This document shows, one piece after another, positions 1 to 32,000 of a stretch of DNA of 32,000 nt. This DNA comes from Leptolyngbya sp. Cla-17 (lineage in GTDB: Bacteria; Cyanobacteriota; Cyanobacteriia; Leptolyngbyales; Leptolyngbyaceae). The position numbers and the translations under genes are program-made. The notes under the pieces are model-generated. The model made no database searches, was not told where the DNA came from, and worked only from the letters and a program-made list of their open reading frames with translations. Location: contig NZ_JAEVYN010000002.1 in assembly GCF_016807185.1 (NCBI RefSeq), positions 1,630,980 through 1,662,979 on the forward strand, read 5' to 3'. Position 1 is the first letter of the stretch. Every line of letters begins with the position of its first letter.

Positions 1-1304
1 AAGGTTATCCTGAAGCTGCCGTATATAAGCGCATTGGGCGAGAAGATATCCCCTACTATTCCTGGTTGCTCAAGTTTTTCAAAATCTATCGCATCAATTT
101 AGATACCACAGAGTATATTCGTTATCCCAACAACAATCTTGATCGCCAGATCAAAAAATTTCAAACGCCTCCAGAACTCTGTCAGCCGGAACCTATAAAG
201 CCCGAAGATCGGGAGCTACATTTGTTAGCAAATAAGCTGGAAGAGGAGCGACTAAAGTATCTGTTTGAAAAAGTTGGCAAGTTTCAGGGCGATCGCGTGC
301 CGATGCATTGGATGAACTGGCAAGCGATTGCCCAAGAGCTTTTAATGCAGCAAAAATACTCGCAAGTTCTTTTCTTGTGTGAGAAAGGTGTAGAAGAAAA
401 TCCTGCTACTGCGCCTCAAGTTAGCCAGTTTCTAGCAGTGTCTTACAACAATTTAGGCTCTGCTCAACAACAGCAAGGTAATCTTGACGAAGCCGCCCTA
501 TTTTTTAAGAAAGCCATTCAAGTAAACCCCAATCTCGCTCAATCAGATTTAGCCCGAATTCACTACAATGTTGCAACTGTACTAAAAGCTCAAAATAAAC
601 TAGATGAAGCGTTTACTTACTTACAAAAATCAGTTGATTTGGATGCAAATTTAACCCAAGCAGTTTCTGAGCTTACCTACGTAAAATACACCTTGCATAA
701 TCGGCAGAAAGGCTACCAGTTTTCTCAAGATTGGTTTAGTCATAACTTGTTAGTTTGGGAACAGTTTCTACAGGTGTTGAAAGGATCTTTAGATCTGCGA
801 ATTTTAGAAATTGGCAGTTGGGAAGGACGCTCAACCTGTTGGATGCTAGAAAACATCGCCACTGATCCTACCGCTCGAATCACCTGTATTGATACGTTTG
901 AGGGTAGCGCTGAACATGAAGCAATAGTGGATAAAACGGTCTTGGAAACGATTGAACAGCGATTTGATGGAAATCTTGAGAAAACAGGTGATCCTGAAAA
1001 AGTTAGGAAGGTGGTAGGTAAGTCTCAAATAGTGCTGCGATCGCTCATTCCAAACACTTATCATCTGGCTTATATTGATGGTTCTCATATCGCCAGCGAC
1101 GTTTTAGAAGATGCCTTGCTAACCTGGCGATTAGTGAAAATTGGTGGATTCATCATCTTTGATGATTATGGGTTTGTGTTTGCCCCAGAGATCACAGAAG
1201 ATCCGCCAAAAGTTGCGATCGATGCATTTCTCAAAATTTTCAACAAGAAAATCAAATTGCTTCATCAAAGCCATCAAGTCATCCTTGAAAAGATTGCCGA
1301 ATAA
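1..1304 (+). CDS. TPR-repeat protein fused to a class I SAM-dependent methyltransferase domain; probably 5'-truncated by the window edge
   Basis: The ORF track gives 66..1304 with a TTG start. The same frame is open with no stop back to nt 3 (GYPEAAVYKRIGREDIPYYSW...), and the first in-frame ATG is about 80 codons in, so the gene likely starts upstream of the window. The middle has TPR-like repeats (AVSYNNLGSAQQQQGNLDEAALFFKKAIQVNPN; HYNVATVLKAQNKLDEAFTYLQKSVDLD). The C-terminal part has MTase motif I-like ILEIGSWEGRST and AYIDGSH...GGFIIFDDY. Confidence 0.7.
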   Translation, partial: GYPEAAVYKRIGREDIPYYSWLLKFFKIYRINLDTTEYIRYPNNNLDRQIKKFQTPPELCQPEPIKPEDRELHLLANKLEEERLKYLFEKVGKFQGDRVPMHWMNWQAIAQELLMQQKYSQVLFLCEKGVEENPATAPQVSQFLAVSYNNLGSAQQQQGNLDEAALFFKKAIQVNPNLAQSDLARIHYNVATVLKAQNKLDEAFTYLQKSVDLDANLTQAVSELTYVKYTLHNRQKGYQFSQDWFSHNLLVWEQFLQVLKGSLDLRILEIGSWEGRSTCWMLENIATDPTARITCIDTFEGSAEHEAIVDKTVLETIEQRFDGNLEKTGDPEKVRKVVGKSQIVLRSLIPNTYHLAYIDGSHIASDVLEDALLTWRLVKIGGFIIFDDYGFVFAPEITEDPPKVAIDAFLKIFNKKIKLLHQSHQVILEKIAE

Positions 1305-1330
1305 ATGTAGTAGAGTTCAAACTCCTGTTC

Positions 1331-1726
1331 CTACGCTTCCACCAGCGACACCTGTAGCCAATCTTGAATATACTGCTGCACTTCCTGAGCAAATTCTGGG
1401 CGCTGGCTAAATTTTTCAGTGCGAACAGGTTTGCGTTCTCCATCCAACGTCCAACCATAATCGCTGCTCAGTCGCAGGTTTCCTTGCCAGTCAGCAATAG
1501 TCACAACTAAGCCAGAATTTGGGCTATTGTCGATGCCCTGAACCTTAAACACGTAGTTATAAGTGTTTTGGGTTGCAGCAGCAACGGTAGACGATTGCCC
1601 ATATTCCTGCTTTAATCGAATGCCAACTTTTTCGGCTAAGCCTGGAGTAGTCAGTTCTTCTAAGGTTTTGACTGCTAACGTAAGGGCAAAATAAAATTGC
1701 TCAACCGGAACAAACTCAAACTGCAT
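1331..1726 (-). CDS. hypothetical protein (131 aa), no recognised domain
   Basis: ATG-initiated ORF with protein-like, non-repetitive composition. It is convergent with the methyltransferase gene (26-nt gap). The only competing ORFs are short antisense ones. Confidence 0.5.
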   Translation of the reverse strand: MQFEFVPVEQFYFALTLAVKTLEELTTPGLAEKVGIRLKQEYGQSSTVAAATQNTYNYVFKVQGIDNSPNSGLVVTIADWQGNLRLSSDYGWTLDGERKPVRTEKFSQRPEFAQEVQQYIQDWLQVSLVEA

Positions 1727-1893
1727 AGGTTTAGGCGGGGTTTTTCCAAGCGTACAGACTTAGTATCGGGTGAATTGTCACCTCCGCGATCGCCCACTTC
1801 TAAATGATTGTTTTCTCTTGCTTGTGCAGGCTGGCTTGAGCCACAATGCAACAAACAAACGACTAAATGTGAAAACACCCTTCAAAGAGTTTT

Positions 1894-2484
1894 ATGATCA
1901 ATCAGCGTGGGTGTCAGTATCTTTGGGGTGCGATCGCCCTAACCCTGAGCAGTGTTGCGGTTCAGTCTGCTGCCCATAGTCAGTCATTAGCCACCGCCCA
2001 GCCTCGAACTGGAACTTCACTCATTCGCCCAGCCACCACCTGCCCAACGGAACTAGAACCGCTGACAAAAGCACTCCTTCGTGATTTGCCAAGCTATATT
2101 AACCGTCTCAGCCATCAGCGAAGTAATCAGTTTCCTACTTATGCGATCGCAGCAACCCAGCCGAATATTGAGCCTTTGCCTGTAGTAACCAGCACCACGA
2201 CTGATGCGAACCAGGGTGGATTGCAGCAAGCATTCTTCACCGTTTTAGAACGGGAATACGACAGCAAAAAGCCCACTTCCTATCAGCATTACCACTGGCT
2301 ATTTCTAGCCCGCACTCCAACCTCAGGTTGGCAAGTCGCAATCCTGTATTCTCGTAGGGGTCTCTATCCCACAGATAATCGATACGCCGGTCCACTCCGA
2401 GAGACAACTCAGGAGTTAACCGCCCAGGCGATTCGACGCTGGCTACGTGATTGTCAAGCGGGAGCCATACCCATTACTGACTAG
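1894..2484 (+). CDS. hypothetical secreted protein (196 aa)
   Basis: ATG ORF with a signal-peptide-like N-terminus (YLWGAIALTLSSVAVQSAAHS). No recognised catalytic motif. It is divergent from 1331..1726. Confidence 0.5.
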   Translation: MINQRGCQYLWGAIALTLSSVAVQSAAHSQSLATAQPRTGTSLIRPATTCPTELEPLTKALLRDLPSYINRLSHQRSNQFPTYAIAATQPNIEPLPVVTSTTTDANQGGLQQAFFTVLEREYDSKKPTSYQHYHWLFLARTPTSGWQVAILYSRRGLYPTDNRYAGPLRETTQELTAQAIRRWLRDCQAGAIPITD

Positions 2485-2556
2485 TCGTTGATTGGGTCAC
2501 TGGACTTGCTGCAAACTGGAGCCTCTTGCACATTCCGCAGTAGGAGTCCAATCCAT

Positions 2557-3279
2557 TTAAACAGCAGAAATAGTGAGATCGAGAATGGGCTGGTTGGTGA
2601 GGCAGCGCCAATGGCAATCAAAAAGGTCAGGTTCTTGAAGATTGATGCTGGCGATCGCGGGGGCTGCGGGAAATGGTATCAGCCGATCAAACTGAAGTGT
2701 TTCTCCATGAAAGCCAAATTGCAGCAGATAAACCGCAGGAGGCACGGCCAGCGATCGCAGCAATCGCTGGGCTAAACCATATAGCGCCTGCCGCTGCACG
2801 TCAACCAAATGAATCGGTTGAAAATAATGGGATGCGTTGAGGTCAGATCCCACTGGAACTGCGCCTTTCACGCCAATTACTTCACCATACAAAGGTCCTT
2901 TGCCGGTTAGCACAATGGGCAACCATCCATTGCCCTCTCCAACTTTGTACTGCCATTGCAAAACCCGCTGTCTCAGACCCTCAATATCTTGACAGGCTTG
3001 ATAAACAGACTGTGCAGGAAACTCTAACCATTCTGGTACTGCCAAAGTTAGCGGACAGAGAAGCGAGTCTCCTAACCCCTCATGGCTAAACTGATTGGGT
3101 GTCAACGTTGTTGCAACTCGAACTTCCACTTGCCAAGATGACTGATCTAAAGCAGTAGTGTTGGAAGTTGCTTGGTTATCCCTGATGGCTATTTGCAGCG
3201 CATCAATCATTTGTGTTGCCGCAGAAAAGCCTGAAGGCTGAGCTTGATCTGAATCGACTAAAATCAGGACGTTAGGCAT
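2557..3279 (-). CDS. hypothetical protein; the C-terminal half weakly resembles an ATP-grasp C-lobe (unverified)
   Basis: The ORF track gives 2557..3285 (TTG). The first ATG (3279-3277) overlaps the TAA (3274-3272) of the upstream gene as ATGCCTAA. Segment YFQPIHLVDV...AVYLLQFGFHGETLQFDRLIPFPAAPAIASI is reminiscent of D-Ala-D-Ala-ligase-type ATP-grasp C-termini. Confidence 0.55.
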   Translation of the reverse strand: MPNVLILVDSDQAQPSGFSAATQMIDALQIAIRDNQATSNTTALDQSSWQVEVRVATTLTPNQFSHEGLGDSLLCPLTLAVPEWLEFPAQSVYQACQDIEGLRQRVLQWQYKVGEGNGWLPIVLTGKGPLYGEVIGVKGAVPVGSDLNASHYFQPIHLVDVQRQALYGLAQRLLRSLAVPPAVYLLQFGFHGETLQFDRLIPFPAAPAIASINLQEPDLFDCHWRCLTNQPILDLTISAV

Positions 3280-3817
3280 TCCCAAAGCTCGGCATTACAA
3301 TTCCTGGACGAGGAAAGCTGGGTAGATCCAAGTGAGTTTGGCGGCGGTTTCGCACGGCTAAGCGATAGCTAACGCTTTGCAGTTCGGCGTGTAGTTGACG
3401 GTTTTCTCGCTGAATTTGAACCACTTTTTCTTTCACTGGAGCAAGCCGCTCTGCAAACTTTTGCCGATAGATTTTGGGTAGTTCTTCTACAACCTGTTCC
3501 AACATGCGTGAGCGATCGCTCAACTCTTGTACAGACTGGCGAAGCTGGTAGATCTCACCATCGCGATCGCTAATTTGCCCTTGATAAAACGAAACTTGCT
3601 CCTCCACACCCTTTAACTGCTCTCGTAAAGCACGCACCTCCACCAAATGCCGCTCAGATACTTCTGAACTTGGCATGAAGGCTGCATTTCCCTTTACCAG
3701 CCGAAACAGTTCTTGGGAGAGCTGCTGCACTAAGCTGTCTCGCATTTGTAACTCTTCCCGTAGGCGAGCCACTTCTGCTTGAGGATCAATCACATTTATT
3801 CCAATAGATTCAGTCAC
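3272..3817 (-). CDS. coiled-coil protein (181 aa), function unknown
   Basis: Heptad-rich, E/Q/R/L-rich sequence throughout (EVARLREELQMRDSLVQQLSQELFRL; IYQLRQSVQELSDRSRMLEQVVEEL; VVQIQRENRQLHAELQSVS). Its stop overlaps the start of the downstream ORF. Confidence 0.6.
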   Translation of the reverse strand: MTESIGINVIDPQAEVARLREELQMRDSLVQQLSQELFRLVKGNAAFMPSSEVSERHLVEVRALREQLKGVEEQVSFYQGQISDRDGEIYQLRQSVQELSDRSRMLEQVVEELPKIYRQKFAERLAPVKEKVVQIQRENRQLHAELQSVSYRLAVRNRRQTHLDLPSFPRPGIVMPSFGNA

Positions 3818-4044
3818 AGCTTTATTACTCCGTTGTTAATGCTTGAAAATAATTCGTCTAGTTTCTCAGAAGAAAAGCCAAGAAACAATCGACGGTGTAT
3901 CACCTTTAGTTGCAGCTAATGTATCACTTGCAATCGCAATTGATACTTGATTTATAGTTCTTTTCAATCAACTTTTGAAGAAGTTCAACAGTTAAAGCGT
4001 TGGAAAAGCCCAAATTAGCATAAAGCTAGCCCTGTGAAGCAATT

Positions 4045-4083
4045 AAAAAGCCCTACGGCTTGAATATTTTCAAACGGTAGGGC
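4045..4083 (-). terminator. putative Rho-independent terminator of rpsF
   Basis: The inverted repeat gccctac (4050-4056) / gtagggc (4077-4083) lies 19 nt past the rpsF stop. On the minus strand it is followed by a run of 5 T (A-run 4045-4049). The loop is large (about 20 nt), so confidence is moderate. Confidence 0.45.
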
Positions 4084-4102
4084 AAATATTTTAGAGTGAA
4101 TG

Positions 4103-4426
4103 CTACTCTTCTACTTCTTCAACGACTTCTACTTTTGGAGCGTCTTGCCGCACCGTGAGATAACGGATCACATCATCACTCAAACGCATTGCCTTCTCTA
4201 GGGGGGCAATTTCTTTACCACTTCCGTGGTAGTTCATTTGAATATAAACGCCTTCCCGATGCCGATTAATTTCGTATGCCAACCGACGCTTGCCGCGGTG
4301 CTGGGTTTCGAGGATTTCGGCTCCATTATCTTTCAAAATTGTTTGATATTTTTCGATCGCTTGACCGACCGCTTCTTCACCTGCATCAGGGCGAAGGATA
4401 TACATTGTTTCGTACAGTTGAGGCAT
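4103..4426 (-). CDS. rpsF: 30S ribosomal protein S6
   Basis: [14 protein letters not shown]...[11 protein letters not shown]...EGVYIQMNY...RYLTVRQD is the canonical bS6 sequence pattern, with an acidic C-terminal tail. The length of 107 aa fits. Confidence 0.95.
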
Positions 4427-4432
4427 GAAAAT

Positions 4433-4438
4433 CTCCTT
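4433..4438 (-). promoter_or_regulatory. Shine-Dalgarno sequence of rpsF
   Basis: Forward ctcctt is AAGGAG on the minus strand, 6 nt upstream of the ATG at 4426. Confidence 0.7.
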
Positions 4439-4624
4439 GTGGACTAGACGGCTTCTGTAGTAAGTAGGGCTAAAAAAGTATCACACTGCTTCAAAAATGG
4501 TCTGACGACCCACAGACGACAAGTTTTTAACTTTTGTTAAAGGCAGCTTACAAAAGCAAGGACTTACAATCATATACCAATTTTTCACATACCAGTTTTG
4601 AGTTTCCCTAAACTCATCACCTCG

Positions 4625-5797
4625 TTAAGAGACTATCGATGTTTGCCGCAGGGCTTGGATCGTTGTGATCGCGAATTCTGCCACTTGATCAATCTCAGCT
4701 TCCGTATTGAATCGGCCGATTCCAAATCGCAGAGAGGCATAAGCAAGCGCATCCGATCGTCCGATTGCCTGAAGGACGTGGGAAGGAGCCGATTTTGCGG
4801 CAGTGCAGGCAGAGCCAGAAGACAGGGCAACATGAGGCTGCAATCCCAGCAGTAGTGCTTGCCCATCCACACCATCCACGCTGATGTTAAGGTTTCCGGC
4901 CAGGCGCTGAGTAGGGTGCCCGTTCTGGTAAATCTTGTCCAGCTGGCTGAGGTGATGCCACAGGCGATCGCGCAGGTAGGACGTTTGCGCCGCTTCTGCA
5001 CCCATCTCATCAATACCTAACTGCACCGCTGCGGCAAAACCAACGATTTGCGGTGTGTAAAGCGTGCCGGATCGCAGTCCGCGTTCATGTCCGCCACCGT
5101 GTAGTTGAGGCGCAATCTGCACTCGTGGGTTGCGGCGACGCACATACAGCGCACCAATGCCTTTCGGACCGTAAATTTTATGTGCAGTGAGTGACATTAA
5201 ATCTATTTTCATTGCATTCACATTTAGCGGAATTTTGCCGATCGCCTGAGCTGCATCCGTATGAAACAAAATTCCACGTTGATGGCACAATGCGCCAATT
5301 TCAGCGATCGGCTGCAACACGCCAATTTCATTGTTTGCTGCCATCACCGACACTAAAATCGTATCGGGACGCAGGGCGTTTTCCAGGTCAGCTAGGCTAA
5401 TTAATCCATTCGACTGCACGGGCAAAAAAGTGATGTCAAATCCGAGCGATCGCAGGTAGCGGCAGGGGTCTAGCACCGCGTTATGCTCAGTCACCACAGC
5501 AACGATGTGCTTGCCGCGATCAAGGTAGGCCTCTGCTACGCCTTTGATTGCCAGGTTGTTGGCTTCCGTAGCTCCGCTCGTAAAGATAATTTCTTCTGGT
5601 GTTGCCGCGATCGCCGCTGCCAATTGTTCTCTAGCTTGCTGCACGGCTGCTTCGGCTTCCCACCCATATTGATGACTCACACTTGCAGGATTTCCAAAGT
5701 ATTGAGTAAAAAAGGGCATCATTGCTGCCATAACCCGTTGATCAACGGGCGTAGTGGAATGGCAATCTAAGTAAATCGGACGTGGAGAGGTATTCAT
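4625..5797 (-). CDS. iscS: cysteine desulfurase, group I NifS/IscS type (PLP-dependent)
   Basis: IYLDCHSTTPVD at the N-terminus, PLP-lysine motif SLTAHKIYGPKGIGALY, and the catalytic-cysteine loop LSSGSACTAAKSAPSHVL typical of group I desulfurases. 390 aa. Confidence 0.88.
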   Translation of the reverse strand: MNTSPRPIYLDCHSTTPVDQRVMAAMMPFFTQYFGNPASVSHQYGWEAEAAVQQAREQLAAAIAATPEEIIFTSGATEANNLAIKGVAEAYLDRGKHIVAVVTEHNAVLDPCRYLRSLGFDITFLPVQSNGLISLADLENALRPDTILVSVMAANNEIGVLQPIAEIGALCHQRGILFHTDAAQAIGKIPLNVNAMKIDLMSLTAHKIYGPKGIGALYVRRRNPRVQIAPQLHGGGHERGLRSGTLYTPQIVGFAAAVQLGIDEMGAEAAQTSYLRDRLWHHLSQLDKIYQNGHPTQRLAGNLNISVDGVDGQALLLGLQPHVALSSGSACTAAKSAPSHVLQAIGRSDALAYASLRFGIGRFNTEAEIDQVAEFAITTIQALRQTSIVS

Positions 5798-5935
5798 CTA
5801 GTTAATAAACGCAAATGCCACCCGTTTCCTGAGTATTAACAGTAGTGTTTCCAGGGTTGTCTTCCGGCAACTTCATGACGGCTAGCCAGTATCAGGTTAT
5901 CGCGAACAATAGCTCAAGCAACCTATCAGGGATAT

Positions 5936-6637
5936 CTACTTGCATTTCAGAGAATTAAAAACAGTATTAGAGGTTTGCTTCGCGTTTAGCCCGATCGCGG
6001 TCACTGTTACTTGACGTTTACTATTCTCAAACGTCGCGATCGCGTCATATTTAGCTGCCGGGATACCTGGAAGCTGCTCGCTCAAAATAAGCTCACCCGT
6101 TTGAATCCGAACGGGCACCACAGAACCACAGAATTTCCTGTCTTCGATTGTTTCAGTGGTTGCCCGAAAATCTTCTCCAGAGCGGTAAGAGAAAGAAAAA
6201 TCAGGCGACGAAAAAAGATCGTAAGGATCAGTAGGTTTAGCAGCATAAACATCAGGAACAACCACGCTACCAACGGGAGTTTCCACATCTAGCGGCACTC
6301 TAGCAATAAATAACTCAACCCCTTTGAGTTCTGCCAATTTGGCGGGTGAGACTAAGTTGCCATCCCTAGGAAATCCAGGGCTAGTGACGATCGCCACCTT
6401 TGCCCCGCCAAAATTTGACCCAAACGCTCCTTGGGCACCCCCCGGAATTTGATAATCCATCAGGCTACGGGCAATCAAAGTCGCCCGCTGAGGATTAGCC
6501 GCATTACTAAAAAATTTGTAGACCAACCCCGCTGTCCCAATCGCCACCAGGGAAACGCCAGCTAAGGCGATCGCGATCGTTTCCCAGATGGTAACGGAAT
6601 ACTGGGATTGCACTGGTTTATCTGCCGCATCGGTCAT
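5936..6637 (-). CDS. hypothetical membrane-anchored protein (233 aa)
   Basis: One N-terminal TM helix (IWETIAIALAGVSLVAIGTAGLVYKFF) followed by a soluble domain. No recognised motif. Confidence 0.55.
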   Translation of the reverse strand: MTDAADKPVQSQYSVTIWETIAIALAGVSLVAIGTAGLVYKFFSNAANPQRATLIARSLMDYQIPGGAQGAFGSNFGGAKVAIVTSPGFPRDGNLVSPAKLAELKGVELFIARVPLDVETPVGSVVVPDVYAAKPTDPYDLFSSPDFSFSYRSGEDFRATTETIEDRKFCGSVVPVRIQTGELILSEQLPGIPAAKYDAIATFENSKRQVTVTAIGLNAKQTSNTVFNSLKCK

Positions 6638-6670
6638 GAAACTAAGCCTTGCTCTTGGATAACGAGGGAA

Positions 6671-6800
6671 AGTGCGAAGTGCGGAAAGAAACGTACGGAG
6701 TGCGGAGTTTAAAGTACGGAGTGTGAACTGTAGAGTTTAGGTTTATGACTTCTCTGTTCTGCTCTGCTCCCTATCTTATAGACTCCGTACTCCCAACCCC
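6671..6800. repeat. small dispersed (MITE-like) repeat copy with internal inverted repeats
   Basis: gtacggagt occurs at 6693-6701 and 6714-6722, and its reverse complement actccgtac at 6782-6790. gtgcggagt (6700-6708) is the reverse complement of the ACTCCGCAC core also seen at 9401, 11686 and 19567 (rc). The copy is intergenic, just downstream of ilvC. Confidence 0.6.
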
Positions 6801-6814
6801 TTACTCTATAATTC

Positions 6815-7858
<1,044 letters not shown>

Positions 7859-7936
7859 TTACCAAAGGTCTTTGCCGTCTACGCATTATTTTGGCTTTTC
7901 GATAGAGTCAGAGAAAAGAGCGTCCAGAGTAAAGCA

Positions 7937-8437
7937 ATGAAAAGCCGTGCTAGACAGTTTTTGCAAATGATCTGTGTGCTGAGTCTCCTACTGAGCTTTA
8001 GCCCTCCGGCGATCGCGTCGGTGCACACTTACCCTGAAAGTGATAACTACACGATGTTTCGATCGCTGCAAACCCTGCGAGATCAAAGCGATCGAGCTTG
8101 GCAATTCGTTTTGTTCAAGCGGGTTCATGGGGGACAGGTGGAAAGTATTCATCTGCGCGTTGTGGGTTTTCCTGGTTCCGGGGAACTGGAACATCCGGCA
8201 GATTTGCAAATTACCAGTCCGCAGCAAACTTGGATGGCTACCGATACCTTGCCGCAGATCTCGCCATTTCCTACAAATGTGGGTGAATACGATGCCCTGG
8301 ATGTCGTTACCGGGTTGACATCAGACGCACCGTTAAAGCTAGAATTGCCTGCTGTTAAAAGCAAGGTTGCGATCGCTGTGCCGCCGTTTGTGGTGAAAGA
8401 ATGGCGCAGGGTTGCCGCTATGTGGCAAAACCCTTAA
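7937..8437 (+). CDS. secreted cyanobacterial conserved protein, DUF3122-like
   Basis: The ORF track starts at 7853 (TTG). The ATG at 7937 gives a clean signal peptide (MKSRARQFLQMICVLSLLLSFSPPAIAS/VH). The mature part (HTYPES...FRSLQTLRDQSDRAWQFVLFKRV...LRVVGFPG) matches my recollection of the DUF3122 family. Confidence 0.55.
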   Translation: MKSRARQFLQMICVLSLLLSFSPPAIASVHTYPESDNYTMFRSLQTLRDQSDRAWQFVLFKRVHGGQVESIHLRVVGFPGSGELEHPADLQITSPQQTWMATDTLPQISPFPTNVGEYDALDVVTGLTSDAPLKLELPAVKSKVAIAVPPFVVKEWRRVAAMWQNP

Positions 8438-8449
8438 ATGGTAAAGCCC

Positions 8450-9340
8450 TCAAAGCGCACTCACCCACGATCGCAGCAGCTCATTCACCTGATCAGGAAC
8501 CTCATCATGGGGACAATGCCCTGCCTGCAAGTAATATTCCGTCAACTGCGGATAGTACTCACGAAACTTGGCACCGCGATCGCGCGCATTAATCCACGGA
8601 TCACCCTCACCCCACAGCATTAATAACGGACAAGTCAACTGACCGAGCAGCACATCCACCTTCTCACCTTGGGGCGTACGAAAGACCGATGCAAAAACCT
8701 TCGGCGCACCCGGATCGCAAGAAGGCTGATAGATTTCCTCCACCAGGCGGTCAGTCACGGCGCTCTGGTCGAGATACACCTTTTCTAGCGTTCTGCGAAT
8801 CAAAAACTTTTGCCGCACATATTGAAATAGCAAGTAGCTTGCCCAGTCTTGCTGAAACAAACTGCGTATGACCGCACCCATCACTTCCCGAACCGGATCA
8901 GGTTTGGGCGGGGTAGCTTTCAAGTCAGTAAACGGTCCCGCACTGTTCACTAACACCAACCCAGCCGCAGAAGTCGGACGCTGACTTGCCACACATAACG
9001 CTGCATAGCCACCCAGCGAATTACCCACCAGCACCGCAGGTTGACCCATCACCTCAGTCACAAAGTCGTGCAGTTGATCGCGCCAGAGATCGCCGCTATA
9101 TTGCCAGTCAGGTTTTGCCGATCGCCCAAACCCCAGTAAGTCGATCGCCCACACCTCAAATTCGTCGCTTAACCCAACAACATTTTTACGCCAGTGATCG
9201 GTCGAGGCACCGAAGCCGTGAATCAGTAGCAAAGGCGGGCGATCACTGTGTCGTTCTCCCGCCTTCACGTAATAAATCTGCTGACCCCGCCATTCCCAAA
9301 ACTGCCCCGGCACCGCCACTGCTGATTCCATCACCCGCAT
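8450..9340 (-). CDS. alpha/beta-fold hydrolase
   Basis: LLLIHGFGAS oxyanion-hole motif, nucleophile elbow GNSLGG, and C-terminal catalytic His context AGHCPHDE. 296 aa. Confidence 0.85.
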   Translation of the reverse strand: MRVMESAVAVPGQFWEWRGQQIYYVKAGERHSDRPPLLLIHGFGASTDHWRKNVVGLSDEFEVWAIDLLGFGRSAKPDWQYSGDLWRDQLHDFVTEVMGQPAVLVGNSLGGYAALCVASQRPTSAAGLVLVNSAGPFTDLKATPPKPDPVREVMGAVIRSLFQQDWASYLLFQYVRQKFLIRRTLEKVYLDQSAVTDRLVEEIYQPSCDPGAPKVFASVFRTPQGEKVDVLLGQLTCPLLMLWGEGDPWINARDRGAKFREYYPQLTEYYLQAGHCPHDEVPDQVNELLRSWVSAL

Positions 9341-9398
9341 ACGTTACAAACCTTAATAATTCCCTTTTATTTTACCGCAGCAGCTTTGGAAACATGGC

Positions 9399-9447
9399 GA
9401 ACTCCGCACCCCGAACTCCTGATCCCGCACTCCTAACCCCCAACTCC
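9399..9447. repeat. small dispersed repeat copy (ACTCCGCAC family)
   Basis: The sequence is gaactccgcaccccgaactcctgatcccgcactcctaacccccaactcc. actccgcacccc (9401-9412) is the exact reverse complement of 19564-19575. actcctaac (9429-9437) is the reverse complement of gttaggagt at 29803-29811. Confidence 0.6.
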
Positions 9448-10194
9448 CACCAACTCTGGAGTCGCTTCAGCTCGATCGAGCATTCCTTCTTGCGTTAGGT
9501 CAGGCATTTTGCCTCCTTTTTGCAGGAAACCACCCACCATAGCGATTAGGGCATTGACTTTGCGGGTGCGCCACAGATCGATCGCCTCATCCACCACCGC
9601 CGGAGACAACTGCCGCTCCAGCGCTTCTCGCAGATAGGCAGCGTGTCCAGTTTCATCTTGGGCAACACTGAGAATGCCTTTTTTCAAATTGACACTGGCG
9701 GGCTCGGTTTCAGGTAAGGCATTTGCCATCCGAACAAAGTCTTTGCTGGCATCTAGTTCAAGGATGTAAGTGCTGGCAAAAAATACGGTCCAATCAATGT
9801 TTTCGGGTTTTAGTTCTTCACTGGAGTAATCGCTGAAATAAGCCTCAAAAAATGGGCTGCGGCGACGTTCATCCGGCGTTCCATCAGTTGTCGTTTGTGG
9901 AATAGATTTGAAGTCAATCAGTTGCTTATTTAACTGCTTCAACGCATGGGCAAAAATTTGACCATGGCGACGCTCATCCGTGGCGTGACGAGCCAGCCGT
10001 TCTGCCAGCCAAGCGTCTCCTTCGGCAGCAGCCCGCGCACCAAGCGCTTCTAGAAAAGGAACAGAACCAGATTCTGCCATTTGCAGGGCTGCAAGCGTGT
10101 TGGGGCGAGTTTGCAAATCGCGCATGTTCCGGGCAGAAATGTAGGCAGATGCACCAGAGCCAAGAATATGAAGCAGTTGGGTCGAAAGATTCAT
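9433..10194 (-). CDS. ferritin-like di-iron carboxylate family protein, function unknown
   Basis: Two E...ExxH pairs typical of four-helix-bundle di-iron proteins: EGDAWLAERLARHATDERRHGQIF and ILELDASKDF...VAQDETGHAAYL. The last codons (LVGVGG-TAG) lie inside the repeat copy at 9399-9447. Confidence 0.65.
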   Translation of the reverse strand: MNLSTQLLHILGSGASAYISARNMRDLQTRPNTLAALQMAESGSVPFLEALGARAAAEGDAWLAERLARHATDERRHGQIFAHALKQLNKQLIDFKSIPQTTTDGTPDERRRSPFFEAYFSDYSSEELKPENIDWTVFFASTYILELDASKDFVRMANALPETEPASVNLKKGILSVAQDETGHAAYLREALERQLSPAVVDEAIDLWRTRKVNALIAMVGGFLQKGGKMPDLTQEGMLDRAEATPELVGVGG

Positions 10195-10528
10195 AAAATA
10201 GTTGCTTAGGAACGTACAGGCGAGATCCTAACGTCATTTCACAACTTGAGCCGTACAGAACCCGACTATTTTTACACCAATTTTAAGTCGGTCAATTCTA
10301 AGCGGTGACTTGTATTGCCGGACTTTTTAAAGTGGTACTGGATTTTTGAACTAGCCGTATCCAGCGTCAAAAAAGTTATAGCTGTCTAGAGAAAATCTGG
10401 CTACAGTTTATGAGGATGGTTGCGGTTGGCCTTGAGTCAGACAAAAAGGCAATTTCAAGAATTTTTCAGGCTCGTTGAACCAAGATTTATCAGGTCGCGA
10501 TCGCAACTTCATTCGGGGAAACCATTTA

Positions 10529-12148
10529 ATGCGTCTGTTCACAACCCTATCTGGCTTACGCTGCTACTTGGAATCCTATCGTTTTAGGCGGCATGACCTG
10601 GAGCCAGTCAGCGATTCCGATAGTTGGAAAATGCCCCTAGAAATTGGTTTTGTGCCTACCATGGGCGCTCTTCACGCAGGGCATCTCAGTCTCATTCAGC
10701 GCGCCCGTCGAGAGAATAAAATTGTTGTCGTCAGCATTTTTATAAATCCACTGCAATTTGGACCCACTGAAGACTTGCAGCGCTATCCCCGCACCTTAAA
10801 ACAAGACCAAATTCTCTGCGAACAAGCCAACGTCGATGCTTTATTTGTGCCCAATGCAGAAGAAATGGGAGCAGCATCTACTTCCCTGACTCAGGTGCTT
10901 CCTCCTTTAGCGATGACTAGCGAACTCTGCGGACGTTCTAGAGAGGGGCATTTTCAAGGCGTAGCAACAATTGTGACTAAACTGCTGAATATAGTGCAGC
11001 CGACTCGTGCTTATTTTGGACAGAAAGATGCCCAACAGCTTGCCATCATTCGCCAATTGGTTAAGGATCTGAACTTGCCTGTAGAAATTGTGGCGTGTGC
11101 GATCGCCCGTGAATCCAGCGGACTTGCTCTCAGTTCTCGCAATCAGTATTTAACTGACACTCAACGAGAGCAAGCGGCTACCATTTATCGGGCATTGCAG
11201 CAAGCGACCCACGCCTTTCAAGCTGGAGAGCGATTAGGTAGTAAACTAATCGGGGCGGTTAAGGCAGTGTTAACAACTGCACCCGATCTGATCCCCGAAT
11301 ACGTTGAACTGGTTCACCCAATGACTATGACTCCCCTAACCCAAATTGAGGACACAGGCTTATTAGCAGTGGGAGCCCGGATTGGCTCCACTCGCCTAAT
11401 CGACAATGTGCTGCTGAGCGATCGCAAACCAATCGTGGCGATTGATGGACCCGCTGGAGCCGGAAAATCTACTGTAGCAAGACAGGTCGCCCAAAACCTC
11501 GGTTTGTTTTATCTCGACACCGGAGCCATGTATCGTGCTTTCACCTGGCTCGTCATGCAGTCAGGGATCGCTCTTGACGACGAACCCGCGATCGCTGAAC
11601 TGGTCAGCCAGTGTCACATTGAGTTTAGGGATCAGGAGTCAGGGATGAGGGGTCAAGAGGGAGAAAACAACACTCCACACTCTGCACTCCGCACTCTCTC
11701 CATTTTCGTCAATGGGCAAGAAGTTACTCAAGCGATTCGCAGCCTAGAAGTCACTTCCCAAGTTTCTACGATCGCCGCTCAATCTGCGGTTCGTTGGGCG
11801 TTGGTACGGCAACAGCAACTCTATGGCAAGCAAGGTGGAATTGTGGTCGAAGGGCGAGATATTGGCACCAATGTGTTTCCCGACGCAGAACTGAAGATTT
11901 TTCTGACTGCGTCTGTGCAAGAGCGTGCCCGTCGTCGCCAGCGCGATTTACAAAATCAGGGCATGGGTGATGTCAGCCTAGATGAGTTGGAGCAGACAAT
12001 TTGCGATCGCGATCGTAAAGACAGCACTCGCGCTCTTGCCCCCCTGTGCAAAGCCGACGACGCGATCGAACTCATCACCGACGGCTTGACGATTCAAGCG
12101 GTCATCGATCAGATTGTTGAACAATACAATGCCGCCATCAACTTGTAG
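10529..12148 (+). CDS. panC: bifunctional pantoate--beta-alanine ligase / cytidylate kinase
   Basis: The N-terminal half is PanC (FVPTMGALHAGHLSLI, FGQKDAQQL). The C-terminal half is Cmk (IVAIDGPAGAGKSTVAR P-loop, EGRDIGTNVFPDAELKIFLTAS, RDRKDSTRALAPL). This fusion is characteristic of cyanobacteria. The ATG at 10529 is preferred over the TTG at 10475. Confidence 0.9.
   Translation: MRLFTTLSGLRCYLESYRFRRHDLEPVSDSDSWKMPLEIGFVPTMGALHAGHLSLIQRARRENKIVVVSIFINPLQFGPTEDLQRYPRTLKQDQILCEQANVDALFVPNAEEMGAASTSLTQVLPPLAMTSELCGRSREGHFQGVATIVTKLLNIVQPTRAYFGQKDAQQLAIIRQLVKDLNLPVEIVACAIARESSGLALSSRNQYLTDTQREQAATIYRALQQATHAFQAGERLGSKLIGAVKAVLTTAPDLIPEYVELVHPMTMTPLTQIEDTGLLAVGARIGSTRLIDNVLLSDRKPIVAIDGPAGAGKSTVARQVAQNLGLFYLDTGAMYRAFTWLVMQSGIALDDEPAIAELVSQCHIEFRDQESGMRGQEGENNTPHSALRTLSIFVNGQEVTQAIRSLEVTSQVSTIAAQSAVRWALVRQQQLYGKQGGIVVEGRDIGTNVFPDAELKIFLTASVQERARRRQRDLQNQGMGDVSLDELEQTICDRDRKDSTRALAPLCKADDAIELITDGLTIQAVIDQIVEQYNAAINL
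11633..11701 (+). repeat. repeat-family sequence embedded in frame (23 codons) in the Cmk domain
   Basis: caggagtcagggatgaggggtcaagagggagaaaacaacactccacactctgcactccgcactctctcc encodes QESGMRGQEGENNTPHSALRTLS. It shares caggag..., agaaaacaac...ctc and actccgcac (11686-11694) with the reverse complement of the intergenic copy at 19561-19640. Confidence 0.55.
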
Positions 12149-12280
12149 GAGATTCAAGCTTGGCAAAGTCTTTATTTTGGCTATCTCCTTCCTTTTTATC
12201 TCTTTACCTATTCTCATTTGCTTTGCAATATGGTTAAGTCAGTTTTGAGCGTAGCCCCCTTATCAATTTGGTGATGTTCT

Positions 12281-13165
12281 ATGGCAAAAATCCTGTTAAC
12301 AGGCGCAAATGGACAGGTTGGAGCAGAACTAAAACAGACCTTAGCTCACCTGGGTGAATTGACTTCCATTGATCGCACCCAGTGGGATCTAGCAAACCCC
12401 GACACCATTCGCGCGATCGTGGAGCAATTGCAGCCCACTATTATCGTCAATGGGGCGGCTTACACCGCAGTGGATAAGGCAGAAAGCGAACCCGATCTGG
12501 CAACCTTGGTGAATGGCAAAGCGACTGGCATTTTGGCAGAAGCAGCGGAAAGTGTGGGAGCCGGATTAATTCACATTTCCACGGATTATGTGTTTGACGG
12601 CAAAAGCAGCAGCCCTCATCTGGAAACCGCTCCGACCAATCCCTTAGGCGTATACGGCGCTTCTAAATTGGCAGGAGAAGCGGCAATTCGATCAGCCTGT
12701 CCAAAACACATGATCATCCGCACAGCCTGGGTTTACGGCGTTCAAGGTAAGGGCAACTTTGTGAAAACGATGCTGCGGGTGGGTGCTCAACGGGATGAAC
12801 TGCGCGTTGTTACTGATCAAATTGGTGCGCCTACCTGGGCAAAGGATTTGGCACTGGCGATCGCTCACCTTGCCCCCCAACTCACCACCGAAACCGCAGG
12901 CACTTATCACTACACCAACAGTGGCGTGTGCAGTTGGTATGATTTTGCCGTCACCATTATCGAAGAAGCCCAAGCAATGGGCTTTCCGCTGCAAGTGCAG
13001 CGTGTCATCCCCATCACCACCGAAGAATATCCCCTACCCGCGCCTCGTCCCGCTTTTTCCGTCCTGTCTCTCAAAAAAATCTCTGCCCTCCTCGGCACTC
13101 ATCCTCCCCACTGGCTCGAAAGTCTCCGCAAAATGCTGATAGAACTGCAACAAGTGTCTGGTTAA
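12281..13165 (+). CDS. rfbD: dTDP-4-dehydrorhamnose reductase
   Basis: KILLTGANGQVG Rossmann motif, AAYTAVDKAE, HISTDYVFDG and the YGASKLAGE catalytic YxxxK. 294 aa. Confidence 0.9.
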   Translation: MAKILLTGANGQVGAELKQTLAHLGELTSIDRTQWDLANPDTIRAIVEQLQPTIIVNGAAYTAVDKAESEPDLATLVNGKATGILAEAAESVGAGLIHISTDYVFDGKSSSPHLETAPTNPLGVYGASKLAGEAAIRSACPKHMIIRTAWVYGVQGKGNFVKTMLRVGAQRDELRVVTDQIGAPTWAKDLALAIAHLAPQLTTETAGTYHYTNSGVCSWYDFAVTIIEEAQAMGFPLQVQRVIPITTEEYPLPAPRPAFSVLSLKKISALLGTHPPHWLESLRKMLIELQQVSG

Positions 13166-13285
13166 GCTCATGTTTGAGCGCTTTGACAGCGATGTAATCA
13201 AATTGCGATCGCATTAGTATTTTCCGCGACGATTCTGGTACAACTAAACGGCTACAAATTTTTCTATATTGAATTAGGGCACTCC

Positions 13286-14995
13286 ATGAGCTATCGGATG
13301 AATCGCCGCGCCTATGCGGAAACCTTTGGACCAACCGTGGGCGATCGCGTCCGGCTCGCCGACACGGAGTTAATCATCGAAGTGGAGCAAGACTACACCA
13401 CTTACGGCGATGAGGTGAAGTTTGGTGGCGGTAAGGTGATTCGGGAAGGCATGGGACAGTCGCCAATCACCAATGCAGATGGGGCGGTAGATGCGGTGAT
13501 TACCAACGCGCTCATCCTGGATTGGTGGGGCGTTGTCAAAGCCGATGTGGGGATTAAAGATGGCAAAATTCACGCGATCGGCAAAGCGGGAAATCCTCAT
13601 ATTCAGGACAATGTGACGATTATTATTGGTCCCGGCACCGAGGCGATCGCCGGAGAGGGAATGATTCTGACAGCGGGCGGCATTGATACTCACATTCACT
13701 TCATCTGTCCTCAACAAATTGAAGTGGCGATCGCTGCTGGCATTACCACCATGATTGGCGGCGGCACCGGACCGGCAGCAGGCACCAACGCCACCACCTG
13801 CACACCGGGACCCTGGTATATGCATCGGATGTTGCAGGCTGCCGATGCCTTTCCGATGAATCTAGGCTTTTTGGGTAAAGGCAACAGCGGCAAACCAGAA
13901 GGACTTGTGGAACAGGTAGAAGCGGGGGCGATGGGATTGAAGCTGCATGAGGATTGGGGCACGACTCCAGCGGCGATCGACACTTGCCTTAGCGTTGCCG
14001 ATGAGTATGATGTGCAAGTTGCTATCCACACCGATACGCTGAATGAATCTGGCTTTGTGGAAGATACGATCGCCGCTTTCAAAAATCGTGTGATCCACAC
14101 CTATCACACCGAAGGCGCAGGCGGCGGACACGCGCCCGACATCATCAAAGTTTGCGGTCAGGCGAATGTATTGCCTTCTTCCACCAATCCCACCCGTCCT
14201 TACACAATTAACACGTTGGACGAACACCTGGATATGTTGATGGTCTGCCATCACCTCGACCCGGCGATCGCGGAAGACGTTGCCTTTGCCGAATCCCGGA
14301 TTCGTCGCGAAACTATTGCCGCCGAAGACATTTTGCATGATCTCGGTGCGTTCAGCATGATCTCCTCTGACTCTCAGGCAATGGGGCGCATCGGCGAAGT
14401 AATTATCCGCACCTGGCAAACTGGGCACAAAATGAAAGTGCAGCGGGGCAACCTCTCAGAAGATTCCAGCCGCAACGACAACTTCCGCGCCAAACGCTAT
14501 ATCGCCAAGTACACAATTAATCCCGCGATCGCTCACGGCATCGCTGACCATGTGGGCTCCGTAGAAGTGGGCAAACTCGCCGATCTTTGCCTCTGGCGAC
14601 CTGCCATGTTTGGCGTTAAACCCGAAATGGTGATCAAAGGCGGCATGATTGCCTGGGCGCAAATGGGCGATGCCAACGCCAGCATTCCCACGCCCCAACC
14701 CGTGCATATGCGCCCCATGTTTGCTAGCTATGGCGGCGCGATCGCCCACACGTCCCTCACCTTTGTGTCCAAAGCGGCGCTCAAAAAAGGGATTCCTGAT
14801 GAACTGGGCTTGCAGAAAAAAGCGATCGCGGTTTCCAACATTCGCCAACTGACCAAGCGCGACATGAAGCTCAACGATGCGCTACCCCACATGGAAGTAA
14901 ATCCCGAAACCTATGAAGTCCGTGCCGATGGGCAACTGCTCACCTGCGAACCCGCCACCATCCTCCCCATGGCACAGCGCTACTTCCTGTTTTAA
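13286..14995 (+). CDS. ureC: urease subunit alpha
   Basis: The [30 protein letters not shown]-terminus, [13 protein letters not shown] nickel ligands, GLKLHEDWG (carbamylated-Lys region), MVCHHLD and SSDSQAMGR. 569 aa. Confidence 0.97.
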
Positions 14996-15000
14996 TTCAT

Positions 15001-15315
15001 GGTTAACGTTCTTGTTTAAAGCGGGAACGTTTTTGTTTTCAGTGAGAACGTTCCTGTTTCAGGTAGGACGATTCCTGTTTCAAATAGGAATAATGCGGGT
15101 TGAAACAGCAATCGTCTTGTTTCAAGTGAAAACACTCCTGTTTTAAGTGAGCTGGTTTCTGGTTGAAACGACACAGTTCTTGTTTTAAGCTAAAACGTTC
15201 CGGTTACAAATGAGACCGTTGCGGTTTCAAACAGGAGTTTTCCTATCCTGAACTACGACAGTTTGGTTTTAAGCAAGACAGTTCTAGTTTTGGGCAAGAC
15301 TGTTGCCAAATCAAA
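15001..15315 (+). repeat. tandem array of 15 degenerate 21-nt units, consensus about YGAGAACGTTCCTGTTTCAAG
   Basis: Units read directly from the sequence at an exact 21-nt period: ggttaacgttcttgtttaaag / cgggaacgtttttgttttcag / tgagaacgttcctgtttcagg / taggacgattcctgtttcaaa / taggaataatgcgggttgaaa / cagcaatcgtcttgtttcaag / tgaaaacactcctgttttaag / tgagctggtttctggttgaaa / cgacacagttcttgttttaag / ctaaaacgttccggttacaaa / tgagaccgttgcggtttcaaa / caggagttttcctatcctgaa / ctacgacagtttggttttaag / caagacagttctagttttggg / caagactgttgccaaatcaaa. Confidence 0.9.
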
Positions 15316-15440
15316 TCTCAAATTTCCAGTTAGATCGAGAATTCCAGATCGAAATCTCCAAAAGTAACCTGAAATCGGGTGGAAAATTTATACTTCGGAG
15401 GCTACAACAGAGATAGTTTTCTTTCATTACCCATAAATTT

Positions 15441-15911
15441 ATGCTGGAAGTCATTACCCTGGCGTTGGCGACCCCGATCGCAAAAATTATTTTAGATAAA
15501 CTCTACGAAGGCATGGGGAGTAAACTGGGCGAAAAGGTATCAGAAGCGGCATCTGCACCGATTCAAAAGTTGGGACAGGCGGTATGGAATCGCTGCTTTA
15601 AGGGCAAACCAGGAACCGAGAAGGTTTTAGAAGCAGCAGCTAAAGGTTCGGAGCCAGAACTAAAGCAAATCCAGGACTACCTGCAAAAGGAAATGGAGAA
15701 TCCTGAATTTGTGGGTATGGTGCAGCCGATCGCTCAGGAAATCCATCAGGTGCTCGTGCAGATGGATGATGTGAATGCGGAGAATGTCCAGCAGAATGCG
15801 CGGGACGGGTTTCAAAATATCGGGACTGAAGGACCGATTCTTCAAGGGATTAAGGATTCACCGATTACTTTCACAACGCACAACTACCACGGTGTAAAGC
15901 CGACAGATTGA
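15441..15911 (+). CDS. 156-aa all-helical protein; by frame continuity, the N-terminal domain of the downstream NB-ARC/TPR protein
   Basis: ATG ORF with a hydrophobic/amphipathic N-terminus (MLEVITLALATPIAKIILDKLYEG) and predicted helical segments. It ends at TGA 15909-15911, in the same frame as ORF 16026..17735. No recognisable SD. Confidence 0.6.
   Translation: MLEVITLALATPIAKIILDKLYEGMGSKLGEKVSEAASAPIQKLGQAVWNRCFKGKPGTEKVLEAAAKGSEPELKQIQDYLQKEMENPEFVGMVQPIAQEIHQVLVQMDDVNAENVQQNARDGFQNIGTEGPILQGIKDSPITFTTHNYHGVKPTD
15909..15911 (+). other. single in-frame TGA separating the N-domain ORF from the NB-ARC/TPR ORF
   Basis: The context is AAG CCG ACA GAT TGA CTG GAG CCG. Hand translation of 15912-16025 is stop-free (LEPPEREQAKLNSTHNLDQRGTDIFVGREQELIDLHKV) and runs directly into LQGENAVAISAISGMGGIGKT. 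Confidence 0.9.
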
Positions 15912-16025
15912 CTGGAGCCGCCTGAACGGGAACAGGCAAAGTTAAACTCCACACACAATCTTGACCAACGCGGCACGGATATTTTCGTTGGACGAGAGCA
16001 GGAATTAATCGATCTGCACAAGGTA

Positions 16026-17735
16026 TTGCAGGGAGAGAATGCTGTGGCAATTTCGGCAATCTCTGGCATGGGCGGGATTGGCAAGACCGAATTGGCAGTG
16101 CAGTATGCATGGGAACATTTGGCGCAGAAAACCTATCCGGGTGGCGTGGTTTGGTTAAAAGCACGGGAAGACGTGGCAACGCAAATTGTGCTGTTTGCCC
16201 GATCGCTGCCGATGCCGCAACCACACGATGATTTTGAACTGGCAGAGAAGGTGAAGTTTTACTGGCGCAACTGGCAAGACGCGAAAACGCTGGTGATTTT
16301 GGATGATGTCCAGAATTATGGTGCCATCAAACCGCTGCTGCCAGTAGACCCGCGCTTCAAAATTTTGCTGACCACTCGCTGGCGGTTGCAATCGCCCGTA
16401 CAGGATTTTGAAATCAAGGTGCTGTCGGAGGAGAAGGCGATCGAGTTGCTAAGGGCGATCGTTTTTGATGGACGAATCGACCAGCAAATTGATGAAGCCA
16501 AGCGAATTTGTCAGTGGTTGGGCTACTTGCCACTGGGCTTGGAGTTGGTCGGGCGATATCTGGCGCGAAAACCGGATACATCGTTGGCAACCCTGTGGCA
16601 ACGCTTGCAGGACAAAAAGCTGAACGCGAAAGCGCTGAAAGATGCCGTCCCGGAAATGCCCGCAATTCTGGGAGTCACCGCCGCTTTTGAATTGAGTTGG
16701 GACGTGTTGGATGAGCTAGCGCAACAGTTGACAGCATTGCTGAGTCTGTTTGCCCTGGCAGAGATTCCCTGGACGTTGGTAGAAGCGTGTTTACCGGAGG
16801 AAGACCCAGAAGCGTTAGAAGATCGGCGGGATGAGTCGCTGGTCTCCCTACATCTGCTGGTACGCACCGGACAAGGCACGTACCAACTGCACCAACTGCT
16901 GCGCGAGTTTTTTGCGGCAAAACGGGCGGAAATGGCAGTAGATGAAGAGATGAAGCAAGCATTCTGCCGGGTGATGTCAGCTGTGGCAGATCAGATGCCA
17001 ATAAACCCAACCCGATCGCAGATTGAGCAATTTGCCCCGGTCATTCCCCACCTGAAGGAAGTCGCCGACACTCTCCATCCCTGGCTCACCGATGCTGATG
17101 TAATTAAACCCTCTACCCGAATTGCTCAGTTCTATGAAGGACAGGCAGCCTACGCCGAGGCACTACCCTGGTATCAACACAGTTTAGAAATCGCAGAAAC
17201 CAGATTAGGAGCAGAGCATCCCCATGTCGCCACCAGCCTCAACAATCTGGCAGGACTCTACCAATCCCAAGGACGCTACAGCGAGGCAGAACCGCTGTAC
17301 CTCAGAGCGCTAGCAATCTATGAACAGCAGTTGGGCGCAGACCATCCCGATGTCGCCACCAGCCTCAACAATCTGGCAGGACTCTACGAATCCCAAGGAC
17401 GCACCAGCGAGGCAGAACCGCTGTTCCTCAGAGCACTGGCAATCAGGGAACAGCAGTTGGGCGCAGACCATCCCGATGTCGCCACCAGCCTCAACAATCT
17501 GACATTACTCTACAAATCCCAAGGACGCACCAGCGAGGCAGAACCGCTGTACCTCAGAGCGCTGGCAATCCTGGTCGAGAAACTGGGAGACAACCATCCC
17601 AATACCCAAACGGGGCGGCAAAACTTCCGGTTCTTGTTGCAGCAAGTGATTCAGGCGGGGCAAACGGCGCAGCTATCGGAGCATCCGCTGACGCAGAAAC
17701 TCATTCAGCAATTACAAATGCAGAATCAGGAATGA
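16026..17735 (+). CDS. STAND NTPase of the NB-ARC (AP-ATPase) clade with C-terminal TPR repeats (NLR-like); the true 5' end is uncertain
   Basis: P-loop GMGGIGKTE (16065-16091), Walker B LVILDD (16290-16307), LLTTR (16365-16379), and the GLPL-type motif GYLPLGLE (16521-16544). The C-terminus has kinesin-light-chain-type 42-aa TPRs (ATSLNNLAGLYQSQGRYSEAEPLYLRALAIYEQQLGADHPDV, three copies). The track start TTG 16026 lies downstream of the conserved FVGREQEL pre-P-loop element (15984-16007). Confidence 0.85.
   Translation: MQGENAVAISAISGMGGIGKTELAVQYAWEHLAQKTYPGGVVWLKAREDVATQIVLFARSLPMPQPHDDFELAEKVKFYWRNWQDAKTLVILDDVQNYGAIKPLLPVDPRFKILLTTRWRLQSPVQDFEIKVLSEEKAIELLRAIVFDGRIDQQIDEAKRICQWLGYLPLGLELVGRYLARKPDTSLATLWQRLQDKKLNAKALKDAVPEMPAILGVTAAFELSWDVLDELAQQLTALLSLFALAEIPWTLVEACLPEEDPEALEDRRDESLVSLHLLVRTGQGTYQLHQLLREFFAAKRAEMAVDEEMKQAFCRVMSAVADQMPINPTRSQIEQFAPVIPHLKEVADTLHPWLTDADVIKPSTRIAQFYEGQAAYAEALPWYQHSLEIAETRLGAEHPHVATSLNNLAGLYQSQGRYSEAEPLYLRALAIYEQQLGADHPDVATSLNNLAGLYESQGRTSEAEPLFLRALAIREQQLGADHPDVATSLNNLTLLYKSQGRTSEAEPLYLRALAILVEKLGDNHPNTQTGRQNFRFLLQQVIQAGQTAQLSEHPLTQKLIQQLQMQNQE
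17211..17588 (+). repeat. three tandem 126-bp repeats, nearly identical at the DNA level, encoding 42-aa TPR units
   Basis: Copies start at 17211, 17337 and 17463, exactly 126 nt apart. For example, gcagaccatcccgatgtcgccaccagcctcaacaatctg is identical in copies 2 and 3. Confidence 0.9.
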
Positions 17736-17765
17736 CTGGATGGCAAGGCGGTTGTTTTATCCAGT
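17735..17765. terminator. weak hairpin between convergent genes (possible bidirectional terminator)
   Basis: actggat (17735-17741) pairs with atccagt (17759-17765), a 7-bp stem with a 17-nt loop. The flanks are only modestly T-rich. Confidence 0.3.
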
Positions 17766-17773
17766 GGTCTTGT

Positions 17774-18178
17774 TTAGTAACAGCCCAACGCTGAAACGGT
17801 GTAGGTATTGCCGATCGCCCGTAATCCACCCACGCTGGCATTTACCTGATAAGGCGTGGCATTAGGCCTCGCTGGCCCCTGAATGTTGTAAGGCTTGCCT
17901 TCGGGTAGCTTCAGAGTCCGCACGAAAGCCTTATCTGCGGTGTCGTTATTGTATTTTAGAAACATGGCAATATCATATTCACCCCCATTTTTAGGCACAA
18001 TGCGAACAACATAACGCCTAAAACTTTGGCTGCTGGGCACCACAAAATCCGTACTCCAGTTGTTCCGAGTGATGCCAGTACCTGGAGGGGAGACTGATTT
18101 TTGCGCCTGAGTTCCCTTACCATCTACAACTGCCAACGCTGTGCAGGATTGCGCCGTCGCTGAATTCATGAAGCCCAC
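17774..18178 (-). CDS. small beta-rich protein with Cys near both ends, probably exported; start codon ambiguous
   Basis: The ORF track starts at GTG 18178, and an ATG lies at 18169. The mature-like sequence runs from QSC... to ...LGCY (two Cys). No recognised domain. It lies downstream of, and on the same strand as, the lipase gene. Confidence 0.55.
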   Translation of the reverse strand: MGFMNSATAQSCTALAVVDGKGTQAQKSVSPPGTGITRNNWSTDFVVPSSQSFRRYVVRIVPKNGGEYDIAMFLKYNNDTADKAFVRTLKLPEGKPYNIQGPARPNATPYQVNASVGGLRAIGNTYTVSALGCY

Positions 18179-18359
18179 CGCCCCCCAGTAGACCTGATAA
18201 TGCCCGCGATCGCAATAGTTTCTAACTGATTCATGGTTGACAGCCTCAGTAAGTTCGGTGCCTCTTCAGTGTTTTCTGTTCTGCCATAACTCACATCCCC
18301 AAAAAGAGAGATAAAGCCAAAGTTGCGACCTCCCGGTTTTTAGACCGATTTACCCAAAG

Positions 18360-19478
18360 TCACACAGGGAAGTCTGGCAGCATGTTGGTTTCCACTTGTT
18401 TGGCGATCGCCGCCCGATACACACTAGTAAAGTGATTGGGTGCAACATCGCCGGTGTAATAGAGAAAAGACCAGTTTTGCCCAACATGGCGAAAATCTGA
18501 ATTTTGGGTTTTAGAAGGAGGCACTGCTGGCACGGAATCCGCCAGGTTGAAAATCCGATACATATTAGGAACTGCCCCACTCAGAAATTCAGCAAATGCA
18601 AGATTGCCCACCCTGGGAGATGCATAAGTATAGAGCCGCAATTGGGGTTTCATCCTAGAGCTTGATAAATCCGAAGCGGCAAAGGTCGCGAGGGCAGCCC
18701 CCAAACTATGCCCGGTTAGGTAGCAAGGTGCGGCAGGATTCAACAGTTTGGCTGCCGCCTGCACTTGCGTTTGCACATTGGTATAAAACGACTGAAATCC
18801 TCTGTGAACTTTGGCAGCCTTTGCACCCGCTTGCACATAGTCCACTTGTCTAACTTGAAGATTAGAAATCCAGTCATCAGAGGTTTGAGAACCGCGAAAC
18901 ACAATGATGTTGCCCTGTTTAGAGGTTAAGGCAAAGCCCAAATAGACACTTCTAGGGTTAGCGACTCGCTGCAATGCTCTGGGAAGTCTGTCGCGAATTT
19001 CCTGAGGCAGTTGGCGTTCGATTGCGTCGAGGGGCAATTGCTGCAAAATTTTAGGAATCACAGTGCCCTGAAGCGATAATCCTAGTAGTTCTTCCTGTGC
19101 TTTAAAGGCTGCAACCTCAGTATAGCCATCCAACAGAGGCGTATAGCTTTTCAGAGATTTGATTGAGCCATCATAGGCAGGGTTTGCGATGCCAGCCGCA
19201 TATTGATCGTAAGCAATATCACAACACTGAATCATCAGCTTGGATAGGGTGCGATCGTAGGGAACAGTCGGCTGCACTAAGCCATCTTCAACTTTAGGAG
19301 GACTATTCGGATCGCCATCATAATCAAATAATGCGGGTGGTCCTTTTGGTTCTCCGTTGTTCTTGTTAGGTGTAGGAGGTTCAGCTGCTTGGATGGAATG
19401 CTGTTGAGTCGCGATCGCGCTTGCAGTACCCGCTGCCAATCCAGTTAGCAACACCTTCCGCCGAGTTAGCTTAGTCAT
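18360..19478 (-). CDS. class 3 (fungal-type) lipase family protein with a twin-arginine signal peptide
   Basis: The ATG at 19478 gives MTKLTRRKVLLTGLAAGTASAIATQQHSIQA (Tat motif RRKVLL plus an h-region). Nucleophile elbow YLTGHSLGAALATF, Asp context FNLADSVPAVPP, His context DFRHVG. The 54 codons upstream of this ATG in the track ORF translate a repeat element and are rejected. Confidence 0.85.
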   Translation of the reverse strand: MTKLTRRKVLLTGLAAGTASAIATQQHSIQAAEPPTPNKNNGEPKGPPALFDYDGDPNSPPKVEDGLVQPTVPYDRTLSKLMIQCCDIAYDQYAAGIANPAYDGSIKSLKSYTPLLDGYTEVAAFKAQEELLGLSLQGTVIPKILQQLPLDAIERQLPQEIRDRLPRALQRVANPRSVYLGFALTSKQGNIIVFRGSQTSDDWISNLQVRQVDYVQAGAKAAKVHRGFQSFYTNVQTQVQAAAKLLNPAAPCYLTGHSLGAALATFAASDLSSSRMKPQLRLYTYASPRVGNLAFAEFLSGAVPNMYRIFNLADSVPAVPPSKTQNSDFRHVGQNWSFLYYTGDVAPNHFTSVYRAAIAKQVETNMLPDFPV

Positions 19479-19560
19479 GCTTGCACAGGAAAAAATTACC
19501 TCCCAAATCATCCTTCCTTCACCCAGGTTGTGCAAGAGCAAATGTAGGAATACGTAGTAA

Positions 19561-19640
19561 ATTGGGGTGCGGAGTTTTGAGTTGTTTTTCTGTCTTTCCC
19601 TTCTGTTGCCTAGCTCCTGTCCCTTAGCTTCTAACTTCAT
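19561..19640. repeat. small dispersed repeat copy (ACTCCGCAC family, reverse orientation)
   Basis: ggggtgcggagt (19564-19575) is followed by tttgagttgtttttctgtctttcccttctgttgcctagctcctgtccc. This is collinear with the 6700-6775 copy and with the reverse complement of 11633-11701. Confidence 0.6.
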
Positions 19641-19932
19641 TGATCAGGATATACATTCCTCACTTAGGGATTGCGGTAATCTATTGCAAGCATCTAGTAA
19701 TTTCCAAAATGCTCTATCTGAGTAGGCACAAAAAGCGATCGCAGCCGTCTTTTATTCAAGTGCAGGATAGTGGATGAACCTACCTTGAAACTTCGATTGA
19801 GGGCGTTAGAATCAAACTGCACAGCAAGTTTCAGACAATCTCTAAGCATCTACAGTGCATAGGTGTACATAGAAGTAATTGACAGAGAAACTTATACTAT
19901 TCAGCTAGAGGCGGTAGGCTATCTAGAAAGGT

Positions 19933-19940
19933 GAGAGGAG
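19933..19940 (+). promoter_or_regulatory. Shine-Dalgarno sequence of the alpha-oxoamine synthase gene
   Basis: GAGAGGAG lies 6 nt upstream of the GTG start at 19947. Confidence 0.65.
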
Positions 19941-19946
19941 TTTATT

Positions 19947-21221
19947 GTGCAAGTTGTAAAAGAATACGTTCAACGATGGTATGAAAGCGGGCTTGACCCT
20001 GATGAATACATTTGCCATCGCAAAAACGGAAATATGGTTGAAATTGAGAACGCTACAGGCAAACGCCAAGTAGTGTTAACCTTTTGCACCAATGATGTTT
20101 TGGGATTAACTCAAGACGAGTCGGTTAAACAAGCGGCGATCGACTCCATTTTGCAGTATGGAACTTCTAATAGTTCCTGCTCAGTTCTCAGCGGTCGAAT
20201 TGATTTACACCGTCAGTTAGAAGATGAAGTGTCTGCCTTTAAGCATTTACCCCACACGCAGCTATTTTTGAATGCGTGGATGGCAATGCAGGCATTGATG
20301 GATGCCTTCTGCCACTTAGCAATTCCTGTCCCAGGCTTTCAGCACACTCGCGAAACGCTGATTTTGACTGATGTTCTGAACCACGGCTGTATTGTCTCAG
20401 CGATCGCCAATGCCGGAACCCGCTCTGGAAAACTGTTTGGACATAGCCCACGGGTGCGGGTGCGCGCCTATCGCCATTGCGATGTCCAGGATTTGGCTCG
20501 TAAGTTGCAGCGGTATGTTCGTCCCGGCGATCGCATCATGGTCGTCTCCGATGCGGTGTTTTCCATGGACGGCGATATTGCGCCTTTACCCGAAATGATT
20601 GACGTACTGTCAAACTATCCCGGTAGCGTATTGGTCATGGATGAAGCCCATGCTACCGGAGCGCTGGGTGCCACTGGACGCGGCATTTATGAGTATTTCA
20701 ATTTAAAGCCCCAAGATGCGATCAATCGCGGGGTGATTCCGCTGATTATGACAACGTTTTCAAAGTTTGGTGCATCCGTAGGAGCAGCAATCAGCACCCA
20801 CATTGCAGAACTCAAACCCCTACTGAGTGTATCGCCGACCTCCATTGGCACTTGCTCTTTAGCTCCACCGCTGACTGCTGCTGCTTTGCAATGCATTCGG
20901 ATTGTGCGCGATCAGCCTGAACGGGTGACCCGGTTGCAGGAGAACACGCAATATCTGCGATCGCGTCTCAAAGCCCACGATTTTCTGGCGATCGGTGAAA
21001 CGAATGTAGTGCCCGTCATGCTGCCCCCGGAAATTAACCCTAAAATCTACGCCAGAGAACTATTGGAGTATGGCGTTTGGGTTTCGCCTATTTGGTTCAT
21101 CGCCAAGCCCCGCGTCCGGATTACCGTCAACGCTTTGCATACTCGCGAAGAAATGGATCGTTTAGCGACCACCATGGCAAAAGCCCGCGATTTACTCTAC
21201 GAGCCAACCATCAGCGCTTAA
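19947..21221 (+). CDS. PLP-dependent alpha-oxoamine synthase family enzyme (8-amino-7-oxononanoate synthase / serine palmitoyltransferase-like)
   Basis: Family motifs are present: NDVLGL, VVSDAVFSMDGDIAPL, VMDEAHATGALGATGRG, the PLP-lysine motif TTFSKFGASVGAAIS, and C-terminal RITVNALHTREEMDRL. The glycine-rich loop is atypical (GTSNSSCSVLSG), and NHGC stands where canonical members have NHAS. Confidence 0.82.
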   Translation: MQVVKEYVQRWYESGLDPDEYICHRKNGNMVEIENATGKRQVVLTFCTNDVLGLTQDESVKQAAIDSILQYGTSNSSCSVLSGRIDLHRQLEDEVSAFKHLPHTQLFLNAWMAMQALMDAFCHLAIPVPGFQHTRETLILTDVLNHGCIVSAIANAGTRSGKLFGHSPRVRVRAYRHCDVQDLARKLQRYVRPGDRIMVVSDAVFSMDGDIAPLPEMIDVLSNYPGSVLVMDEAHATGALGATGRGIYEYFNLKPQDAINRGVIPLIMTTFSKFGASVGAAISTHIAELKPLLSVSPTSIGTCSLAPPLTAAALQCIRIVRDQPERVTRLQENTQYLRSRLKAHDFLAIGETNVVPVMLPPEINPKIYARELLEYGVWVSPIWFIAKPRVRITVNALHTREEMDRLATTMAKARDLLYEPTISA

Positions 21222-21281
21222 AGCTGTGCTTAAAAACCTGTTTTCTGCTTTGACCTTCTTCTTAGCTAGGGAGAGGGTTTT

Positions 21282-21938
21282 TTATGTTCCCTTTGCTCTT
21301 CTCAGCCAGATGCCCCGCAACCCGGCGTTCTGTGCTGCCTGATAGTCTTCTGTAAAACTATCGCCAATATGCCAAGCGTCTTGCGGTTGGCACTTGTGTT
21401 TGTGCAATGCCACCTCAAAAATTCGAGAGTCTGGCTTAGCGGTGCCGGCTTCAGTTGAAATGGTGATGGATTCAAAAAAATCCATTAGATTTAACCCTTG
21501 CAGAACTGAATAAATTCGGGAATCGAAATTAGAAAGAACACCAAGGGAAATGCCTAATTGCTGCCAGCGTTTCAGGGCGATGGGCGCATCGGGATACACT
21601 TGCCACGGGTCAATCGCGGCAAAATAGGCAAACAACTCTGCAAAAAACGCCTCAAAATCAGAAAATTGGTGCAGGGCATCGACGTGCTGAAAGGTTTCCA
21701 CCGCGATGTCAAACCACCAGGCATATTCTTTAGCTTTTAGCTCCGAGGAATCGCACGCCGGAAAAGCCGGAGAACCCGACGCCTGAAAGCTTTTAAAGAA
21801 TGCCTGGTTTAGTGCTTCAGCAGGAAGATCTACGCCAAAACGACCGGCCACTTTGGCGTATTGCTCACCGACGCTGCCCTGCACCCCAAACAGCGTTCCC
21901 ACTGCATCTAAAAAGATGACCGAGGGGCTATCGCTCAT
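21282..21938 (-). CDS. HAD-superfamily hydrolase (218 aa)
   Basis: The ATG at 21938 gives MSDSPSVIFLDAVGTLFG (HAD motif I, DxxGT). The sequence also has LGVLSNFD and a late GDSFTEDYQAA motif. The track ORF extends to 22091, but that extension overlaps argG and is rejected. Confidence 0.82.
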   Translation of the reverse strand: MSDSPSVIFLDAVGTLFGVQGSVGEQYAKVAGRFGVDLPAEALNQAFFKSFQASGSPAFPACDSSELKAKEYAWWFDIAVETFQHVDALHQFSDFEAFFAELFAYFAAIDPWQVYPDAPIALKRWQQLGISLGVLSNFDSRIYSVLQGLNLMDFFESITISTEAGTAKPDSRIFEVALHKHKCQPQDAWHIGDSFTEDYQAAQNAGLRGIWLRRAKGT

Positions 21939-21939
21939 G

Positions 21940-23142
21940 TTACTTACGTCCTGTTTCTGCCCAAACGCGAGTCGGCAAACCCCACACATAGACGAACCCT
22001 TTCGCCGCCTGATGGTCAAAGACATCCTCTTTGCCGTAGGTTGCCAAATCAGGTGTATACAGCGAGTGAGCAGACTTGCGCCCCACCACACTATGGGTTC
22101 CCTTAAACAGCTTCACCCGCACCGTTCCAGTCACCCGCTCTTGAGTGCTTAGCACAAACGCATCTAACGCATCTTTGAGGGGGCTGTACCAAAGCCCGTT
22201 ATAGACGAGTTGGGTGTAGGTTTGCTCAATACCGCGCTTATATTGAGCGACATCCGCCGTCAGCGTTAAGCTTTCCAAGTCACGGTGGGCATCAATCAGC
22301 AACAACATCGCAGGCGTTTCATAAATCTCGCGCGATTTAATTCCTACCAGGCGGTTTTCGATCATGTCAAGCCGACCTACACCGTGCTTGCCAGCCATTT
22401 CGTTCAGTTGGGTAATCAAAGCGATCGCGTCAGGTGTTGCGCCGTTGATACTAACGGGAATGCCTTTTTCAAAGCCAATTTCTATATATTCTGGCTCGTT
22501 GGGCGTGTTGGCGATCGCCGTCGTCATCGTATAAACATCTTCTGGTGCTTCAATCCAGGGATCTTCCAGTATGCCAGCTTCCACCGCCCGTCCCAACAGG
22601 TTTTCATCAATACTATAGGGCGACGATTTTTTCACGGGTGACGGAATGCCAAACCGTTCACCGTAAGCGATCGTTTCTTCCCGGCTCATGCCCCATTCCC
22701 GCGCTGGAGTGAGCACCTTCAGGTTTGGATTGAGCGCCGCGATCGAAACATCAAACCGCACCTGGTCATTCCCTTTGCCTGTGCAGCCATGAGCCACTGC
22801 ATCCGCACCATATTTTTCGGCTGCATCTACCAGCAGTTTTGCAATTAGAGGACGAGCCAGCGCCGTGGATAGCGGATAGCGATTCTCGTACAGCGCATTG
22901 GCTTGAATTGCTGGAAACGCATAATCCTTCACAAAGCTCTCGGTCGCATTAATCACCAAAGACTCTAAAGCGCCCGACTTAAGAGCCTTTTCGCGGACTG
23001 GCTCCATGTCAGATTCCTGTCCCAAATCCGCCGCTAGCGTAATCACCTCTTCTACGCCCCACTCCTGCTTTAGGTAAGGAATGCACACCGAAGTATCAAC
23101 TCCGCCGGAGTATGCCAGCACAACTTTATTAGCGCGACCCAT
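21940..23142 (-). CDS. argG: argininosuccinate synthase
   Basis: [17 protein letters not shown]-pyrophosphatase motif, [19 protein letters not shown] and SIDENL. 400 aa. Confidence 0.97.
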
Positions 23143-23361
23143 GTTCTTTCTAGGCTTACCGAAACAACTGAACCATTATCCAGTGAATGTACACTTTTTC
23201 TTGTTAGAGAAGGTACAAATTGGTAAAAAGCGGAAGCAAGGTTGATATTTCGGCTCTTTTCTCTTGGCTCCTTCCTATAATTCTTCTTGAAGTTCTAATT
23301 TGCGGATAATCGGGACGGGCGATAGTTTAGGATGGGCGGTTGAGTGCACGGAGAAGGCATC

Positions 23362-25374
23362 ATGCCGATGGAACTTCAATTTGGGCGAGAAATCTGCGGA
23401 CGGCTAGATTTGGCAGAGTCGCGGGAGTGGCTGGTGACCAATGGCATTGGCGGATATGCATCGGGCACCGTGGCAGGAATACTGACCCGCTGTTATCACG
23501 GCTTGCTGGTGGCGGCGCTGAATCCACCCGTAGGGCGAACGCTGATGCTGACGAAGCTAGACGAAACGGTGCAATATAGTAGTGGAACTAATCAAGATGA
23601 GTCTCGTTACTATCCACTTCATACAAATCGGTGGACGGGTGGCTCTGTAGAACCGCAAGGGTTTCGTCAGATTGAACGCTTTGCATTGGAAGGCTCGATT
23701 CCGACTTGGCGATATGCCTGTGCCGATGCGCTGATTGAAAAACGGATTTGGATGCAGATGGGGGCGAATACGACCTATGTGCAATATCAGGTGCTTCGTG
23801 CGTCACAACCTTTGAAGCTAGTGCTTAAGGCGCTGGTCAATTACCGAGACCATCACAGTCGAACTCAGCGAGGGGGGTGGCAGATGACGGTGGTGCCCTT
23901 AGATCACGGGATATGCGTGGCGGCGTTTCCCGAAGCCACTCAACTGACACTGCTGAGCGATCGCGCTGAGGTGACTCCTACCCATGATTGGTATTATGGC
24001 TTTGATCTAGCCCTGGAGCGAGAACGGGGATTGGGCGATCGCGAAGATCATCTCCATGTCGCAACTCTGCACGCGACTTTGGCAGTCGGCGAGTCTTTAA
24101 CGATCGCAGCTAGCACTGAACGCAAGCCCGATCTGAATGGGGAAATTGCTCTCAAAAATCGCCGCATTCATGACAGCAAACTACTGGGATTGTGGCGCTC
24201 TAACCGTGCGGTTGAATCTAAAGATGCCATTACTAATCGGTTAGTGCTAGCAGCCGATCAATTTATCGTTAACCGTTCATCTCCCGCAGATCCTCATGGA
24301 AAAACCGTAATTGCAGGCTATCCCTGGTTTAGCGATTGGGGTCGAGATACCATGATTAGCCTGCCGGGACTGACCCTCGCCACTGGGCAACCTGAAATTG
24401 CCCGCTCCATCCTGCGAACTTACGCCCGCTACGCCGATCAGGGCATGATTCCTAACCGTTTTCCTGATGCGGGAGAACTGCCAGAATACAACACGGTAGA
24501 TGCGACCCTATGGTACTTTGAAGCCCTGCGCGCTTACTATGCCGATACCGAAGATGATGATCTGGTTCAAGAACTCTTTCCTGTCTTGGCAGATATTATC
24601 GATTGGCACTGTCGCGGCACTCGCTTCAACATTCACCTTGATCCAGCGGATGGCTTACTGTATGCCGGAGAAGCGGGGGTGCAACTCACTTGGATGGATG
24701 CAAAGGTAGGCGATTGGGTCGTCACGCCCCGAATTGGCAAGCCTGTGGAGGTGAATGCTCTCTGGTACAACGCGCTGCGAACAATCGCAAAATTAGCGCG
24801 TCGCGTCGGCAAACCCCATCAGGAATATGAGGCGATCGCGGATCGCGCCCTTGCCCGATTTAGCCGCTTCTGGATCGCTGATTTGGGATACTGCTACGAT
24901 CTGCTTGATAGTCCAGAGGGCGATGATGACTCCCTGCGCCCCAACCAGATTTTTGCCGTTTCCCTCCCCGAAAGTCCACTCACGGCGGCTCAACAAAAAG
25001 GTGTAGTGGATACTTGCGCCCAAACATTACTCACCTCTCACGGGCTGCGATCGCTGGCTCCCAATCATCCCAGCTATCAAGGCACCTATCGTGGCTCTCC
25101 CATTCAGCGGGATGGAGCCTATCATCAAGGCACTGTATGGGAATGGCTATTGGGACCCTTTGCGATCGCGCATTTGCGGGTTTACAACAACCCTGCTCAA
25201 GCGCGTGAGTTTTTAGAACCGATGATGAATCACCTGATTGACTATGGCGTTGGCAGCCTGGGCGAAATTTGTGATGGAGATGCCCCCATGCAACCGCGCG
25301 GCTGCATTGCTCAAGCTTGGACAGTTGCCGAAATCCTCCGAGCCTGGATTGCCACAGAGCCGGTTTCTAGCTAA
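23362..25374 (+). CDS. glycogen debranching enzyme family protein (amylo-alpha-1,6-glucosidase type)
   Basis: The ATG at 23362 is preceded by GGAGAAGG (23350-23357). The N-terminal domain has REWLVTNGIGGYASGTVAGILTRCYHGLLV. The C-terminal six-hairpin glucosidase domain has GYPWFSDWGRDTMISLPGL, QLTWMDAKVGDW, NQIFAVSLP and AYHQGTVWEWL. Confidence 0.85.
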   Translation: MPMELQFGREICGRLDLAESREWLVTNGIGGYASGTVAGILTRCYHGLLVAALNPPVGRTLMLTKLDETVQYSSGTNQDESRYYPLHTNRWTGGSVEPQGFRQIERFALEGSIPTWRYACADALIEKRIWMQMGANTTYVQYQVLRASQPLKLVLKALVNYRDHHSRTQRGGWQMTVVPLDHGICVAAFPEATQLTLLSDRAEVTPTHDWYYGFDLALERERGLGDREDHLHVATLHATLAVGESLTIAASTERKPDLNGEIALKNRRIHDSKLLGLWRSNRAVESKDAITNRLVLAADQFIVNRSSPADPHGKTVIAGYPWFSDWGRDTMISLPGLTLATGQPEIARSILRTYARYADQGMIPNRFPDAGELPEYNTVDATLWYFEALRAYYADTEDDDLVQELFPVLADIIDWHCRGTRFNIHLDPADGLLYAGEAGVQLTWMDAKVGDWVVTPRIGKPVEVNALWYNALRTIAKLARRVGKPHQEYEAIADRALARFSRFWIADLGYCYDLLDSPEGDDDSLRPNQIFAVSLPESPLTAAQQKGVVDTCAQTLLTSHGLRSLAPNHPSYQGTYRGSPIQRDGAYHQGTVWEWLLGPFAIAHLRVYNNPAQAREFLEPMMNHLIDYGVGSLGEICDGDAPMQPRGCIAQAWTVAEILRAWIATEPVSS

Positions 25375-25500
25375 GTTCTACAAACTCCCTTCGTTTGCCT
25401 ACTCATCCATCTAAAATCTCTATTTAGACGGTTGCTTAGAACACGGTTTATTGCGGAGCTTCTGGCTCAGAATACATTCCATCGATCAGCTAATTCATCA

Positions 25501-25506
25501 AGGAGG
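25501..25506 (+). promoter_or_regulatory. Shine-Dalgarno sequence of the permease gene
   Basis: AGGAGG lies 8 nt upstream of the ATG at 25515. Confidence 0.7.
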
Positions 25507-25514
25507 CCTGGAAG

Positions 25515-26813
25515 ATGAGTGTGGTCAATGATTCGCAAGCCGTTGCTCAATCGCAAGCAAACGAAGACTATCCATTAACGGCTGTTCCCTCAGAAGCAAG
25601 GCGATCGCTGCTGTCAATGGCGTTTATGCTGTTAGGCTTCACGCTTTACTCTGGGACATTTTTTGCGGGTGGATTAGTTGGTCCAGCCTTCCGTTTTTTT
25701 CCTGACTTGATCGGGCTGTTAGTGGTGGGCAACCTGATTCTCGGCGGCTACGCCGCAGCACTGGGCTACATTGCTTCCAAAACTGGACTTTCTACAGTAT
25801 TGATGGCGCGATTTAGCTTTGGCAGCGTGGGGTCTCGCTGGGTAGATTTTATTCTCGGTTTTACCCAAATCGGCTGGTATGCTTGGGGATCAGGGCTGAT
25901 CGCGGATTTGCTGAATAAGCTGGCAGGTGTACCACAATCTTGGAACTGGCTGATCATCCTATTTTTCACGTATTTCTTTTGCATTACTGCCTACATTGGC
26001 TATCGAGCCATGGATTGGTATAGCCGCATCGCCGTTCCTGCAATTATTATTTTGATGCTGTGGAGTCTATCGATCTCAGTGGGTCAGGCAGGCGGCTTTG
26101 CGGGCGCTCAAGCCATTCAACCGACCACACAAATGGGTGTCGGTGCCGCCCTAACTATTATCGTTGGCACATTCATCTCTGGTGCAACTCAAGCCACTAA
26201 CTGGAGTCGGTTTGCAGACTCGCCTCGAACGGCAACTTTAGGAACCTTAGCGGCTTTCTTCATTGCCAACGGTTTTGTTGTTTTTGGGGGTGCTTTCTGC
26301 GCTTTGGTTTATCAGGACTTTGACATGGTGTCAGTCATGGCAAAGCAGGGACTTTTGATTCCTGGATTTATCCTGCTATTCCTCAATATGTGGAGCACTC
26401 AGGACAATACTATCTATGCGTTCTCGATCGCATTTTGCCATATGTTCCGCACCCAAAAGCGCACATTCTTCGTTTTAATTGGTGCCACGATCGCCTTTGT
26501 ACTGACTTTGGGTGGAATCTATGAAAGCAAACAGTTCATCAACTTCTTAATTTTGTTGGGAACGTTCATTCCGCCGATTGGTGGGGTGGTGATGGCAGAT
26601 TACTGGTTATACCGACGCGGACAGTTTCCGGCGTTAGACGAGCCACAGCCTGCTTTTAACTGGTCTGGCATTACCGCCTATATCGTAGCCTCTGCGATCG
26701 CCTATTACTCGTCTGGCATTAAGCCAATCAACGGCATCATTGCTGCCGCAGTTCTTTACTTTCTTCTGACTAAGCTAATACCGAATAATCGCAGCAGTGG
26801 AACAATCAAGTAG
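25515..26813 (+). CDS. codB: cytosine/purine permease of the NCS1 family (CodB-like)
   Basis: About 12 predicted TM helices. The N-terminus has YPLTAVPSEARRSLLSMAFMLLGF, and ATQATNWSRFA is typical of CodB-type NCS1 transporters. 432 aa. Confidence 0.8.
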   Translation: MSVVNDSQAVAQSQANEDYPLTAVPSEARRSLLSMAFMLLGFTLYSGTFFAGGLVGPAFRFFPDLIGLLVVGNLILGGYAAALGYIASKTGLSTVLMARFSFGSVGSRWVDFILGFTQIGWYAWGSGLIADLLNKLAGVPQSWNWLIILFFTYFFCITAYIGYRAMDWYSRIAVPAIIILMLWSLSISVGQAGGFAGAQAIQPTTQMGVGAALTIIVGTFISGATQATNWSRFADSPRTATLGTLAAFFIANGFVVFGGAFCALVYQDFDMVSVMAKQGLLIPGFILLFLNMWSTQDNTIYAFSIAFCHMFRTQKRTFFVLIGATIAFVLTLGGIYESKQFINFLILLGTFIPPIGGVVMADYWLYRRGQFPALDEPQPAFNWSGITAYIVASAIAYYSSGIKPINGIIAAAVLYFLLTKLIPNNRSSGTIK

Positions 26814-26924
26814 CGATCGTTGAACGAAATGTAAATCGCGGTTGCATTAGAAATGCCTTAGCAAAAGCAGTACGGGAGGGTCTCAAAAATCTTTTAGAAT
26901 AAACCTAACTATTGAGACGCGGCT

Positions 26925-27602
26925 ATGCTGTCATCTGACCTGCAACATACATTGCCAAGCAGCGATGAATTAATCGATTCGGATGATTTTCCCGTGGATA
27001 ATGAGGAGCAAAATTTTGTCCCCAATGTGTTGCTGTTCCTGCTGGAATACATCTGGAAACATCGGAACGATTGGTTCTTTGCCGTCGATATGGGCGTATA
27101 TCACACTACCGGGGCACATCCTAGGGTTCCTATTGTCCCTGACGGCTTTTTGAGTCTAGGAGTAGAGCGGCGCAAGGGTGGCAAATCACGCAAGAGCTAC
27201 GTTCTGTGGGAGGAAAATGGAATTTCACCCATCTTAACGTTGGAAGTCGTCTCTCAAACTCCGGGCGGTGAATACGACGACAAGCTGGAAATTTATGCCA
27301 AGTTAGGTGTGTTGTACACCATCGTCTACAATCCGCAGTTTTGGCGGCGCGATGGACATTTGCCATTTGAAGTTTATAAACTGGTAGACGGTTTTTATAA
27401 GCTTCAAGTGGGAGAGCCGTTTTGGATGCCGGAGATTGGCTTAGGGCTTGGGCGCTGTCAGTTACCCGACGATCCGCTACAGCGAGAAATTTTGAGCTGG
27501 TATGATGGCAAGGGCGATCGCTCGATGAACGAAGCGGAGACAGAGCGGCAACGGGCGGATCAACTAGCGGAGCGACTGCGGCAGTTGGGAGAAGATGTGT
27601 AG
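26925..27602 (+). CDS. Uma2 family (DUF820) PD-(D/E)xK-like endonuclease
   Basis: Has ...DMGVYHT...PDGFLSLGV...YVLWEENGISPILTLEVVS..., the typical Uma2 core, plus the cyanobacterial C-terminal ETERQRADQLAERLRQLG tail. Confidence 0.82.
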   Translation: MLSSDLQHTLPSSDELIDSDDFPVDNEEQNFVPNVLLFLLEYIWKHRNDWFFAVDMGVYHTTGAHPRVPIVPDGFLSLGVERRKGGKSRKSYVLWEENGISPILTLEVVSQTPGGEYDDKLEIYAKLGVLYTIVYNPQFWRRDGHLPFEVYKLVDGFYKLQVGEPFWMPEIGLGLGRCQLPDDPLQREILSWYDGKGDRSMNEAETERQRADQLAERLRQLGEDV

Positions 27603-27765
27603 AACCTATCAGCCATCCTTACGACTCTTTCAGTCCATCACCTGTAGTATCAATCTGCACAACAGAGTGACAAAAACCAGACTGAGCCAATGATAAGCAT
27701 GGAGAGCGATTCTAAGCTTTAAATCAGTGAACTAACTAGCATCGAGTGATATCAATAGGACTGCT

Positions 27766-28695
27766 ATGAGTGCCAAGGCTGCCCGTCGCTATACTCTTCT
27801 GTCGATCGCCGCTGCAATTTTAACCATTGGGTTGAAAACAGGGGCTTATTTGCTGACGGGTTCTGTGGGGCTGCTGTCGGATGCGATGGAGTCGGGGGTA
27901 AATCTGGTGGCAGCGGTCGTGGCGTTTTGGGCACTCTCCTATGCCGCGCAGCCTGCCGATGAAGATCATCCTTTTGGGCATACCAAAGCGGAGTATTTTT
28001 CCAGCGGCATTGAAAGCATTTTGATTGTGATTGCGGCAATTAGTATTGCGATCGCAGCTTGGGGACGGCTATTTCACCCGGAACCGATTGAACAAGTTGG
28101 GTTGGGGTTAGCATTATCTTTTGTTGCCACCGTAGTCAATGGCGGCGTTGCCTGGATATTGCTGCGTGCCGGAAAACGATTGCGTTCCATTACCCTGCGT
28201 GCAGATGCCCACCATTTGCTAACCGATGTCTGGACATCCGTCGGAGTAGCGATCGCCATCTTGCTAGTTAAATTGACGGGTTGGCTAATCCTTGATCCAA
28301 TCATTGCTCTAGTGGTCGCGGTCAACATTGTTTGGGCAGGGTTTCGGCTCTTGCAAGAGACGGGGACTGGGTTAATGGATAGCGCCATTTCGATCGCTGA
28401 CCAAGCCCAAATCATAGAAATTTTAGAACCTTACAAGCGTCAAGGTATTCTATTTCACGCGCTGAAAACCCGCAATGCTGGCTCCCGGAGCTTTGTCACC
28501 TTTCATATATTGGTGCCCGGTGAATGGAGCGTTCACACTGGACATGATCTGTGCGAGGAGATCGAACTGGCAATTATTCGCGCCTTACCTGGAATCTATG
28601 TGATGACTCATTTAGAACCAAAGGAAGATCCTAGTTCTTGGCTAGATCAAGATCTCGATCGCGCTCCTCAAGGTATCGATTCAATAGCCCCCTAA
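27766..28695 (+). CDS. cation diffusion facilitator (CDF) family metal efflux transporter
   Basis: Six TM helices, LLSDAMESGVN in TM2, DEDHPFGHTKAEY, ADAHHLLTDV in TM5, and a C-terminal cytoplasmic domain. 309 aa. Confidence 0.9.
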   Translation: MSAKAARRYTLLSIAAAILTIGLKTGAYLLTGSVGLLSDAMESGVNLVAAVVAFWALSYAAQPADEDHPFGHTKAEYFSSGIESILIVIAAISIAIAAWGRLFHPEPIEQVGLGLALSFVATVVNGGVAWILLRAGKRLRSITLRADAHHLLTDVWTSVGVAIAILLVKLTGWLILDPIIALVVAVNIVWAGFRLLQETGTGLMDSAISIADQAQIIEILEPYKRQGILFHALKTRNAGSRSFVTFHILVPGEWSVHTGHDLCEEIELAIIRALPGIYVMTHLEPKEDPSSWLDQDLDRAPQGIDSIAP

Positions 28696-28763
28696 CAGTT
28701 TCCAAGCACTGCTGCACCGTTTATACGGCCACCCTTGATAACAGCAATGCTATGTGTCAGTCG

Positions 28764-29087
28764 CTATGTTGCTTTTCGGTAAATGGCGCAAAGCCGACTG
28801 GGCTTGAAGATCTTTGCTTTAAACATAAAATTGGGCGGCACATTAATGATGATGTGATCGGTAGAAGTATGGAAAGGTTCAAATTCAGCCGGCATTCCTT
28901 TAGGCGTGGCAGCCGTGTAAGGAATGGGCTGAAACAAGAGCTGTGTGAACTCGACCGATGAACAGCCAGCCGTTTGAGAAATTTCTTGCAAAAAGGTTTC
29001 CGCCGTCAAGAGGGCAAATAGTGCTGCTTTTGCCTCAGATTCTAAAGAAAAGCTGCTGTCGAAATGCTCAATAATTTTAAGCGCCAT
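28764..29087 (-). CDS. hypothetical protein (107 aa)
   Basis: ATG ORF 22 nt downstream of plsY on the same strand. Its composition is more protein-like than that of the overlapping plus-strand ORF 28638..28961, which is RS-rich and runs out of the CDF gene. No recognised motif. Confidence 0.45.
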   Translation of the reverse strand: MALKIIEHFDSSFSLESEAKAALFALLTAETFLQEISQTAGCSSVEFTQLLFQPIPYTAATPKGMPAEFEPFHTSTDHIIINVPPNFMFKAKIFKPSRLCAIYRKAT

Positions 29088-29109
29088 AAGAAAAACCAGG
29101 AGTTGTGAA

Positions 29110-29793
29110 TTAGGGCTGGGGTGGAGTGGTCACTTCGGGCAAAGTTTGTCCAAGACGGGGTTCGGTGCCTGCCACCAAACGCTGAATGTTGGTGCGGTGT
29201 CGCCAGATCACATAAACGCCGCCAGCAATTCCAAACAGAAGAGAAGGTAGCGGTTGGTGATTGGCGACCATTAGCCCAGACACCGCGATCGCGCCCATAA
29301 TTGAGCTAATTGACACAATCCGCGTCACACCCAAAACCGCTAAAAATACTATCAGCGTTCCCAATCCAACAATCCAGTTCAGAGCGAGCAACACGCCTAA
29401 ACTGGTTGCTACCGATTTGCCACCCGTAAAGTTAAGAAACAACGATTTGCTGTGACCCAACAGCGCTACCATTCCTGCCAGAGTGACTATCCAGGGCAAC
29501 CACACGGATGGGTCAACAGTCATTGGCACCAATGGCTGGACAAATTCAGACCCATACAACCAGCGAAACAGGGCGATCGCGGCTGATCCCTTGAGAATAT
29601 CGACAAGCAGCACAATCAACGCTGGCAGCTTGCCCACTGTTCTCAACACATTCGTCGCACCTGTGGAGCCAGATCCTTGCTCCCGAATATCAAACCCTTT
29701 CACCAACCGACCCGCCCAATAGCCACTAGGTAATGATCCCAGTAGATAGGCAACTAGCAATAACAAACCGTTGAGCGTCAGCCAAAGAACCAT
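29110..29793 (-). CDS. plsY: glycerol-3-phosphate acyltransferase PlsY
   Basis: YLLGSLPSGYWAGRL...DIREQGSGSTGATNVLR..GK is the canonical PlsY N-terminus, in a multi-TM protein. 227 aa. Confidence 0.92.
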   Translation of the reverse strand: MVLWLTLNGLLLLVAYLLGSLPSGYWAGRLVKGFDIREQGSGSTGATNVLRTVGKLPALIVLLVDILKGSAAIALFRWLYGSEFVQPLVPMTVDPSVWLPWIVTLAGMVALLGHSKSLFLNFTGGKSVATSLGVLLALNWIVGLGTLIVFLAVLGVTRIVSISSIMGAIAVSGLMVANHQPLPSLLFGIAGGVYVIWRHRTNIQRLVAGTEPRLGQTLPEVTTPPQP

Positions 29794-29896
29794 AAGAAGG
29801 GTGTTAGGAGTTAGAACTTGAGAGCATTTTTCAGAAAAACTTACCCGATATTACCCCGTTTTTGGTTCTGAGTTTCTAGCCTTTGTCTTTTTAAGA

Positions 29897-31048
29897 TCAG
29901 TAATTGGAGTAGCTAGGAGCTTGAGGATTGGGCGCAAAGGCTAACCAGAGCGGATATTGCAACAGGGTTAAATCAATCTGCTCTTCGGTTTCGTCAATCA
30001 CCACAAGCGGCAGCAAACCGTCTTTGACCATGCGATCGGCTTTTTGAGACAGCACGAAGGGATCTTCAAACAATGCGGCACCGCGATCGGGACCAAAATC
30101 GCTGCGAGTAATGCCCAAACAGTCTTGCAAGCCTCTGCGCCATTCACCCAATCGTTCGGGAGAATCGGCTAATACTAGCGTGGTTTGGCGATCGCCATAG
30201 AGCTCTTGCAATATCGAAACAATGGCAGAGGTAATCAAAATATTTTGCAGCCGACTGCCCATAGTGCGCAGGGCACCCCGCCCACCCTGGGTAAAAAACC
30301 AATTAGAAACCCGTTCTGCATGAACCGGTTCAAACGTGCGTCGTAGCTGCCACGGCGGGCCGTAATAATCGGGGCGGCTGCGGTACTGATCGATCAAACT
30401 GCGGATCTTTTTGGTTTGAGCTTGAAAGCTTTCATCGGCAAATTTGGGCGTAGGCGGCTGGGCGGGCGCTGCGACTACGGTTATGGGGAGCTTTTCGGGT
30501 TCTTTAAACTTGGTTAGCTCCAATTGGTCAGCGGCTAGTGCCAAATCTTGGAGGCTGCCGACCAGGTATTCTTTAAAGCTTTGCACCCGAATGGCAAGGT
30601 CTTGAGAGGTTCCGGCAAACGTGGTTCGCATTTCAGCTCGAATCCGTTCTTGACGGCGCTCTAGCTGCTCTACGGTAATTTGCAAATCTCGCTTCCGCTG
30701 TTCCAGATCTTTTAAGCCGTCTTGAAGCAAAGAAGTAAGCGCCCCTTGAGTCGCTGTCACCTGTCCTTGCAATTCAGACTTCAGTCCTTGTAACTGAGCA
30801 ATATACTGCTGCAACGACTTTTCCTGGCGTTGCAACTCTGCAATCCGCTGTTCCAGATTCACGGGGGCAACTCCGCCAAACGGCACTTTTGCAATCACAG
30901 TATCGTCAGGAATCGCCGCTTCAGCCGTTTCATCAGGTTCAGGTAAAGAGGTGACTTCTTCATCGATCAGCGATCGCATAGAGGCTTCTTGAATCCCCAG
31001 TGATTCTTCGTTTTTTGCAGTATCAACAGGGAGTTCATTGGGAGTCAT
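29897..31048 (-). CDS. conserved cyanobacterial coiled-coil protein, DUF3086-like
   Basis: The central coiled coil is RIAELQRQEKSLQQYIAQLQGLKSELQGQV...LQITVEQLERRQERIRAEM. The conserved-looking C-terminal domain is YYGPPWQLRRTFEPVHAERVSNWFFTQGGRGALRTMGSRLQNILI. The family name is from memory only. Confidence 0.6.
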   Translation of the reverse strand: MTPNELPVDTAKNEESLGIQEASMRSLIDEEVTSLPEPDETAEAAIPDDTVIAKVPFGGVAPVNLEQRIAELQRQEKSLQQYIAQLQGLKSELQGQVTATQGALTSLLQDGLKDLEQRKRDLQITVEQLERRQERIRAEMRTTFAGTSQDLAIRVQSFKEYLVGSLQDLALAADQLELTKFKEPEKLPITVVAAPAQPPTPKFADESFQAQTKKIRSLIDQYRSRPDYYGPPWQLRRTFEPVHAERVSNWFFTQGGRGALRTMGSRLQNILITSAIVSILQELYGDRQTTLVLADSPERLGEWRRGLQDCLGITRSDFGPDRGAALFEDPFVLSQKADRMVKDGLLPLVVIDETEEQIDLTLLQYPLWLAFAPNPQAPSYSNY

Positions 31049-31089
31049 AACCAGTTTATGCTTGGGTAAAGGACGAAAGAGAATGGCAG

Positions 31090-31488
31090 TTAGGAAATGC
31101 GAGGGCAGCGTGCTTCCAGGCAGGTTCGTAACATTTTAGGATCAAATAAAACGGGTAGGAAGTGGATGCTGTTGACTTCCTTGAAATAGAACAGAATGGG
31201 CACCGGAGTCCAGAAGATGCGCCAATTTTGCCACTCCTGGTAGGGAAATCGACGGATTAAGGTGTCGCCTCGATAAATATCTAAATCGGATTGGGTAAAC
31301 CGCAGTCTTAAAGTAGCAGCCTGAATAAACAGGAACAGACCAAAGAGGGCGATCGCGCCACTTACCCAAACCTGCACCAAAAACAGCGGCAACGCCAAAA
31401 ACACTAAGGCGATCGGCAACCAAAAACTCGGCAACAGTTCAATCGTTGAGTCAGGGATGGGAGAAGGAACAGTTGTCACAGTAGTCAC
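31090..31488 (-). CDS. small membrane protein, DUF3119-like
   Basis: GTG start. Two TM helices are followed by RLRFTQSDLDIYRGDTLIRRFPYQEWQNWRIFWTPVPILFYFKEVNSIHFLPVLFD. The family name is from memory only. Confidence 0.55.
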   Translation of the reverse strand: MTTVTTVPSPIPDSTIELLPSFWLPIALVFLALPLFLVQVWVSGAIALFGLFLFIQAATLRLRFTQSDLDIYRGDTLIRRFPYQEWQNWRIFWTPVPILFYFKEVNSIHFLPVLFDPKMLRTCLEARCPRIS

Positions 31489-31556
31489 AATTTATATTGA
31501 TTGACTTTTCCATTGTATGGGGTTACCAAGCTGTCAGCGAGCAGAAGATAGCCAAG

Positions 31557-32000
31557 TCACGTTCCAGGAATTGTGGAAGTGCCCACGCCCTGAAACATAA
31601 GCCAGGATAGGAGAAAGTCGCTAATGAAAATTGCCAGCAGCGAGGTTACCACAGCGGTAGTAGTGGATTGTCCCACGCCCTTTGCCCCTCCAGTGGTTGT
31701 TAGCCCCCAGCTACAGCCAATAATCGCAATCATTGACCCAAAAACAAGAGATTTAATTGGAGCACTAAACAAATCCCATAGTTCGAGAAAATTTTGGATT
31801 GATTCCAGAAATAGGGTCTGGGAAATACCGTATACATTGGTTGCCACAAGATAGCCACTGCCTAATCCAATGAATAACGAAAAAACCGTCAGCAGCGGCA
31901 ACATGATGCAGCAAGCCAACACTCGCGGAATGACCAAATACTCAATCGGATCTGTTTTTAGCACATACAGTGCATCAATTTGTTCGCTGACGCGCATGGT
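31557..32000 (-). CDS. mlaE: MlaE/Ttg2B-family ABC transporter permease, C-terminal part (gene continues past the window end)
   Basis: RVSEQIDALYVLKTDPIEYLVIPRVLACCIMLPLLT...GGAKGVGQSTTTAVV is the conserved C-terminal half of MlaE permeases. The frame is open to nt 32000. Confidence 0.85.
   Translation of the reverse strand, partial: TMRVSEQIDALYVLKTDPIEYLVIPRVLACCIMLPLLTVFSLFIGLGSGYLVATNVYGISQTLFLESIQNFLELWDLFSAPIKSLVFGSMIAIIGCSWGLTTTGGAKGVGQSTTTAVVTSLLAIFISDFLLSWLMFQGVGTSTIPGT

Follow-up and report, generated by a model that had tools for sequence, protein, structure and literature searches.

Between the end of ureC and an NLR-like gene cassette of Leptolyngbya sp. Cla-17 lies a run of short tandem repeats, and the question raised by this locus is what holds the repeats in strict register and what they do there. 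The DNA analyzed, called here the window, is a stretch of 32,000 nucleotides (contig NZ_JAEVYN010000002.1, positions 1,630,980 to 1,662,979, forward strand), and the coordinates of its relevant features are collected in Table 1. The first-pass annotation had described 15 units of exact 21-nt period, and this was confirmed: the units are contiguous, with zero indels, and the autocorrelation in the array was 0.551, 0.51 and 0.56 at lags 21, 42 and 63, versus a maximum of 0.377 in 2000 shuffles of the array region (lags 5–60) and 0.378 in the best other 315-nt stretch of the window. Tandem Repeats Finder detected just the best-preserved segments of the array, with period 21 throughout. The mean pairwise identity among the units of the window was 53%, and their mean identity to the family consensus considered below was 66%. 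The GC content is 0.39–0.40 in the array versus about 0.55 in ureC.

Table 1. Coordinates, strand and basis of the features considered in the window.
Feature	Position	Strand	Basis or remark
ureC stop codon TAA	14993..14995	+	ORF 13286-14995; blastn match to array-free L132 ends at 14995
21-nt repeat array, 15 head-to-tail units, member of the TGAGAACGTTCTTGTTTCAAG family	15001..15315	+	orthologous arrays elsewhere
Intrinsic-terminator-like hairpin, units 1-2 plus T-run	15005..15042	+	stem 15005-15031; counterpart in L004, L006
Last ~2.5 units plus 125-nt spacer	15265..15440	+	88% identity to L133-135 from 15265
Weak 16th unit	15316-15336	+	
p156, stand-alone 156-aa gene	15441..15911	+	alignment, structure model, 84 homologs of ~150 aa
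In-frame TGA-CTG junction, p156/NLR	15909..15914	+	invariant
NB-ARC + TPR reading frame, NLR-like STAND NTPase	15912..17735	+	in frame with p156
126-nt (42-aa TPR) repeat within the NLR gene, 2.9 copies, 92% matching	17211..17570	+	

Concerning the internal structure of the array, the two alternating dyads about 10.5 bp apart that had been annotated were found, and they are plainer in other genomes, where the units read TGAGAAC-GTTCTCG + TTTCAAG. The strict phasing, with the dyads on one helical face, also stood. The core itself turned out otherwise than proposed: the perfect palindrome GAACGTTC, attributed to the best units, is present in one unit (at 15046) and in no other, and conservation is strongest not over a whole GAAC/GTTC core but in columns A5, T10, G14, T15–17 and A19–20. 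The degeneration noted toward the 3′ end is mild, and the weak units there have conserved counterparts in orthologous arrays. The partial unit that had been read into the end of ureC is 4 nt off phase and belongs to the coding sequence of ureC itself, since the array-free relative L132 ends ...TTTTTGTTTTAAG.

Two other identities of the repeat were rejected: a coding repeat of 7 codons, as there are stops in all six frames of the array region, and a CRISPR, as the units are contiguous, the period equals the unit length and no cas domains occur among the neighbours. The array shares with STRR heptamers and NsiR1 arrays the condition of tandem intergenic repeats specific to filamentous cyanobacteria. 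It is neither STRR nor HIP1, as had been annotated: its period is 21 and not 7 (autocorrelation 0.28 at lag 7 versus 0.55 at lag 21), and its unit is unrelated in sequence both to STRR and to the HIP1 octamer GCGATCGC. NsiR1 units have individual promoters and terminators, which the 21-nt units do not. Rfam gave no match in the array at the gathering score and, at a permissive E-value, chance miRNA-type matches alone, all of them far under the gathering scores. A second array was looked for on the 3′ side of the NLR gene of the window, and none was found.

The window array is a member of a conserved family of arrays that lie between genes in cyanobacteria. At least 31 arrays of the TGAGAACGTTCTTGTTTCAAG family were counted, with 388 units and 6–21 units per array; membership called for six or more contiguous 21-nt units that share a single phase and match TGAGAACGTTCTTGTTTCAAG, with A5, T10, T16 and A20 conserved. 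The taxonomic census is a lower bound, and the matches listed in the genome scan were mostly unrelated 21-nt tandem repeats. The window array belongs to the family with its 15 units, the first and the last being orthologous to those of L004 and L006. All the named sources of the arrays found were cyanobacteria or a Sericytochromatia MAG, and the 31 arrays have a common consensus in Leptolyngbyales and Nostocales, with at least three arrays on a single scaffold of Fischerella PCC 9431. Cultured strains that carry arrays include, besides that one, Nostoc sp. NIES-3756, Chlorogloeopsis fritschii PCC 9212 and Leptolyngbya sp. FACHB-36. Within each unit a GAAnnTTC dyad is joined by a GTTTnAAR dyad whose axis lies 10.5 bp away; A5, T10, T16 and A20 carry the most information, the dyad centres are unconserved, and PWM matches were 334 in phase and 2 out of phase. 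Because this consensus is so stable across orders, it points to sequence-specific recognition rather than to bare structure. The literature, with incomplete coverage of subscription papers, gave nothing relevant on the unit sequence or on 21-bp cyanobacterial repeats, and the family in filamentous cyanobacteria is apparently previously undescribed. It had been considered earlier that the repeat might be unique, and scattering over many unrelated sites had been listed beforehand as counting against the reading then proposed; the repeat does occur at many sites in Leptolyngbyales and Nostocales, in contexts that are, however, non-random.

In those contexts, 19 of the 23 main-type arrays that could be assessed begin 5–240 nt past the stop codon of a co-oriented gene, while four (two in L030, and those of L048 and L065) have no such preceding gene. 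The genes downstream vary from locus to locus. Array neighbours include NB-ARC/TPR, AAA_16-TPR, caspase-GUN4, HNH, PIN, Uma2, GNAT toxin, type IIG restriction-modification and TnpB genes, and the family also borders cell-death and defence cassettes. The most constant association is with a gene of unknown function encoding p157, a conserved helical protein of 157 residues: of 14 distinct p157 loci examined, 13 carry an array of 21-nt period 3′ of the gene (L002, L004, L006, L012, L053, L127, L128/129, L130, L131, L145 and L149, plus the truncated remnant in L146 and a Capnocytophaga homolog). The Capnocytophaga homolog (34% identity) is followed by an array with a different unit, and a Thiodictyon plasmid homolog (52% identity) has no array. 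The family of p157 comprises 1395 homologs, with identities of 66–93% among the cyanobacterial sequences compared. The clade P0314/P0265/P0301 has the variant unit GTCGAAGTTTCGAG+TTCTGAG, which is consistent with co-variation of protein and site. The p157 sequence and the unit type co-vary cleanly just in part, however, as the divergent p157 of L145 (about 50% identity) goes with a main-type unit. No match to p157 was found in Pfam, NCBIfam, PADLOC or PHROGS, and sequence and fold searches against the PDB gave nothing significant; its predicted model is an all-helical bundle (pLDDT 70) with no recognisable DNA- or RNA-binding, RHH or HTH fold.

Many arrays lie without p157 nearby. In the window, tblastn found no p157, and the array is an orphan, with ureC in the place that p157 has in the orthologous loci. 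Arrays seem to act as breakpoints for cassette exchange. The homology of the window to the array-free ureC relative stops exactly at the ureC stop codon (blastn), 5 nt before the first orthologous unit; in L133–135 the cut lies within the array; in L030 a toxin-antitoxin pair stands between two direct arrays whose upstream flanks are homologous; and in L146 a p157 remnant is left.

With respect to RNA folding, units 1–2 together with the T-run form a predicted, conserved terminator-like hairpin, which probably ends ureC transcription. Its counterparts lie at 5529–5565 in L004 and 5673–5715 in L006, and 12 of 12 pairs are kept in the three loci, five of them via one-sided G-U changes; compensatory double changes were zero. 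In 26 of 28 arrays the + strand RNA was the more stable of the two strands; the window array gave −110 kcal/mol for + and −80 kcal/mol for −, and the mean z of array folding was −5.3 for + and −4.0 for −. Of the chain of hairpins suggested in the first-pass annotation, the terminator of units 1–2 and the much better folding of the + strand remain, while one hairpin per unit is weak: of 186 distinct units, 54 have an A-C mismatch at pair 3–12, and the surplus of G-U relative to A-C occurs also in shifted controls and is largely compositional.

A rival explanation takes the array as a gene-end element that works as RNA alone, with no dedicated protein. It would be co-transcribed with the upstream gene, and its G-U-rich fold-back or multi-hairpin structure would stop or attenuate read-through and protect the mRNA 3′ end, in the manner of REP/BIME, the 21-nt phase being kept by in-register pairing between units. 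The position of most arrays shortly after co-oriented genes, the strand bias of folding, the preservation of the terminator by one-sided changes and the L027 array inside an ABC-transporter operon agree with it. Like REP/BIME and pneumococcal BOX, the arrays are imperfect palindromic, extragenic units after gene ends at many loci that fold as RNA, and some REP/BIME and BOX elements act as terminators or mRNA stabilisers. They differ in being long, head-to-tail, of fixed 21-nt period and free of indels, with a consensus conserved across orders and a tie to a specific non-transposase gene; a Y1 transposase (Y1_Tnp, RAYT-like) lies within 3–4 kb of an array in L002 and L130 only. Against RNA alone, a terminator at the start of the array should leave the later units poorly transcribed, Nostocales arrays have no + strand terminator at the array start, and the order-wide, base-specific conservation exceeds structural need. 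The weakness of the hairpin in single units, the lack of compensatory changes and the four arrays without a co-oriented preceding gene go in the same direction. We consider this explanation possible, though rather unlikely. It is unlikely too, somewhat more so, that the array is a selfish or neutral satellite-like repeat without a host function of its own, spread and reshuffled by inter-array recombination, offering portable homology at cassette junctions and kept in phase by in-register concerted evolution. The diversity of gene contexts, the synteny breaks at or within arrays, the paired arrays of L030, arranged as after a Campbell-type integration, and the p156/NLR operons that manage without an array agree with it. 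It fits less well with one consensus and identical conserved columns recurring across orders, with the fixed position relative to p157, with a likeness of units within arrays of just about 53–70%, which argues against recent homogenisation, or with heavy substitution and yet no indels. A comparison of copy number between strains had been suggested earlier; window/L001, L004/L005 and L128/L129, three pairs of near-identical arrays, showed no difference, which also speaks against such a repeat.

The first-pass annotation had also paired the array with the NLR-like gene, and in L002, L004 and L006 homologous p156/NB-ARC-TPR operons are indeed preceded by homologous arrays with orthologous 3′-terminal units, although the tightest partner is p157. 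On this basis the array could be dedicated to the p156/NLR operon, as a cooperative operator or an array for upstream activation to which an operon-specific regulator binds, and other arrays are found directly 3′ of NLR genes (L031, L136 and L142). However, an NLR operon can exist without the array: homologous p156/NLR operons have no array in L153 and L155 and about 2.5 units in L133–135, and because of this any regulatory role would be dispensable. Arrays are found upstream of restriction-modification, TnpB, HNH, caspase and ABC genes as well, and the p156/NLR cassette encodes no DNA-binding domain, so that an operator of this kind is very improbable. Least credible, to the point of being nearly discarded, is the earlier proposal of an iteron-type replication origin or a partition centromere. 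Tandem direct repeats of about 17–22 bp are characteristic of iterons, and the 15 × 21 bp of the window, with same-face phasing, resemble them as well as parC/sopC arrays. On the other side, the setting is chromosomal, with several arrays on one Fischerella scaffold, the window array had no match in 72,556 plasmids, and the array pattern was absent from the viral contigs of IMG/VR. No copy has a Rep, ParA, ParM or TubZ gene close by; in the window, where the absence of a nearby Rep or Par gene had been correctly noted, the neighbours are ureC, p156 and NB-ARC-TPR.

The best explanation, to which we give a probability of roughly 40%, is that the array serves as a platform of phased sites. A conserved factor that recognises their sequence, probably p157 working in trans, would bind there, and a toxic operon would thereby be insulated. 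Units 1–2 would be the intrinsic terminator of the upstream gene, as suggested by the hairpin and its conservation, and the remaining units would offer the factor a phased series of sites. The likeliest factor would be a p157 encoded elsewhere in the genome, and the resulting nucleoprotein lattice may keep read-through and spurious activation away from the neighbouring p156/NLR operon, by insulating or dampening it. The consensus shared across orders and the near-constant place of arrays 3′ of p157 speak for this; the p157 model with its lack of a nucleic-acid-binding fold, the missing p157 in the window and beside many arrays, the array-free Thiodictyon homolog, the imperfect co-variation, the operons with few or no units and the negative promoter scan speak against it. 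The closest parallels of such a platform are the ParR-parC and MetJ-metbox arrays, which also have many short, tandem, dyad-like sites at whole-turn spacing; the small conserved protein gene adjoining the array at nearly all p157 loci is a further likeness. The differences are that the array here is 3′ of the candidate gene and not over its promoter, that p157 lacks an RHH or HTH fold and no partition NTPase is present, and that orphan arrays are scattered in the chromosome. If the link between p157 and the arrays holds, it would give the first functional handle on the widespread p157 family, with a specific DNA or RNA partner, and the arrays at the edges of NLR, restriction-modification and toxin-antitoxin cassettes in multicellular cyanobacteria may show how toxic genes are insulated, exchanged or silenced. 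A wider conjecture, which we regard as improbable when taken as a whole, is that p157 as an array reader and the phased 21-bp lattices constitute an unrecognised two-part system of multicellular cyanobacteria, marking and silencing or insulating mobile cell-death and defence cassettes (NLR, restriction-modification, toxin-antitoxin, TnpB), with a distant counterpart in Bacteroidota (Capnocytophaga), and that the cassettes may rely on programmed read-through of UGA for a rare effector-NLR fusion beside an abundant free effector.

As to the operon itself, in the most closely related cassette (L133–135), with p156 94% identical, the remaining units and the spacer are the sole upstream part kept, and because of this the corresponding region of the window presumably carries the p156 promoter. 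A scan with the sigma-70 consensus found no promoter upstream of p156, and TATACT at about 15389 is a candidate −10 element. In the predicted model of p156 the N-domain is helical and the C-terminus, rich in Q, N and G, is disordered, and no Pfam, PADLOC, NCBIfam or PHROGS match was obtained. A direct-repeat array adjoining a small or toxic gene, with an associated terminator, recalls the type III toxin-antitoxin systems (ToxI); the units here are of 21 nt versus about 34–45 nt and number 6–21 versus 2–5.5, and PADLOC found no ToxN/AbiQ-type endoribonuclease, giving just a weak TPR-repeat match for the NLR. The cassette also resembles the pairs of Bell/BASS effector and NLR genes (Dyrka et al., bioRxiv 10.1101/2020.01.06.895854), in that a filamentous cyanobacterium encodes a small, helical, Q/N/G-rich effector with an NB-ARC-TPR protein directly after it; p156 may be viewed as resembling a Bell/BASS-type effector by its layout. 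The difference is that the NLR here, which lacks both an N-terminal motif and its own start codon, continues in frame after TGA-C; TTG at 16026 is the first start listed for its frame. Another observation concerns this junction: TGA-C stands in frame between the small effector gene and the NLR invariantly in 9 loci, which suggests that bacterial NLR systems may employ recoding or some form of coupling.

The array between ureC and p156, the latter a 156-aa small effector-like gene that precedes the NB-ARC-TPR (NLR) reading frame, was non-coding and matched no Rfam family. Its autocorrelation at lags 21, 42 and 63 was 0.551, 0.51 and 0.56, respectively, versus a maximum of 0.377 in 2000 shuffles of the array region (lags 5–60) and never more than 0.378 in other 315-nt stretches of the window. 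This bore out the 15 units at an exact 21-nt period of the first-pass annotation. The top background outside the array was a weak lag-21 periodicity (0.36–0.38) at 6511–6930. The palindrome that had been ascribed to the best units, GAACGTTC, was indeed present in perfect form, but in one unit only, at 15046. Identity among the units was only 53%, with A5, T10, G14, T15–17 and A19–20 as the best-kept columns; similarity was no lower between distant units than between close ones, which suggests variation on a single consensus and not recent duplication of neighbours.

Features of the array region and of the junction between p156 and the NLR frame
Feature	Position	Strand	Remark
ureC	13286-14995	+	upstream neighbour of array
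21-nt unit array, 15 contiguous units	15001-15315	+	no insertion/deletion
p156, 156-aa ORF	15441-15911	+	no Pfam hit
In-frame TGA-C junction	window 15909-15914; L031 (compared locus) about 6421	+	p156/NLR frames in phase
NB-ARC + TPR reading frame	ends 17735	+	directly after p156

Other loci carry such arrays too: at least 31 with the consensus TGAGAACGTTCTTGTTTCAAG were collected in all (388 units, 6–21 per array). PWM hits in them were in phase in 334 cases and out of phase in 2. Conservation peaked at G4 A5 A6 .. T9 T10 C11 and at G14 T15 T16 T17. A19 A20, while the centres, columns 7–8 and 18, were unconserved, which indicates two dyads per unit with axes 10.5 bp apart. When 185,579 species genomes were scanned with a degenerate four-unit pattern, most of the matches listed were unrelated 21-nt repeats; the true family members among them were all cyanobacterial except one Sericytochromatia MAG, and belonged to Nostoc, Fortiea, Pelatocladus, Fischerella (at least 3 arrays), Stenomitos, Leptolyngbya and Myxacorys. 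A stricter pattern retrieved 14 further arrays from metagenomes and none from IMG/VR viral contigs, and the window array matched none of 72,556 plasmids. Full-text literature searches, both with the sequence of the unit and for tandem repeats of 21 bp in cyanobacteria, gave nothing relevant. Repeats interspersed between genes are a known kind of element, and so are cooperative tandem operators; the present family, strictly phased at 21 bp and tied to the conserved gene p157, appears to be undescribed.

The tightest partner of the array is this p157 gene, not the NLR. Its product, of 157 aa, had 1395 homologs (66–93% identity among the cyanobacterial sequences compared) and no family assignment in Pfam, NCBIfam, PADLOC or PHROGS; it was modelled as an all-helical bundle with a basic tail (pLDDT 70), for which structural search gave no significant match. 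Every readable cyanobacterial p157 locus (L002, L004, L006, L012, L053, L127, L128/129, L130, L131, L145 and L149) carried, 3′ of p157 and on its strand, a 21-nt-period array, at 21–240 nt where the gap was measured, and in L146 a truncated p157 remnant abutted the array. In the clade of proteins P0314, P0265 and P0301 the unit was a variant, GTCGAAGTTTCGAG+TTCTGAG, which kept the GAAnnTTC core and the 14+7 layout. In Capnocytophaga cynodegmi (Bacteroidota; L096, 6150–6345) a 34%-identical homolog was followed by a 21-nt repeat of another sequence, ACAATATTTTAGTTTCTTGAA, in about nine units. With this locus and the L146 remnant included, 13 of 14 distinct loci had a downstream array, the exception being a 52%-identical homolog on the gammaproteobacterial Thiodictyon plasmid pTs417 (L152). 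Many unrelated, well-kept 21-nt tandem arrays were seen among the matches listed for the degenerate pattern, especially in Bacteroidota MAGs (L013, L018, L021, L044, L068, L072 and others); apart from L096, their 8-kb tiles contained no p157 homolog. p157 is absent from the window.

p156 represents a genuine stand-alone gene family: Leptolyngbya-like cyanobacteria yielded 84 homologs, each about 150 aa long. The N-domain is helical and conserved, and the Q/N/G-rich C-terminus is disordered and varies. The p156 and NB-ARC-TPR pair is similar to the pairs of Bell/BASS effector and NLR described earlier (Dyrka et al., 10.1101/2020.01.06.895854), although Bell homology of p156, when searched for, could not be demonstrated. 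Through p156 homologs, the order p157, array (12–18 units, consensus as in the window), p156, NLR was found in a 6.3-Mb JGI contig (L002), Phormidesmis priestleyi (L004) and Leptolyngbya sp. FACHB-36 (L006), with different outer neighbours in each. In L004 and L006 the first two units and the last ones are orthologs of those in the window. Within the NLR gene, 17211–17570 holds 2.9 copies of a 126-nt (42-aa TPR) unit, 92% matching. A Logan assembly of the window sequence (L001) stops shortly after p156 and does not reach the NLR.

Consensus and conserved bases are identical from order to order, dyad centres are unconserved, and there are no insertions or deletions despite about 30% substitution, all of which speaks for a conserved reader with sequence specificity. 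The obvious candidate for it would be p157, which would act in trans where the array is an orphan, as in the window, and the likely purpose of array and reader would be to insulate or dampen adjacent toxic operons; on these sequence comparisons, we put the probability of this reading at about 0.4. Genes 3′ of other arrays encoded caspase-GUN4, AAA_16-TPR STAND, HNH, PIN, Uma2, type IIG restriction-modification and TnpB proteins, and in L027 the array lay between MacB-type permease and ATPase genes. Six arrays shared a conserved 60-nt upstream flank: a co-oriented NB-ARC-TPR gene lay upstream in L031, L136 and L142 (tblastn) and a truncated TPR-containing ORF in L010, and L023 and L144 were assigned to this setting by flank similarity only.

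An element acting only as RNA at gene ends is a less probable alternative. Of 23 assessable main-type arrays, 19 closely followed the stop codon of a gene in the same orientation, and in 26 of 28 arrays the + strand RNA was the better-folding one (mean z −5.3 versus −4.0 for the − strand). In the window, L004 and L006 alike, units 1–2 formed a 12-bp hairpin with TTTTTGTTTT right behind it and 12/12 pairs kept, five of them via one-sided G-U changes; on the preferred reading too, this conserved hairpin is plausibly the intrinsic terminator of the upstream ureC or p157 gene. A Nostoc array showed no + strand terminator at its start. The model of one hairpin per unit is weak, because 54 of 186 distinct units had an A-C mismatch at pair 3–12, and shifted controls likewise had more G-U than A-C.

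A selfish repeat serving mainly as recombination homology seems slightly more doubtful still; the breaks at array borders would fit it. In L132, whose ureC is 95% identical, array and cassette were absent and homology to the window stopped exactly at the ureC stop (14995). In the closest relatives (L133–135, p156 94% identical), homology began at window 15265, and the last ~2.5 units and the cassette directly followed the stop codon of an Fpg/Nei-like gene, so that the host gene differed and the junction fell exactly at its stop each time. These breaks, together with p156/NLR operons devoid of array in L153 and L155, indicate that arrays coincide with rearrangement breakpoints and that the NLR operon does not need them. 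The native ureC end in L132, TTGTTTTAAG, resembles the 3′ half of a unit, which may be microhomology at the junction. In Fischerella sp. PCC 9431 (L030), a DUF1778/GNAT toxin-antitoxin pair lies between two direct arrays (442–651 and 2018–2227) whose upstream flanks of ~35 nt are homologous, the layout expected if a circular cassette had integrated by array-array recombination. The array-less operons and the closer partnership with p157 count against the proposal that array and NLR belong together, and an NLR-specific operator is poorly supported and improbable. The iteron or centromere first proposed is poorer still, and most improbable.

The small effector ORF ended in an invariant TGA-C in nine loci (window, L133, L002, L004, L006, L031, L146, L153 and L155; TGA CTG GAG, TGA CTA CAG or TGA CCA GAG), past which the NB-ARC-TPR frame continued in phase with a conserved L/P-E/Q-P/S-P/S. 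TGA-C was kept even where homology of the effector N-domains was undetectable by BLAST and the NLRs were only 30–60% identical. The first listed start codon of the window NLR ORF is a TTG only six codons before the NB-ARC match, and in L141 an N-terminal domain, probably of TIR type to judge by eye, is fused directly to NB-ARC with no stop. The junction suggests programmed UGA read-through, which would yield an effector-NLR fusion, or termination-reinitiation. A full-text search that combined bacterial NLRs and amyloid with stop-codon read-through turned up nothing about such a junction.

Elsewhere in the window, an Rfam 5_ureB_sRNA match lies antisense within ureC (13440–13723, − strand; 108.7 bits versus a gathering score of 40), and may reflect mere conservation of the urease alpha coding sequence. 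In one ORF (10475–12148), a pantoate-beta-alanine ligase domain is joined to a cytidylate kinase domain (PanC-Cmk fusion).

What the first reader, a model, noticed from the sequence alone, without database searches (positions are those of the whole stretch)
15441..17735. NLR-like STAND gene (helical N-domain + NB-ARC + TPR) forms one 2,295-nt frame broken by a single in-frame TGA
Seen directly:
- ORF 15441..15911 and ORF 16026..17735 share a frame.
- My hand translation of the 114 nt between them has no stop (LEPPEREQAKLNSTHNLDQRGTDIFVGREQELIDLHKV) and joins directly onto LQGENAVAISAISGMGGIGKT.
- The only interruption is TGA at 15909-15911 (GAT TGA CTG).
- The inter-ORF segment carries the FVGRExEL element that normally precedes the P-loop in NB-ARC/STAND proteins.
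- That segment contains no ATG or GTG, so a separately initiated NB-ARC protein would have to start at TTG 16026 and lose this element.

Established knowledge: UGA is the leakiest bacterial stop, and a following C gives a weak termination signal in E. coli. TGA is also one transition away from TGG (Trp).

Inference, three readings are possible:
- a very recent nonsense pseudogene, since 1.8 kb downstream is still fully open;
- a sequencing or assembly error;
- leaky read-through that makes mostly free N-domain plus rare full-length sensor-effector, which would dose-limit a potentially toxic immune protein.

NB-ARC/TPR STAND proteins are the architecture of bacterial antiviral NLR-like (Avs-type) systems. 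This is my best candidate for an uncharacterised defence module in the window.
Basis: partly seen in the sequence, partly recalled or inferred. Interest (0 to 1): 0.8.

Follow-up and report, generated by a model that had tools for sequence, protein, structure and literature searches.

The report
Conserved leaky stop inside immune gene
The stop codon that splits this cyanobacterial immune-sensor gene is conserved, together with a small RNA hairpin just after it, in about 26 related loci, which suggests that a few ribosomes read through it on purpose to make a little full-length sensor alongside plenty of a small, probably cell-killing, protein.

Summary
ORF1 (15441-15911) and the NB-ARC/TPR ORF (to 17735) form one frame, broken only by TGA at 15909-15911.

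- All 84 close homologues of ORF1, and nearly all of 185 remote cluster representatives, are stand-alone proteins of about 150 aa.
- In about 26 distinct loci, five from cultured isolates, the ORF ends in TGA-C (TAG-C in two).
- An in-frame open frame follows with no conserved start codon, encoding different STAND NTPases (NB-ARC/TPR or NACHT).
- About 45 nt after the stop are conserved even at synonymous sites. They hold a 5-bp stem 8 nt after the stop, kept by compensatory changes (window: GCCUG/CAGGC).
- dN/dS is 0.09 for ORF1, about 0.2 for NB-ARC, and 0.08-0.14 for the start-less linker.

A second N-domain family joins such NLRs through A_AAA_AAG plus a hairpin, a -1 frameshift signal. 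One relative (L032) has the canonical two-gene layout, with a duplicated tail motif, a TAA stop and an ATG start.

Best explanation: programmed readthrough makes abundant free Bell-like effector plus rare effector-NLR fusion. No experiment supports this yet. It is not an Avs member by PADLOC.

The parts
15265..15440 (+). Conserved 5' leader or promoter region that travels with the gene
   Evidence: About 180 nt upstream of the ATG align with L001 at high identity. The homology starts right after L001's unrelated fpg gene. No sigma-70 consensus match was found, so the function is inferred only.
15441..15782 (+). ORF1, helical N-domain (aa 1-114): Bell-like, putative membrane-targeting or cell-death domain
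   Evidence: The AlphaFold model has helices over residues 7-120 with pLDDT 70-87. The N-terminal hydrophobic helix MLEVITLALATPIAKIILDKLYEG is the most conserved part of the family, with an acidic residue at position 3. These features match the Bell descriptors in Dyrka 2020. There is no Pfam, NCBIfam, PADLOC, PDB or Foldseek match. dN/dS is 0.09 against L001.
15783..15908 (+). ORF1 tail (aa 115-156): disordered and Q/N/G-rich, a putative amyloid-signalling (BASS-like) motif
   Evidence: pLDDT is below 50. Across the family the tail is enriched in N 5.9x, Q 2.2x and G 1.7x, and depleted in L and K. In relative L032 the tail motif is repeated at the N-terminus of the adjacent NLR (18/29 identical, E 3e-12).
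15909..15911 (+). In-frame TGA followed by C: the proposed readthrough site
   Evidence: TGA-C is conserved in 19 of 21 junctions, and TAG-C is found in the other two. Among ordinary genes in the window, TGA ends only 4 of 28.
15906..15956 (+). Conserved junction RNA element; this is the covariance model R1 match
   Evidence: This is the only R1 hit in the 32-kb window (61.6 bits, E 4.5e-13). There is one hit per related locus, always at the junction. Third codon positions are as conserved as first and second positions. There is no Rfam match.
15920..15937 (+). Stem-loop: 5' arm GCCUG (15920-15924), 8-nt loop, 3' arm CAGGC (15933-15937), 8 nt after the stop
   Evidence: 95.5% of cells are paired over 22 sequences, and 3 of 5 pairs show compensatory double changes. 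None of 500 shuffles reaches the observed covariation score, and slid controls are 16-39% paired. RNAalifold finds the same stem. The window's arms differ from the consensus GUCGG/CCGAC by two compensated pairs.
15912..16025 (+). Start-less linker (38 codons) containing HNLDQRG and the FVGRE element (15984-15998)
   Evidence: There is no ATG, GTG or TTG in the stretch. dN/dS of codons 12-38 is 0.14 against L004 and 0.08 against L003, with dS above 1, so it is translated. NCBI has annotated three different starts (CTG, TTG and GTG; products of 573, 569 and 563 aa) for the downstream gene.
16002..16643 (+). NB-ARC NTPase domain (P-loop GMGGIGKT at 16065-16088)
   Evidence: Pfam PF00931, E 4.9e-18, residues 31-244 of the frame that starts at 15912. 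dN/dS is about 0.2 in four comparisons.
17124..17672 (+). TPR sensor repeats (TPR_12/TPR_10)
   Evidence: Pfam TPR_12 E 6.8e-56 and TPR_10 E 9.4e-49, covering residues about 405-587.
17733..17735 (+). Terminal stop of the long frame

Best explanation
One mRNA gives two proteins through programmed stop-codon readthrough.

Most ribosomes terminate at UGA 15909-15911 and release a 156-aa protein. This protein has a helical Bell-like domain, presumed to target membranes or kill the cell, and a disordered Q/N/G-rich tail.

A minority of ribosomes decode UGA with a near-cognate tRNA, most likely tRNA-Trp. They continue through the start-less linker into the NB-ARC/TPR sensor and make a roughly 764-aa effector-NLR fusion.

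The proposed readthrough signal has three parts: the weak UGA-C tetranucleotide, a conserved stretch of about 45 nt, and a 5-bp stem-loop 8 nt downstream of the stop.

Inferred function: the rare fusion is the sensor. On ligand-driven oligomerisation it would cluster its N-terminal tail and domain, then recruit or template the abundant free effector. This replaces the duplicated amyloid motif and separate start codon of canonical two-gene Bell/BASS-NLR systems, and it keeps the level of a dangerous receptor low.

Shown:
- the stop, frame and RNA element are conserved;
- the downstream frame is under purifying selection;
- there is no conserved start codon.

Inferred:
- that readthrough actually occurs, and how efficiently;
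- which residue is inserted;
- the amyloid or cell-death function.
For: 1. The stop is a feature of the whole family. All 84 word-indexed homologues are 91-216 aa. Nearly all of 185 exhaustive-search representatives are about 130-160 aa. The one apparent 'W' fusion is in fact TGA in the DNA.
2. In about 26 distinct loci the stop is followed in frame by an open STAND NTPase ORF. The NTPase domains differ: NB-ARC+TPR, NACHT+NCH2 or NACHT.
3. There is no conserved start codon. The first codon after the stop is CTG, CTA or CAG. In 11 of 16 NB-ARC loci the first ATG, GTG or TTG lies after the conserved FVGR element. NCBI's start call for this gene changed three times.
4. Selection: dN/dS is 0.09 for ORF1, about 0.2 for NB-ARC and 0.08-0.14 for the start-less linker. 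The first 11 codons show low dS and high dN, which points to an RNA-level constraint.
5. The nucleotide element and its covarying stem are conserved. R1 finds one copy per locus.
6. Internal controls. L032 has the same family with TAA, no element, its own ATG and a duplicated motif. L038 has a sense codon TCA, and the element has decayed.
7. An independent recoding signal occurs at the same kind of junction. In family 2, 4 of 4 loci have A_AAA_AAG in register with the -1 frame open for 361-852 aa. Three of the four have hairpins of unrelated sequence right after the stop. Of 120 family-2 proteins, 113 end in KK or KKS.
8. UGA-C is a known leaky context, and structures about 8 nt 3' of the stop are a known class of readthrough stimulator (PMC3542737, PMC7026636).
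Against: - There is no proteomic, ribosome-profiling or reporter evidence, so readthrough itself is inferred.
- Structured readthrough stimulators are established in eukaryotic viruses and genes. I found no bacterial precedent.
- The stem is only 5 bp. In the window the local fold is not better than shuffled sequence (z -1.04).
- A few loci have a TTG within four codons of the stop (L003, L021), so separate initiation is possible there.
- Some copies are decaying (L014/L016, L017, L030).
- Bell-domain membership and amyloid behaviour of the tail rest on descriptors, composition and the L032 pair, not on homology or experiment.
Confidence: 0.68

Rival explanations
1. Two separately translated proteins. 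ORF1 terminates normally, and the NLR is initiated on its own by termination-reinitiation or at a non-canonical codon in the linker. The conserved hairpin would serve coupling, or mRNA processing or stability, rather than readthrough.
For: Canonical Bell/NLR pairs are two genes with very short or overlapping spacers (Dyrka 2020). L003 and L021 have a TTG four codons after the stop. CTG follows the stop in about half of the loci.
Against: No start codon is conserved in position. CTA or CAG follows the stop in many loci. In 11 of 16 NB-ARC loci the first ATG, GTG or TTG lies beyond the conserved FVGR element, yet the linker upstream of it has dN/dS 0.08-0.14. The NLR lacks its own motif copy, unlike L032. 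The sister family needs a -1 shift to reach its start-less NLR frame.
Confidence: 0.17
2. Selenocysteine insertion. UGA is decoded as Sec, directed by the downstream hairpin acting as a bacterial SECIS element.
For: UGA is followed closely by a conserved stem-loop with G-rich loop nucleotides.
Against: Two loci carry TAG instead of TGA with the same element (L010, L031). The site lies in a variable inter-domain linker. Rfam gives no SECIS match. The sister family reaches the same kind of fusion by frameshifting. The stem is shorter and closer to the UGA than in typical bacterial SECIS elements (my own knowledge).
Confidence: 0.03
3. The conserved junction is mainly a DNA-level or exchange module, that is, a recombination hotspot that lets N-domains and sensor modules be shuffled. 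On this view the stop marks an ordinary gene end, and the downstream ORF is often not expressed.
For: The same junction joins at least two N-domain families to several unrelated NTPase modules. The nucleotide identity of the junction exceeds that of its flanks. Genomic contexts differ between loci.
Against: Compensatory changes keep an RNA-type stem, including G-U pairs. The downstream ORFs are under purifying selection. The element is lost where the stop is lost (L038) and absent where the NLR has its own start (L032). Shuffling and readthrough are not mutually exclusive.
Confidence: 0.08
4. A recent nonsense pseudogene, or a sequencing or assembly error.
For: TGA is one transition from TGG. 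Some related copies do carry additional disruptions (L014/L016, L017, L030).
Against: The stop is at the same position in about 26 independent assemblies, including five isolates, and across N-domains down to about 40% identity. dN/dS is well below 1 on both sides of the stop.
Confidence: 0.02

Closest known systems
Bell/BASS-NLR amyloid-signalling gene pairs of filamentous bacteria (Dyrka et al. 2020, bioRxiv 10.1101/2020.01.06.895854) and Bab/Agp in E. coli (Ibarlosa et al. 2024, bioRxiv 10.1101/2024.11.07.622273)
   Same: A short helical protein with a hydrophobic helix 1 and an acidic residue at position 2 or 3. It has a Q/N/G-rich C-terminal tail, sits immediately upstream of and collinear with an NB-ARC/TPR or NACHT protein, and occurs in filamentous cyanobacteria. 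One family member (L032) has exactly the published layout, with the motif on both proteins.
   Different: In the window and about 25 relatives the NLR has no motif copy and no start codon. It lies in frame behind a conserved TGA-C plus RNA stem. Neither paper mentions readthrough or frameshifting. Homology of the N-domain to Bell could not be shown.
Type II programmed readthrough signals of eukaryotic RNA viruses (UGA-CUA or UGA-CGG plus an RNA structure about 8 nt downstream; Firth & Brierley 2012, PMC3542737)
   Same: A UGA followed by C (CUG, CUA or CAG here). A conserved base-paired structure begins 8 nt after the stop. The outcome is a set ratio of a short product to a C-terminally extended product.
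   Different: This is a bacterial chromosomal gene decoded by 70S ribosomes with RF2. The stem is only 5 bp rather than an extended stem-loop. Readthrough has not been demonstrated here.
E. coli dnaX-type -1 programmed frameshifting (A_AAA_AAG plus a downstream hairpin; Atkins et al. 2016, PMC5009743)
   Same: The sister N-domain family (L002, L005, L035, L036) ends in A_AAA_AAG in the correct register, followed by a strong hairpin. The -1 frame continues into the NLR.
   Different: This signal is absent from the window itself. The spacer to the hairpin is only about 3-4 nt, and a stop codon immediately follows the heptamer. In dnaX the shift shortens the product, whereas here it would extend it.
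Retroviral Gag/Gag-Pol and phage Q-beta coat/A1 set-ratio expression (Gag-Pol in PMC5009743 and PMC3542737; Q-beta from my own knowledge)
   Same: An abundant N-terminal product and a rare C-terminally extended fusion are made from one mRNA by recoding at the end of the first ORF.
   Different: Those are viral structural and enzymatic proteins. Here the proteins are a cellular immune effector and sensor.
Avs / bNACHT antiviral STAND NTPases
   Same: A tripartite logic of N-terminal effector, central STAND NTPase and C-terminal repeat sensor. The conserved N-terminal helix region resembles the 'MEPIS' region that Ibarlosa et al. report in Avast2 and some bNACHTs.
   Different: No PADLOC model matches. 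The effector is separated from the NTPase by a stop codon. No defence phenotype is known.

Membership tests
NLR-like STAND NTPase (NB-ARC + repeat sensor) | Central NB-ARC/STAND P-loop NTPase domain | tested here: met
   Pfam PF00931, E 4.9e-18. P-loop GMGGIGKT at 16065-16088.
NLR-like STAND NTPase (NB-ARC + repeat sensor) | C-terminal superstructure-forming repeats (TPR or WD) | tested here: met
   TPR_12 E 6.8e-56 and TPR_10 E 9.4e-49.
NLR-like STAND NTPase (NB-ARC + repeat sensor) | N-terminal effector domain on the same polypeptide | tested here: inconclusive
   This holds only if the TGA is read through. The standard translation product lacks it.
Bell/BASS-NLR amyloid signalling pair (Dyrka 2020) | Short protein with a Bell domain: hydrophobic N-terminal helix, acidic residue at position 2 or 3, five-helix bundle | tested here: inconclusive
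   The descriptors are met: 156 aa, MLE..., and predicted helices over residues 7-120. No sequence or fold homology could be shown. No Bell profile was available to test against.
Bell/BASS-NLR amyloid signalling pair (Dyrka 2020) | C-terminal motif of about 25 aa enriched in Q, N and G and depleted in K and L | tested here: met
   Tail against body: N 5.9x, Q 2.2x, G 1.7x, L 0.27x, K 0.5x. The tail is disordered in the model.
Bell/BASS-NLR amyloid signalling pair (Dyrka 2020) | The same motif at the N-terminus of the adjacent, separately initiated NLR | tested here: not met
   In the window there is no motif and no start codon after the stop. The feature is met in relative L032. The window is therefore a variant, not a canonical member.
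Bell/BASS-NLR amyloid signalling pair (Dyrka 2020) | Amyloid or prion-like templating between the two motifs | not testable with these tools
   This needs ThT or EM fibril assays, or the Podospora prion assay.
Programmed stop-codon readthrough (recoding) | In-frame stop conserved among homologues, with the downstream frame open and under purifying selection | tested here: met
Programmed stop-codon readthrough (recoding) | Leaky stop context and a conserved 3' stimulatory element | tested here: met
   TGA-C in 19 of 21 junctions and TAG-C in 2 of 21. A 45-nt conserved element with a covarying stem lies 8 nt after the stop.
Programmed stop-codon readthrough (recoding) | No independent initiation of the downstream ORF | tested here: inconclusive
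   No start codon is conserved, and most loci have none before the FVGR element. Non-canonical initiation cannot be excluded from sequence alone.
Programmed stop-codon readthrough (recoding) | Detection of the extended protein | not testable with these tools
   This needs proteomics, ribosome profiling or reporter assays.
Bacterial selenoprotein gene (UGA + SECIS) | An obligatory UGA and a SECIS hairpin recognised by SelB | tested here: not met
   Two loci carry TAG with the same element. Rfam gives no SECIS hit.
Avs (antiviral STAND) defence systems | Match to Avs family profiles | tested here: not met
   PADLOC returns only a weak generic TPR hit (E 5.6e-05) and no Avs model.
-1 programmed ribosomal frameshift (dnaX type) | X_XXY_YYZ heptamer in register, a 3' structure, and a -1 frame that continues | tested here: not met
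   This is absent from the window, where both ORFs share a frame. It is met in sister-family loci L002, L005, L035 and L036.

The most novel reading that the evidence does not exclude
Filamentous cyanobacteria may use programmed translational recoding to express NLR-type immune receptors as rare fusions to a cell-death effector that is otherwise made in excess. The recoding is UGA/UAG readthrough driven by a dedicated RNA stem-loop in one set of effector families, and dnaX-like -1 frameshifting in another. The rare fusion would seed activation of the free effector pool through their shared amyloid-prone tail, so one recoded gene replaces the two-gene, duplicated-motif design. If true, this would be, to my knowledge, the first family of bacterial chromosomal genes with a conserved structured readthrough stimulator. 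It would also be the first link between recoding and NLR immunity.
Probability: 0.5. Interest if true: 0.9.

Novelty: new variant of a known kind. Interest (0 to 1): 0.85.

Why it matters
- Programmed readthrough with an RNA-structure stimulator is textbook for eukaryotic viruses but essentially undescribed for bacterial cellular genes. This locus offers a compact element of about 50 nt that can be tested directly.
- It suggests a new design principle for NLR/amyloid-signalling immunity. One recoded gene yields both the abundant executioner and a scarce sensor-executioner fusion. Stoichiometry is set by the ribosome, and the receptor and effector motifs are identical by construction.
- It explains a class of 'orphan' Bell-like proteins and 'N-terminally truncated' NB-ARC or NACHT annotations in cyanobacterial genomes. 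NCBI has moved the start of this very gene three times, and one pipeline translated the TGA as Trp.
- Annotation pipelines and defence-system finders currently split or mis-start these genes.

Tried and rejected
- **N-domain identity.** Pfam, NCBIfam and PADLOC give no family. A PDB profile search gives only E > 0.1. Foldseek against the PDB gives no hit below E = 1, so I could not place it in Bell, HeLo or CC by homology.
- **Known RNA families.** An Rfam search of 15300-16200 returns only chance-level hits.
- **Suppressor or Sec tRNA.** There are no tRNA genes in the window. The rest of the genome was not available.
- **Extended structure or pseudoknot.** The three-tier hairpin in the window's MFE fold is not significant (z -1.04) and is not conserved. 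A loop-GGG/downstream-CCC pseudoknot is 85% paired but carries little covariation. I left this as inconclusive.
- **Fused members with a sense codon.** P0369 looked like a Trp fusion, but its DNA has TGA, so this is a gene-caller artefact. Only P0334 (TCA, Ser) is genuine, and there the element has decayed.
- **Mobility via phages.** The element has no exact match in viral contigs.
- **Same-genome family-2 gene.** The look-up of P0215 (Phormidium sp. CLA17) failed, because no record exists in the contig index.
- **Ribosome hopping or frameshifting at GAU-UGA-C.** I considered and rejected this. The +1 and +2 frames close within 15-23 codons.
Full report
**1. The observation**

- ORF1 (15441-15911; 156 aa; ATG) and ORF2 (16026-17735; 569 aa; TTG) share a frame.
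- The conceptual translation of 15441-17735 has a single internal stop, TGA at 15909-15911, in the context GAT TGA CTG.
- The 38 codons after the stop read LEPPEREQAKLNSTHNLDQRGTDIFVGREQELIDLHKV and contain no ATG, GTG or TTG.
- Pfam finds NB-ARC (E 4.9e-18) and TPR_12/TPR_10 in the downstream frame, and nothing in ORF1.
- PADLOC finds no defence-family model.

The window comes from Leptolyngbya sp. Cla-17, also named Phormidium sp. CLA17.
- ORF1 is annotated there as a separate hypothetical protein (WP_171575092.1).
- ORF2 has been given three different starts in three annotation versions, with products of 563, 569 and 573 aa.

**2. The stop is a conserved feature, not damage**

The three closest NB-ARC relatives (76-83% identical) each have a small ORF just upstream, in different genomic contexts.
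- L001 has the same N-domain and the same GAT TGA CTG.
- L003 has a different N-domain, but again an in-frame TGA followed by CT.

All 84 homologues of ORF1 found by the word-indexed search are proteins of 91-216 aa, and none is fused to an NTPase. An exhaustive profile search of 1.84 billion representatives finds 185 clusters, nearly all of 130-160 aa.

I collected about 26 distinct loci from genome and metagenome contigs in which such an ORF is followed in frame by a long open frame. That frame is 300-850 codons wherever the contig allows. Five loci are from cultured isolates:
- the window itself;
- Stenomitos frigidus ULC18;
- Lusitaniella coriacea LEGE 07167;
- Leptolyngbya sp. FACHB-36;
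- cf. Phormidesmis sp. LEGE 11477.

This excludes both a sequencing error and a recent nonsense mutation.

**3. Both sides of the stop, and the start-less linker, are under selection**

| Segment | Comparison | dN/dS | dS |
|---|---|---|---|
| ORF1 | window vs L001 | 0.09 | 0.35 |
| NB-ARC | four comparisons | about 0.2 | 0.56-0.71 |
| Rest of the protein | four comparisons | 0.19-0.39 | 0.95-1.38 |
| Linker codons 12-38 | window vs L004 / L003 | 0.14 / 0.08 | 1.24 / 1.62 |

Linker codons 12-38 lie upstream of every annotated start, so the linker is translated.

No start codon is conserved.
- The first codon after the stop is CTG, CTA or CAG.
- In 11 of 16 NB-ARC-type loci, the first ATG, GTG or TTG lies beyond the conserved FVGR element that precedes the P-loop.

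**4. A conserved RNA element follows the stop**

I aligned 23 junctions on the stop codon.
- The sequence 5' of the stop is unconserved apart from a frequent GAT (Asp).
- The 45 nt 3' of the stop follow the consensus TGA CTG GAG TCG TCG GGA GRG GCA CCG ACA AAG nnA AGC ACC CCA.
- Third codon positions are as conserved as first and second positions.
- The first 11 codons show suppressed dS and high dN. This indicates a constraint on the nucleic acid rather than on the peptide.

Within this element a 5-bp stem starts 8 nt after the stop.
- It is 95.5% paired over 22 sequences.
- Three of its five pairs show compensatory double changes.
- None of 500 shuffles reaches the observed covariation score, and slid controls give 16-39% pairing.
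- RNAalifold returns the same stem as the only consensus structure.

In the window the arms are GCCUG (15920-15924) and CAGGC (15933-15937), against the consensus GUCGG/CCGAC. Other variants are GUCCG/CGGAC, GUUGG/CCAAC and GUCUG/CAGAC.

A covariance model of the element (R1) finds exactly one copy per locus, always at the junction. In the 32-kb window it finds only the copy at 15906-15956, at 61.6 bits.

TGA accounts for 19 of 21 junction stops but for only 4 of 28 ordinary gene ends in the window. Two loci use TAG with the same element (L010, L031). Rfam has no matching family.

**5. The element joins interchangeable modules**

The frames downstream of the junction encode several NB-ARC+TPR subfamilies, NACHT+NCH2 and NACHT. 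A second, unrelated N-domain family (L003/L004) uses the same junction.

Relatives of the window's NB-ARC that carry TIR or other N-domains are plain single ORFs. The interruption therefore goes with particular N-domains.

**6. Internal controls**
- **L032.** The same N-domain family ends with TAA and has no R1 element. After 55 nt, an ATG starts an NB-ARC/TPR protein. Its N-terminus repeats the tail motif of the small protein (18/29 identical, E 3e-12). This is the published two-gene amyloid-signalling layout.
- **L038.** The stop position holds a sense codon (TCA). The element has decayed and the downstream domain is not an NLR.
- **P0369.** An apparent Trp fusion turned out to have TGA in the DNA, with an intact stem. 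Its gene caller had used another genetic code.

**7. A second recoding signal at the same kind of junction**

L002 is one of the closest NB-ARC relatives. It has a different 165-aa upstream ORF that ends GCA AAA AAG TAA.
- This is the heptamer A_AAA_AAG in the X_XXY_YYZ register.
- The NB-ARC frame is the -1 frame. It is open from the heptamer onward and again lacks a start.
- A 12-bp hairpin follows the stop (-29.8 kcal/mol, z -3.95).

The same arrangement recurs in the other three loci examined (L005, L035, L036).
- All four loci have the heptamer in register, with the -1 frame open for 361-852 codons.
- Three of the four have strong hairpins of unrelated sequence at the same position.
- All of the best 120 of this family's 454 homologues are stand-alone (143-275 aa, most 163-165 aa), and 113 of those 120 end in KK or KKS.

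So two different recoding devices sit between a small N-terminal module and a start-less STAND NTPase. This argues that the selected outcome is a low-level fusion.

**8. What the N-domain is**
- The family's most conserved part is an N-terminal hydrophobic helix, MLExITLxLATPIAKIILDKLYEGxGSKLGEK, with an acidic residue at position 3.
- AlphaFold predicts a helical bundle over residues 1-114 (pLDDT 70-87) and a disordered tail over residues 115-156.
- The tails are enriched in N (5.9x), Q (2.2x) and G (1.7x), and depleted in L and K.

These are the descriptors of Bell-domain proteins with BASS motifs (Dyrka et al. 2020) and of Bab (Ibarlosa et al. 2024). I could not show homology, however. Pfam, NCBIfam, PADLOC, PDB-sequence and Foldseek searches are all negative. 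The L032 pair is the best evidence that the tail is a paired signalling motif.

**9. Mechanism proposed**
- Most ribosomes terminate at UGA-C and release the 156-aa effector.
- A minority read through, probably with tRNA-Trp, and produce the effector-linker-NB-ARC-TPR fusion.
- UGA-C is a known leaky context. RNA structures that begin about 8 nt 3' of the stop are a known class of readthrough stimulator in eukaryotic viruses, where the 'type II' signal is UGA-CUA or UGA-CGG plus a stem-loop (PMC3542737, PMC7026636).
- By analogy with NWD2/HET-S, BASS pairs and Bab/Agp, the rare fusion would oligomerise on ligand binding. It would then template or recruit the free effector through the shared tail.

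Steps shown:
- conservation of the stop, the frame and the RNA element;
- purifying selection;
- absence of a conserved start;
- the existence of the canonical alternative architecture.

Steps inferred:
- that readthrough occurs, and its efficiency;
- the residue inserted;
- amyloid behaviour, cell-death activity and any defence role.

**10. Rivals**
- **Separate initiation** by reinitiation or at a non-canonical codon is the main rival. It is disfavoured by the lack of any conserved start, by selection on the linker, by the missing motif copy and by the frameshift-type sister family.
- **Selenocysteine** is disfavoured by the TAG variants and the linker position.
- **A pure DNA-shuffling site** does not explain the RNA-type covariation or the selection on the downstream ORFs, although module shuffling probably also happens.
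- **Pseudogene or sequencing error** is refuted.

**11. Novelty**

The two papers on bacterial amyloid signalling do not mention readthrough or frameshifting. Full-text searches that combined recoding terms with cyanobacteria, NB-ARC, NLR and antiphage found nothing relevant.

I therefore rate this a new variant of known kinds, namely Bell/BASS-NLR systems and programmed recoding. It has a potentially new element class for bacteria, and it still needs experimental confirmation.

Noticed in passing
window 14987-15304: An imperfect array of about 15 units with a 21-nt period (consensus roughly GACAGTTCTTGTTTTAAGCAA) lies between the ureC stop and ORF1. The last two units fall in the roughly 180-nt upstream region shared with L001. 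The ureC terminator-like hairpin (15005-15031) sits in the first units.
   Followed up: partly
L002:2963-3013; L005:2947-2995; L035:3492-3530; L036:3576-3590: A second small N-domain family (about 165 aa, 454 homologues) ends in A_AAA_AAG followed by a stop and, in three of the four loci examined, a strong hairpin. The -1 frame continues into start-less NB-ARC/TPR or other ORFs. This is a probable dnaX-like -1 programmed frameshift.
   Followed up: yes
protein P0215 (Phormidium sp. CLA17, locus tag JOY44_01240), outside the window: The window's own genome also encodes a member of the frameshift-type N-domain family, ending ...GAAKK. Its DNA could not be fetched.
   Followed up: partly
L032:165-2827: A member of the same N-domain family has the canonical two-gene layout: a TAA stop, a 55-nt spacer, and an ATG-initiated NB-ARC/TPR protein that repeats the tail motif TN..T.TG..NTNF.GGEH.H.
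   Followed up: yes
window 16014-16046 (public annotation of ORF2): Three NCBI protein records exist for the same gene with different starts: 573 aa from CTG, 569 aa from TTG and 563 aa from GTG. All three cut off the conserved FVGRE element.
   Followed up: yes
L037:488-1648 (ENA ERZ27264734 k141_901044): A public gene call translates the in-frame TGA as Trp, as if under an alternative genetic code. This produces a spurious 'fused' protein, P0369, in protein databases.
   Followed up: yes
L014/L016:3060-4585; L017:1319-1963; L030:2601-3060: Some copies carry additional disruptions. In L014/L016 the NLR continues in another frame after 91 codons. L017 has an in-frame stop inside NB-ARC. L030 has a frameshift inside the N-domain. 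These are either decaying copies or assembly indels.
   Followed up: partly
window 17774-19640 (- strand): Immediately downstream on the opposite strand lie a 134-aa ORF with no Pfam match and a 426-aa class-3 lipase (PF01764, E 1.8e-32). I did not examine whether they relate to the NLR locus. The L001, L002 and L003 neighbourhoods differ, and those of L002 and L003 include toxin-antitoxin-like genes.
   Followed up: no
A3 columns 36-38 with 57-59 (window about 15928-15930 with 15949-15951): Loop G's of the stem-loop can pair with a conserved downstream C-run (ACCCCA), which would form a pseudoknot. The pairing is 85% with few informative changes, so it is unresolved.
   Followed up: partly

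Follow-up and report, generated by a model that had tools for sequence, protein, structure and literature searches.

A conserved in-frame stop codon and RNA element between a putative Bell-type protein and an NLR-like frame in filamentous cyanobacteria: a candidate for programmed readthrough

A small helical protein ahead of an NB-ARC/TPR frame

Within the window, the 32,000-nucleotide stretch of Leptolyngbya sp. Cla-17 DNA that was analyzed, an ATG at position 15441 opens a reading frame that closes with a TGA at positions 15909 to 15911, and its translation is identical to the 156 residues quoted in the original prediction. The coding part (15441 to 15908) divides into a core of residues 1 to 111 and a tail of residues 112 to 156. 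Directly behind the TGA, which is followed by a C, a second frame runs in the same phase from 15912 to 17735 and has Pfam matches to NB-ARC (E value of 4.9e-18) and TPR_12 (E value of 6.8e-56), the domain content of an NLR-like STAND protein. All features described here are on the plus strand. The neighborhood consists of ordinary chromosomal genes: panC-cmk, rmlD, ureC, a class-3 lipase, argG, and a debranching enzyme.

The AlphaFold2 model of the 156-residue module, built from a 41-sequence alignment, contains six helices (residues 7 to 21, 25 to 31, 35 to 53, 59 to 67, 71 to 85, and 88 to 111), with a mean pLDDT of 75.5 and a pTM of 0.61 for the module and a pLDDT above 90 across most of residues 41 to 100. 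Helix 1 is the sole hydrophobic helix throughout the family (mean Kyte-Doolittle hydropathy of +1.17, with 11% charged residues), while the helices that follow are amphipathic (hydropathy near −0.3, about 30% charged). In the window's own protein, helix 1 reaches a hydropathy of +1.58, and on family consensus and hydropathy the segment from 15441 to 15506, which carries a diverged MEPIT-type motif, is the predicted membrane-inserting element. The tail (15774 to 15908) is unstructured in the model, with a pLDDT of about 44. Its composition is dominated by N (13.9%), G (12.4%), and Q (10.2%), together 36%; it is predicted to be beta-prone, resembles a BASS tail, and ends at the stop codon.

Database searches gave the module no enzymatic identity: no enzyme or catalytic family matched it in Pfam, NCBIfam, or PADLOC, where all hits were at chance level. 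When PDB sequences were compared with the module profile, the best E value was 0.026, and the top matches were designed or coiled-coil proteins. Foldseek comparison of the model with PDB returned nothing below an E value of 0.97 (a match to Rx-CC at 1.8 is not meaningful), and a wide VIA-align search with the module fold peaked at a Z score of 5.1, to an unrelated protein. Neither sequence nor fold matched HeLo, MLKL, or plant CC domains (Rx_N and RPW8) in Pfam, Foldseek, or VIA-align. The ESM Atlas places the module in unnamed cyanobacterial clusters. HetE-N, which accounts for 12% of one of these clusters, was a weak lead that Pfam scans of 41 family members did not confirm.

Several parts of the original prediction hold up against these results. 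The module is helical, opens with a hydrophobic helix, and lacks a catalytic signature. Structure prediction followed by a fold search, the course it had suggested, yielded the six-helix model but no meaningful fold match. Its description of the module as the N-terminal domain of a STAND protein does not fit. The NB-ARC/TPR frame is in phase, but the TGA closes the module, which could be the N terminus of the NLR only if the stop codon is read through.

The first ATG, GTG, or TTG in the NB-ARC frame is a TTG at 16026, located 14 codons past the start of the conserved FVGR motif and only 13 codons before the P-loop (16065 to 16088). To judge from its codons, the NB-ARC/TPR frame has no usable start codon ahead of its conserved core.

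Family and Bell-type context of the module

An HMMER search of 1.84 billion representative sequences recovered 68 relatives of the module, nearly all of them stand-alone proteins of 130 to 160 residues. Among 61 genomes surrounding the window's own, homologs occur in 25, once more as short open reading frames, and a word-indexed search for fused forms of 420 to 1339 residues found none. The family consensus begins with M-x-E-P, and many members carry MEP(I/V/L)(T/S) followed by an Ala/Ile-rich helix; the window's copy has diverged to M-L-E-V-I-T.

A 2024 preprint names a “MEPIS” motif that is shared by Bell, Hell, and Bab domains and also occurs in several antiphage NLRs (bioRxiv 10.1101/2024.11.07.622273). 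An earlier preprint describes the Bell domain as an all-alpha, N-terminal domain of about 100 residues, with a hydrophobic first helix amid amphipathic helices, and the canonical Bell/BASS pair as a small protein whose C-terminal amyloid motif is shared with the N terminus of the adjacent NLR (bioRxiv 10.1101/2020.01.06.895854). Such canonical pairs were found among more distant homologs of the module, where the tail motif recurs in the N terminus of the next gene at 9 or more of 20 loci, a count that is only a lower bound because a 30-nt self-overlap masked 11 loci. The motif repeats in these pairs reached Smith-Waterman scores of 48 to 100, compared to maxima of 34 to 45 for shuffled sequences. 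All four of the next genes scanned with Pfam encode NACHT or NB-ARC domains, and those that were read have an ATG of their own. A second Bell-like subfamily, represented by other upstream open reading frames, is homologous to the window's family (hhalign probability of 98.6%, E value of 1.2e-15).

Rare fusions offer another view of the module. In one relative (P0070), it is joined to an EAD7 domain (E value of 3.9e-15) that forms the C-terminal part, residues 103 to 166; this was the only EAD7 match among the 41 family members scanned. Kaur et al. 2020 (PMC7159879) count EAD7 among the adaptors that recruit effectors, which places the module of P0070 where an effector would be. Two further relatives have the module followed by TIR_2 (P0047) or by a transmembrane segment and GUN4 (P0043).

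The MEPIT-type motif, the uniquely hydrophobic helix 1, the homologs in canonical pairs, and the EAD7 and TIR fusions together favor reading the module as a HeLo-like executioner domain of the Bell type whose tail resembles BASS, an indirect assignment by family and context that was reached through the motif and the canonical-pair homologs. According to the 2024 preprint, fold topology varies widely among Bell, Hell, and Bab domains, and sequence or structural homology between subfamilies is very low (bioRxiv 10.1101/2024.11.07.622273); because of this variation, the empty fold searches count neither for nor against the assignment. The original guess at a membrane-targeting, HeLo-like helical effector is consistent with this family evidence, from the MEPIT-type helix 1 to the canonical pairs and the EAD7 fusion. 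Its claim of a novel domain fails because the Bell class was already described: publications of 2020 and 2024 cover both this class of domain and its association with NLRs. The segment that it took for a polar Q/N/G-rich linker is more likely an amyloid-type signaling tail that ends at the stop codon, judging by composition and by similarity to the tails of canonical pairs. The Bell/HeLo-like executioner class lies outside the coverage of current Pfam models, and the 156-residue protein, previously unannotated, can now be placed within it. In itself the module appears to be an ordinary member of a known, poorly annotated family; of greater interest is its link to the NLR frame through a conserved, putatively leaky stop codon and a candidate pseudoknot.

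A module of this kind could also serve as a homotypic-interaction adaptor, of the effector-associated or Death-like type, that recruits other effectors to the NLR and is not itself the killer. Its small size, all-helical build, and lack of a catalytic motif would suit that role, as would the relatives fused to TIR_2 or to a transmembrane segment with GUN4, which recall the adaptors shared by sensors and effectors (Kaur et al. 2020, PMC7159879). However, no Pfam EAD model matched the module at E values up to 1, and P0070 is already equipped with an adaptor in EAD7, next to which the module takes the place of the effector. The NLR of a canonical pair, moreover, has no partner other than the small protein, and the uniquely hydrophobic helix 1 is a hallmark of Bell and HeLo domains and not an adaptor trait. 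These observations weaken the adaptor alternative, which we consider unlikely.

Conservation of the stop codon and RNA element at the junction

The order of a small open reading frame, a stop codon, and an in-phase NLR frame is not peculiar to the window. In the 12 closest loci, the in-phase frame opens with an L-E-S-S-G-G-A-P-T-K-L-type peptide, and the NLR bodies behind it differ. A covariance model of the RNA element at the junction, run on a sample of 151 genomes of the class, matched 27 sites in 22 of them, including a second site in the window's own genome that lies between a member of another Bell subfamily and another NB-ARC/TPR body. A search with the exact hairpin pattern, which did not specify a stop codon, returned 21 sites among 185,579 species genomes, all of them in cyanobacteria (Leptolyngbyaceae, Nodosilinea, Okeania, Dapis, Elainellales, and others). 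At every one of the 20 sites that could be analyzed, a TGA was present in phase 9 nt upstream of the pattern.

When these loci were pooled, a stop codon occupied the junction in all 43 unique loci (TGA in 40, TAG in 3, and TAA in none), with C as the +4 base in 41 and T as the −1 base in 38; many of the loci are related by descent, and the counts therefore overstate independence. The upstream open reading frame is 121 to 292 residues long in 41 of the 43 and looks damaged in the other two (32 and 106 residues). The frame after the stop extends for at least 316 codons in 35 loci. Of the shorter ones, four are truncated where the retrieved DNA ends, and another four, which may be decayed, close at 157 to 261 codons. 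All 10 downstream frames tested encode NB-ARC plus TPR (8 frames) or NACHT (2 frames). No copy of the tail motif was detected on the NLR side in any of the 27 covariance-model loci, the window included, where scores stayed at the level of shuffled sequences. In P0043, one of the rare fused relatives, the same junction peptide contains a sense codon where the other loci have the stop. An ortholog in Leptolyngbyaceae UHCC 1019 has a TAG within its Bell open reading frame, from which it follows that some copies decay.

The RNA element lies downstream of the stop codon. In the window it comprises an 8-nt spacer (CTGGAGCC, 15912 to 15919) delimited from alignments, a hairpin with a 5-bp stem (GCCTG/CAGGC) and an 8-nt G-rich loop (15920 to 15937), and an A-rich linker beginning with AAAG that leads into a C-rich segment (15938 to 15951), which in most loci could form the second stem of a pseudoknot. 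Given the 8-nt spacer, the first stem starts at +12. The same order is conserved across loci: stop, 8-nt spacer, 5-bp stem, G-rich loop of 8 to 11 nt, A-rich stretch led by AAAG, and C-rich run. In an alignment of 10 sequences, the stem was paired in 100% of cells, with compensatory double changes at two of the pairs, and in 30 sequences the variants of the two arms still paired at constant spacing.

Sequence variation also points to pairing between the loop and the downstream segment. The two covary from locus to locus, as GGGG with CCCC, AGGAG with CTCCT, CGGC with GCCG, and GGAGGAG with CTCCTCC. In a position-restricted, weighted test, whose outcome is inflated by kinship among the loci, matched partners had a mean helix score of 11.3, compared to 10.2 when partners were swapped between loci, and only 5 of 3000 swaps reached the observed value; shuffled sequences scored about 8.7 to 9.1, and none of 3000 reached it. 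An unrestricted comparison of longest helices that allowed G-U pairs did not discriminate the pseudoknot partners. The proposed helices are short (5 bp plus 3 to 7 bp), and the window's own second stem has just 3 bp (GGA/TCC), with a nested alternative in which the spacer pairs with the same segment. This pairing of the spacer with the C-rich segment is also the window's minimum-free-energy fold. Folding energies of single sequences were unremarkable, with a z score of −0.96 for the window and about 0 for other loci, and an Rfam scan of positions 15300 to 16200 at E values up to 10 yielded only chance miRNA and snoRNA matches. The A-rich stretch may sit in the minor groove of the stem, as in the frameshifting pseudoknots of luteoviruses.

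One explanation for this arrangement is that the Bell and NLR frames are two separate genes, with the NLR translated by coupling or from a noncanonical start and the RNA serving in processing or stability or marking a recombination hotspot. It would agree with the usual layout, in which a Bell gene lies next to its NLR gene and frequently overlaps it (Dyrka et al. 2020, bioRxiv 10.1101/2020.01.06.895854). N-terminal and NLR parts have indeed been reshuffled among close relatives (the window compared with genomes G029, G004, and G007), a process that the conserved 45-nt joint could promote, and a GTG or TTG precedes the FxGR motif in 15 of 41 loci. However, the interval from the stop to FxGR, ahead of the NTPase core, is free of ATG, GTG, and TTG in 26 of the 41 and contains an ATG in only 1. 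The codon after the stop is CTG, CTA, CTC, CCG, or AAG, no start codon is conserved behind it, and no Shine-Dalgarno sequence combined with a start was seen. The two frames are in phase in 43 of 43 loci, whereas canonical pairs use all three phases, have TAA among their stops, and, where read, place an ATG close after the stop. We therefore judge independent translation of a separate NLR gene to be improbable.

Far less credible is that the UGA is recoded as selenocysteine, or that the A of the stop codon is edited (A-to-I), in place of decoding by a near-cognate tRNA. A UGA with a conserved hairpin close behind it does resemble a bacterial SECIS, but the loop begins 13 nt past the UGA, closer than is known from bacterial SECIS models, and the codon lies at a linker position with no obvious use for selenocysteine. 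ARAGORN detected neither a tRNA-Sec nor a suppressor tRNA in the 94.7% complete genome; the lack of a tRNA-Sec and the three loci that combine a TAG with the same RNA element both argue against selenocysteine. Frameshifting was rejected because both frames share a phase and there is no slippery site. Least probable of all is a pseudogene or sequencing error, in which a formerly continuous Bell-NLR gene would have been interrupted by the TGA as a nonsense mutation, leaving the 156 residues as a remnant: this would fit a lone in-frame TGA in one genome and the extra TAG in the Bell part of the UHCC 1019 ortholog, but the stop position is kept in 43 unique loci of many genera and is never TAA, most of the flanking frames are long and open, and very few forms are fused.

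Candidate readthrough and comparison with known systems

Readthrough of the MoMLV gag-pol junction takes place at a UAG followed by an H-type pseudoknot starting at +12, and alphaviral readthrough at a UGA-C followed by CUA or CGG (PMC13517186). Bacteria decode UGA at a level of a few percent, as in the Q-beta A1 protein and in Bacillus subtilis cat-86 (PMC13517186), tryptophan is the residue inserted at UGA, and conserved in-frame stop codons in genes have been documented (PMC7918605). The match between the layout of the cyanobacterial junction and known readthrough signals, combined with the absence of a tRNA-Sec, leads us to propose that ribosomes mostly terminate at this stop codon and sometimes read through it. 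On the strength of the sequence comparisons, programmed readthrough is the probable nature of the junction.

According to this proposal, most ribosomes would halt at the UGA-C and release the small Bell-tail protein, in which amphipathic helices are predicted to surround the hydrophobic first helix and the N/G/Q-rich, BASS-like tail comes behind. A minority, aided by the hairpin or pseudoknot 8 nt past the stop, would insert an amino acid and continue. This residue would most likely be Trp, delivered by tRNA-Trp with a CCA anticodon, and the product would be a Bell-tail-NB-ARC-TPR protein. Once its TPR sensor is triggered, the NLR part may oligomerize and gather the N-terminal Bell-tail copies. 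The gathered copies could attack the membrane directly through their own first helices; alternatively, the fusion could act as a seed that converts and recruits the free Bell-tail protein, the more abundant product, through the tail that both share. Either route would be expected to end in cell death or abortive infection.

With somewhat more caution than we attach to readthrough at the junction, we lean toward the broader view that filamentous cyanobacteria use a dedicated recoding signal, in which a compact pseudoknot follows a leaky UGA-C or UAG-C at a distance of 8 nt, in chromosomal immune genes to make an abundant free executioner and a rare Bell-tail-NLR sensor. If correct, this would be a structure-assisted, virus-like, pseudoknot-stimulated readthrough signal in cellular bacterial genes, and it would set the stoichiometry of a cell-death switch from one transcript, with much effector and little sensor. 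Effector and sensor would also share their signaling tail by construction, with no duplicated motif. Because such NLRs have no ordinary start and the small proteins are called as stand-alone genes, these NLRs may be mis-started or called as pseudogenes in genome annotations.

We know of no case of structure-assisted readthrough in cellular bacterial genes beyond phage Q-beta and general UGA leakiness. Literature searches on readthrough in genes of cyanobacteria or in NLR genes brought up nothing relevant, and no paper was found on a Bell-NLR junction with an in-frame stop, with readthrough, or with an RNA structure. In their available text, the two preprints on these domains do not mention an in-frame stop or readthrough, as judged by “stop codon” in the first (bioRxiv 10.1101/2020.01.06.895854) and “readthrough” in the second (bioRxiv 10.1101/2024.11.07.622273). 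The report on conserved in-frame stops in bacterial genes makes no mention of hairpins, secondary structure, cyanobacteria, or NB-ARC (PMC7918605).

The closest parallels to the junction itself are viral. Like MoMLV gag-pol and alphaviral nsP3-nsP4, it has a UAG or UGA-C, here predicted to be leaky, that is often followed by CUA or CUG, and it shares with MoMLV gag-pol the 8-nt spacer, and a structure that starts at +12, for which a compact pseudoknot of the H type is a candidate. The predicted output, much of a short product and little of a fusion, would also match the gammaretroviral and alphaviral signals, as does the presence of a sense codon in some relatives. Unlike the viral signals, the junction lies on a bacterial chromosome in putative cellular immune genes, has no sequence homology to them, and has much shorter helices. 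With phage Q-beta A1 and general UGA leakiness, neither of which to our knowledge involves a dedicated downstream RNA structure, it would share a C-terminally extended product.

The proposed actions of the protein have counterparts in eukaryotic immunity. As a Bell-type protein, it would be a bacterial analog of the helical bundles that attack membranes in fungal HeLo/Hell, MLKL, and plant CC proteins. As in plant CC-NLR resistosomes (ZAR1 and the MADA motif), an N-terminal helical bundle would have its first helix freed upon NLR oligomerization to attack the membrane. As in fungal HeLo/HET-S with NWD2, the NLR could template amyloid in a separate effector. The module has no sequence or fold match to plant CC-NLRs or HeLo/HET-S, and the resemblance is functional and architectural only.

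The nearest known systems are the Bell/BASS pairs of filamentous bacteria (bioRxiv 10.1101/2020.01.06.895854) and the antiphage system Bab/Agp (bioRxiv 10.1101/2024.11.07.622273). With these, the window's protein has in common a helical domain of about 100 residues, a hydrophobic MEPIT-type helix 1, an N/G/Q/V/I-rich tail of about 25 to 45 residues, an NB-ARC/TPR or NACHT partner, and a restriction to filamentous cyanobacteria, and homologs of the window's protein themselves sit in canonical pairs. Unlike in canonical pairs, the NLR of window-type loci continues the Bell frame past a conserved stop codon and RNA structure, and the tail motif could reach this NLR only through readthrough. If readthrough does occur, translation would offer a second way to achieve what canonical pairs achieve by duplicating the motif.

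Exchange of Bell and NLR parts between close relatives

Comparison of the window with loci from three closely related genomes (L002 and L036 in G029, L003 in G004, and L004 in G007) showed that Bell parts and NLR bodies have been shuffled relative to one another. For example, G029 encodes a Bell part 84% identical to that of the window but joined to a different NB-ARC subfamily, and G004 retains the NLR of the window. Such reshuffling among close relatives suggests that Bell and NLR parts were exchanged by recombination within or close to the conserved junction. The nearest ortholog (81% identity) lies in Leptolyngbyaceae cyanobacterium UHCC 1019, where L003 and L075 denote a single locus. This Bell ORF is broken by a TAG at the position of the window protein's Trp50, while the junction and NLR frame of the locus are unbroken.

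A second junction and fused relatives

The Cla-17 genome carries a second stop-plus-hairpin junction outside the window (locus L034, G000:C8:1379801-1379855, minus strand). Its upstream ORF, which begins with GTG and carries the MEPIT-type hydrophobic first-helix motif, belongs to another Bell-like subfamily, and its downstream frame encodes another NB-ARC and TPR protein, distinct from that of the window. Two proteins extend beyond their Bell-like domain. In P0043 this domain leads into the junction peptide, here with a sense codon in place of the stop present in other members, and a GUN4 domain follows after a transmembrane segment. In P0014 the Bell-like domain is followed by approximately 450 residues without a Pfam match.

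tRNA gene content of the Cla-17 genome

ARAGORN identified 192 tRNA genes in the whole genome. Most species are present in 5 to 8 copies and tRNA-Trp(CCA) in six, and for three odd tRNAs the called anticodon is 2 or 4 nt long. Together, the gene count, copy numbers, and odd anticodon calls point to several tRNA gene arrays. No tRNA-Sec or suppressor anticodon was found by this whole-genome search. Hypothetically, the surplus of tRNA-Trp might increase readthrough at UGA.

Tandem repeats within and upstream of the genes

Three near-identical tandem units of 126 bp (92% matches; window positions 17211 to 17570) encode TPR modules of the sensor. Upstream, TRF detected an array with a 21-nt period at 14980 to 15315, about 125 nt before the Bell-type ORF. 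Period-21 arrays also occurred at six other stop-plus-pseudoknot loci (L036, L037, L044, L054, L059, and L066), and periods of 63 and 42 were found at L040 and L050. All of these arrays, including that of the window, lie within 900 nt upstream of a Bell-type ORF, and those with a 21-nt period may represent a regulatory array of Bell-type/NLR junction genes.
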